A stretch of 62,988 bases of DNA, counting the filler, from Octopus bimaculoides (lineage: Eukaryota), in assembly GCF_001194135.2 (NCBI RefSeq). It is 5 parts of 4 records of this genome, joined end to end, with 100 filler letters (N's around TTAATTAATTAA, not from the genome) between each part and the next. Parts side by side here need not be neighbours in the genome. Positions count along the whole stretch, not along the records: positions 1 to 25,076 come from NC_068985.1; 4 more parts are not named here. One strand, written 5' to 3'. The stretch's first letter is position 1, and each line of letters opens with the position of its first letter. Shown here piece by piece: positions 1-62,988 of the stretch. The notes beneath the pieces were generated by a model. The model was not told where the DNA came from and made no database searches. It saw nothing but the letters and a program-made list of their open reading frames with translations. Position numbers and translations under genes: made by a program.

Positions 1-25
1 GTTTTTAGATTTCATTATTCTCTTT

Positions 26-55
26 AACCCGGGCAAAGCCGGGTATTTCTGCTAG
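26..55 (+). mobile_element. Helitron 3' terminus
   Basis: CCCGGGCAAAGCCGGG hairpin, then TATTTCTG and CTAG|T; the same motif recurs at 1652, 5694 and 60247. Confidence 0.8.
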
Positions 56-761
56 TATATATATAAAGATGAGAATGTGTGTCTGTCTGTCTGTGTGAAT
101 CCTTAAAACTTGAGAACTACACAACCAATTTCATTCAAATTTTACACATGTCTTACTTACGGTCCAGGTAGTATTTTAGGCCCAAAAATTTTTAACTTCT
201 TGCCTAGTGCGAGCCCAGTGCAATATCACATCTCCTCCACTATTGCAGTATTACGTGTCAAAAGTGAAACAATAACATCTCTCTATTCTAATGTCAGACA
301 CTTTCACTTTAATACTGAAACTATTAAAGTGAAACTATTATCTCACATATATACATTAACTATAAAAACACTGTCTGGTAACATAAAATATAAACTGAAG
401 CTACAACTTATTAAAATATTCTTATTGTTTCTTCAACTTACCGGACAAGGCCTCCTGGCTCCTTTTACTGCAGGCGAAGGAGTAAAAAACAAAGATATTT
501 TGACTTGTCCAGGCATTGTTATTACACACAAATTAACAATTCGACTCGAGTGGTAAACACAAACCAGCTCGTGCTGTCTGCAAAACTCCCGCCAAATTAG
601 CCAGAAACAGACACACACACACACTGCCTAGTGACAACCCAGTACAATATCACATCTCCACTGTTGGAGTATTACATGTCAAAAGTGAAACAACAACATC
701 TCTCTATTGTAATGTCAGATGTTTTCACTTTAAAAGTGAAACTATTATCTCACATATATAC
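56..761 (+). mobile_element. Helitron 5' region (non-autonomous; may extend to the CTAG at 1679)
   Basis: TATATATATAAAGATGAGAATGTGTGTCTGTCTG...AAAACTTGAGAACTACACAACCAATTTCATTCAAATTTTACA is near-identical to the TC-starting copy at 46163. Confidence 0.7.
201..761. repeat. ~140-bp direct repeat (201-353 and 625-761)
   Basis: TGCCTAGTG...CAATATCACATCTCC...GTCAAAAGTGAAAC...GTGAAACTATTATCTCACATATATAC occurs twice. Confidence 0.85.
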
Positions 762-793
762 AGGCAAACACATACTTATATATAATATATGTT

Positions 794-833
794 ATGTATG
801 TATGTATGTATGTATGTATGTATGTATGTATGC

Positions 834-868
<35 letters not shown>

Positions 869-925
869 TATATATATATATATATGTATGTATGTGTGTA
901 TACATCTGCACATATGTATATATAT
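794..925. repeat. (TATG)n/(TA)n compound microsatellite
   Basis: direct reading. Confidence 0.9.
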
Positions 926-1385
926 AGTCTCCAGGTGGTAACATTGATTTCAAGGCCTTCCCAGATGAGTGACTGGTTATTCAAACACATTTATAGATTG
1001 TAAATTTATTTTGTTCAGTTACCTATCGGTATAGTGGTCAGTTACAAACTCCAGAGGCAACACTTTCATTTCCCTTTACTCCAAACATCACACGTTATTT
1101 CAATTGGGTCATGCCCTTCCAATTGCTATAGATCCATAATGCATCTTACGGCTGTGCCTGTCACCTCTATGGTGAGGAATCCTACATTGGGGAGTAGTAA
1201 CCACTAGGCTAGGGTAGCTGACTGATTATCGTGATTATTCATCATTTGGTTTCCTGTAGCTTTGCTCTCATTTACAAACCCAGTAAACATACATATATTT
1301 CCTATTTCAAAGAAATTCAAACAATAGATATAATACCCAAGTCAAAAAGATTCTCAACAATTCAATTTATCTGGTTGACATTAAG

Positions 1386-1428
1386 ACACCCACATTTCAG
1401 AGGTCCATGACCTCCATTTTTCAGGTGC
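1386..1428 (-). ncRNA. decayed type I hammerhead ribozyme motif
   Basis: minus strand GCAC-CTGAAAAAT-GGAGGTC atg GACCTCT-GAAA-TGTGG-GTGT; stems I and II pair, core and stem III are mutated. Confidence 0.5.
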
Positions 1429-1651
1429 AAAATCCTTTTAACAGGTTCCATAAGACTGGAATTTTGGAATCTGCGCACAAAGATCAGTAGTATGGGATAC
1501 ATGTATCATGATTAGAATTTTTTACAGAGTGTAAAGAGGGAAAAAACTCTCATCTGTAATTTTGATTAAATTCGAATCATAGATGATGATGAACTGGAAT
1601 ATTCATTAGAGAAAATATAACAGAAAAGTCTAATTCTTCCATTGCATGTAA

Positions 1652-1679
1652 CACAGGCAACGCTGGGTATCTCTGCTAG
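1652..1679 (+). mobile_element. Helitron 3' terminus
   Basis: CACAGGCAACGCTGGGTATCTCTGCTAG|T. Confidence 0.7.
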
Positions 1680-1683
1680 TATG

Positions 1684-1735
<52 letters not shown>

Positions 1736-1929
1736 CATATATACACACACATACATACATGTAAATATACATATATAAATAGATGTGTGTATTTTTCCCT
1801 TGTTAACAATTAACACGGAAAGAATAGATAAATAGTTACCAGGGTAGCAAAAAAACCACACAAGTAAAAAGCTGTAACAACTTGTTTTTAAAAGTAGAAA
1901 CTCCATGTTTATGTGGAATATTTTGTATA

Positions 1930-3985
1930 ATATATATAAATGAATAAATGGAGTTAAACGCAGGTGTTATTCAAATTCTTTTACTTCCGACACCTGTTTC
2001 AAAGATATCACTGGTATTATTCCAAAGGAATAAAATGGTGTAAAATAATGAAATCTTCTCTTCAGGGAAATGAAGAAATGAAACTCGTCAATAAGACATT
2101 TTAACAGAAAATGATGGATATGTATAGTGATTAACTGAATGCTAATAAGTTTGTTTCAAAAAAACGTTAGATGATATGACGTTAAAGGTAGCCTATAGAA
2201 AAAGGATGGGTAAAAGAAAAAGAAACCAAATAAATGAGAAGTATATAACGATATGTATATTAAATAAAACCATATAGACTTGGAAAAAGATATATTTAGT
2301 GAATGTGAAATATAAGAAGAAAATTATAAATTATATATAATGATAGATATCACTTATATGAACTAAAAGCGTGTTTCTGCCAATGTTTACATCGGTATGC
2401 ACACTCTATAACCGTGTTTACAAGGGGATTTTTAGAAAAAAGAATAAAAAATAGTTCAGAATTACAGAGAAGACAGAATTCCTTGCCTTTGTCACAAGGT
2501 ATCGAGATTGGGAGAATCAACCAATCTACGTTAAATTGTTTATTGTGGTCTTTTAGATACCAAATTAATTTTTAAAGTCCTGTACTGTTATGTTTATTCC
2601 TATCCCTAAATGTAGAGTAATGATTAGAAATTCTTCTAGATAACTGAGAAGATGTGCTAACAATATAAAAAAATACTTCATTACCAGAAGTAATTTTACA
2701 CTGGCATATAGAATTTTTAATTTTAGAGTTATTTGACATAAACTTGATTCTGTTGTAATTGACTTCAAATACAATAACCTTGTTGTCAATATTTCTAGGA
2801 GGATGGATGGTAGCTAAATTAATGTTAGTATTAGTAAATGTATCAATATTTAATAGTTTAATATTTATGTGAAGAGATAATATGTAAGCGATTTTTTGTG
2901 TTAGAAAAACCAATCCTAACCGTGAGTTGATAATAGAGTAATACCTAGAATTCTTTGGAAAATTCCTAATAATAGCATCACAAAACTGCAAAAGTAGATC
3001 AGATTTAATTTGCCTCCCATAAGGAATAATTAACCAAATTGTTTTATTATTAGTTATCTTATTTTTAGTATAACTATCTTTGAAAGACATGAATTTATCA
3101 GAACAAAAATAGGGGAATAAATAAGGGTTATCTCCCTTCCTCTGTTTGGTGTTGGCGTATAAATTAAAATTGATATCGTTTATATCTTTACAACTAGATT
3201 TCATATCTCCATTAGTAAAGGTAGAATAAGATTGAATGGAATTAATGTAGGTAACTTTCTCTGTATAACCTGCTTTAAGTAAGGCAGAGTTATAAAATTC
3301 AACCTTATCGTTGAAAATGTCAACATTAGCAGATAACTAGGACAATTTAATGAAATATTCTTAACTAAGTTCCTAGTAATTGCCCTAGAATCATTACTGA
3401 ATTTGCTAATATACTTAATATTGGTCGATGGTTTATGGTATGGGAAGTCTGAGTTATTATATAAGTGTAATATCTAAAAAGTTGGCCTTCGTTACATCAT
3501 CATCAAAAACGATGCTTAAGCCCATTCTACGGAAAAACTTAACTAAACTATTCTTAGCTTTTTTGTACTTTTTGGTCGGAAACATTTTGAAGGTAAAGTA
3601 AACAATCATCACAATATAGACCTCCATTTATGTTTGGGAACTGTTCTGCCATTTCAAAAAGTATATATATACAGACTAAATCAGCTACTTGTGCTGAATC
3701 AGAACTTCCCATTGTAACACCAAAACCATCTGGTGTGTCTTTATGGACCCACAGCTTATTGTCAAATTTTATGATAGATTTTCTGGCTGCCAACACAACA
3801 TTAATTTCTTCCCTGGTGAGACCAGCTTTGTTGTGAGCAAGCCAAAGTGCCTTATTAAGTACTACTGGGTTGATGGATGAATAAAAACTAGAAATGTCAA
3901 ACTGGATAAACTTAGTGCTCCTCTTACTAGTAATAGAACTAAACCAATCGATGACTGGGAATGAATTGGACCATAAACTAAGTTT
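1930..3985 (-). mobile_element. Penelope-like retroelement (RT plus C-terminal GIY-YIG endonuclease), 5'-truncated, frameshifted
   Basis: RT motifs FIQFDISSFYSSI, VTMGSSDSAQVADLV, GLYCDDCL and NFLDITL; linker KTIWLIIPYG; GIY-YIG region YIVSTSSQLSRRISNHYSTFR...IWYLK...CLLC...RCKH. Confidence 0.9.
1985..2030 (-). ncRNA. decayed hammerhead motif in the PLE 3' region
   Basis: TTCC-(TTTGGA, decayed core)...GAAACAGGTGTC-GGAA; stem I and the GUC site are kept. Confidence 0.4.
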
Positions 3986-3998
3986 TAATTTTTTAATT

Positions 3999-4170
3999 AG
4001 GCGCAGGAGTGGCTGTGTGGTAAGTAGCTTACTTACCAACCACATGGTTCCAGGTTCAGTCCCACTGTGTGGCATCTTGGGCAAGTGTCTTCTACTATAG
4101 CCTCGGGCCGACTAAAGCCTTTTGAGTGGATTTGGTAGACGGAAACTGAAAGAAGCCCATCATATATATG

Positions 4171-4201
<31 letters not shown>

Positions 4202-4395
4202 TTGTGTGTATGTGTTTGTCCCCCTAGCATTGCTTAACAACTGTTGCTGGTGTGCTTATGTCCCCGTCACTTAGCGGTTCGGCAAAAGAGACCGATAGAG
4301 TAAGTACTAGGCTAACAAAGAATAAGTCCCAGGATCGATTTGCTCGACTTAAGGCGATGCTCCAGCATGGCCACAGTCAAATGACTGAAACAAGA
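3999..4395 (+). mobile_element. tRNA-derived SINE, family A
   Basis: AGGCGCAGGAGTGGCTGTGTGGTAAG head with A/B-box-like motifs (GGTTCAGTCCC), central microsatellite, GCTCCAGCATGGCC...GACTGAAACAAG tail; many copies in window. Confidence 0.9.
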
Positions 4396-4874
4396 TTTTG
4401 ACATATGGGGTATCAAAAGATGAAGTACTATTTTGGCTACAAATTAAACTTAATTTTCATTCACATATTTGCATTTCAAAAATTTGACATAATCTTTTCC
4501 ATAAATCAACTATCATAAAAATTTTATACGATGATATCACATTTTCTATATGTGAGTGTAGCTTAAAAGACGTCAATCATCACGACACACACACCTTCAC
4601 TCTCTCACTCTATCTCTCTTTCTCACCCTCTTTCTCTCTCACATACACACGCGCAAGCACGCAAGCATGCACACGCACATACACACACACGTCCATTTCA
4701 TATAGACGTACATACATCTTTCACTTTCTTTCTCTGCTCTTTTCGCTTTCTCTTCTTGCAATTTCTGCTTTCTTTAAATAAATTTTTTATGGATACAACT
4801 GCTTACAAAAATAGGGATTAATGTATAATTTCTTTCTATGTTCATAATTTTTTGTTTACAATATTGGGAAAAAT

Positions 4875-5718
4875 ATGCCACCAAAGAAAAGACGAAATCT
4901 CTCCAGAAACAAGTATAAAGCAAGGAGGATTGTAGTAGACAGAGGTCCAATAGAATAGCTCTCCGAAACAGACTACGTACAAATTCGTTTTTCACTCCTG
5001 AAGCTGTTTTCAAATATGATCCATCCCATTCTTATAAAAAAATAACTCCGTCCAAATTGGTATGCTAAACACAAATTGTCTTTTCTGTAGAGCTTTAAAA
5101 TTTTCAAATGAAACAAATGGTATGTGCTGCTCAGGCGGTCAGGTAACATTGCCAGTACTACCAACTCCTTCTCAACCTCTTATGGATCTTCTAGAAGGCA
5201 TTTCCATTCAGTCAAAGGATTTTCTGAACAATATCACACAATACAACTCTGCAAATGACATAGTTTGGTGCATCTTAGAAGATAGATAAACATGAATTTA
5301 CGACGACATCAAAGTTCAAGAGCAAGTCTATCACCTCATTGGTTCCCTGTTACCCACAAATGAACAACCACAGTTCCTCTAAATTTACTTTATGAGTGAT
5401 GTAGGACAACAAACTCAAAGGAGGTGTCAACATTTCAGATGATGGGTCATGTTAGACACAGCACCGACTACTGAGAAAGAGAATATATCCACTGACAGCT
5501 TCTTGGTGCGTTCAAAAATCACATAACCCCCACAGGTAGGGCCTGAAATACTCCAAACGGATGCATAGCATGTTGCTTAGTCGAATTAGCCCATCATTAA
5601 CTTCACAAATGTTTTGTTGTTAATGTTGCACTTTCCCATATCACCTGTTTCAACATAACTGTAATATATTATATACAAACTATGCCATTTTAATCCCAAG
5701 CAACGCTGGGTATCTCTG

Positions 5719-5722
<4 letters not shown>
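4875..5722 (+). mobile_element. Helitron RepHel N-terminal pseudogene fragment ending in a degenerate Helitron 3' end
   Basis: MPPKKRRNLSR start; ALKFSNETNGMCCSGGQVTLPVLPTP...SKDFLNNITQYNSA; KVQEQVYHLIGSLLP...PQFL*IYF; terminus CCCAAGCAACGCTGGGTATCTCTGCAAA at 5694-5722. Confidence 0.85.
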
Positions 5723-5748
<26 letters not shown>

Positions 5749-5754
<6 letters not shown>

Positions 5755-7868
5755 CAGAATATGGATCTTGTTCAGGTATTCATTGATTTAACAAAGGCCT
5801 TTGATACTGTAAATAGGGCCTGTCTATGGAAAATACTTGGCAAACTTGGATGTCAGGATCACTTTGTATCTATAATTAAATCATTTCATGATGGGATGGA
5901 GGCTTGGGTCAATGCTGGTGGTGGCATGGTGGGACCCATTCCTGTAGAGAATGGTGNNNNNNNNNNNNNNNNNNNNNNNNNNNNNNNNNNNNNNNNNNNN
6001 NNNNNNNNNNNNNNNNNNNNNNNNNNNNNNNNNNNNNNNNNNNNNNNNNNNNNNNNNNNNNNNNNNNNNNNNNNNNNNNNNNNNNNNNNNNNNNNNNNNN
6101 NNNNNNNNNNNNNNNNNNNNNNNNNNNNNNNNNNNNNNNNNNNNNNNNNNNNNNNNNNNNNNNNNNNNNNNNNNNNNNNNNNNNNNNNNNNNNNNNNNNN
6201 NNNNNNNNNNNNNNNNNNNNNNNNNNNNNNNNNNNNNNNNNNNNNNNNNNNNNNNNNNNNNNNNNNNNNNNNNNNNNNNNNNNNNNNNNNNNNNNNNNNN
6301 NNNNNNNNNNNNNNNNNNNNNNNNNNNNNNNNNNNNNNNNNNNNNNNNNNNNNNNNNNNNNNNNNNNNNNNNNNNNNNNNNNNNNNNNNNNNNNNNNNNN
6401 NNNNNNNNNNNNNNNNNNNNNNNNNNNNNNNNNNNNNNNNNNNNNNNNNNNNNNNNNNNNNNNNNNNNNNNNNNNNNNNNNNNNNNNNNNNNNNNNNNNN
6501 NNNNNNNNNNNNNNNNNNNNNNNNNNNNNNNNNNNNNNNNNNNNNNNNNNNNNNNNNNNNNNNNNNNNNNNNNNNNNNNNNNNNNNNNNNNNNNNNNNNN
6601 NNNNNNNNNNNNNNNNNNNNNNNNNNNNNNNNNNNNNNNNNNNNNNNNNNNNNNNNNNNNNNNNNNNNNNNNNNNNNNNNNNNNNNNNNNNNNNNNNNNN
6701 NNNNNNNNNNNNNNNNNNNNNNNNNNNNNNNNNNNNNNNNNNNNNNNNNNNNNNNNNNNNNNNNNNNNNNNNNNNNNNNNNNNNNNNNNNNNNNNNNNNN
6801 NNNNNNNNNNNNNNNNNNNNNNNNNNNNNNNNNNNNNNNNNNNNNATCGATCTTCTGGCCGCCTCTTTAATCTTCGCCGATTTGCTGCCAATTCAAAGGT
6901 TCTCCAGTCTATTATTCATGACCTCCTTTATGCAGATGATTGTGACTTAGTCACTCATACAGTGGATGACATGCAAATACTCATGAATTGCATTTCTGCT
7001 TCTTGCAAGGCATTTGGACTTGGCATTAGCCTGGACAAGACTGTTGTAATGTTCCAGCCTGCACCAGGAAATCCATATGTGAAACCAGCTATCTTGGTTG
7101 AAGGAACAATTTTGAAGGTAGTAGACAAGTTTGCCTACCTGGGCAGCACACTCAGCCATTTTTGCTCCCTGAATGAGGAAATATGTTTCAGGTTGCAGAG
7201 AGCAACTAATTCCTTCTGGTCTCTTCAGTCTCGTGTCTGGTTCCAGTACGGCATAGCAAGGCAAACAAAAGTTGCTGTGTACCGTGCATGTGTACTGACA
7301 TCACTCCTCTACTCATGTGAGACATGGACTCTGTACAAACGTTAGGTAAGGGTCCTTGAACACTTTCATCAGAGATGTCTCAGGCACATTCTCAATGTTG
7401 GCTGGACCTCAAAAATTCCAGACACACAGATCCTGAGGACAGCTGATATCTTGAGTATTGAGACGATGGTGCACAAGCACCGGTTACGTTGGACTAGCCA
7501 CCTTATTAGAATGAAGGATAGCAGGATTCCTAAGCAGATGCTCTATGGAGAACTTGTGAATGGAAGGAGACTCCGGCAGAAACCAAGGTTGCGCTTTAAG
7601 GACTGTGTCAAATCCTCATTAAAGGTCTGTGATATGCAGGACACTGACTGGGAGAACAATGCTTGTCATCGCCACAGATGGAGGAAGCAGATTAAGGAGG
7701 GGATCGACATTTTTGAGAGAGCACGTATCCAGCATGAAGAACTTAAGCGAGCTGCGCGAAAGTGCACCCACCAACGGAGCCACAAATGCAAAATATAAGT
7801 GAGTCCTGGAGCACACAATGTTCCTGAAGGTCGGCAATGGTCTTCCTCGGTCACAAGTGGATGGTCAT
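5749..7868 (+). mobile_element. RTE-clade LINE (RTE-BovB-like), 5'-truncated, interrupted by an N-gap
   Basis: FIDLTKAFDTVNR, DLLYADDCDL, FAYLGSTLS, LLYSCETWTLY, RLRWTSHLIRMKDSRIPKQMLYGEL; one in-frame stop at 7345. Confidence 0.95.
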
Positions 7869-7879
7869 CATATATATAT

Positions 7880-8070
7880 ATATGGGAGAATTTACGAAAA
7901 AAAACAACAATAGACAAGGACAGGTAGTGTAAACAACAAAACAATGTATTAGTTTAACGCTCGGGAATAGAGAAAGTCTTTAACGTTTCGAGCTACGTTC
8001 TTCAACAGAAAGAATACGGAGAAAACCACGAGAAAAACACAGAGAAAAAAAATTGAATGTTTTGGTCAGT
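7880..8070 (-). mobile_element. short hammerhead-bearing PLE-type terminal repeat fragment (copy of 25550-25750)
   Basis: reverse complement aligns over ~190 nt with 25555-25748. Confidence 0.7.
7977..8013 (-). ncRNA. minimal type I hammerhead motif (variant core)
   Basis: TCTTT-CTGTTGA-A-GAAC gta GCTC-GAAA-CGTT-AAAGA. Confidence 0.55.
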
Positions 8071-8084
8071 GATTTATCATGTAT

Positions 8085-8123
8085 ATATACGTATGTCTGT
8101 ATGTATGTATCTATATATATCTA

Positions 8124-8200
<77 letters not shown>

Positions 8201-8252
8201 CTATGTATATATATATATATATATCTATGTATATATGTATGTATGTATATAT
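8085..8252. repeat. (TA)n microsatellite
   Basis: direct reading. Confidence 0.9.
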
Positions 8253-8385
8253 ATCCACTCACAAGGCTTTGGTCAGCCCGAGGCTATAGTAGAAGACACT
8301 TGCCCAAGGTGCCACGCAGTGGGACCAAACCTGGAACCATGTGGTTCATAAGCAAGCTACTTACCACACAGCCACTCCTACGCCT
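8253..8385 (-). mobile_element. SINE family A, 5' part
   Basis: reverse complement of the family A head. Confidence 0.9.
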
Positions 8386-8625
8386 ATATTGTTGATTTCC
8401 CATGAAAAACACAAACATGTGTAGAGAATATAAGAAATTGATCTACATCTCAATCATTAGACTAATGTAATCATGGATAAAATTTTAACTGAGTATATCC
8501 TTTTTTATAACTTGATAAAATATTGCTATGAAAATATTTAAGGGCTCGTTGGAAGTGTCTTCTTAGTACATTGTAACATCATTGTACTGCAGAGTTGTAC
8601 ATATTAAATTATATCTAAAAAATGA

Positions 8626-9040
8626 CAGAAGTAAATCTGAGGAAGTTTAAGTTTTGTGGCACTTAACCAGTATTCTCAGTACCCTTTATACCAGGGAAAA
8701 CATCAAAGTATCCATATTGACCTTTGTCTATTCCTTCAAACAGACCAAAATTAGATCAGCACTACAAGTAACTAGGTTACATATGGGAACTCTTTGAGGC
8801 TAATGAAAGCAATGGACTTGGTCAGCTTGATGAATCTGGATTGGAGGCCTGTAATAAATTGCTCAAAAGATTCAGGACGCATTTAGGGAGAAAGACAGGC
8901 CAGGTTTAAAATTTGAAAGATACAATTCCCAGGTCTTGCTACAATTGTGAAGAAATTAATCAACAATGGAAACAGATTCTACCAGGGTACAAAAATGACA
9001 GAGTAAGAGAACATTCCACAAGATATTGCTCCTTAAGATA
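8626..9040 (+). pseudogene. Transib/RAG1-like transposase C-terminal remnant
   Basis: frame from 8772: LGYIWELFEANESNGLGQLDESGLEACNKLLKRFRTHLGRKTGQV*NLKDT, resembling RAG1 [39 protein letters not shown]; frameshift near 8771, stop at 8907. Confidence 0.65.
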
Positions 9041-11003
9041 AATGAAAGGACTTTTGAAAGAAGTGTCTCAGTGAATTATATTAAATCAAAATCTAAAGAT
9101 TAAATATGAATTATTATTCTGCATCATAGTTTTTGTTGTCAAGTAAATTTTTCTAGATTTTTTTACAAAATGTAGATAATCTATGACACAAATTTTGTCT
9201 AGGAAATCTTTCTTATTGACTTTACTTCCTTATTTTATTAGTTATGTTACTGCTGTCCTTTGCCCTTCTACATCTCCATGTCACTTAAAGAAGTAAAAAT
9301 CTCTCAAAAAAAATTAACAAAAATTTGATGAAAAATAGAAAATTATTTTATAAAAGCATATCAAATGTTAAACAATTTTTTGTAAAAAGGGCAAAGGATA
9401 ACTTTGGAATTTTGTATTAACAATTATGGAAAACACCATAAAAGTAAATTTTGCCAGGTTTCTTTGTTTTTCCTTTTTTTTTTTTTTGGTGATTAATTTC
9501 TTCATCACAATTCTAGCAAGACCTGGTATACTTATCTTTCAAATTTTCAATCTTAGCCTGTCTTTCACCCTAAATGTGTCCCTCACGACATAACAAATAT
9601 CTTCAATATTGCTTCTAAAGTTGCAAAAACATATCACAAAAACTTGAATAAAATCCATACTTTAGCCCCTTTTCTTTTCTTAGATGTAAAAACATAACGT
9701 ATTTTTTCTCAAACTAAAATTTTCAAGCCATTTTTTTCATTTTGGCAATTTTTGACTTTATTTGCACATATCTCCCAACTCAAAATAGCATAAAATTTAA
9801 TTTCTTAAAATTGAGCTTTTAGTCTACTTCTTTGTGTGTGTGTGTGTGAGAGAGGGAGAGAGAGCTCAGACATTTATTATAGCTTTCAGAAATTACAACA
9901 AAACACACATGGAAACCTTCAGTTTTTTGACATCCAGCCCTTGGCCCATTATGCTCTGCTTAGTTTAGGTGGCTCAGCTAGCAACAAGTTTCACTCCTAC
10001 TTTGGTTTCAAGGATTTAGCAGTACAAACATTAATTATTCCAATAGTATGAAAATTTACAAATTTACAGAAGGAAAAAAAGACTTCTTCCACCCAGATTA
10101 ACAACGAAAAGCAGATGCACAACAATAGTGGTCATCTTCAAGTAATATTAATGACCTTAATTAGTAAACTAAAAATAGAATATTTGTATGTTGAGAGAAA
10201 TAAGTATTTACTGCAGATTCACAACAATAGGAAGAATTTTGACCTTTATCAACAAGTAAACTAAATTCAGTGTTGAAAGTAGGTGAGTGGAAGAGCGAAG
10301 TCATCATCATTATGGGTTTAACATTTGTTTCATTGGTTAACGAAGCTAATTTACAGTGTCATGTTGTACTAAATACAGTCCAAGTTATGTATGGGGCACT
10401 AGCATAATTTCAGCCATTAGTGGTAGGAGAGAAAGAGAGGCAGACACAGTTACTAAAAGAGGTGTGTATGTGTTTTTATAGCCAGTGTACTGACATTGAG
10501 GGCTGTTCAATGGTCAGACTGGCTAGGTTGCCATATTATCAACTTATGACTGAAAGTAACACAACATTGCCCCAGTGGTTATTATTGAGTGATTTTGTTT
10601 TAGAAGCCTTAATCTATACAGTTCCATGAAAGACAACTGTTCATCAGGGTGTGTAAAAGAAGAGTTATATGGATAGGAGGAGAACCTACACAGAACGACA
10701 GACTGAAAAAAATATTCTTAGTCAGAAAGATAGGCAGGCTGTTCTATTTACTAGAAATTAGTCAAATACACCTCAAATCATACCACATTGGTTTATGTAG
10801 TCTTGGTGACATTAGTTATGGAAAGAAATGGTGGTAACAGTTTCATATGAGATGTCTTTGATAGTAGGCCAGCTCAATCAGGTAAGCATCACCAACAAAA
10901 ACATTCTGACAGCAGGATGTAGAATATGACAGAAATCAATAATGGACAATGATAAAGTTAATATTGCATTAGTTATCAAAAGTCACTTATAAATGTGAGA
11001 GAT

Positions 11004-11560
11004 GAAAAGTGGAACGGTTACTGGGAGGTGAATGCAGATTTATCAGGGTGCCAGAGACTCTTTCCCATCCCAGTTACAAAAAAAACAGACATTTTAATGT
11101 GATGTGAAGGAAAGAAAGTTGTAAATCTAGTCGAGTTAACAGTTCCTCATGAAGATAACATGGATGCTGTTCGGGCTCGAAAGACTGACTGTTATGTAAA
11201 CCTCCTCAAGGAATGTGAAGATGCAGGCTGGAAAGCGGAGCATTTTCCAATCGAAGTTGGATGTAGAGGGTTTGTTGGACACAGTGTGAGACGACTGTTG
11301 TTGTCTTTAGGCCTAACTCGTCGTAAGGTAAATACCACCATGACCGATATCCAAACTACAGTGGAAAAGGCTAGCTACTGGATATGGTTAAAAAGAGACG
11401 ATGAGCGATGGCTAGAGAAATATTAAGCTATATTTAATAACCAGTTGATCTAGCAAGCAACGCCTCATATCAGTGAGGAGTGCTGATGCACATTGATGCC
11501 ATCGAGAGGTAGGCCCCGAAACAGCACGCATTCTCAACTGATGACCCCATACACTTGTTG
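11004..11560 (+). mobile_element. RLE-type LINE 3' end (HERO-like) with restriction-like endonuclease and 3' UTR
   Basis: DILM*CEGKKVVNLVELTVPHEDNM...Y..L..EC...GW...FPIEVGCRGF...EKASYWIWLKR. Confidence 0.8.
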
Positions 11561-13199
11561 GCTTCCGGTATGCAGAGTTCTAAACTGGTAGCACTTGCAT
11601 GTGCAAGTTGTTTGCAAGACATCTACAACAATTGTTTTAACAAATTACTCAAACTTCACACAACAAAAATGTAAAAAATATATAAAACTTCTTGTTTCGG
11701 TGAGCAAAAAAAAAACAAGTTAACATAGTGGAAGGAAGGGTCTGTGAAGGTGGGGGGAGAGAGAAAGAGAGAGTATTCTCATCACCACCACCACTATTAT
11801 TATCATTAACATTTTTACATTTACTTTTTTTCTCTTCTCCCAAGTTAAGAACATTAAAGCCGAGTCTGAACTTTAGATCAAGTTTCTTCCTCTGATTATA
11901 TAATTAACTTTTAAATTACTTCTGCTAAAATTTCATCACACATTTTAATGCAATGTAAGTAGAATGATATTTTGTTGTTAGCTTAAATTCATTTGCTCAG
12001 TTTCTCTAGCTGCTATTCTGATTTTTGAGTAAATAAGAAATTAGTATAGTAACAACAACAGGGTTGTCTCTGAATCAGGAATTAAAAGTATGGAAAAGCT
12101 TGTCACCATTTCTAAATATAAACATTCTTTGGCTATTCGACGCAAATGAGACCTGGCTATGTAGCAGATCAACTCTACTGTATAGCAGATGTTTGTTTAA
12201 TATTTACTAAGAAAAACTTGATAAGTTTGAAGACTCTTCCTTGGTGAAAAATTAATTTAAATGAGATTTCTTTTCTTCAGAATTATGACTTAAATATGTA
12301 GTACAGATGACTTTAATACTTTTAAATAAAAAGTTTATTTTTAATCCTGGTATTTATTCTACAGAAGTAGCAGCAGATTGCTTTAGCATAACTCAAATAT
12401 GTTCTCTATATATTTCTAGGACAAACAGGTTTTTTTTTACAGAAGTAGGGAAGAGAAATATAACATTTTCTGGTTGAATGAGACTTTGAATTGAGTCAGT
12501 TCGATGATAGAAACAGAACTTGAAGAGTTTAATAGAAATGTATTCAATGTCTGTGCAAAAAAGACTATATATCCCTTAACCCCTTTTGCCAAACACACCC
12601 TCACTATACTCACTGGTCTTTATCTGCTCTCATGCATCTACTATTCTATCTTTACTTCACACTGTAGTATATTATTCCAATTCAATCCTAATTCAATCTC
12701 TATTCAAAAATGGAACTAGTATATTCCATTATCCTTTCCACAGATTACCATCGAATCTTCACCTATGGAACTTCTAATAGACTTTATTTTTTACCTATGA
12801 TTTTATTAATTCTTTGATCATGGAACTACTAAATGTATATACTTTTCATTCTGATCTTTCTTTCATTTTTCAATAAACTGGCAAGTACCAATGTCCTCAA
12901 GTGAGGATATTTTTCATTTCTATGTTTTCTTACTTCTCTCTCCTTGATGATGGCATACTTAGCTTATGTGGAATCCTTACTTAATATCATGAACCATATG
13001 CTCAGCCATTCTAGAAACAACTGTAAGAGACTGTACTTTATCATCATAACTACTCTGCACTATGTTTATATTCGCTATTTAAATTATGTTTTTTTTTGAG
13101 TAATGCCAAATGTCTTGCTTTTTCATTTTCTATTTCAATCTATATCCACTTACTCAAGGGAAACAACTTCTAGCTACCTTTGACAGGCGATTTTAGTAC

Positions 13200-16065
13200 C
13201 GCATTTTTCAGTTGCAGTTCAAGCAGGAGTTCTAGCTCTCATAGTACAGATTCTCCGCCAGGCTGTCATCACACTTGCCCTCTACCAGCCCTCTATAGTA
13301 CACCGATGTGGTATCCCCTCCATCAGCATTACTCGTTTGGGAGAGAAGCATGAGCGCCTGTCAACACTCTGTTTGCCAAGAACCCAGCCTTGGTCTGTGC
13401 CTGATCCAAGTTTCCTGTTCACAAAAAGAAGTGAACCAGGCAAATATCTCGTCAATAAATGGAGACCATACCCACTCACCATCCAGGTAGAGCCAGAGAT
13501 GCCTCAACTTCAGTGCATGCCTGCACATCTTTAGCCAAGGAATCCCTAACCCACCCTTTAACGGTTGTTGGCAGCAGATAGAGCACTTTACAAGAGGCCG
13601 CCTGCCCTCCTACAAGAAGTGAAAGAGCATGCATTCCAACTTGTTTAACCACGAATCGGGGTATGGCACGACGGTTAAGCAGTAGGTAACGACAAATGTG
13701 ATAAACACATTTGCCACCTCCGCCCTCTCTTTCAGGGATAGCCTCTGCCTAGACCAGGTCTGAGTTATGGATGCCACCCTTCCCGTAACCTTGCTCCTAT
13801 TCTTCTCTATCTGGAAGTCTGGACTAAACCAGACTCTAAGCATTTTCACCAGACTGTCTGTCCAGCATCCGATGGTGCTGTAGGACGGCATCGACTTGCC
13901 TCTCCAGGTGCTGAGCTGCAAGCCAACCACCTTACCCTGGTTAATTCTTGCTCATGCCACCACTTTGTAATCCTTTAGGGCCTCACCTGCCCTCTGTAGG
14001 TTCTGGTCCCTGGACATGATGACAGTAACATCATCCGTATACGCTGAGACTGACTTTCCATACCCTAGATTTTGCGGGTCTCCACTCATTGCCTCCAATC
14101 TTTGCAGAAGTGGCTCGAGAGCCAATACATAGAGCAGGGGCAACAGTGGACAACCTTGACAAACCAAGAGTTTGATACTGAACAGCTTTGAAAAGAAACC
14201 ATTCACCCAAACTACCAACTTGATGTTACTATATAAAGCATTGATCCAACCACGGAATGTCAGACCAAAACTGGCCGCCTCGAGTATTGCCACCAGATAC
14301 CAATGGTCTCCCTACCAAAGGCTCTGGATTGGTTTAAATTGACCAATGCCCCACCCTTGCCAGGAATCCTATTTACTCTTTCTAAGGTATAGCATATAAA
14401 GTGGAGATTATCATGTATGGTCCTGCTGGGGATGATACAGGTTCACGCCTCCCTGATGATACCATTTGCAACTTTCGCCATCCTCTTTGCTAAAACCTTG
14501 GCCAGAATCTTCAGTTCTGTGTTAAGCAGAATGATGAGCCTAAAGTTGTCAATTACGTCCTCCTTGTTTGGGTCCTTTCTGATCAGTACCACCACTCCCT
14601 GGCTTACAGACGCAAGAATACTCCTGTTCTGCTGCTAGTTATTGAAGACACAGGCCAGCAGGTGCCCAAAGAAGTCTGGCATAATATAATATAATTGATA
14701 CGGGAGACCATCGTAACCTGGCAGCTTGTTCCCACCCCACTCCAACAATACCTCCTCCACTTTCACAGCTGTGATCGGCTCATCACAGCACTCCGCCACC
14801 CACCCCAGAGGCGCAGTAGACCAGCAAGAAAGTCTGTGAGGTCCTCCCTACACTCTGGCCCATCACCTTCCCACCCCCAAAACAGTCCGGCAAAATTCTC
14901 GTGTAAGACTATACACATCTCCTAGGGCTCATATACAATTTGCCCCTGTTAGTTCTTCAAAGACCTTAATGTAGCATTATTGCCACATTGAAACTCTACC
15001 ACATGAGCCCATCCGGTGGTGTTGATACATTCTTGGCCCATTGCACCTATCTTAGTTCTGACTCTGCAGCCCTCATGTTTAGCCTTGAGATGATGCCTGA
15101 GCACCATTGTCGCGGTCAACACTCTAGAAGCAGAGAAGATCTCATTGCCTGCTCTAAAGCGTTAACTAAATCCCTTTCTACACTATTTCTATTCTTAGCT
15201 AACTCTCGACTAAATCTAATTAACTCTTTTTTTATGGCTCTTTTGAGGGCATACCACCATTTGTTGTTAATAACGGTCCCTGTCAATGCCCTCATCACTA
15301 ACTGTCTAATCCGGCTCCTGTATGCTTCACAGGTCAGTAGTGACTTGTTTAGCTTCCAGTAGCCGGATCCCTGTCTAGTCATACTATCTATGTCCAGCTT
15401 ACAGGTCACCAGTTTGTGATTGCTGTAGCTGACAATGGTTAATTGTGGACAACTAGCTATATTCTTGTCCTTACTCCTAATTAATATTCTGTCTAGGTAA
15501 GATCTAGATGACCCATTATTTCTTGATCACATCCACTGTGGAACATCCAGGTGATCTAGTCTGTATCGCTCTGCCAGATGGAAATGTCTGAGCAGGTCGT
15601 TGAGGCAAGAGTTAGCGTAATCTACGCGTGTATCGCAGATTGCACTGAAGTCACCTAACACCACTAACGTGTGTGAAGTACCTAGAAAGTTTTTCAGGTT
15701 CTTCAAAAAGTCAGGCTGTCCTGTACTCCCCAGGGTATAAACTTCCACCAACCTGAAGGCCTTACCACAACTGAGTGTCACATCTAGGACGGCCAGCCTA
15801 CCTTCCGGATTGACAAAGATTGTTCTAGTTTGAGTCCCTTCCTGAGTAGAACTATGACTCCCCTCGCATCTTCCGGTTGACATGGAGAAATGACTTTTTC
15901 ATAGTCATTAAGGAGCGGTGCTAAGTCCTGCAGTCCCCTCAGTCTAGTCTCAGTAAAAGCTATTACATCTAACCAATGTGACCTGAGATCGTTTAGGAGG
16001 CAAGCTTGCTTCCAATCCAATTTCAGGCCATGCACATTTATACATCCTAAATCAAGTGAGTACAT
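13200..16065 (-). pseudogene. Tx1 ORF2 (APE endonuclease plus reverse transcriptase)
   Basis: ORF-track pieces 15784-16065, 15527-15883, 15116-15409, 13952-14293 and 13610-13930 are collinear. Confidence 0.9.
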
Positions 16066-16298
16066 GATTGGTGCTTAGTATTTTTAAGTGTGTTCAGGCC
16101 AGGAAGTAGGTCCTTCCTCAACCATTTCACCATTCCAGCAGTGGTTGGTGGGTTGATTGTTAGTTCTCTGTACATATTTTCAGAGAAATTTCTTACCCAA
16201 GGACCGATGTCTATTGGGTAAGTTTTTTCTATGTTTTCTGGGGTATCTGTGTTATCTGGTGGTTTGAATGTTTTTGTCATTTTCTATTTTGCTATGAT

Positions 16299-17506
16299 TT
16301 AAAAAAATTTTTTGTTTTTGTTATTAATAGCCATTATGGCCATGTGGGGTGGGAAGGTTCGGGTCTGTGTATCCTGTGGCTGTGTTTGTGTTGGTGTGTA
16401 TTTTTGAGTGCCTGTGTGTGTTTGCGATGTTGTGTGTGTTTGAGTGTGTGCGTGGATGTTCAGTTGGGTTGCGAATGTGCAGGTGTTTCTGTGGGGACAT
16501 AGTTTGAGCCTTTTCTTTTTCTCTTTTTTCTCCTCATGTGCTCCCACTCTGTGTATTCTTCCGTCTCTGTCTCTGTCTCTGTAGTGTCTTGAACAGATAT
16601 ACCCTCTGTTTTCTTTGTGTTTTGTTGGTTTTTCACCGATGTTGTAGATGTTTCTAGTTTTGTCAGCCATGGTGGAGGTGCTGCTGGCTCTGTCACCAGT
16701 GCAGCCTCTGCTGGCTTCTTCTTCAGTGGGGAGGCTTCTTTTTCTGCCACTGGTGGTGGCTAGCATTCAACCCTAATATGCCCTTTTTGACCACATTTAT
16801 AGCACCTTTCCTGCCTTCCACATTTACCCTCAACTTTGTCTCCCCCACCAAAAAAATATTGATTATTTTTTTTCTAGGTCTTCTGTTGCAGCCTGAATTA
16901 TCAACTCTAAGGCCTGCCTTACCCAGTTCAATTTATGGTACCTGTAGGCTTGAAGGATAGTTATTTTATCCTCCAAGCCCATTAATATGGCATCAATAAG
17001 CCAAGCAACATCTATTTCCAGTAGTATTCCCTCCACCCTTACCTTGGAAGTTCATCTACCAAGGTATGTGGATAGGAGAGCCACCTCGGCTGTTTTCAAC
17101 AAGTTTGTTGAATGTTGCCTGGCTTTTTCTTCGGTATGAAAATGCACCTCCACCATGCTGTATAACTTTCCTATGGTTATGTAGGTAACATCCATCCAAA
17201 TGGGGTGAAGGCATTTCCTTACAGCTTCTTTAGTTGCCTGTTCTATTCTTTTTGCTTTCACTGACACTGTTTTATAAACCACAGTTTTCCTTACTGCATT
17301 CCTTACTTTCACTTATTACCCTCTCTTTGTAGTATATTCTTGTGTCTAGCAGTCAACGTGAAGTTTACATTTCTCTCCACGTTTTCTTCTTTTCCACTTT
17401 GTTTTGCTTTCTTCTGTCTATCCCTTTCTTTTATTCTACATTCCATGCCATCATGTTCTAAACCACATGCTGTTAGTGTTTCTTCGTCACTGGACAAGTT
17501 ATTCAT
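16299..17506 (-). pseudogene. Tx1 ORF1 (fragmented)
   Basis: pieces 17309-17506, 17052-17312 and 16460-16750 lie directly upstream of ORF2 on the same strand. Confidence 0.6.
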
Positions 17507-17699
17507 GTTTCACTCAAAAAATTTTTTAAATGTTGAAATTCTACCTTCCCCCTTCAACGAAGGGGGCATGTATTGCTTGTCTGCAACACGGCAGAAATAC
17601 AGTATTTTTACACAAAACAAATTCAATTAAAAATAAATTTTAGCACATAAGACGCATACACTTACTTCAGACTTACTTTTTCACTGCTGTTTCCAAAAT

Positions 17700-18850
17700 T
17701 CTTCACATTGCCATTGCCGAGTGTGTGGCAATATTTAATAGTCTTCCAGGACAAAACAGTGGCACTAACACAATGATTTTATTACAACCACAAGGGTTAA
17801 ACAAAGAGGAGACAATACAAGGGATAAATGAGGTTGGGGACTTTTCAAATGATATGAATAAATATATAATTATGAAGGAAGGTAAAACAAAAACTGAATG
17901 GACACACAACCATATTCCTGCATTGCACTATTTATTTTGTCCTTTTTGTAACCCTGCTTAATTTGGCCCTTAGCTATTTCCTTCCATCTTTTTTCATACT
18001 TTTTTGCTGTCAGGCATTTCCTCTCCAGATGTGCTTTCCCTCTGAGGTGATATAAAAAGAGGTTCACTAAAGCATGCCTGGAGACTAAGGTGCCTGATGC
18101 AATATTACTTCCATGTGTCTGGCATATCATCTCTTTTGCTATAGTTATTACGGCTAAAAGGCAAAACTTCTCTTCTCCTTTTCGAGGTGCCAGCAGAACA
18201 ATCTTAATAACTGATTTGGCTGACAGCTGAACTCTCCCCAGCTGTAACAGTATCTGTTCGGTAGAAACCCACAGGTCCAAGAGACACAGACACTGTCCAA
18301 TTGCATGCAAAACAGTTTCATTGCTCTGCCCACAATGTGAGCACATAGGTGAAACGGTGACACCGTGCTTCACGAGCTTATCCCAAACTGGCAAGGCACT
18401 TTGAAAGCACATCCAAGCCAGGGGCATCTGGAAGTTGTCCATAGGTCCCAGGCTGAAAGTCCTTCAATGCAGGTTGGCAAGCTGACTTTAATTGAAATCC
18501 AGAGTCTCCCCCAGGCCATCATCACACTTGCCCTCTACAAGCCATGGTGGTAGCCCCTCCGCCGGCATTGCTTGTTTGGGAGAGAAGCACGAGCACCTGT
18601 CAACACTCCGCTTGCCAAGCTCCCAGCCTTGGTCTACGCCTGATCCAAGTTTCCAGTTCACCAAAAGAGGTGATCCTGGGAAATATCTTGTTAATGAATG
18701 GAAACCACACCCGCTCACCATCAAGGTAGAGCCAGAGATGCCTCAACCTCAGCACATGTCTGCGCATCTTTAGCCAAGGCATCCCTAACCCACCCTTAAG
18801 TGGCTGTTGGTAGCAGATAGAGTGCCTTACAAGAAGACGCCTGCCCTCCC
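17700..18850 (-). mobile_element. second Tx1-like copy, 3' end only
   Basis: 18480-18850 aligns with 13240-13610; C-terminal CSHCGQSNETVLHAIGQC zinc knuckle and 3' UTR. Confidence 0.85.
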
Positions 18851-19504
18851 AACTATATCACTTACTCAGACCGCCACTATTTATATGTAGTGGTCCAGTC
18901 CATTCTTGCCAGGGAGTGTTGTACTCTCACACAACACATATGTATGTATATACATAAATATATATACAAGAATACTGGCATGCACACACGCACACACATG
19001 CAATAAGGTCTCAGACAGACAAATGCAACCTAAGAGAAAAGTTACTGAAAAGGTTACAAATAGCAACAAAAGAGCTTTAACAAAAAAGAAAAACAAAAAC
19101 AAAAAATTACTGTTCAACTAAGTTAAACAAACAATCAATTAATTGAATATTTAACCAATCAACTAATAATAAAGGAGAAGAATTGAGCCAGTGCATGTGT
19201 TAATAATATTGGCATAATGACTTTCCCTAGACACAACAAAATGTGTATGCATGTGTGTATATGTGTGTGTGTGTGTGCGTGTGTGCGTGTGTGTGTATAT
19301 ATATATATGTGTGTGTTTGTGTGTGTGTCTGTATATGCATGTGTGTGTGTGAGTGTGTGTGTATACACGCACACACAGAGAAAGAGAGAGAGAGAGAAAA
19401 GTAGCTTCTTCATTAGAATCAAGAGTAGGAATGTAAATTCTTTTCAGTATTATTTTAACAATTATTTCTGGAAGTAAACTGGATTACTACCAATTGCTAT
19501 CTTT

Positions 19505-20150
19505 ACTAAAAACCCTACTTGCGAAGACCTGTAGAGGCAAGTGAATTTGGAATTTGAAATCTGAAATCGAACAAATCCAACGACTGGCACCCGTGCCAAC
19601 CTCTCCTTCATTGGACACTAAACTCTGCTTGCGAAGACCTGTTGGGGCAAGTGAAATCGTAATTGAACCATACTCGATGACTGGCACCTACGCCAGTGGA
19701 GCACTAACAGCACTGTCCGAGCATGTCCATTGCCAGAGCAGCTGTCTGGCTTCCATGCTAGTGGCCCGTAAATAGCACCATTTGAGCGTAATCGTTACCA
19801 GCATTGCCTTCTAGCACTTGAGCTGGTGGCATGTTAGAAAATCATTCGAGCGAGGTTGTTGCCAGTGCCGCTGGACTGGCTCCTGTGCAGGTGGCACGTA
19901 AAAAACACCTTTTTGAGCGTGGCCGTTGCCAGTACCGTGTGACTGGCCCTCGTGCCGGTGACACGTAAAAGCACCCACTACACTCTCAGAGTGGTTGGCG
20001 TTAGGAAGGGCATCCAGCTGTAGAAACTCTGCCAAATCAGATTGGAGCCTGTGCAGCTTTCTGGCTTGCCAGTCCTCAGTCAAATCGTCCAACCCATGCT
20101 AGCATGGAAAGCGGACGTTAAATGATGATGATGATGATGATGATGATGAT
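19505..20150 (+). mobile_element. SINE-like repeat with (GAT)n tail and internal tandem repeats (family D)
   Basis: GGCGTTAGGAAGGGCATCCAGCTGTAGAAA...ATGGAAAGCGGACGTTAAATGATGATGAT; partial copies at 20480-20575, 21855-22250 and 53040-53150. Confidence 0.75.
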
Positions 20151-20159
20151 GCTCTCAAA

Positions 20160-20335
20160 TAGAAGTATGGTTGAGAAGTTTGCTTCACATCCAATGTATC
20201 TGAAACCACATGGTTTTAGGTTCAATCAATTGCTTGGCACCTTGGGCAGGTGTTTTCTACTATATCTCTAGGTCAACCAAAGCCTTGTGGATGGATCTGA
20301 TTGATAGAAACTGAAAGAAGTCCCTTATGTATGTG
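20160..20335 (+). mobile_element. degenerate SINE family A head
   Basis: CCACATGGTTTTAGGTTCAATC...GGCACCTTGGGCAGGTGTTTTCTACTATA. Confidence 0.7.
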
Positions 20336-21854
20336 TGAGGGAGGAAGTTCCTTGTCTTGACACAATGTAATAGTTGTAAATGATTGTCATGTCTTGCAAG
20401 TAGCGTTGTTCATTTTCAATTTTATAAGAAAACGTCTAGACCATTTTTAAATCCTACCTTGGTAGGAAACAAACAAAAGAATTAACATCAGGAAGGGCAT
20501 CCAGCCAAAGAAAATTCAAACTCAAAAAGTTTCATTTGAACCATACCATCATGGAAAAGTAGACATTAAAGCAATGAGTGTTCAATGTATATATTCCTGA
20601 AGTTCTAACTTTTTTTGGCAACTGTCTCATTCCCCTTTACTTTCTCTATCAGTCTACCAGAGATGTAGAGATTAAGCCAAAATAGAAGCAGACACTTGCA
20701 GAGAAGTCAGAGAATCTGCCAACACTGGATCTATAATAAAACGTTTAATTAAGTTTATCAAGCTGTATATAGACACCACCTAACAATACTGCAAAACTAA
20801 AAGAAATTATAGTTGCAAACAGTGGCAACACTAGAAAACTGTGGAGAGTTTTGACTGCTTCTAATGCTGAGTTCTGTTCCAGCATAGCTTGGAGGGATTC
20901 AGAGGTTCTACTAATTCACCATTCTTATGAGTGTGGTTTTCACTGTTTTTATGAGTTCACTGTTTGCTGTTTTATGAGTAAGGCAGAAATACAAACAGTT
21001 TTAATAGAAACACAAAATTCTCCTCCATGTATGAGAAAATATGGTAAAAAAGATTTGAAAACCATTTTGGTGTGGGGAGGTTTCTTCTTGCTATAGTAAC
21101 TGTTTGTTGGGATATTAACTGAGGAAGGCCAGAGTGGTTACAATTGTTAATTGAGCCATCAATCACCACCTTTGGTGAAAGCATTACTATAAATTTAGTT
21201 CAGCAGAATGTTGATTTATGTTAATGAAGAACACTATTTCTATTTTGTACACTACTAATTTACTACATTAAAATAATATTTAGTAAACAAGACTATTCAA
21301 CAAATAGAAAATGTGTAGGACTTTTAACAAAAGCTCTTTGTGAGGAAATGTTGTTTTCTAGTTTACCCAAATGCTATTCATAGACCCACCCAACTGCCTA
21401 CTAGTTATTCTTTGACAGCCAGGATTCTATGTACATTTATACACATTCATGGAAGGGTTGTATGCAATTATGATGATATGGGAGTGTTTATGTTTAGTAT
21501 GTTACTCTGTCTTTGTCTACAATAAGCCTTGGTACAATATTACAGTCAGCAAGTTGGTTAGTTCCCAACTCTCATATTTCTTACTCAGATTGTAATTAAA
21601 AATAACAAAGAGATCAAATTAAAATACTTTGCTCTAAATGTTCATTCTTTACTTTCACTTGCTACTACACTAATGATATACAGATTTATTTTCTTTCCTA
21701 TGGAAGAATTCATAGAGCAACATAGTATTTGTGTCCCTTCAATTTCTGAGATCCATGTTCATTGAGGTCAACTTTGTCTTTCATTTTTCTGCAGTTGATT
21801 TAATTCACTATAGCCCTCCTCCCCTACTGCCACCACCCAACTAAAATTTCTGCC

Positions 21855-22250
21855 CATCATCATCATCATTGTTGTTATTACCATTCATACCCCATACTGG
21901 CAAGGGAGAGATTGACAGGACCTGACAACCCAGAGGACTGCAATGAGCTCCAATGTTTGCTTTGGCATGGTTTCTACAGCTGGATGCCTTTCCTAATGCC
22001 AAGCACTTTACAGAATGTACTGAAGTCTTTTTTATAGCAACAGTACTAGTGAGGTCACCAAATACATTGCAAAACAAGACCCCTCGACAGGATGAGTGTT
22101 TAGTTTTGAGAGAAGTAACTTTGTGCCAGGTCTTGAGAGGCTGAAGTATGACAGAAGGACAAGAACAGGTGTCTTGCTGTAGATGAGATATTAGGCTGCC
22201 TCAGCAGGAAAGTGAGAAAGAATGGAGATAAGGTGTCAAGACATACCCTC
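21855..22250 (-). mobile_element. family D-related repeat
   Basis: (CAT)n start; TTTCTACAGCTGGATGCCTTTCCTAATGCC is the reverse complement of the family D motif. Confidence 0.6.
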
Positions 22251-23055
22251 AAATTACAAGAAAGTGGATAAAGAGAGAATAGGGACAGAGAATTGAAGAT
22301 GGCTGGATGGGTAGGTTCACAAGAGTGCGAAAGGAGAGTGACAGACAGTTAGATAAAGGAAGAGAGATGAATGCAGTGAATGTTAAACATGGGTGGTGCA
22401 AAGTCAATGTCCAAAACCAATATTTCTTGTCTTCAGTTAATTTAGGCAAAAACTAAGCTGTATTGAGAATTCTTTTTATAAGAGAAAAATGAATGAAAGA
22501 CTTTCTTCCATCTACCTATCTAGCTAGCTAGCTGATATTCACACAGTAATTAATAGGTCTACGCAACAGCTGAAGTGTAAGTACTTTGTGCAAGAAAAGG
22601 TAGGCAGTCTCCTTCAATTCTTTGAATATCTGTGGGTTTTCAGACAAATTAAACTGAAGGTGGTCACAGCTGGACCACACTTGATCATAGGATCAAGAAA
22701 GTAGTATTTGATTAAAATAGCCAGCTGTGTATCATACTTAATGCAAAAACATCAAGACAGGTAAATTAACTGTCTGGAGATAATATAGCTTAAGGATGCA
22801 CTGTGTTTACAGACACAAATATATCAGTAACAGATGAAAATTATCCAGCAGTGGCAGTGAAAATGCTAAACCTGCATTTCTGCTACTTCTGGTTACCTTA
22901 ATCTAATACTGCTTCTGGATTTTTATTCAGCCATAGTGGAATTTTATTCAACCAGGCAGCTAACTGTAACACCAGTGGTTTTTGAAACACTTTCTCTGTA
23001 CTACCAAGGATGAATTTTGTCTTAGTATGCAGTTGCCATTGAGTTCATACTACTT

Positions 23056-24031
23056 CAGTGGGCAGCTGAATTTATGAGTGGAATGGAGAGAATTGAAGAT
23101 AACCAAAGGTCTGGCTGTCCTTTAACTGCCACTACTAAGGAAAACATTGATCGGGTTCACAACATGGTGATGGATGTCAGGCAAGTGACTACAAATCAAA
23201 TAAGCAATGCTATTAGCATATCTTATGAGAGAGTTGTGGATATTCTGTGCCATGAATTTGGCATGACAAAGATTTCTGCTTAGCAAGTGCCACATCTTAT
23301 GACAACTGATCAAAAGCACTTCAGGCTGATCACATCATGTGAAAATCTGACATTATTTGAAGTAGATCCAGTTGGTTTCCTTGAACATTTCCTAACCCAA
23401 GATAATCGTTGGCTTCATCCCTTTGAGCCAGAGACAAAACAACAATCCATGCAATGGAAACACCCCTCTATACCTACTCCAAAGGTGACAGTTGTTTCAT
23501 CTGCAGGAATGTGATGGCCTCAGTTTTTATGGGATGCAAAAGGCATTGTTTATCTTTGAAAGGGCTACATAATCAATGAAGAGTACTATGCTAACTTGCT
23601 GAGGCAATTACAAAAGGCTATCAAGACCAAAAGCCCAAGAAAATTGACAAAAGGGGTTTTGTTCCATCAGGACAATGCTCCAGCACACAAGTCCTTGCTT
23701 TCAATGACTGCTGTGCATGATTGTGGCTTTGACCTGGTTGATCACCCTCCATAATCTCCTGATCTAGCCCCATCTGACTATCATGTGTTCCTTAACATGA
23801 AAAAACACTTGGCTAGGAACCTGTATTGCAGTGATGATGAAGTCATATCTGCTTGATGACTTTTCTAATCAACAGGATGAAAGCTTCTTCACCAATGGGA
23901 TCTAAGCACTGCAATACGGATTGAAGAAATGTGTGGACCGCAAGGGGGACTATGTTGAAAATGAACCTCTTTTGGTCACTTTCCATGATAGATTCATGGC
24001 CAGCCTATGAACTTTTCAGCTGACCATTGTA
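23056..24031 (+). mobile_element. mariner (DD34D) transposase pseudogene, 5'-truncated
   Basis: EDNQRSGCP, KISA*QVPH, TQDNRWLHPFEPETKQQSMQW, FHQDNAPAHKS, HPP*SPDLAPSDY; right end AACTTTTCAGCTGACCATTG|TA. Confidence 0.92.
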
Positions 24032-24855
24032 TATCTAAAGCATAATTATTAAGAACCTCCTGATGGCTGTGATTCATGACATTGCCTTTATATTTATCCA
24101 CTCACAATAATCTCTTGGATGCTAATGTTAAGATAATATTAAGAACAAACACGCATATAAGGAAACAAAGTGCTTCCTTATGTGTCTGTTTACCACAACA
24201 ATATTTTGATGCAAAAATACGACCAAAATTCTGAAGAATATAATTAAGAATGTTTAAACATTAAACATTTAATTTCCTGTTTGCAGACCAACAAGCACAG
24301 TTTTTTAAACAAAATATGAGTAACAAACACAATTTGAGTAAGAGCAGAAACTATCTGGAACACGTCTACCTTTTAATAAGGAAACACAATAATTGCAGTA
24401 GGCAACAAAATAAAAGAACCAATTACTTGTTAAATAATAGGGACAAGAAAATGTAAACAGAAGTAATAACATCTGATGTAAACAGAAACTGGTATGGTGT
24501 AGACACGTTACATGTGAGTTTCTAATGTAATGACTGGAGTGGGGAGACTACGGGGATGCCTCTGTGTGCTGTGTGGAATATGGGGGTGCATATATGTGTA
24601 TGTTGTTGTTGTCATAGATTATGAATTATTGAGAGAGAGAAACTATATATAATGTAATTCAAATAAACAACTGATTTCTCATTCTGATTCCAAAGACAGA
24701 ATTCAAAGAATGGTCTTCATCACCTGTAACATTCTACCACATTAATAATAATTTCTAATTTAAGGTCAAGGCCAATCTGATGTGATGTGATAAATGCTGG
24801 ACTTTATTTAGGAAACCCTAAAGAGAAGTTCTATTAATTTTCTTCAAAGATATCT

Positions 24856-25008
24856 GGAGTAGCTGTGTGTTAAGTAGCTTGCTTACCAACCACATGGATC
24901 CAGGTTCAGTCCCACTGCGTGGCACCTTAGGCAAGTGTCTTCTATTATAGCATCAGGCCAACCAAAGCCTTGTGAGTGGATTTGGAAGACAGAAACTAAA
25001 AGAAGCCA
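24856..25008 (+). mobile_element. SINE family A, 5' part
   Basis: matches the family A head. Confidence 0.88.
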
Positions 25009-25177
25009 ATCATATACATATATATATATATATATATGGGTGTGTGTGTGGGTGTGTGTGTGTGTGTGTGTGTGTGNNNNNNNNNNNNNNNNNNNNNNNN
25101 NNNNNNNNNNNNNNNNNNNNTTAATTAATTAANNNNNNNNNNNNNNNNNNNNNNNNNNNNNNNNNNNNNNNNNNNNC

Positions 25178-25747
25178 CTACATACCCCTACATCTACCCC
25201 CACCCTCAGCCTAGCCCACACTCCACCCATGCCTTCCCCACCTCTCAACACCCTCACATCACACCACGCACACACTACAACTGACCAACTCCTTTCTCCC
25301 TCCCCGTTTTTTCACACATGCATACGTCAAGATCACCAGCATTCTCTCTCACACACGCACACACACACACACACAGCTCCTCGTTCTTGGGTCACCGTTC
25401 TTTCTTCCCCCTTTTGTTATCTCCTCTTTTTCTTAGCTCTCCTGCGTGAACTTTCTGAGCTNNNNNNNNNNCCCCCTTTTGTTATCTCCTCTTTTTCTTA
25501 GCTCTCCTGCGTGAACTTTCTGAGCTTTCTGTCCGCAGACGCCATGATTAATCATTGACCAAACAACATTCAATTTATTTTGTCCGTGTTTTTCTCCTTG
25601 TTTTCTCCGTATTCTTTCTGTTGAAGAGCGTAGCTCGAAACGTTAAAGACTTTCTGTATTCCCGGGCGTCAGACAAACTAATACAGCCTTTGTTGTTTAC
25701 ACCACCTGTCCTCGTCTGTTGTTCTTATTTTTTTCGTACATTCTCCC

Positions 25748-25750
<3 letters not shown>
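25178..25750 (+). mobile_element. hammerhead-bearing PLE-type terminal repeat
   Basis: 3' 200 nt homologous to 7880-8070; contains the hammerhead motif at 25613. Confidence 0.6.
25613..25649 (+). ncRNA. minimal type I hammerhead motif (variant CUGUUGA core)
   Basis: TCTTT-CTGTTGA-A-GAGC gta GCTC-GAAA-CGTT-AAAGA; stems I and II fully paired, palindromic ACGT stem III. Confidence 0.6.
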
Positions 25751-25802
<52 letters not shown>

Positions 25803-25809
<7 letters not shown>

Positions 25810-27045
25810 GAAGTATATAGACATCCTTATTATCATTAAAATTTATTTAAATCTGAAATTACACATTAAAATTGTTTATTAATCATAATGTGAATATCTA
25901 ATAGATTTTAGTAGATATGTCCTTTGCATTTTTCAATGCAAGGACCTTATTAGGCATGATACTGATCAGATGACGAATATTCTCTTACGGAATTTCTTGC
26001 TAAGTTTCATGCAGTAATCTCAAAAGATCTGGCTTGAAGACACTTCCTTGTTCTCTTTATGAAGTGTCCTGTTGGTTATGTCCCAGAAGTGTTCAATAGA
26101 GTTCATATCCGATAACTGGTTTGGCCATGGAAGCCTTTTAATGCCATTCTCATCCAACAAAACTTGGGGTCATTTTAGCCGTGTACAAGGAGCCCTATCT
26201 TTCATAAATAAAGAGTCTTTTTTAATCATTTCCTCACTGGAGAAGATTGGAAGGAATACTTTCTATAATATGAACACATATTTATCTGAGTTTATGTTTC
26301 CCTCACACTACACCAGCTCTGATCAACCATTGCTCCAAACTGTTCCCCAAACCAGCACAGAATAGCTACCGTGTTTCATTGTTGGCTGCAATCTTTTCAC
26401 ATGAAATTCTTGATTACATAGTCTCCAGACCCACACTCGACCACTATCGAGAAATACAGCAAATCTGGACTCATGAGTGAATATGACAGTGTTCTAAAAT
26501 GCTAGTGGCCTTTCCTTCATCTCATTGGCCCAATCTTTCCTCCGTTTGATGTTGTCTGGTCAAAGAAGTGGCTTCCTTCTTGCTGCTCTGTCATAGTAAC
26601 CAAGTTTGTGGAGATACCTGACTGCTGTTCTGGGACTGAAATCAACTTGTTTTGCTATGTCAGAGGACTTGCAACGGGGATTATCCTCCACATTTCTTTT
26701 AGCAAAGAGAAGGATCCTGTCAGAAGGTCCTGGTTGATCTGGGCGAGGTGATGTGGACTCCTTCCTCTCTCTGGTGAATTGCACAATCACCCTGTTAACT
26801 GTAGAAAGCAGGATCCGAACGTTTTCTGCGATTTTACGCTGACTATGTTCACCTTCAGAATGAATCACAATATGGCCTCTTTGAAATTCAGGCATCTTTT
26901 GTAGATGGCATGATTAGATAGTCACATTTAGAACTTGAAACATAAAATGTCAATTAATAGGAAGTATAAAGCTTTACAAGTTAGAATAAACATAAAACGA
27001 TGTTTTATAGGGTGTCTATATACTTCTGTCGTGTCTATGTTTATA
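25803..27045 (-). mobile_element. Tc1-like (DD34E) transposon, full length, degraded
   Basis: HTH region ending AARRKPLL; VIFTHES, FMKDRAPC, DMNSIEHFW; inverted repeat GAAGTATATAGACA at 25810-25823 and 27013-27026. Confidence 0.9.
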
Positions 27046-27175
27046 TATATGGAAATAATTGAGATTCAGTAGAATTAGGTACTTAAGTTGAGCCACCAAG
27101 TCAGTCCGGTATTATCCGCACAGCTCGAAATAAGGTGAATAAAATCAAAATAAGAAACAGGATATCAAGAAGTGA

Positions 27176-27261
27176 TGCTGTACGACCGTTTCAAGCAACT
27201 CCATTTTATTGAACAATGCAATCATTGCATCAATTTAAATGCAGAGCTATCATCTGCTGCA
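27176..27261 (-). ncRNA. degenerate type I hammerhead with long stem II
   Basis: TGCAG-CAGATGA-TAGCTCT...GGAGTTG-CTT-GAAA-CGGTCGTA-CAGCA. Confidence 0.5.
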
Positions 27262-28158
27262 CAAATGAATAGAATTTTAATCAGTTGGACACATTAATAT
27301 GATTTTACTCAAATACTCAAATAGCAGAACAAAAAGAAATTAAGAAATCCATGTTGTCGCTATTGTAGCTAAGAATAGACTACACTTCCAAGAAATGCAT
27401 GAAGCTTACTGGGGTCATAGTTTGTAAAGAATTGTGGTTCATTTCTAATTTATTTATCTCTTTTATGAACTACAAAATCTAAGACTGTGTCTGTTTGGAA
27501 TTGAAGGGCAAGAGTGAGCTGACAGTTTATGGCTAGGTATGGTCATAAATATTGTCAAAATATTAGGAGTAGTAAATTGGGTATAATGTAACTGTCTATA
27601 AAGGAGGTGGGGTAGAGGAAAACCTTAAATCATGATGTTAATTACCAGTTAAAGGGGCAAGACGCTAATAAAACCTATGATGTTAATACAGAGGAAATTT
27701 TATCATGGGGTAGTATGAGTGATTGTTTATAAACAATATTGTTATGTTGTATAAACATTAAATTTAAGATTATCAAAAATGATATCATAACAAAAATAGG
27801 TAAAATGTGTTATATATCAATTTTCAACATTAAAAAGGAAAGATTACATAATATCAGCTTAATATTCATTCATATACTTAATTATTTACTTAGGTGATTT
27901 CTGTAAAGACTGCTCAGGGCATTTACTTATGGAATACTGGAAAGATAAACATGCTATCTATATAATAATTATAAGCAAAGAATCAGAAAAAATAAAGATG
28001 TATACAGATACACACACTTATTTATCTATATACACACATGCACACATAGACAAATATTTATACGTTTGTATGAATATAGTATAACCATCTCGCATAGACT
28101 AAAGTAACTAAAAAGTATCTATTTACGAACAACAAAGATAGCAGTTTATAAGGGATAT

Positions 28159-28460
28159 ATTCTTTTATTCTTTTATTCTTTTATATGTTTCAGTCCAATG
28201 AATGTGGCCATGCTGGAGCATCGCCATTGTGATCATCTTTCCACTCTCCACCTTTGTAGGAGCGGCTTTTGGTGAAGGATGAGTTCAATGTTACTGCCCT
28301 CTTTTGAGTGTCCTGCCTAGATATTGGCTCATCCGGGATCTCAATGACCCAGAGGTCAAGTTCACGCTTGAAAACGTCTACATCCACTCCATGGAGGCTC
28401 CTGGAACTCCTGGAAAGGGATTTGAAGCACTCTAGCTGGAGCTCTTTTATATTTCTTGTA
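28159..28460 (-). mobile_element. CR1-clade LINE 3' end with (TAAAAGAA)n tail
   Basis: SLHGVDVDVFKRELDLWVIEIPDEP...RAVTLNS, a CR1-type C-terminus. Confidence 0.75.
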
Positions 28461-29374
28461 CGTATATATATGTATTTATATATATATATATACATATATA
28501 TNNNNNNNNNNNNNNNNNNNNNNNNNNNNNNNNNNNNNNNNNNNNNNNNNNNNNNNNNNNNNNNNNNNNNNNNNNNNNNNNNNNNNNNNNNNNNNNNNNN
28601 NNNNNNNNNNNNNNNNNNNNNNNNNNNNNNNNNNNNNNNNNNNNNNNNNNNNNNNNNNNNNNNNNNNNNNNNNNNNNNNNNNNNNNNNNNNNNNNNNNNN
28701 NNNNNNNNNNNNNNNNNNNNNNNNNNNNNNNNNNNNNNNNNNNNNNNNNNNNNNNNNNNNNNNNNNNNNNNNNNNNNNNNNNNNNNNNNNNNNNNNNNNN
28801 NNNNNNNNNNNNNNNNNNNNNNNNNNNNNNNNNNNNNNNNNNNNNNNNNNNNNNNNNNNNNNNNNNNNNNNGTATATATATATACACACACACACACACA
28901 CATACATATATATATATATCTTCATCGTCATGACTTAGTTTCTCGAGCAAAGTTTTACTGAAGCAAACGTACACGTTTGATACAGGTTTACTGATGCCTG
29001 ACGTGTCCGATTGAAGACAGACAGGCACCACTGCAGAGGCCGCATGGGAAGTTTGACTGATCAGCGCTGATTGTAGTATCCCTGCTTTCCGTCTCCATCC
29101 CTTGTCTGTCAGGATTATCCTGCAGGTGTCTTCAAAGGAAGCTGTTGCTCAGTGAACAGTGAGACACCAGGCTTGACCGTTAACGGCAAGAACAGAACAC
29201 TGGTAGTGATTATGGAACAGGAACCAAGAGATTTCTTCATAAATTCCTTGTACCTTTTGTTTGGTGTTTATCAGTCACGGTGATCAGTGGAGAGTTCGGC
29301 GTACAGTATGATCTTTGGAAGTCGATAGACGACCCACGGCTCTGAGCTCTCATCAACACCCTACACAAGAACTA

Positions 29375-29870
29375 GGGTAAGATGTCTGACTGCTCCAACT
29401 ACAGAATGATTAACTTGCTCTCCATTGCGAGCAAATTCCTTACCAGAGTACGCGTCAACAGACTAATGCTGACCACTACCAGAGAAAACCTTCCAGAATC
29501 CCATAATCCCAGTGCGCTCCAGAGCAAATAGGAGCATCACCGACATGATCTTTGTTCAGAGACAGTTCCAAGAGAAGTACAGACAGAAAAACAATCAACT
29601 TTACATCACGTTTGTTGACCTCTCCAAAGTATTCGACACCGTAAGCAGAAAAGATGTACGACAAATCCTGGAAAGTCTTGAATGTAGGCCCCAAAAGCGT
29701 CAACATAGTCATTCATCTGCATGAAAATCATCACTAACTTTTCTGAGCCCTTCCCTTTTGGCAACGGTGTGAAGTAAGGCTGCGTCTTCACATCGACACC
29801 TTTTTACCATCTTTTACCTTTGACATCGTTTTTTACCATCCAGCGAGCCACTGAAGACCTGATGAAACAT
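29375..29870 (+). mobile_element. RTE LINE internal fragment
   Basis: DCSNYRMINLLSIASKFL, RANRSITDMIFVQRQFQEK, TFVDLSKVFDTVSR. Confidence 0.85.
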
Positions 29871-30073
29871 ACATATATAGATATGTATATGTATGTATAT
29901 TAATAAACACTTTCTCTGAGAATATGTTGTGCTCATAAGTTCATTCAGGCTATGGTATAAAAATAATGAAAATCTGAAGCGTTTTCTACATAAGTTTACG
30001 AGATCATGAATCAGTGAGGATGGAACCATCAACCCAATCTATGACAGACGAACCACTGTTCCTTTAGCCTTAC

Positions 30074-30320
30074 CACTCCTAGAAGCTAAAACACTGTTCT
30101 ACATATTAATATACGACTGATCACTTAACTGTGATATTCACACCAGATATATTGTTGCTGTTCGTCTTCTTTTCCTTTAACCTATCCTTGATATAAACAA
30201 GAAAACATTTTTATCTATAACCAGCATCTGGAACAGATGATATAGAACTGTTTATAAATGTGTCGAATTTCCACAGCCGCTTAAGCCATACTCTTATTGA
30301 CGTTAGAGCCGGAAGTGAAA
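30074..30320 (-). promoter_or_regulatory. candidate promoter and non-coding first exon of a leftward host gene
   Basis: ETS-type CCGGAAGTG at 30309-30317, TGACGT at 30298, minus-strand donor GAGTG|GTAAGG at 30074, unique CpG-rich DNA. Confidence 0.3.
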
Positions 30321-31507
30321 CGAAATAATTAAGATTAACGTAATGGGTCTATTCAGAAAACGACAGAAATAACAGTAACAAGAATAATAGTAGCACCAAT
30401 GATACCAACGACTACGGCAACAACAACAGTAACAATAACAATCTCAACAACAAGGACATCAGTGTATTTGGTACCTTAGAGTTCGAGAGTAGAGACGAAT
30501 AGAGAAAAAAGAAATGTTATGAATAGCGAATAAAAACTACAGAAATAATCCAGCACGTTCTTTAATGAAATATAATGTGGAGTAACAGATGCTGACGGAA
30601 GCTATATGTTGTATTGTTCCATCTTCTGAAAGAAACATCTAGTTTTCGTATCATAAATCATTCATTATATGGCACGAAAGATACACATGTCATGCAGTAT
30701 ATAACTAAAGTTGTGTTAAGTGATGTAGAGCAATTATGACCAGTGATATAAGAAAATTTGTTAAGTCAAGTTAGCAAATTCGAACTAAAATGTAATCACT
30801 TACCTTATATTGCTTATGACCTTGAGAAAGCAGAAAAACAATCTCAATGTTTTTCCTACAAATTCATTACTATGAAAAGAATCAATATGTAATCACTGGT
30901 TTTGCTGTAGAAATACCCGAGAGAGAAGAACGCAGAACATGATGGTTTAGTATATGGAGCAAGCCATTTACTGCCTTGCAGTTCTAAGATGTTCGACTTT
31001 CTCTCTATGAAATAAGTGCCACTAAAATATCAGATACCAACACAATTGAGTAAACCCATTCTCAGAAATAAATTCACCCTTGTGCCCATTTAAAAAAAAG
31101 TATAAATTCTTAGCTTCCGTTTCAGTAAATGATTTATCAACACAATAAAGAGAGAAAGTAATTTAATTTATACAGGCATAACTTTGTGTTTTCTTCTATT
31201 AATTATTGCTGGCTGAAAAAGTATGAGAGCGGATTACCCAGTCGAATGTCGGAAGTTCTTATTATGTTAATTCGGCTACATAACGCTAGCAAACTTCACA
31301 CTTAAATCTCAAAATCTTAATCCATCTAGTTTCAAACATATACTATCTACTGGACAACTTCTGCTGTCATCTGAAGGAATGTTATTCAACGGTCGACTGT
31401 TTTCTTTTACCTTTACTTTTCACAATTGTTTCAGTCTAATGACTAAAACATGTAAAAAGACCTCGATACTAGTGCTAGGGCACCATCGTGAAGAATTGCA
31501 GTCGGAC

Positions 31508-31557
<50 letters not shown>

Positions 31558-32001
31558 TTAAAGTCTGGTACTTATTNNNNNNNNNNNNNNNNNNNNNNNN
31601 NNNNNNNNNNNNNNNNNNNNNNNNNNNNNNNNNNNNNNNNNNNNNNNNNNNNNNNNNNNNNNNNNNNNNNNNNNNNNNNNNNNNNNNNNNNNNNNNNNNN
31701 NNNNNNNNNNNNNNNNNNNNNNNNNNNNNNNNNNNNNNNNNNNNNNNNNNNNNNNNNNNNNNNNNNNNNNNNNNATATATATATATATTGAGGTTATGAG
31801 AGGTGATGGTGTCAAGAAGACCCAAAAGTGTCAGGTAATGTTGAGTAAGTGCTATGGACAGACTATAGTTAAGCTCCAGGTTCGGTGATTATGCGAATGA
31901 GGAGTCCAACGTAGGTCATATATCAGCATGCGTATATATAAACAAATTAACAGAATGAGATTTTTATTAACAGAATGAGATTTCAGGACATTTATAAAGA
32001 G

Positions 32002-32049
32002 GTCTTGCAGCTGTTTCCGGTATTATTTATATATCCCTTCATCGGAGAC
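32002..32049 (-). ncRNA. degenerate minimal type I hammerhead
   Basis: GTCT-CCGATGA-A-GGG...CCG-GAAA-CAGCTGCA-AGAC. Confidence 0.55.
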
Positions 32050-33049
32050 GGTGTGAGAAAATGGTCTGTTTTCTCACGTCTGTTTTCATTCCTCCGCTTC
32101 ACTCTCTATTTCATATCTTCTCTAGAATAACTATTAGATTTCTCCAGATCAAATGTTATTGCTGTGACTCTTGTGTAACAGGATAAGAAATAATGAGACG
32201 TTTCAGTAACTATCAGTTTGAAGATACATCATACCATTGAATATTAAAGAACCAAACACACATCTAACAGTTATGTTGGAGTGATCTAGAAAAGCGAAAT
32301 ATAAACAGGATGAGTTTTCGTTTTTTTTTTTTTACTTAACAAAAAATGTTTCTAGTGGACAAAAACTCTGCACCATTGTATTACTAATATTTATTTTCCT
32401 TAACTAGAAAAAAGGGCGAGTCACTTTAGGAATCTGAGAGTCGAGACGAAACATTGTAGTAACTGTCATCCTGATTGTTGAACCAGGAGAGTATCAACCC
32501 ACTTCGACGCTCCATACAACTATGATCTCTACTTTCTGCGAGTCAACAGAAAAGTAAGAAAAATATTGATCACGCCAAATTAATTTAATCTTCCGTCTAT
32601 TCAAGAATTACACCACGAGAAAAGAGCCGAACCCATTTTCTTTTGTAAATAAAAAGTGACTTTTAAAAATCGATTTTGAAAAAGTAGACGTGTTCTATTT
32701 GCATTTCTATTAGATTAGAGGAACTTCCATGATGTTTATACTTATTTATTTCAAGACCAGAATATTTCAATAAAGTTTGACTTAGAACATTTAATGGTAT
32801 GCACAGAATAAGTCATGCTATTAGCAGTTTTTAAAAGCTATTTTATAAAAACTTCGATATGATCCACGGCAGGCTATGTGAATAGAATATCGGGCAATTT
32901 TCCAAGTTATTCTTTGTTTGTATTACCCATCCTTTCTTTTCTATGTTCAGATAAGAACCTTCCATTCACGTTCGTTTTTCACACATGTATATCTAGTATC
33001 AGATATCCACCACTTTTCTAAAATCACAGGCCTTTTTATGACATAATCA

Positions 33050-33220
33050 AAGGAAGAAGGGTACCGGTCATGTTCCTTTTCCAGGTATCTGATATACAGC
33101 CGTGATACAAAAATACTCAGTTGATGCTATTGAAATTGCAATGAAGGAGCCTTCGATCTAGATTAGAAACCCGCTCTTTCTCTATTGGCAAGAAATCTTG
33201 AAATAAACCTGAATAATGAC
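33050..33220 (+). repeat. unclassified dispersed repeat (inverted copy at 38590-38690)
   Basis: GATCTAGATTAGAAACCCGCTCTTTCTCTATTGGCAAGAAATCTTGAAATAAAC matches the reverse complement of TTTGTTTCAAGATTTCTTGCCAATAGAG. Confidence 0.6.
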
Positions 33221-34044
33221 GCGCGCGCGCGCAGACGATTAGCTTATACACAATATTCGACTTTCATTTGCTATTCAAACAACTCAGACTGAGGTAGAAG
33301 AATACTTTTCCGAGAAACTGAACAATAAGACTCAAACCCGGAGTCACGTGGTTGCGAAGCGAACTTAACCACTCAGCTATGTCTGCGCCGCTACGTGACT
33401 GCTATTCCGTACAGTGGAAAGATTTGACAGCGCATCTAGTCTAACGTCAGGTTCTTCTTGGACTGAGTAACGAATATTAATGAAATTCCTATTTCCCCAG
33501 TCGCCGGAAAGAAAGAACTATTGTGTCTCAACAACCTAAGATAAAGCTATTGTACCAAATCACCAACAATAACAACAAAAACACTCGCACTTTACTCGAC
33601 GATGATAATTGATAAGAACACCAAAACATCCGCCGGAAGGCTGACATCATACCAAATCTGTCATCTGTATTTCCCATCGCGAAATTTACCAGAAGTAGAT
33701 ACAATTCCAAAGCCATTACCATTTTTACAATAACCGAAATATATTAATGAAAGTAACGGGCGATATCTTAAATGAGAGTGTCACATACATCTTTATATAA
33801 TAAAACTGTGTTCTCTTGACTTCACTAAAATATTGTATATTTAAACATGGAAGAAAAGTAGTAAATTGTGTCGGGAATGCAAAAATGTTAATGGTTACAC
33901 TTAAATCTCAAGGCAATATCTAGATTTCGAATTTCAAGTAATTGCTAATCTGTGTTATTGTTATGCTGATACAAACAAGAAGCGATTTTCTGAATTTACT
34001 ATTTTCCTCTTTATCCTTACAGACATTAAAACATGAATGTGTGC

Positions 34045-34086
<42 letters not shown>

Positions 34087-34139
34087 GCGCGTGCGCGCAT
34101 ATGTTTGTATGTGTGTGTGAGTGTGCGTGTATATATAAA

Positions 34140-34186
<47 letters not shown>

Positions 34187-34195
34187 TTATATATA

Positions 34196-34343
34196 TATCT
34201 GTAAATATAATATGTGACAATTATTCGGTAGCCATGATAAAACTCCGAGTTTCGGATGTCGGGCCAGAAACCCACCCCGACATCCGAAACTCGGATTTTC
34301 ATCATAGCTACCAAATAATTGTCGCATATAATATTTACAGATA
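34196..34343. repeat. near-perfect palindrome, ~68-bp arms and 12-nt loop
   Basis: 34196-34263 is the reverse complement of 34276-34343 with a few mismatches. Confidence 0.9.
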
Positions 34344-34490
34344 AATTCCTCTTTTTACATAATATCGAGGTCGCTTTCATTCTTTTGTTGTCTTGTCATT
34401 TCTATCAATTTCTATATATATATATCAATATATATATATATATAAATACGCATGCATACATACATATACATGTATATATAAATGAACAAC

Positions 34491-34513
34491 AAACAGACAG
34501 ACAGATAGATAGG

Positions 34514-34593
<80 letters not shown>
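34491..34593. repeat. (GACA)n/(GATA)n microsatellite
   Basis: direct reading. Confidence 0.9.
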
Positions 34594-34595
<2 letters not shown>

Positions 34596-35100
34596 TGTGT
34601 GGTTGAATGCATGTGTATGTATATGATGGGTGGCTGATGGCAGAATCATTAGAGCGTTGAGCTTTGCTGTGTTTGTTCGGGTTTTCTAAATTCTGTGTTT
34701 AAACCAGCACAGTATAACTTTGCCTTTCATCGTTGTAAGGAAAGATAAAAGAGCTAATACCAATTATGCACCGTAGTCTGTTTAATCGGCTATGAATCAA
34801 GAACTTAAATGCTTAAAGAGTCTTTAAGAGTTCCACTGTCTTCATTGTCTTCATTTTCGTTCTTGAAATACCTGCGGCATCACTGGTAGTAAGTTGTATT
34901 GGCTCCTGTCTTTCCCCTTCAACAATATCAGTGGCATGGAAAGGTAAGATTTATTACTTTGGCACTGATGGCCTTCCATACAATCTTACTCAGAACTGTG
35001 TCTCGGAGAAGACATTATAGGGCTGTGTCGCTGCCTATTGCCAAGAATTTCTAACATGTTACAAGATATACGAATGCCAAAGCAAAAGAAGTTATGTACA

Positions 35101-35160
<60 letters not shown>

Positions 35161-36901
35161 CGTATGCACGTTCACACGCGCGCACAGGATTACTTGTCCC
35201 GATAGTCTAGCAGATTCGCGAAGCGATGTAGTTTCTAATAGGAATCGAAACAAAGTCTGCAGCTCTGACTTACCGGCAGAGAACTTGTTGCAGACATTAC
35301 TCCTCAACACACACACACACACACACACACACAGGTCAACCTTATAATTGAAATTATCTGGATCAGTGTTCCTCTGCATAAGGGCTGTAAAGATTAAAAA
35401 GATGTTCGCCAAATTCCATATTTAATGAAACTGAGATGGTTTTGAACTTTTAAACATCTTCGACACCATAGCAAAGAAAGAAGAATGATATGTATAGAGC
35501 CTCCACTTTGTCTTCTCGTTGACAAAGAGAGTTTGTTAATACACATTGCTCCGTAAGAAGCATAGGGTCGGTTTCCAGATTTCTCTGGCGTATACATCCA
35601 TCCTGCGTGGGATGCCAGTCTACTTAAAGGTTATTCATTTTTACCAATTCAGAGGCCTGGAGTAACGAGAAATGAAGTTTTTTTTCTCAAGGACAAAACA
35701 CATCGTCCAGTCCAGGAATTGAAACCACAATCTCATGATCATGAGACCAACACCATCACCTCTGAACCATGCGATTCCACGATAAAGAGAGTGAATGCGA
35801 CAGAACCATTCACTAGTACTTTGTCTGTGGAGCGACAGCTGGTATTTGTGGGTTTAGTGACATGAATTGGAGTCATGTTGCATTCGAAACAGCTTGATTA
35901 ATGTGAGAATAAGGCATGCTATTTTTAAGAATGTTATTTTTATTTAATGGTTCAGGAGAAAACGAATCGTGAAAAGATAATAAATGAGAAATACGACAAA
36001 GCAAAATTTCGTCGAAATGCTATTACTACATATATAAAAAGATCATTATTTGACTGGTTCTACCAGGAAGGGTTCCATGTCTTGGTACAATTAAATGTTT
36101 CTTACTAGCAATGAAGGAAGTTCGTTTTTATTTTAACTTCACATTTTCTTTTTACGTCCTACAGTGTATTGCATGAGATACACCAATGCACCATATTTAT
36201 ACTTATATTATAATTGTCATTTTGGTGGTATTATTTTCCAGTTGACCTGTACCAAACTTTTAATCAACTTTAAAAAACATTCGAAGACAACCATTACTTT
36301 TGTAAAATAAATATCGTTTCAATCACTATAAATATTTTATAAAAATCTATAAGAATAAGGAATGCTATGAAATGCTTAATCAATTTCACTATCAAGGATT
36401 ATTTTTCACTAGAAAAAAGAAAAACGCGCATTGTTTAGTGACCTAAAGGCATCTAGTAAATTGCGGAAAGAATATAAAATGTTATTGGTTGCACTTTAGA
36501 ATTGCAATAAGAAATCTAGTGTTTGAAGAATGCGAAATAAATGTTAATCTTAGATCTGTTTCTGACGTCAAAATAAAATGGGAAATTGCCAAATTTACAA
36601 TATTATTCCTTAATATATACATTCATCCTACGGACTTAAATTTATGATATAAATAGATAATATATAATGTATTTTTGTATATATGTATATTTATAAGTGC
36701 AACCAATTTACAGAAAATAAAGTTAGGTTATTATAATTGTTTTCCTGGTTTTTGCACACACAGATTAGGTACTATGTTTACTATTTTATATGATTTTATT
36801 TGTAATAAAACAGAATTGAAACTATTGAACTGTTTTATGAGAAAAGGTCAACTTTAAATATCATTCAGAGCTAAATATACGTAGGATTGCTTTAAAAAAT
36901 A

Positions 36902-36957
<56 letters not shown>

Positions 36958-37491
36958 TCAGGACTGTGTGAATGTGTGTGCTCATCAGTTCAGAAAAAGA
37001 TGTTATCCTGTGAAAGCAACATTGAAATATTAGTGAAATTGTGACAGATATATCAAATATAAAATAAGGTATATTGAACATTAAAGTTCAATAGTTGTAC
37101 TAGAATGCTTGTATGAACAACACAAGAAGCTGTCCCAGACGTGGAAGCAGAACTTTAATATGGATCACCACTTTCTAGAATGCCTGTCACAATTCAAAGC
37201 TGAAACGTATTCAGGCCCTGTAACTGAAACTCAGTCTTTGGAGTGTAGATATGTGGTTGCTATGTAAAATTGTCTGTTTGTAGATTATGGAATTTTGTAG
37301 CAATGTAATTTTTAGGAGTTTCGGTGCATTATATGTGATGCAATTGTGTTTCCGTTTTGTTAAGAGATTATGCAGATCTATTTTCTAGCACCTCTATTTT
37401 CGGCATCAGGCATCTAGTATTCAGTGAAAGACTACTACAAATTCCTTTTGCTTGAAAACTTGTACAATAGAACATAAAAGAGAACCCCATA

Positions 37492-37600
37492 TCTATCATA
37501 TAAAAGTCAATGTCTTTACGTGAGTTCGTGTGCTCCTGTGTTACTTATAGACTCGAAAACTACTGGTCCGATCTTAATAAAGTTTGGAACACAAAATCCA
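37492..37600 (+). mobile_element. possible Helitron 5' end (second family)
   Basis: A|TCTATCATATAAAAGTCAATGTC...AAAACTACTGGTCCGATCTTAATAAAGTTTGG. Confidence 0.45.
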
Positions 37601-38316
37601 AGCCTAGGCAGAAAGGGTAATGCTGTACATTGCATAAAATTTTGAGGGAGCATAAAGGCGGGGGAAGATATTCTCCCCCCCCCCCCCCATGAAAATTCAT
37701 ATGCTTCGATTCCATCGATTCCATCAATTCCATCGCACTCTGTGGCATTTTTGTTACAGCCTTGTATCGACTTAAGATTTGCGAGAGGAACTGAGTATCT
37801 ACGGAAGTAATGCGGATTTATTGTACCTCTAATTCAAATGCGCATCCTCATCACAATCCGCGCCCTTCTGATTCTGATTGACGATTGGGTAAGGCGTAAA
37901 CATAATTGAAGAATACTCAGTCACTTACAGTATAGTTCAATGAGCAGGTAACTTTAGTGATTTATTAAATATTTGGCGCCAAAATTAACGAAGATACATT
38001 TACATTGTTTTATACTTTAGGTACATATTTTGTGTAACTAGAACAGATTATGTATACCCTCTATGATACATAACGCATTCATATTTAAGTACATTCCAAC
38101 GTACCTGCATACAATTTGAATGACTATCATATTACTAACAGATTATCCAAATATTTCATTCGCGCTAATTAGAAACGGGTTTTTCTTCGTGATAAATCAA
38201 CTGAACAGCCGCTAACAGCGGAAATGGTGGTTTACATATATGTGCATGTGTGTGTATGCATATAACACACACGTATATGAATATAAATACACACACACAC
38301 ACATACATATATATAT

Positions 38317-38373
<57 letters not shown>

Positions 38374-39439
38374 TGAATGTATATGTGTGTACGTGTGAGT
38401 ATGTGTGTGTATACAGGCAATCTTAACCTCCAGCTTAGCGTGGAAGTTATGTTAGAAGACAGAATACTGCGTTGCCTACCTTCAAAAGATCCTCTCAAAG
38501 TAAATGGCGTGTATGTATGTATGTATGTATGTATGTATGTATGTATGTATGTATGTATGTATGTATGTGTGTATGTATGTATGTACGTCATTATTCAGTT
38601 TGTTTCAAGATTTCTTGCCAATAGAGAAAAAAAACGTTTTTAACCTTGATCCAAGGGTCCTTCATTGGAATTTCAACATCAACAACGGGTATATTTGTTT
38701 GTGTGTATTACGTATGTATGTTTGTGTGTGGTAATAGAGTAAGTGCGTGATATATTCGGATTATGGATTAGTATTAACAATGCTCTCCTCACCATCGCCT
38801 TCGCGGATGAAATGTGTACTAACTGTACTATTTATGTTTAGAAAAATTCATTATACATTATTGTGCATCTTTGTCAACATACATCAAGGAATTCGAAACT
38901 AGCAAATTTCATGTGATAATATCTTAAGAGAATTTACTGGTGCTACTATTGATATTTTATAAGAAGTGCTTGTGGGTAACCTTTCAATGTCTTTATAGAA
39001 GTAATTCTATAATATCCGTCGTACGAGTTACAAATGTGTTGCTACCATTCCTGTCTTAGAATCTGTCATTTCTTAAATTCTCATCTCTTTTCAGGTTAGT
39101 ATTATAGCCATTTCGCAATGCTACAGTATTATACTTGTCATGGAAAACTATGTCAAACTTATTACGTGATATTTCGTTATATGTTTGTTGCCCATAGGTT
39201 CCATAGTATATTCGTATTGTCATCTTCTAATATCTGTATCACTTGGCGTTTTCAGTAAAAAGTTGAAACTGGATGTCTAAACATATGTACAGAATTTCAC
39301 AAGGCTACTGTGTTTCCGAATATACTGTGTAGGAGATAATGTGAAACTTTTTGATAATCTTATGTTTCAGAATGTACACCACATAGGAGAATTTATAATC
39401 TATGTTGTAGATATTATTATTATTCTTTCATATACGCAC

Positions 39440-40880
39440 AACAGATTAAAATGTTGGGAAATAAAAATTCCTTACTTCGGGTTACAAGTAGCTTTAGATG
39501 CCAAGAACCCTCATAAATATTGTAGCTATCTCTAATAACACTGTTTTCCGGAGTTATACTAAACTAGATTTTATGTCTATTTCCTCTATCCATCTGTTCA
39601 AATCTTTGGAGATAGTTCCTAATGCACCTATAACTACAGGGATACATTTTATCCGCACTTTCCATGGCTTCTGTAATTGAATGAGTAGGTCCTGGTACTT
39701 TGCTATTTTCTCTATCCCTCTCATATTGACTTTCACATGATCTGGACTGTAAAGTCAATTATATGGCACCTTCTGTTTTCTTTTCTCACTACTAAACCAG
39801 GCCTTCTACATTCTATTACTCTGTCCGTTTGATTGCTAAAGTCCCACAACATCTTATATTTCTTACTTTCTCGTACTTTACTAGATTGTTGTTCATAACA
39901 ATTATCAGGATGTTCAAATCCTAGCTTTATACATAACTCCCAGAGAAATACTCTCCCTAAGTTGTCATGCCTTTCCTTGTATTCTTTCTGTGCCAGCATG
40001 CTACATTCACTTATTATATGAGCAACACTTACCTCTTTTGATTTACATAACCTACATTGGGAATCTACCCGGTTTTTGTCTGTTTTGGCTTTTTATCCAA
40101 TTAATCCTTAATGTTTGATTTTGTGCTGCTGCTAACAAACTTTCTGTCTTCCTTTTTCAGCCTTCCTTTTCTGCAACCATAATCATATCTCACTATTACT
40201 ATTTCATATGAAGGCGGTGAGCTGGCAGAATCGTTACCACGCTGGATGGTATGCTTAGTGGTATTTTGTCCATCGCTACGTTCTGAGTTCAAATTCTGAA
40301 GTTGAGTTTGCTTTTCATCTTTTCGGGGTTGACAAATTAAATACCAGCGAAATACTGGAGTCGACGTAAACGACACATCCCCTTCCCCAAAATAGCTGCC
40401 CTTGTGGCAAAAATTCAAAATCACTATTACTATTTCCAGCAACTATCTTTGGTAACCTACCAGCAAAGCATTCTCTTCCCAGTCAGATAGTCTTTCTTCT
40501 TTTTCCTGGTTTTTAAGTTTGTTTGGTGTTTTGGTTTCCCTGTGTCGTACTGTGACTCCAGTAGCTCTTAAACGTTCTTCACTCATACCTACATAGGAGG
40601 CTATATCTGCTCTAGGTAACTCTACACAGTCATCTACTGATATTAACCTTCTTCCATCTTCCTTTCTAGGTAAGTATAATCTAGCTATTCCTGATTTTGG
40701 GTGAAGTCCTCCATTGATATTGAATTCCTTCCCAGTTTTTCTGTCCAGATTTGCTTATTCAGTCTTGGTCCAAAACTAGCAGCATGTATGTGTGTGTAGC
40801 AGTGACACTGATATAAAAGAGAAACTGGAAATTTCCTAAGTATGTGCAGTGTAGAGCCGGATGCAAATAAGATAGCAAGT
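39440..40880 (-). mobile_element. R4/Dong-clade RLE LINE, 3' part, interrupted by a SINE
   Basis: HPKSGIARLYLPRKEDG; HIISECSMLAQKEYKERHD; MLWDF...TDRVIECRRP...IIDF; EKIAKYQDL; IPVVIGALGTI. Confidence 0.88.
40206..40421 (+). mobile_element. SINE family B with 15-bp target site duplication
   Basis: AAGGCGGTGAGCTGGCAGAATCG head; CACTATTACTATTTC at 40191-40205 and 40422-40436. Confidence 0.9.
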
Positions 40881-41641
40881 GTAAAAACTTTCTCCAAGGG
40901 TTTATTAGTTACAAAGGCGCTGCAGTTGAGAAGTGCGAATGGAATAGATCAAGGCGGAACTGTTTGAGCCTAATCGCTTTTAGTCATTCTCACATAGCCA
41001 TTATGCAGTTCTCAAAAAATATTTACGTATACATGATATGAAATCGCCAAATCGATGTGCGTTGTACTGAAACTGAATACTCTCTCTTCTTTTTCATCCT
41101 TTTCTCTCTATCTGTTAGTATTTCTATCTCACCGGCATTCCCTCAGACACACACATAAATACAAACAAATGAGAAACAAACACACCTACACACACATACA
41201 CACACACACATACACCCCACACACAAGCATACAGATTATTTATTACCAGAGAGTATTCATTTCAATAATATTCCACATAAGCATGTTAAAATCAGATTCA
41301 AATGCGTTCTAACGTGTTATGCACTCTGATAGATATCTACGTTGTAACGAAGAGTTGATTTCTCGACAGTTTTACTGTAAGGTTTCTATGTTAAAAGAAG
41401 GATTTAATGCGATAATATGCATGCATACATGCATGTATGCATATATATATATATATANNNNNNNNNNNNNNNNNNNNNNNNNNNNNNNNNNNNNNNNNNN
41501 NNNNNNNNNNNNNNNNNNNNNNNNNNNNNNNNNNNNNNNNNNNNNNNNNNNNNNNNNNNNNNNNNNNNNNNNNNNNNNNNNNNNNNNNNNNNNNNNNNNN
41601 NNNNNNNNNNNNNNNNNNNNNNNNNNNNNNNNNNNNNNNNN

Positions 41642-41683
<42 letters not shown>

Positions 41684-44600
41684 TGGAGGCTGGAAGTTCA
41701 GAATCGTAAATGTGGAGTTACAATTATGATGGTCAGTCATGCGATGATATTGCTTCTCAGGTGAAGAAAATTTGAAATGTGAAGACTGAATGGTGTTCTT
41801 CATAGGCGATTACTGCACAGTTGAAGAGTTGTAAAATTTGATTAGTAAGTGATAATGTTGATTCGAGTTGCTTCGGTGTTTATCTAAACATCAGGCTTGT
41901 AACAACTGAGAGCTTTTGAGATGTCTAGACAGCTAAGCTGACTGTAATCTCTTGAAGATTCGTTAGCTTCATTCCAAATAATTTAGTAGAAAATACACAC
42001 ACATACACACGCGCGCTCACACATATACATATACACACACACACACACGTACGCACGCACACACGCGTGCACATACACATATACATGCATGTACGAACTC
42101 ACATGCATACACGCACGCACACACACGCACGCACATGCACGTGTACACTTATATGTACCTTGGTGTTTATGTCTGTTGCTTTTGTTTATACTTTTTCTTG
42201 ATTCCTTGTACAAATATGCGTAAAATGCACGTTTGTAAGTTTGTGTCAGTATTTGTAGTACGTTTTATCTATATCTTTTATACAAAGAAATAGTAAGTAG
42301 TTATTTGATTTCTGTTTGTATATTTTCTCTACAATTACCTATTATTTTTTTTTTTTTTTTTTTTTTTTTACATTCTAAACTGTATTTGGTGAACACTAAC
42401 CTACTTAGACACATGTTCCTCAACTCTTGAGTTACGAGTGATTATCTGTGAAACTGAGTGCAAAAGAGGTATTCTTATTCGAAAACGCTGGGGATTTTTT
42501 CTTTACTTTTCTCTTTTGTAGGGGCGTTTCCCCGATATTCTTCAGATTTGTACACCTTCATATATATATTCAGTGAAAGTTCTTATTACCAAATTCCACT
42601 GCCAGAACATTGATTAATCTGAAGCTATGACTGATAATATTTGTCTAAGTTGTCACACAGTAGGATTTAACCGGGACCACAGTGGGATTTAACCGGGTTA
42701 CCAAGCGATCGACTTAGCCATAGAATTAGGCACTGTTCAGCAGGAGTCTCGGGCATAAGCCTTTATAATTTCACAGATAACTATGTTGATTTTTTTATTT
42801 TCTTCAATTACTCAAAGTCTTACCAAATCACTAGTTCAATTCAGTGAAATTATTTGCTTAGATTGTTTTTTCTTTTTATTTGGGGATAATTCACACATCT
42901 GTTATACCAATCAATACATTTGAGATTAACTATTAATATTAAAAGAAATAAACGACAAAGAAAATAAATGACTATATGAAGATTTTTTTAAAGCTTTATA
43001 TGGTTTTACCTAAATTGTTGACTAAATGCACAATTCTGATTAAACATGTCTGCATAGATCATACATTTAAATAATTAAATAAAAACTACAGTTACTGTAA
43101 GTGGCTTCTTAACTCCTTAGCTACAGATGGAAAAGTGATTCCAACGTTGGTAACTCTTCCAGATTCTAATAGCTTTTGATGTACTTTATACATTGCAAGT
43201 TAGATTAGAAGAAAAACGATAGATGCAATGGCTACTGGGTAAAGATTTTTGCTTACAATTTAGCTATTATATTCCCAATTTATTGGTATAGCAGCGAAAA
43301 ATTCACGATTTTATCTCGTTCCAGAAATTATGTATCATCAAAGCAAGAATATTAAAACCTTGAAATATTTTGGTAAAATTCAGGAACAAAATGATAGTAT
43401 TATGACTGTTTACTGTACCAATATACAGTTACAAATTTTATACTTTCTGTCACAAAATTGATACTAGTGTGGTGAGACGTATTTTGGAAAGAAGTATGAT
43501 GATTACATATTGGTTCTGTAGTCAAAATATTGAACTGCGATATCAATATATCTTACTGAATTTTCTCAAATTGCAGATAATATTCTTGCCAATACGAAAA
43601 AATAAAATAAAGGAGAACAATTGGATGAAATATAGAAGCAGCTTGCTTTCCTGTGAATTATGTATAAGTTCTGCACCAGCTGTCTCCTGTCACTATGAAA
43701 CCTTTCAACGTATATGGAGTCCAATAACGAGGTAGAAATCATAGAATTAGTCTTAAATACTGCAGGTCATTTTATCTGACGCTCTAACGATTCTGACAAT
43801 CCACAAATTTTCCATTATTTAGCTGTCTAGCTGTTGTACCTGTTATTGTTGTCGTTGTGGCGTCGACATCGTTATTGTTGGTGGTGTTGTCATTGTTTAG
43901 CTTTGGTTATTTTGAGTTCTGATAGATAGCATTCCAGCCGTGGCTATCCCATCTTTGTTCAGGCATAATCTATCTAATTTTACATTATCTAACATGTCCT
44001 TCTCTTTTTCAGATACTAGAACGTAGTTTGAAGGACATTTGGCAAGCATTTTACGAAGGCCACCTTGTTGGCTTGGTCATTCTGAGGTAATACGACGTCA
44101 TAAGAAAACATGCTAAAAGAGGAATAGCTTAATTTTGGAATCAGTTCTTTAAAACGTTTTCATATCCTGTTTTCAACAATTTAACTTTTATCATAGCTCG
44201 ATACAAACAAGATTAACCATCTCTGACTCTTATACAACTGATGAAATAACTACATCGAGTGAATGTCATAACAGTTTTTGTCCATACTATTGAAAGAATA
44301 ACAAATTCTTAGCTATTTTTGCCTGTAACATGCCATTTTAATTGGAGTCTCTTATTTGTATTCCATTATAAAAAAAAATATTCCAGGAAAATCAATTTCT
44401 TTATTTCTATTTATTTTAACAAGAAATTCGCCTTAGGTTTTATAAAATAAGCCCGGTGGTTCTATGCACAATTCTATGGCATTAAGGTGTACTATAATAA
44501 CATATAATCTCATTATCGACGATATATACCTAACATTTGTTTTGCCAATGATATATTTTATTTCTTTTAAAATAGTTTCTTTACCTCCAGTGTTTGGTAA

Positions 44601-45026
44601 AGGAACTCAAAATGTAACAGATCCTCTAAGCAGTTGTTCTAATAATAACTCAGTCTCTCACAAAAACAATATGCAGTCTTAAAAAAGTTATATTGGATAA
44701 TGTAATTCTACGTACACAGTACATTTTTTAAAAAATGATACTGTACGACTAGAACGTTCTTTGGCTGTAATTCTTTTCTAAACAAAACCATCAGTACCAA
44801 AAAAATTGTCGAAGATATCGAGAATATAATGTGGATTTTTCTTTGAGATACATTAGAAGTACATCTCAAAATTCATGAAACTTGACAACACTCTATCGAA
44901 ACAGGAAACAATCGTTGACAGCGGATTAGCAGCTAACAAGACAATAGAATAAGTAAGGAGAAGTTAAGCAATAATTGGCGAAATGGTCGGTCCGCTAGAG
45001 TGAAGTGTTTAACTGATGTGGTTGTT

Positions 45027-45216
45027 GTTACTGTTGTTTAGCATTACATCAGCCTTGATGAAGCCAAACTTTCATAAAAGGAGTTCCATTTTTTACTATC
45101 TTGTGGCGAGATGTCACAGCCTAAACACTCTATCTGAAAAAAGTAAGATGGTCATAGCCGGAACATCTTTCATCCAGAGCTTACTCGAGACTGATCTGAA
45201 GCTAAATAACAGCAAC
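45027..45216. mobile_element. MITE-like element with imperfect ~38-bp terminal inverted repeats
   Basis: GTTACTGTTGTTTAGCATTACATCAGCCTTGATGAAGC versus GCTTACTCGAGACTGATCTGAAGCTAAATAACAGCAAC. Confidence 0.5.
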
Positions 45217-46162
45217 AGCAATTATAACTCATGCTGACTAAACTCTAACAGCCTAGATAACGTAGCTGTGAATTGAAATAATTGTTTCTCAATTGTATTG
45301 TCGCTTAAATATTAATCTTCCATAGATCTTGTTGGTTAGTTGTCCGTTACTTAATTGCCCCTGAACCAATGAAATGAATGTTGGATTAGCTCTACGGCAT
45401 AAAAAAGCATATACATAGAAAAGCATATACATTATTTATTCAAACCCTTTATAATTTCTATCACAATTTCAAATTTCTAATACAATTTTTATGCTCACTT
45501 AAATTCTCAGCATAACTATTAAAGCAGTTTAGTACCTTATTTAGTATTAAATTATTAGCCATAACAAACTAAGTATGGAAAGAAGGTTCTTTTAAAATTA
45601 TACAAAATCGGTTTGTAACCAAAGCAGTGCAATTATACATAACTTCCATTATTTTCCTCGCGTAGGGAATGTCTAAAGAAGACTTCAATTTTTAAAAAGA
45701 TTTCCAAAATAAACATGTAAAATAAACAATTAATTTGATATATTAGATTTTAAAAACAATACGCCATCAAGGAACAAGTTTAAAGTACAAATTATCTGAA
45801 AATCAATATAATGTGACACAAAATCTCAATTTCGCAAGTCAGTTTATAAGATATTGTTTGTATATCAACAATGGTTTCGCAAATGTATGAGATTTTATTG
45901 AAAAGGGAAAAATATACATTATAGCCTCTAAAAGTTCAAAGTAACGTATCCACTAAATATAATCGTATCGGTGTAATATCACAGTAAAAATATTTGAAAA
46001 CGCATCTGGTTTTATATTACCGTGTCATTGAAGATTAGTTTACACAGCAACGCTTGTGAGCAAAGGATGCGCTAACCTTTGGGATTTTATCTTACCAGCT
46101 TCAGTCAAAAGTTTTTTCAGGTTTTTCACCAATGAATTTTTGCAGCTTATATCTCCATGATA

Positions 46163-46334
46163 TCTATATATATAAAAATGAGAATGTGTGTGTGTGTGTG
46201 TGTCTGTCTGTCTGTCTGTCTGTCTGTGTGAATCCCTAAAACTCGAGAACTACGCAACCAATTTCATTCAAATTTTACATATGCCTTACTTAGGGTTCCA
46301 GTTGTGTTTTAGTCAAAAAAATTATTAACTTCTT
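46163..46334 (+). mobile_element. Helitron 5' end (same family as 56-200)
   Basis: A|TCTATATATATAAAAATGAGAATGTGTG...; runs into an N-gap. Confidence 0.75.
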
Positions 46335-46712
46335 GCAGAGTTCGAGCACACGACNNNNNNNNNNNNNNNNNNNNNNNNNNNNNNNNNNNNNNNNNNNNTT
46401 AATTAATTAANNNNNNNNNNNNNNNNNNNNNNNNNNNNNNNNNNNNNNNNNNNNGCAGCGTTCGTGTCACAAAGATTTTCATGGCTACAAGACGCCATCG
46501 TCTCAAAAAAAAAAATGGCTAGAAAGCCGAAATTGGTTTTTATATCCTGGAAATGTGCCACACAGGGCAGATTTCCGTCGCAAAAAACTTGCACCAGAGA
46601 GTCTACAAGTTGTTATACAACTTTGTATATAAAATAAACTTTACAAACAAACTTTTTAAAACATGAAAAAGGCAAAACTTACAGAGCCGACACGTCTACC
46701 GTCCGTCCATAG

Positions 46713-46754
<42 letters not shown>

Positions 46755-46997
46755 GCAGGCAGGCAGACAGACAGACAGACAGATAGATAGATAGATAAAT
46801 AGATAGATACTCCTTTCTCTTTTACTTGTTTCAGTCATTGGACAGTGGCGATGCTGGGGCACCATGGGTGACAACCTCACAGGAATATGATCAGACCAAT
46901 GGAACTCAAAGACAGAATGAAATATATCACACCCGGAACCAACCCCTGAGTATGATCTATGGTTTATTTTGGACTTGGTACCTATATATATATATAT

Positions 46998-47036
<39 letters not shown>

Positions 47037-47548
47037 AGATATATATATTTATATAATGTTTTCTTGATGAGACCACAGATGAAACAAAATACATTTTGCC
47101 AAAGTTGAACAGATACAAGTGCATGTGTATATATGTTTATCGTTCCATTTCTCTATGTGTTTCTCTCTCTCTCTCTTTCTGTGTATGTGAATGTATGTAT
47201 ATGTATGTGAATGTATGTATATGTATATATATACACACATATACACACATGTGTGTGTGCACAGACATACATGTATACACATTTACATAAAATTTCATGA
47301 TATCTTCAAAATATTGAATACTAGACTATACATACCTACATGCATTACAACATAACTTATTCCATATGTACGTACACACAGACACACGCACACAAATAGA
47401 CACATGCACACACACACACACACACCATAACCTATATTTTGAACTGTTATTTATGACCAACATTAATTGTCGAAAGTCAAACATAAATTTTCTGTCAGTT
47501 ATAATCTACAGTACTTTTAGTTGTCATATCCTAATTTATGTACATGTA

Positions 47549-47582
<34 letters not shown>

Positions 47583-47837
47583 GATGCATACATGCAGGCT
47601 TACAGATACTGTAATTCAGTAAGTTTATTTGTAAGGAGATTTAGCTGCTATTTCTAGCTGGTTGAATGACTGCATAGAGGCTCCCCTGTTGAGGCAAATA
47701 TTTATGTCATGCATATACATGTAAGTATGTATATGTATGTATATAAGTGTGCATATATGCAAATATGTGAGTATACATACATGTATGTGTGTAAGTATGT
47801 CTGCTGGTGTGTATATATGTGTGTGAGTATGTAGGTC

Positions 47838-48960
47838 AAAATCTTTGGAAATGGATAGAAATGACCATGCTTTAGATGGTTCATAGTGGAGGAAAGGAGG
47901 AAAGCAGTGCATGATGGGAGGAGGGAATATGAGCAAATCATATCAGGTATGAAAGCTCAAGTGAGATGTTCATGAGGGTCTGTATGTGAGTTTACCCAAG
48001 TGTGATGGCACACAAGACAATTGTGTGGGCATGTCTACAAGGTAGTATCAAAAAGTTCCTGGACTAGTTTTGTAGCATGCTAACAGATAGCAGCACGCAG
48101 TCGCATGCCCAGTGAGGGATAGCAGTGACCTTCGTGAGAAAGTGTGCTGAGTGACGTTGCTGGGTTTACTTTGCAAGTTGTGAAATTTGTGATCATGTTT
48201 AGGCCTGTAGTCTGTGATTTTGTCATGGATAGGAAGTTGGAACAGAAAGCCAACGTGAAATTTTGAATTAAACTTGGGAAGTCTGCTACAAAGACATTGA
48301 GCATACTTCGGCAAGCTTATGGCGATGAGGCAATGGGTCATACACAATGGCTGGTATGCAATGCTTCGAGTGGCTCAAGCACTTCAAAAGTGGAAGAACA
48401 TCCCTAGAAGACAATGAGCAGTCTGGAAGACCTACCACAAGTGTCACCCTTGGAAATGTGGTATTGGGAATCAAGAATTTGTCCCTTGGGACCAGACTGT
48501 CAATTGAGAATTCTACTGCAATCCTTTGAAGCATTTGAGGGAGGATATTTGGTGAAAGCGACCAGATCTGTGGAGCATAATGAATTGGATTCTTAACAAT
48601 GACAATACACCCTGTCACCAAGCTCTCCTCACCAAAAACAACATGGTATTACTTCCACACCTGCTCTATTTGCCAGATTTAGTGCCTGTGGACTTCCATT
48701 TCTTCCCCCAAGATGAAAATGTAGCTCAAAGTTGCCATTTTTGATAGCACCTTGTAGACATGCCCACAAGTGTTAAATTTCATATTGGCCTGTGTGCCAA
48801 CACACTCAGGTAAATTCACATACAGATCCTTATGAACATCTCACTTGAGCTTTCATACCTGATATGATTTTGCTCAAATTCCCTCCTCCCATCATGCACC
48901 GCTTTCTTCCATTATGAACAATCTAAAACACAATCATTTCTATCCATTTCTAAATATTTT
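47838..48960. repeat. ~215-bp inverted repeat (47838-48054 and 48738-48960) enclosing the mariner
   Basis: AAATGGATAGAAATG...TCATATCAGGTATGAAAGCTCAAGTGAGATGTTCAT...GTGGGCATGTCTACAAGG is present on both strands. Confidence 0.9.
48036..48756 (+). mobile_element. internally deleted mariner
   Basis: TA|CAAGGTAGTATCAAAAA and TTTTTGATAGCACCTTG|TA ends; MDRKLEQKANVKF*IKLGKSAT...CFEWLKHFKSGRTSLEDNEQSGRP; later APDLVPVDF-like motif. Confidence 0.88.
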
Positions 48961-49477
48961 GGCAGCTCATTGTATATGTATATATGTATATATGTATATA
49001 TATCTATGTGCATGTGTGATTACAATGATACAATGACAATGATGACAACATTTGTACTTGTGCAATGGTCAAATGGCAAGAGACTACTTTATGTAGGTCA
49101 CATTATCAGGACAGTGCCTTTGCATCCACTTCTTTAGGGGCTGGATGGATGGATAGAAACTGGGTTCACAGATGACAAAGACAAAGGAGAAGCAATGATG
49201 TTGAGGACTGGATGGTGGTGGTGGTGGTGGTGGTGTTTGGGTCCTGGTTAAAGGAACAAGTGCAGCATAAGACTACATTGTATGGTAAGGCATGGTGGTC
49301 TGGTCTGGTCTGGTCTGAGCCCACCTCACTCAACTCAGCCGCTAAGATGGAAATATGTATTCATGTACATATACATATGCGTGTATGTATATATATGCAT
49401 GTATGTATGTGTATTGTGAATGCACATCTATGTACATATATATGCATTATATGTGTATGAATGTACAAGTGTATGTA

Positions 49478-49547
<70 letters not shown>

Positions 49548-49682
49548 TATATATAAAATATAAAATATAAAATATAAATATAAAATATAAAATATATAAA
49601 ATATAAGTAGTTCTTTGACTGCTATTTCTAAATTTTCAGTATGTTGGAGAAGCAACTCAATGCTAATCCCTGTATATTTATG

Positions 49683-49724
<42 letters not shown>

Positions 49725-49819
49725 CACACACACACCTATGTATGTGTGTGTATATATATTATATAATATAATATATATTTATATATATTATATAATATAT
49801 ATATAAATAATATGTACAT

Positions 49820-50226
49820 AGACACAGGTGTGGCTGTGTGATAAGAAGTTTGCTTCCCAGCCACATGGTTCCAGGTTCACTCCCACCATGTGACACCTTG
49901 GGCAAATGTTTTCAACTATAGCCTTGGGATGACCAAAGCCCTGTGAGCAGATTTGGTAGACGGTAGCTGAAAGAAGCCCATCGTGTGTGTGTGTGTATGT
50001 GTGTGTGTGTGTGCGTGTGTTTGTGTTTGCCTCCAAGCCCCACTTGAGAACCAGTGTTTGTGTGTTTATGTCCCTTTAAGTAGGGCAGGTCAGCAAAAGA
50101 GACCAATAGGATAACTACCAGGCTTAAAAAAAGCAAAATAAGTCCAGAGGTCAATTCATTTGACTAAAGACTCTTAAAGGTGGTGCCCCAGCATGGCCAC
50201 AGTCTAATGACTGAAACCAAGTAAAA
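49820..50226 (+). mobile_element. SINE family A (old copy)
   Basis: head and tail match family A. Confidence 0.85.
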
Positions 50227-50500
50227 TACATGTATATGTGGATGTGTATGTATATCTATTTAAGTATGATGCATATGTGTATGCTTATATGTATATGTAT
50301 GCCTTATTCTTTTAAGCACACTGGGTCATATATACATATATATACACATGTACACATAAGATGCTGGCTGTCCACTCATGATCAAGGAAAACTATCTATG
50401 ACCATTAAGAATGTTGTGGACAGTCAAATTAATATATATATATATAGTGATGCAGATAAACACAATTAGGCTTGATACACATATATATATATATATATAT

Positions 50501-50755
50501 TCTTTTACTTGTGTCAGTTATTTGACTGCGACCATGTTGGAGCACTGCCATTAGTTGAGCAAATCGACCCCAGGCCTTATCCTTTGTAAGCCTAGTACTT
50601 ATTCTATCATTCCCTTTTGCCGAACTGCTAAGTCACAGGGACGTAAACACACCAACATCAGTTGTCAAGTGATGGTGGGGGACAAACACAGACACACAAA
50701 CATATATATATATATATATATACAACAAGCTTCTTTCAGTTTCCATCTACTAAAT
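50501..50755 (-). mobile_element. SINE family A, 3' part
   Basis: reverse complement of the family A tail. Confidence 0.8.
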
Positions 50756-50766
50756 CNNNNNNNNNN

Positions 50767-50808
<42 letters not shown>

Positions 50809-51308
50809 AAAGCTAAATTCAGAAGATAAACACATATGTACATGCATATAGATATTTTTATATATAAGTGCCAACACACGAAATTCTCAGCCTTTCAGTC
50901 ACTCTGTTGCTTCTGCTAAATATTAATAAAAACATGAAAGATACTTATATTTTGAGTTCTATTTTTCCTGTTTTACATCACCATACATATATATATTGAG
51001 AAATAAATCGACTTTTACATGAGGCATAAAAAAAAAATACAGAAAACTAAGGGGAGATGCATATACACATGTATACATATACACATGCATTCACACATAT
51101 ACACACACTTCTACAAGCTAACATTTCTAATACCAATTATCTGTTGTCAGTCTCTTTGACACATCAAAAATCAACTGATAAATTCACCATTTTGGCCAAA
51201 TTCTATCATTGCTTTTCTCGTTGTTGTTGTAGTTGCTAATGTTTCCCACTCATAAGATACTGTTGTGGCAAATAAATGAAATCATTATTATTACTGTTAT
51301 TGCTGTTG

Positions 51309-51346
<38 letters not shown>

Positions 51347-51348
<2 letters not shown>

Positions 51349-51801
51349 GGTGGTGAGCTGGCAGAACCATTAGCATGCCAGGCAAAATGCTCAGTGACAT
51401 TTCATCTGTCTTTATGCTCTGAGTTCAAATGCCACTGGGGTCGACTGTCTTTCATCCCTTCAGGGTCGATAAATCAAGTACCAGTTGCATACTGGGGTCA
51501 ATCTAAACAACTGGCCCCCCTCCCCCCAAAATTTCAGGCATTGTGTCTATAGTAGAAAGGATTATTATTATTATTATAATTATTATTATTATTATTATTA
51601 AGGTGGCGAGCAAGCAGAATTGTTAGCATGCCAGTGGTATTTTATCTGTCTTCATGTTCTGAGTACAAATGCTGCTGGGGTCAACTTTGCCTTTCATTTT
51701 TTTCAGGGTCAATAAAATAAGTACCAGTTGAGTACTGAGGTTGATGTAATCGACTATACCTCTCCCCCCAAATTTCAGGCCTTGTGCCTTTAGTAGAAAG
51801 G

Positions 51802-51833
<32 letters not shown>

Positions 51834-52345
51834 GGCAATGAGCTGGCAGAATTGTTAGCAGCATCTCATCCATCTTTATATTCTGAGTTCAAGTTCTGTT
51901 GAGATCAACTTTACCTTTCATCTTTTCGGGGTCAATAAAATATGTACCAGCTGAGCACTGGAGTCAATTTAATCAACTAAGTAAGCCCCTCTCCCAAACT
52001 TACTGGCTTTTTGTCAACCCTTTTGGGATCGATAAAATAAGTACCAGTTGATCATTGTGGTCATTGTAATCGACTTAACCCCCTCCCTCGAACTTGCTGG
52101 CCTTGTGCCAAAACTTGAAACCATTATCATGAGGGGCAATGAGCTGGTAGAATCGATCCCATATCGAACAAATGTCTTAACAGTATTTCTTCTGGTTCTT
52201 TTCATTCTGATTTCAAATGCCGCCACAGTCAACTTTGACTTTCATCCTTCCAAGGGGTCGATAAAATAAATAAGTCCCATAGGAGTCAACGTAATTAACT
52301 TACTTTTTCTCTGAAATTACTGGCCTTGTGCCAAAATTTGAAATT
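51347..52345 (+). mobile_element. tandem cluster of family B SINEs separated by (ATT)n
   Basis: copies at 51347-51560, 51600-51801, 51832-52010, 52011-52122 (3' half) and 52132-52345. Confidence 0.9.
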
Positions 52346-53001
52346 ACTAATATTATTATTATTGATACACCCCTTTCATCAGATGTTCCTGAGGCAAATA
52401 AAAGAAATTATTTTTATTGTTATTGATGTTGTTGTTAAGAAATTATCGTTATCATCATCATCACCACACCTCCACCATCATCATCATCACTACTACTACT
52501 GGTGCTGTTGTTGTTGTTGTTGTTACTATTATTGTGGTTTGTATGCATTTGAAAAATGTTCGGTTCTGCTTCTAATTCTTTTATTTTCATTTTATTTCTT
52601 TATTTCTTTTGGTGGGAGATAGGATATTCCAACAAAGAACAATAACCAAAAGCTATAAACATATGGAGTCTTTCAGATAGCAGACCAGTTCTCTCAGCAG
52701 GAAATTAATTAGGTGCTGACCAACACTGAATTTAAAAATATGAAATAAATATATAGAAATGATATATAAATTAACAAAAAAAAAAAAACAACAAAACAAC
52801 ATTGTCAGCTTTTTATCTCAAAGCTCTTCTTACACAATATGAATATGTTTGGTGGAGGCAAGGAGACGGTGGGTGGGTGGCTGACTTTTATGGTTGGGAC
52901 TGGAACTTGGCAGCAGGTTGTGAAAGAAGTCTGCTGTTATAGTGCTAGACTCAAAGTTGAAAACCATTTATACGTTTATATATTATTTCATATATATAGA
53001 A

Positions 53002-53041
<40 letters not shown>

Positions 53042-53241
53042 CATCATCGTTATCATTTAATGGCCATTTTCCATGCTGGTATGGGTTAGAGGGTTTGACT
53101 GGGACCTGCAAGCCAGAGAACTGCACCAGGCTCCATTTGTTTTCTTGGGTTAACCTTCCAAAGGTTCCCACCACAGTTAGAGATTGGCACTTCTTGATGT
53201 AACTGTCCTTATCCATGTGTGTATATATATATATATATAAA

Positions 53242-53607
53242 TATATATATCGTGGCACTCCATTTGTTGCGACAACATGGGTTCCAGTTGATCTGATCAA
53301 CGGAACAGTCTGCTGAGCACTCTACAGGCACATGTACCCTTAATGTAGCTCTCAGGGAGATTCAGCATGACATACAAAATGACAAAACTGATCCTTTGAA
53401 ATACAGGTACAACAGGAACAGGAAGAAAGAGTGAGAGAAAGTTGTAGTGAAACAGTACAGCAGGGTTCGCCACCACGCCCTGCCAGAGCTTCGTGGAGCT
53501 TTAGGTGTTTTCGCTCAATAAACACTTACAATGCACAGTCTGGAATCATATCCGCGATCCTATGACCATGAGTCTGCTACCCTAACTACTGAGCCATTGT
53601 GCCTCCC
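53242..53607 (-). mobile_element. tRNA-derived SINE family C
   Basis: reverse complement of 57010-57391. Confidence 0.85.
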
Positions 53608-53635
53608 CATATATATGTGTGTGTGTGTGTGTGTA

Positions 53636-54020
53636 TACAGGGTGTGATGGGTAAATTTTCACCATTTTATATTTTTTATTACGTGCATGCACATTGTTTG
53701 TTTTTGATTTTGTCGACTACACAGTATAGTAGGGTCGGTTGGGCACCAACTGTGAGAAAAACAGCACTATGGTGCAATTGACTCTGCCAGAAATTTGGAA
53801 ACGACATGCTGTACTGCTTGGCATTCATGCCGGAAGCTCCAATATGAACATTTCAGAGAACAGTGCAATCTGAGGACATGCACCAAGAGTGATATAAATC
53901 AAACATCCAGTCAACATCATGGTGTTTGGAATGATCATTAGTGATGGTCACGTTATACCTCTATTCATCTTCTCACACTGCTTCAGACTCAACATGGAGG
54001 CCTACATCAAGTGCCTGGAA
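53636..54020 (+). mobile_element. Tc1/mariner superfamily remnant (maT/rosa-like)
   Basis: TA|CAGGGTG end; HPVNIMVFGMIISDGHVIPLFIF...LNMEAYIKCLE. Confidence 0.6.
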
Positions 54021-54194
54021 GTGGAGCAATGTGAAATAACGTGTCTTGCTTAAGGACACAATGTGCTGCCAGGAATTGAACTCCCAGCCTTACAATCATG
54101 AGACAAATACCCTAACCATTGAGCAACATTCCTTCACAGCTGCTAATCTAAAAGAAAGTAACTCCACACAAATCTTACATCCTGAAAACTAAAA

Positions 54195-54519
54195 ACTGGC
54201 ACTTCATCGGTTATGACAGCAAGGGCTACAGTTGATCCAATTAACAGAAGAGCCTGCTCGTGAAATTAACATGCAAGTGGCTGAGCACTCCACAGACAGG
54301 CATAACTTAAACATAGTTCTGAAGGAGATTCTGCATGACACAGAATGTGACAAGGTTGGCCCTTTGAAATACAAGTACAACTCATTTTTGCCAGCTGAGT
54401 GAACTGGAACAATGTGAAATAAAGTATCTTGCTCAAGGATACAATGTGCCGCTGGGAACTGAACTTGCATCCTTATGATTGTGAGCCAAATACCCTGACC
54501 ACTAAGCCATGTGCCTTCA
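54195..54519 (-). mobile_element. SINE sharing its 3' half with family C but with a different head
   Basis: head GGCACATGGCTTAGTGGTCAGGG; shared CAAAGGGCCAACCTTGTCACA...GGAGTGCTCAGCCACTTGCATG; partial copy at 54025-54190. Confidence 0.75.
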
Positions 54520-54529
54520 CCAACATTAA

Positions 54530-54768
54530 AAGGCAGCGAGCTGGCAGAAACGTTAGCACACCGGGCAAAATGCTTAGTGGTATTTTGTCTGCCGTTATGT
54601 TCTGAGTTCAAATTCCGCCGAGGTCGACTTTGCATTTCATCCTTTCGGGGTCGATAAATTAAGTACCAGTTATGCACTGGGGGTCGATGTAATCGACTAA
54701 ATCCCTTTGTTTGTCCTTGTTTGTCTCCTCTATGTTTATCCCCTTGTGGGCAGTAAAGAAATAAGAAA
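54530..54768 (+). mobile_element. SINE family B
   Basis: AAGGCAGCGAGCTGGCAGAAACG...GAGTTCAAATTCCGCCGAGGTCGAC. Confidence 0.9.
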
Positions 54769-55053
54769 TGATAACATCACTAACACCACTACCAACAATG
54801 AGCAATGTGCAATAAAGGGTCTTGCTCAAGAATACAACATACCACCAGGTATTCAACTCCCAACCTTACAATCAGTTGCTGAATATCCTGACCACCAAGC
54901 TATATGCCTTCATTTAGGCCAGTTAGTGTAGATAAAATGATTGTATTTAGAATAAAACTGATCGTTTCAATTTCTGCATTACATCATTACCATGCGCACA
55001 AAGCAGAATTCCTCTCGCACGTTTTCCAATCCAGTTATTAAAAATGGTAGAAT

Positions 55054-55260
55054 AATCCTTCCTGTTAAAGGCACAAGGCCTGAAATTCTGGGAGAGAGGA
55101 CTAGTCAATTACATCGACCCCAATGTTTCTCTGGTACTTAATTTATCAACCCCGAAAGGATGAAAGGCAAAGTTGACCTCAGCAGAATTTGAACTCAGAA
55201 CTTAGTGCTGGGCGAAATACCGCTTAGCATTTGTCCAGCATGCTAGTGATTCTGCCTGCT
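55054..55260 (-). mobile_element. SINE family B
   Basis: reverse complement match. Confidence 0.8.
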
Positions 55261-55551
55261 GATAGAATAATAAAAGAAGTTGGAATGTATTTGGATGCAT
55301 TAATTAAAAATTTAGAATTAAAAAGTTAATGAAATAGATGGAAAAAACAGAGTTATATTAAGAAAAGGTTAATTAAATGTTTTAACTGTTGCTCATGGAA
55401 ACATGGTGAAATTTTGAGAAAATGTAGAGTAATCTTGAGTCTGCAATTGAGCAAAGTTTTAAGGAGTGATTAGTTTTAATTAAAGGTGAAGGCTAAATCA
55501 TTATTTTGCAGTTTGTGATTTGGTTGTCATTTATTATTGTGAACAACATAT

Positions 55552-55764
55552 AAGGTAGAAAGTTGGTAGAATTGTGAGCACAGCAGGTAAAATGCTTAGT
55601 GGTGTTTCATCCATCTTTATGTTCTGTGTTCAAATTCTATCAAGGTTGACTTTGCCTTTCATCCTTTTGGGGTCGATAAAATAAGTACCAGTTGAACACT
55701 GGGATTGATGTAATCGACTTACTCATTCCCTGAAATTGCTAGCCTTGTACCAAAATTTGAAACC
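55552..55764 (+). mobile_element. SINE family B (old copy)
   Basis: match with many CpG to TpG changes. Confidence 0.8.
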
Positions 55765-55950
55765 ATTGTTGTGTATAATATTACTTCTATTGGAGAGTTG
55801 GTAAAGACATCTGCCAGTTGAATAATAATGGTATTTCAAATTTTGGCAGCAACAGAGCCATGATATAAGGGCAGCTTTTGTTAATTTCTTTGCAGCAACA
55901 TGGAGTTTTGCTATTTTATATGAAGAATATTTTCATTTATGATATGTTTG

Positions 55951-56366
55951 TCTTTTATCTTTTTACTTCTTTCAGTCATTAAACTATGGCCATGCTGGGG
56001 CACCACCTTTAAGAATTTTAGTCAAATTGATTCAACCCCAATATTTATTTTTTGTAAAGCCTGGTACGTATTCTATTGGTCTCTCTTGCCAAATCACTGA
56101 GTTATAGGGATGTAAACACACCAACACCAGTTGTCAAGCAGTGGTGGGGTACAAACATAGACACAAAGACATACTCACACACTCACACACACACACACAC
56201 ACACATACATATATGATAGACTTCTTTCAGTTTCCATCTACCAAATCCACTCACAAGGCTCTGGTCAACCTGAGGCTATCGTAGAAAACACTTGCCCAAA
56301 GTGCCAAGCTGAGGAACTGAACTTGCAGCCATGTGGTTAGGAAGTAAACTTCTCACCATACAGCCT
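55951..56366 (-). mobile_element. SINE family A
   Basis: reverse complement match of head and tail. Confidence 0.85.
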
Positions 56367-57009
56367 AGTTTAAATCCTCTATATATTTGTTTATTCAATA
56401 TTTATGGGTTTAATTTGAGTTGTTCCCAAGTAGAAGGCCATTTGTGCCATTTGATTCATAGTTACTTATTCAGCTTTTGCAGTTAGATCGTTTTATTTAT
56501 GTTATTAATCTCTTACAATTCAGAAGTTCTTGTCAAATCTATATTATTTTTTGATACTATATTATTTAATTATTTTATTGTAATTTTAAAATTTATTTGT
56601 ACTTTTAGTAGGCAATTTATTTTGTGAACTTATTTCCTCTAATTGGATATATAGTTGATAGTTATTGATTTATGTAAGTCTTTTTCCCTTGCACGTGATT
56701 CAAGGACATTGATTAATTTGGTTAGTTTTTGGTGTGGTGTTAATTAATCTATATCAGTGTTTCCCAAGCATTTTTTCCCCTATAGCCCCCTTTAATTTCT
56801 GTTTTACTCAGACACACCTTTATAACTATTTGATGCTTAAAAAATCCTGTTCTGGCATTTTTTTATTCCATATATCACTGGTAGAGAGATGAATTGCTGC
56901 TATCTCATACAGTTAAACTTCCATCACTGACAAGACCAAGGAAGTGGTGGTCTGGTGGTCTTGGCACTGGAGATAGCAGAGAATTATCTCCCTGTTAGTA
57001 GTATAAACA

Positions 57010-57391
57010 GGAGGCGCAATGGCCCAGTGGTTAGGACAGCGGACTTGCGGTCATAGGATCGCAGTTTCGATTCCCAGACCGGGCGTTGTGAGTGTTTATT
57101 GAGCGAAAATACCTAAAGCTCGACGAGGCTTCAGCAGGAGATGGTGGTGAACCCTGCTGTACTCTTTCACCACAACTTTCTCTCACTCTTACTTCCTGTT
57201 TCTGTTGTGCCTGTAATTCAAAGGGCCAGCCTTGTCACACTGTGTCATGCTGAATATCCCCGAGAACTACGTTAAGGGTACACGTGTCTGTGGAGTGCTC
57301 AGCCACTTGCATGCTAATTTCACGAGCAGGCTGTTCCGTTGATAGGATCAACTGGAACCCTTGACGTCGTAAGCGACGGAGTGCCAACAAC
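57010..57391 (+). mobile_element. SINE family C, full length, with 13-bp target site duplication
   Basis: GGAGGCGCAATGGCCCAGTGG tRNA-like head; AGTAGTATAAACA at 56997-57009 and 57392-57404. Confidence 0.9.
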
Positions 57392-57865
57392 AGTAGTATA
57401 AACAAGAGTGCATTTTGCACCAAAAGCCAAAATGAGAGCTTCTGCAGTGTAGTTTGTTCTGACAGAACATCCACATTTAAGTGGAGATAAATATTATCTC
57501 TCATTATATTTTAAATATTATTAGGAAGTGTATAAAAATATTGTGAAATAGTTTGTGTATTATAAAAATAAACACCAATTTATTGTACATAAATTTTAAT
57601 AACAAAACCTTACATGGACCCCCAAGAGTCATAAGAGCCCTGGTTGAGAACCACTAATCTATACATTTGAGATTCTAGGTTTGTTGTTCGTTGTTATTAT
57701 TATCGTATTATGTATTGATGGTTCAGTAGGTTTTGCTCAATATATTTTGTTCGCTAGTTCTATTTTAGTATTATAGATTTTTTAGTCACAATGTCCTTTG
57801 AGGGAGGAATTTCTTCATTCTATAGATACTGTTTTTCAATTGCTAGCTTTGTAGCCATTAATCCC

Positions 57866-57889
57866 TATTACCTGTTATATATATATTTA

Positions 57890-57949
<60 letters not shown>

Positions 57950-58089
57950 CATATATATACATATATATATATACATATATATATATACATATATATACAT
58001 ATATATACATATATATACATATATATACATACATATACATATATATACATACATACATACACATATATATATATACATACATACACATA
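57866..58089. repeat. (TA)n/(TATACA)n compound microsatellite
   Basis: direct reading. Confidence 0.9.
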
Positions 58090-58189
58090 NNNNNNNNNNN
58101 NNNNNNNNNNNNNNNNNNNNNNNNNNNNNNNNNTTAATTAATTAANNNNNNNNNNNNNNNNNNNNNNNNNNNNNNNNNNNNNNNNNNNN

Positions 58190-58248
<59 letters not shown>

Positions 58249-58666
58249 TAAATACTGAGCCACCAATATTTGTATATTTTTCCAACATATCAAAATGAAT
58301 TATGTATGCAGTGTATATCGGGATAAAGGTAATGAATACACGATAAGTTCGAAAGCAAACATCACTATAGTTTTGAGGTACCAAACAAAATCTTTTATGT
58401 CTGACATTGAGTTGGAGGAGTGGGCGACTGTATAAGAAAAGTTTGTATTGTATACGTGCAGAGACATATCGTTATTTATTTTGGTGTTTGTTCATAAATA
58501 TCTGCCTTTATACATGTAAGGTCATTTACTTTCAGGTTTCAGATGATAATGCTTCTATTGTATTATACTTATGGTAATAAGCAGACTTATGTATATATCT
58601 GGTATAGTATGTTTATTCACAAAATCCATCTACTTTCAAGTTTCGGGTGAAAATACTTTAATTGCA

Positions 58667-58730
<64 letters not shown>

Positions 58731-58747
58731 TACAAATATATATATAT

Positions 58748-59201
58748 AGGCGCAGGAGTGGCTGTGTGGTAAGTAGCTTGCTTACCAACCACATGGTTCC
58801 GGGTTCAGTCCCACTGCGTGGCACCCTGGGCAAGTGTCTTCTACTATAGCCTCGGGCCGACCAAAGCCTTGTGAGTGGATTTGGTAGACGGAAACTGAAA
58901 GAAGCCCGTGGTATATATATGTATATGTATGTGTATGTGTGTGTTTGTGTGTTTGTGTGTGTGTGTGTTTGTTTGTGTGTCTGTGTGTGTCTGTGTGTGT
59001 TTGTTCCCCCCCCCCCCCCCAACATCGCTTGACAACCGATGTTGGTGTGTTTACGTTCCCATAAATTAGCGGTTCAGCAAAAGAGACCGATAGAATAAGT
59101 ACTAGGCTTACAAAGAATAAGTCCTGGGGTCGATTTGCTCGACTAAAGGCGGTGCTCCAGCATGGCCGTAGTCAAATGACTGAAACAAGTAAAAGAGTAA
59201 A

Positions 59202-59204
<3 letters not shown>
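58748..59204 (+). mobile_element. SINE family A, young full-length copy within (TA)n
   Basis: CpGs retained; (TA)n on both sides. Confidence 0.92.
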
Positions 59205-59237
<33 letters not shown>

Positions 59238-59672
59238 TAAATTGTTTTTATTATTAGATATTGTTAATATAACAATACATAAAAACGGGCTAGAGATGAA
59301 GTGCTCAGCATGAGCTAGAATTCAAATTATGGTAAGAATGGATACACAAAGGCGGAAGACCACAGGAACAATACCGTATATCCAACGCAAGATTTAATAT
59401 ATATGTGTATGTGTGTATGTGTGTGTTCAACTCATTCTAGAATTAATAAATATATAGTTTTAAGTCTCTAAAATGTCTAAAAAGTAAGGTAAAATAAAGT
59501 ATACAGGCATATATAATGAAGTTTATATCATTGTTTTGTTAATTGTATTTCTTATTTCTTGTAAAAACGACATTCAACACTTATTGTAACCAGGGCATTC
59601 AACAATCCGCTTGTCCCTTGTATTGTATTGTCCCTATTTGTTCTGTGTTCGGCCCTTGTGACCAATAAAAGA

Positions 59673-59721
<49 letters not shown>

Positions 59722-59971
59722 GTTCAGTAGTTTTATTTTTATAACGTGCTTTCACTTCACTACCGAGCGCAGCTCTGTGTGCCTTGGGTATGTGCTGTGG
59801 TTTGCTGTGATTCTCTTATGGTTACTGTATTGAAAGTGTTTTGCGTAGGATGTGTGCAGTGCCCAGTAGTGCAATTTTCTGTATGTTATATATATTTGTA
59901 AGTCCTGGTGTTTTTGTTATGTATTTGTCTGAATATTTTTTTATTATACCTAAGGCACCTACTATGATAGG
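59722..59971 (-). mobile_element. R4/Dong LINE 3' end abutting a (TAA)n array
   Basis: PIIVGALGII...IQKIALLGTAHILRKTL, then 3' UTR joined to (TAA)n at 59676-59721. Confidence 0.85.
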
Positions 59972-60246
59972 NNNNNNNNNNNNNNNNNNNNNNNNNNNNN
60001 NNNNNNNNNNNNNNNTTAATTAATTAANNNNNNNNNNNNNNNNNNNNNNNNNNNNNNNNNNNNNNNNNNNNAATTTAGGTAAAAGTTTCCAAGTACCAAT
60101 GAGGCTTTTTGGCACATCTTCAATTTTCCCATTCATGAGAGGCGCCCAGCCATCATTCATATGAGAGTCCATCTACAGAATATCCTCAAATTTCTATACA
60201 GCATATTTTGCATTTTTTCTTCCAGTATATAAGCAACAATTTAATT

Positions 60247-60274
60247 CCCAGGCAACGCCGGGTGCCTCTGCTAG
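60247..60274 (+). mobile_element. Helitron 3' terminus
   Basis: CCCAGGCAACGCCGGGTGCCTCTGCTAG|T. Confidence 0.75.
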
Positions 60275-60291
60275 TATATATATATATATAT

Positions 60292-60910
60292 AACGTGAAA
60301 TATATTTGCCACTTAAATGTGGCTAACCACTAAGGGTGGATGGTACTGTAGCTTGTAGCCCTAAGAGGACACATCCTCCAGCTGGCTATTGACACACTTT
60401 CTGTGCCCCATCAGTATTTGCAAAGGGAAGCCATCCTTCCCATCTTCAACTTGACGGGCTTCTAGGTATTTACCCATAGCCATTCAACCTTAGCGGTTAG
60501 CCACATTTAAGTGGCAAATATACTTCACGTTATCGTGCAGCTACTGTTTATACATCGTTCAGAGATTTATTATTACTTGTTAACACTTTTTCGGGATCAG
60601 TGACTTTTCATCACTGGAAAATGGATAAGTATTTGCATTGGGACCCCTTCGCATCGAAGGCCGGTGATTGTCGTGCGCTGATGACGGGTAAATACCTAGA
60701 AACTCAGGTCCGTGTGTATCACGTCAGGTCGAAGATGGAAAGGATGACTTCCCTTTGCAAACACTGCTAGGGCACAGCTGGAGGACGTGTCCTCTTGGGG
60801 CTACAAGCTACGGTAGCATCCACCCTTAGCGGTTAGCCACATTTAAGTGGCAAATATACTTCACGTTGTCGTGCAGCTACTGTTTATACCTCGTTCAGAT
60901 ATTTATTATT
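60292..60910 (+). mobile_element. non-autonomous PLE-type element: partial direct repeat, inverted repeat and hammerhead
   Basis: 60292-60384 is the reverse complement of 60775-60867; 60488-60574 repeats directly at 60824-60910. Confidence 0.7.
60664..60722 (+). ncRNA. type I hammerhead ribozyme with intact core
   Basis: GTGAT-tgtc-GTGCG-CTGATGA-C-GGGTA aa TACCT-A-GAAA-C tcag GTC|CGTGT-gt-ATCAC. Confidence 0.7.
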
Positions 60911-61062
60911 GCTTATATATATAATGTATGTATGGATATGTATATAAATTTAATAATAACGGTAAAAAATGAATATTAATTTGATTAGTATCAATTTAAA
61001 CCAGTGGCTTAGCATATTGGAAAACTCTGAAGATCCAGAAAAGTTATATTACATACATATAT

Positions 61063-61578
61063 GAGAGATGACCACTAAGTGGACATCCAATATTCTAGAT
61101 GTAGGCCCCGATATGTTCTGACCACTAAGAAAAGAATGTTCCAAGAAATGTCAGCAAACGTCAGACCGTAGGCGAGCAAGACAAATGAGGATATAATTTG
61201 CAGAACTATACATGAGACGTCCACACGAGATAGAACATGCATATAGTTTTGCCAATTATGTTTGGGGGTATATTTCAAATGCCTTCGTTTTGGCAAAACT
61301 ATATGCATGTTCTATCTTCTCGTGTATAGTTCTGCAAATTATATTTTGCTATGACGGTCACACTGATGAATGGCGGAGATGTGCGTATGTAAATATGTAA
61401 ATGGTAACAATGAAACCTGGTATGTGACTAATCATTATATTTTGTATATTTTAATCTGTCTTGCTCGCTTACGTTCTGGCGCTTGCTGAATTTTCTTGAG
61501 AAAATCCTTTTCTTAGTGGTCAGACCATATGGGGTCTACATGTAGCATACTGGATGTCCAATTAGTGGTCATCCCTCT
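61063..61578. mobile_element. foldback MITE with nested inverted repeats, flanked by TA
   Basis: outer arms 61063-61183 and 61457-61578; inner arms 61191-61255 and 61290-61344. Confidence 0.8.
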
Positions 61579-61999
61579 TATATATATGTATATATATANN
61601 NNNNNNNNNNNNNNNNNNNNNNNNNNNNNNNNNNNNNNNNNNNNNNNNNNNNNNNNNNNNNNNNNNNNNNNNNNNNNNNNNNNNNNNNNNNNNNNNNNNN
61701 NNNNNNNNNNNNNNNNNNNNNNNNNNNNNNNNNNNNNNNNNNNNNNNNNNNNNNNNNNNNNNNNNNNNNNNNNNNNNNNNNNNNNNNNNNNNNNNNNNNN
61801 NNNNNNNNNNNNNNNNNNNNNNNNNNNNNNNNNNNNNNNNNNNNNNNNNNNNNNNNNNNNNNNNNNNNNNNNNNNNNNNNNNNNNNNNNNNNNNNNNNNN
61901 NNNNNNNNNNNNNNNNNNNNNNNNNNNNNNNNNNNNNNNNNNNNATATATATATATATATATAAACTTAGATATGTCTCTACCAAACATTGGTCCAAGC

Positions 62000-62988
62000 T
62001 ATGTCTAACTTAATAGCACTAACTGATATGATTATCTAAATGCCTCTTAAGTCAATTTTTGTGGTATCATGGACCATTCGAGTAGGGAGTTCTTGTTGAA
62101 TGAGTTGTATCCAGGTATAGGTAGCTTATCTGGTATTCCTTGAAGAAATTTGCCCAGACTCCGTTTAAAGGTGATGGGCTCCGTTTCTTCATTGATTTCA
62201 TTCGGGACAATGTTAAATAGAGCAGGACCTATTCAGGAAAAGAAATTATGTCATATTTATATGTTGTGATCCTGAATTGTGTAGGGAACATATGGCTTGT
62301 CGTCCTAGCTTTGGATGAATTCTGAATCAAATGTTGAAGTCGTTTGCCCAATGCTGGTGCAATATTTTCCGCATCGAGCAAATGATGTGTCGCTCACGGC
62401 GGTGATGGAAAAATAGAGTTTCAATGCTTTAAGGCGGTCCAAATAATTGTGATCAGTCATACCCTTATTTCCTTTAGTGAATTACCTCTGCGGTGATTCA
62501 ATTTTCGAGATGTTTTGTACTGTAATGGGGAGACGACAGGAGGTAGCAGTATTGGAGGTGTCGCCGTGCAAAGGAGGGGAAAAGTGGGATGACAACACAT
62601 TGTTCCTTGGACCGGAAGGTTCTTAGGATCCAGAAGGTCATCCTACGACCTATATCGACCTTATTCTTGATGTAGACACTCCGACTGAGATTGTTATCAA
62701 CAAATACTCTTAGGCCTCAGATTCCTTTTTGATGCTGTGAGAGGTTCCCCTAAAGGAAGAGAGTATGGCTGTTTTAGCAGAGCTATTTCTCCAAAATGCA
62801 TCAACTCAAATTTTCCTTCGTTTCGTTGCATTTCGTTTTTGTCTGATCATTGTTTCACCTCCGTATAGATCAGACTGGAGTTGAATTCGGTCTTCTTTAT
62901 TCATGATTTTCTGGAGCTTAGTGTCATCAGCGAATATTTTCACTCTGCTGTGTTTTATTATGCTGGAAAGGTCATTTACATAGATTAT
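62000..62988 (-). mobile_element. CR1-clade LINE, RT 3' half, degraded
   Basis: FADDTKLQKIMNKEDRIQLQSDLY, GKFELMHFG; later GPALFNIVP...FKRSLGKFLQGIPDKLP. Confidence 0.85.

Follow-up and report, generated by a model that had tools for sequence, protein, structure and literature searches.

A decayed C-terminal transposase fragment, very probably from a Transib element, in Octopus bimaculoides

The coding relic and its surroundings

The window (the whole stretch of Octopus bimaculoides DNA under analysis, 62,988 nucleotides with filler) contains the following features between positions 8253 and 9953.

8253..8386, plus strand: copy of a ~134-bp interspersed, SINE-like repeat upstream of the relic
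8532..8762, plus strand: possible upstream continuation of the relic in the same frame, with four further in-frame stops and without statistical support
8763..9041, plus strand: coding relic, the ~93 last codons of a probable Transib transposase, closing with the stop TAA at 9039-9041; it spans the ZnH2 histidine pair, the C-terminal domain with the third catalytic carboxylate and the C-terminal zinc-knuckle tail
8763..8780, plus strand: decayed zinc-ligand motif Y-K-*-L-G-Y (H-K-L-L-G/A-H in the family, H937…H942 in RAG1)
8844..8846, plus strand: Glu codon GAG, aligned with the catalytic E962 of RAG1, within the motif DESGLEACNK
8907..8909, plus strand: second in-frame stop, TAA, which is GAA (Glu) in the inverted copy and in the relatives (…QIENL…)
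8988..9029, plus strand: zinc-knuckle remnant YKNDRVREHSTRYC, aligned to the full CX2CX3GHX4C motif ('CCGHC', CTT1) of the relatives
9042..9937, plus strand: non-coding DNA presumed to form the 3' part of the element, with a T-run at 9459-9487, (TG)8 at 9833-9848 and the inverted duplicate within it
9486..9581, minus strand: 96-nt inverted duplicate of the coding positions 8875-8966, detected by repeat search, local alignment and tblastn with the metagenomic protein P0002 (E 7e-6)
9830..9836, plus strand: CTTTGTG, the terminus proposed earlier, overlapping the (TG)8 run
9938..9953, minus strand: candidate 3' TIR remnant CATAATGGGCCAAGGG (family TIR CACAGTGGGC(T/C)AAA…)

Read directly from the codons, the frame starting at 8763 gives YK*LGYIWELFEANESNGLGQLDESGLEACNKLLKRFRTHLGRKTGQV*NLKDTIPRSCYNCEEINQQWKQILPGYKNDRVREHSTRYCSLR*, which covers about 15% of a transposase at its C-terminal end. 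The frame is uninterrupted by frameshifts over approximately 280 nt and includes two in-frame TAA stops, the first at 8769-8771. The frameshift that an earlier note on this DNA had placed before LGY is unneeded, as the frame runs on upstream (…DQHYK*LGY) through this stop. When the motif at 8763-8780 is aligned to HKLLGH of the metagenomic protein P0001 and HKTLAH of RAG1, the codons equivalent to H937 and H942 are both TAC (Tyr), at 8763-8765 and 8778-8780, respectively. The second of these had been named in the earlier note together with the alignment of the Glu at 8844-8846 to E962, and both assignments were confirmed, the Glu being the GAG of GLEACNK; also the RAG1 string quoted there agrees with the aligned mouse RAG1 chain. 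The residues DESGLE are unvarying across the family alignment A1, and at the site of the second stop P0002 reads SQIENL. Of the five motif residues of the knuckle, the relic keeps two, His and the final Cys (…HSTRYC), the relatives having CKTCEIRGHSTRYC or CRHCKERGHSTRYC at this place; the CX2CX3GHX4C motif is that defined in PMC10462144. The region of the CxxC and both catalytic Asp is missing from the window and the third catalytic residue, the Glu, is present, while the triad is complete in the relatives.

In a search of 5.8 billion proteins the relic was matched by metagenomic proteins, with P0001 (E 1.8e-24) and P0002 (E 2.7e-21) among them. Matches at E ≤ 1e-3 comprise 1260 library proteins. 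The closest relative, P0001, is 61% identical to the relic, and when it was searched against the window with tblastn the match extended in a single frame over 92 aa with 60% identity (E 2e-31). A profile of 15 full-length relatives, which was built without the window sequence and is thus independent of it, matched the relic at profile positions 587-681 of 696 (E 5e-20). Furthermore, for each of the 30 long relatives with a match in the window, 8763-9041 was the only place hit.

Upstream of the His pair, the gapped tblastn alignments of P0009, P0013 and L001 reach 8532-8631 in the frame of the relic. However, the profile of the 90 residues preceding the pair behaved there as with shuffled sequences, 84 of 200 shuffles reaching the observed score, and an extension over 8387-8762 was likewise indistinguishable from shuffles. 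The relic had earlier been drawn from 8626 onwards; similarity upstream of 8763 is not significant. No further transposase pieces were found in 25 kb of the window outside 8532-9065 and 9486-9581 by tblastn with 33 long relatives and two profiles in six frames. The window holds four copies of the ~134-bp repeat, 80-92% identical and including those at 3998-4131, 20204-20296 and 24856-24981, and calling it a SINE, as was done earlier, is reasonable. The accompanying proposal that the 5' part of the element was lost next to this repeat, which ends at 8386, is plausible, though unproven. The surroundings of the relic consist of LINE and SINE debris, and an Rfam scan of 7000-11000 produced only sub-threshold miRNA false positives driven by microsatellites.

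Relatives and their complete copies

Compared alone with the PDB, the window peptide gave a single weak match, to HzTransib (E 0.76), and a direct Pfam scan of it gave only sub-threshold DUF matches; because of this weakness of the fragment, its link to RAG1 and Transib runs through the relatives. P0001 matched the Pfam RAG1 family (E 1.8e-5, profile positions 560-619), and its matches to the RAG1, RAG1L and HzTransib structures fall exactly on the HxxxxH…E region (H937-H942-E962). The family profile including the relic matched HzTransib (E 1e-9), BbRAG1L (E 1.9e-8) and RAG1 (E ~4e-6) among the solved structures, the only other match listed being a retroviral nucleocapsid zinc knuckle (E 0.59). 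No other structure reached E 1e-4, and nothing else was significant. The full-length relatives P0016, P0013 and P0035 all matched HzTransib best, with E values of 1.5e-24, 6.8e-23 and 5.6e-16, respectively.

The intact relatives are 600-790 aa long and have the complete set of D, D, CxxC, HxxxxH and E. Their zinc site is formed by CDLC together with HKLL[AG]H, and since these are kept in the relatives, the missing zinc His of the window reflects decay. The intact 732-aa ORF of contig L007 reads DGSGSH, MDLKA…CDLC, HKLLAH, DESGLEANNK and CRHCKERGHSTRYC and passes the Pfam RAG1 threshold (score 35.7, gathering score 25).

Complete copies were found in genomes, one of them in the ctenophore Bolinopsis. 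The 5-bp TSDs of the genomic copies are AGATA/AGATA (Bolinopsis microptera) and TCATC/TCATC (L019). The TIRs of the relatives begin with CACAGTGGG at both ends, the first heptamer being CACAGTG; they were identified through the divergence of flanks among contigs and through the genomic copies, and an inverted-repeat search of the short metagenome contigs L001, L003 and L005-L008 gave nothing clear. In the relatives the TIRs are asymmetric: measured from where the CACAGTG heptamer ends, the spacers to the inner motif are 16/6 nt (L020), 8/18 nt (L019) and 21/11 nt (L016), so that the two ends differ by 10 bp. The structure and Pfam matches of the relatives, together with the CACAGTG TIRs and the 5-bp TSDs of the genomic ones, bear out the original suggestion of a decayed RAG1-like or Transib transposase.

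Downstream DNA, inverted duplicate and candidate 3' end

In the relatives, 719-1356 bp separate the stop codon from the 3' end. The earlier note had described approximately 800 bp of AT-rich, subterminal-like DNA after the coding relic, ending in CTTTGTG at 9836, the latter called very tentative. The GC content of 9042-9836 is indeed 26%, compared with 37.6% in the whole window. As a sign of subterminal DNA the low GC was rejected, since there is no sharp step near 9836 and an equal AT-richness is seen in non-coding DNA elsewhere in the window. No DNA similarity was detected between 9088-9836 and the 3' regions of the relatives. The letters CTTTGTG do stand at 9830-9836, but as a terminus they are not supported: with a TIR matrix built from the TIRs of eight relatives, this site ranks 207-969 of ~48,300 positions, and it overlaps the microsatellite run. 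Heptamers that have one mismatch and end in GTG are found about 1.24 times per kb of the window.

With the same matrix, positions 9938-9953 rank first (16 nt), second (13 nt) and third (20 nt) of the ~48,300 positions on both strands. Matches of this quality are expected at 0.013-0.038 per 1000 positions (p roughly 0.01-0.05), and the site lies 912 bp past the stop codon in the orientation required. The candidate TIR at 9953 reads CATAATGGGCC, and the candidate 3' end at about 9953 reads …GGCCCACTGTG. The motif was absent from the contigs of the closest relatives, L003 and L005. These results are suggestive of a 3' end near 9953 rather than 9836, in a copy with no demonstrable TIR, TSD or 5' end.

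The inverted duplicate at 9486-9581, lying ~520 bp downstream of the coding relic, reads GERQAKIENLKDKYTRSC*NCDEEINHQKK on the minus strand. Its identity with the primary copy is 83%, with two indels of 1 nt and 3 nt between them, and its borders are sharp, with no significant extension of the similarity beyond the 96 nt on either side. A comparable inverted repeat was absent from the relatives, and the duplication is a locus-specific rearrangement.

Family assignment, alternatives and proposed history

The segment 8763-9041 is very probably what is left of a Transib-superfamily transposon that moved by cut-and-paste, now dead and truncated at its 5' end; Transibs are related to RAG1, the enzyme of vertebrate immunity. 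Judged by its sequence features, the element most likely belonged to Subgroup I, with a transposase carrying a zinc-knuckle tail of the RAG1L type. Subgroup I Transibs, for example MleTransib of Mnemiopsis and Transib-9_HM of Hydra (Tao et al. 2022, PMC9435367), share with the relatives of the relic a single gene, a RAG1-like DDE transposase, a type I CX2CX3GHX4C tail, asymmetric TIRs, 5-bp TSDs and ctenophore members, while the window copy differs from them in being a dead fragment of ~93 codons.

Among the solved structures, HzTransib of Helicoverpa zea (PDB 6pqn, Subgroup II) is the best match for the family profile and the full-length relatives, and it shares with the family the motifs HKLL.H … SEE..EA.NK..RRFR…SSDP. 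Its aligned chain lacks the CCGHC knuckle, however, and shares ~30% identity with the relic across 55 aa. HzTransib is also ~44 residues shorter than P0013 between two aligned blocks, which, with the colinearity of P0013 and RAG1L, is a hint on the alpha11-alpha12 region of Subgroup I. The catalytic core of the amphioxus ProtoRAG RAG1L (PDB 6b40) is as in P0013 and colinear with it over ~400 residues. Vertebrate RAG1 has its H937/H942 zinc pair and its E962 helix where the relic reads YK*LGY … GLEACNK (~28% identity, 65 aligned positions), and the RSS heptamer CACAGTG equals the start of the TIRs of the relatives. RAG1 differs in having an acidic tail in place of the CCGHC knuckle and in being a domesticated host gene with RAG2 as its partner.

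An improbable alternative is that the relic descends from a RAG1L-RAG2L transposon of the RAGL-B type, known from molluscs, nemerteans and cnidarians, instead of a single-gene Transib. The fragment itself is compatible with such an origin: P0001 alone matches RAG1 and RAG1L slightly better (E ~1e-3) than HzTransib (E 0.054), the CX2CX3GHX4C tail is found in virtually all invertebrate RAG1L proteins, RAG1L-B included (PMC10462144), and RAGL transposons are known in protostomes (PMC7204232). However, that tail is also present in Subgroup I Transibs (PMC9435367), and the scores of the full-length relatives with HzTransib exceed those with BbRAG1L by 28-34 bits. In RAGL transposons a RAG2L gene lies convergent to RAG1L, and the RAG1L protein starts with a long region of zinc fingers; neither was found in the window or the relatives. 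The relatives are short, as given above; Pfam detected neither a RING nor a RAG1 N-terminal domain in eight full-length proteins of 583-794 aa, and the N-terminus of the L007 ORF is not Cys-rich. The two complete genomic copies consist of a single ORF in ~3.9-4.3 kb; past the end of the gene, L007 and L008 have no ORF of at least 80 aa on the other strand. The RAG2-like kelch partner that the earlier note had proposed to look for did not appear either, the minus strand of 9040-12500 having no kelch or RAG2 Pfam signal, a result of low power in decayed DNA. The lack of such a partner favours a Transib over a RAGL transposon.

It is very improbable that a Transib transposase was domesticated here and that the segment serves the host to this day as an exon of the resulting gene. 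The reading free of frameshifts and the kept catalytic Glu codon would fit such a gene, but the two in-frame TAA stops and the loss of the zinc His pair and of three knuckle residues argue against it, as do the LINE and SINE debris around the relic and the 25 kb without other transposase-like sequence. Chance resemblance in AT-rich non-coding DNA, to which the poor match of the fragment alone to solved structures, the stops and the lost zinc His might point, has a negligible probability and is refuted by the E values obtained with the 5.8 billion proteins and the independent profile and by the 60% identity over 92 codons in one frame.

The C-terminal part of the enzyme once encoded by the relic contains two His binding zinc together with an upstream CxxC, a helix with the third acidic residue and a CX2CX3GHX4C knuckle. 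In amphioxus RAG1L, the knuckle clamps the inner repeat of the TIR. By analogy with the literature on HzTransib, ProtoRAG and RAG, the ancestral enzyme may have nicked the DNA at a CAC-starting TIR and then formed a hairpin on the flanking DNA, the element being reinserted with a 5-bp target duplication. The relic is inert because of the two stops, the loss of both zinc His and of three of the five knuckle residues, and the absence of ~500-600 upstream codons, which include those of both catalytic Asp.

The element is of a known kind, dead, and an ordinary genomic fossil, and as a further decayed piece of a DNA transposon among many repeats it has little weight in itself. It probably marks the former presence in this genome of a Transib lineage resembling RAG1L in its CCGHC tail, its termini of CACAGTG and the 12/23-like asymmetry of its ends; in a mollusc survey intact Transibs were nearly absent, with one Transib element only (PMC10294476). 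It is conceivable, if rather unlikely, that the relic and its relatives represent a Subgroup-I-like Transib clade not yet detailed and formerly present in the host, recognisable by its CCGHC tail, by TIRs with CACAGTG, the exact RSS heptamer, and by spacers to the inner TIR motif that differ by one helical turn. If true, this would widen the known past occurrence of RSS-like Transibs. Apparently intact copies are plentiful in marine plankton metagenomes and ctenophores, and such relatives, those of the metagenomes and of Bolinopsis, could help in studying how the RAG recombinase originated from Transib-like elements.

Assignment and decay of the relic

The reading of this stretch as a relic of a Transib/RAG1-like transposase, proposed in the earlier note, was borne out by protein relatives, profiles and structure-sequence matches. 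The translation of 8763-9041 (+), YK*LGYIWELFEANESNGLGQLDESGLEACNKLLKRFRTHLGRKTGQV*NLKDTIPRSCYNCEEINQQWKQILPGYKNDRVREHSTRYCSLR*, matched the metagenomic proteins P0001 and P0002 with E-values of 1.8e-24 and 2.7e-21 among 5.8 billion sequences (identity 56-61%), and a profile of 15 full-length relatives, built without the window sequence, matched it at profile positions 587-681 of 696 (E 5e-20). The similarity is more than chance. The family link is made solid by the relatives; the fragment alone reached only E 0.76 against the solved structures (one match, the Helicoverpa zea transposase HzTransib, at the right place). A profile of the relic and six relatives matched HzTransib (1e-9), amphioxus RAG1L (1.9e-8) and RAG1 (about 4e-6) with no other significant match, the only other one listed being a retroviral nucleocapsid zinc knuckle (E 0.59).

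The closest relative, P0001, matched Pfam RAG1 at profile positions 560-619 and also zebrafish RAG1, mouse RAG1, amphioxus RAG1L and HzTransib, its HKLLGH…DESGLEACNK being aligned with HKTLAH…SEGNESGNK. With an exhaustive HMMER search, 1260 proteins matched at E ≤ 1e-3, some of them 600-790 aa long. HzTransib was the best match of the full-length relatives P0016 (1.5e-24), P0013 (6.8e-23) and P0035 (5.6e-16), followed by RAG1L or RAG1. The intact 732-aa ORF of contig L007 scored above the Pfam RAG1 gathering score and included the full catalytic and zinc motif set (…GFDGSGSH…, …MDLKA…CDLC…, HKLLAH, DESGLEANNK, C-terminal CRHCKERGHSTRYC). The C-terminal CX2CX3GHX4C or 'CCGHC' tail is known from invertebrate RAG1L proteins and some Transibs, and in amphioxus RAG1L it clamps an inner TIR element (PMC10462144).

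Within a Transib transposase, the relic corresponds to the ZnH2 pair, to the C-terminal domain, which carries the third catalytic carboxylate, and to the tail with the knuckle. GAG at 8844-8846 is the Glu of GLEACNK and TAC at 8778-8780 aligns with RAG1 H942, both as first placed; TAC is also present at 8763-8765, the H937-equivalent codon, Tyr then standing in place of both zinc histidines. The frameshift reported before LGY is instead an in-frame TAA (8769-8771), with the upstream frame unbroken (…DQHYK*LGY), and a second in-frame TAA is at 8907-8909. The knuckle (8988-9029, YKNDRVREHSTRYC) retains only its His and final Cys, and after NL.D the Trp and Ser-Asp that the family conserves have given way to RSCYNC. 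With both profiles and all 30 long relatives that gave a match, the relic was the sole match site in the window, about 500-600 upstream codons with both catalytic Asp being gone. Because of the two stops within 93 codons, the lost zinc His, the decayed knuckle and the missing upstream codons, the window copy is dead and without present function. By analogy with published work on HzTransib, ProtoRAG and RAG, the ancestral transposase would have acted by nick-hairpin cut-and-paste, its zinc site bridging CxxC and HxxxxH and its knuckle binding the inner TIR repeat.

Elements of the relatives

Apparently intact relatives, with one ORF of ~650-730 aa each:
L020 (CM047405.1, Bolinopsis microptera), 4879-8805: element with TSD AGATA on both sides
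L019, 4896-9187: element with TSD TCATC on the flanks
L016, 618-4141
L008, 3017-3040
L007, 155

At the ends of the L020 element, CACAGTGGGCT is followed after 12 or 2 nt by CATGCTAGCATAGGC; at those of the L019 element, CACAGTGGG is followed after 6 or 16 nt by GCAGACATTC. Three unrelated left flanks in metagenome contigs converge exactly at CACAGTGGGCTAAAATGG, and L008 terminates in the same 24-nt motif. The complete copies and the flank convergence therefore define elements of 3.9-4.3 kb that contain one ORF, are flanked by 5-bp TSDs, carry the canonical heptamer CACAGTG at the ends, and have inner-motif spacers differing by 10 bp between the ends; the relatives transpose with these duplications and ends. 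At their termini the apparently intact relatives start with CACAGTG(GG), an exact RSS heptamer, and their second conserved motif shows a 12/23-like asymmetry.

A RAG2-like gene was absent from the relatives' elements, RAG1 N-terminal zinc-finger domains were absent from all eight full-length proteins examined, and a test of low power found no kelch/RAG2 signal on the minus strand downstream of the relic. At the family level, the complete genomic copies settle that the relatives are single-gene Transibs and not RAG1L-RAG2L elements. Their features match those that Tao et al. (2022) give for Subgroup I Transibs, namely TIRs that are asymmetric and a type I tail also present in RAG1L; ctenophore members are part of the Transib set of that paper (PMC9435367). 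We infer Subgroup I membership from these features.

The window copy is a new, dead addition to an already known kind of element. A mollusc-wide survey reported a single Transib element (PMC10294476), and the relic, if its host is a mollusc, adds slightly to the Transib distribution; of more use as a by-product are the relatives, which are intact and have asymmetric, RSS-like ends. These elements are present in many copies in marine metagenomes, TARA among them. Three contigs with the P0016 element (L016:4142-4257, L017 and L018) share an identical G-rich flank (GGGGGGTTGGGGGGTGGGG…) past the 3' CACTGTG, and a G-run also follows the candidate end CATTGTG at L003:1008-1030; the flank could reflect a preferred target, belong to the element or have arisen in assembly. 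The 3' non-coding part of the P0013 element contains a 76-nt inverted repeat (L005:2047-2122 / 2399-2474, 82%) adjoining a CATTGTG heptamer.

Ends and surroundings of the relic

The terminus CTTTGTG proposed at 9836 was not supported, since 9830-9836 extends into the beginning of (TG)8, such heptamers are common (1.24 per kb in the window for those ending GTG with at most one mismatch to CA[CT]TGTG), and it ranked only 207th-969th of about 48,300 positions with a matrix of eight relatives' TIRs. A minus-strand site at 9953 (CATAATGGGCCAAGGG vs CACAGTGGGC[CT]AAA…) ranked 1st, 2nd and 3rd with the 16-, 13- and 20-nt matrices, respectively, the remaining top matches being SINE copies. It has the correct orientation and lies 912 bp past the stop, inside the range of the relatives (719-1356 bp), and shuffles gave 0.013-0.038 equally strong matches per 1000 positions. 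Other loci give chance matches as strong, and the motif type was not found in the contigs of the two closest relatives. As the element's 3' end, the 9953 site is suggestive only. Region 9042-9836 has 26% GC, like the 3' regions of L016 and L008 (26-29%), with no sharp boundary.

9486-9581 (-): inverted duplicate of coding 8875-8966, 83% identity, one 1-nt and one 3-nt indel

The duplicate, absent from the earlier note, reads GERQAKIENLKDKYTRSC*NCDEEINHQKK. It has GAA where the TAA stop of the relic stands and an Asp codon lost from the relic. Where the family has R.W.NS, both have the unusual RSC.NC, and they therefore descend from a common ancestor younger than the family consensus. Its similarity borders are sharp on both sides, and no such repeat was found in the relatives examined. 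In our reading it either arose by inverted duplication within the locus or is all that remains of a second copy.

8253-8386 (+): interspersed SINE-like repeat, ~134 bp
3998-4131, 20204-20296, 24856-24981 (all -): further copies
5761-7798 (+): LINE reverse-transcriptase remnant, Pfam RVT_1 on 6872-7342

Gapped alignments suggested that the relic's frame may run back to about 8532, but the score of this stretch did not exceed that of shuffled sequence. Loss of the 5' part beside the SINE, as first suggested, is plausible through insertions or deletion, though not shown. The four SINE-like copies are 80-92% identical and resemble cephalopod SINEs; their internal motif C[AG]CAGTGGGAC gives chance top matches to the Transib TIR matrix. 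An assembly gap, a run of N at about 5950-6870, splits the LINE remnant, which includes a C-terminal ORF of 115 aa (7451-7798). Downstream of this ORF comes a (TATA)n array (8082-8254), the source of spurious mir-297-like Rfam matches.

Other retroelements in the window

13610-16065, ~16760-16822, 17870-18442 (-): second retrotransposon region, RVT_1 fragment at 13955-14293
2572-4084 (-): two ORFs of 210 and 176 aa, the latter with a weak RVT_1 match

The second retrotransposon region also has ORFs that resemble endonucleases, a zinc knuckle of the CCHC type (CYKCGQKGHIRVEC) and a 190-aa zf-RVT ORF. Region 2572-4084, with a SINE copy at the 5' side of the 176-aa ORF, may be another retroelement remnant, perhaps Penelope-like by its motifs.
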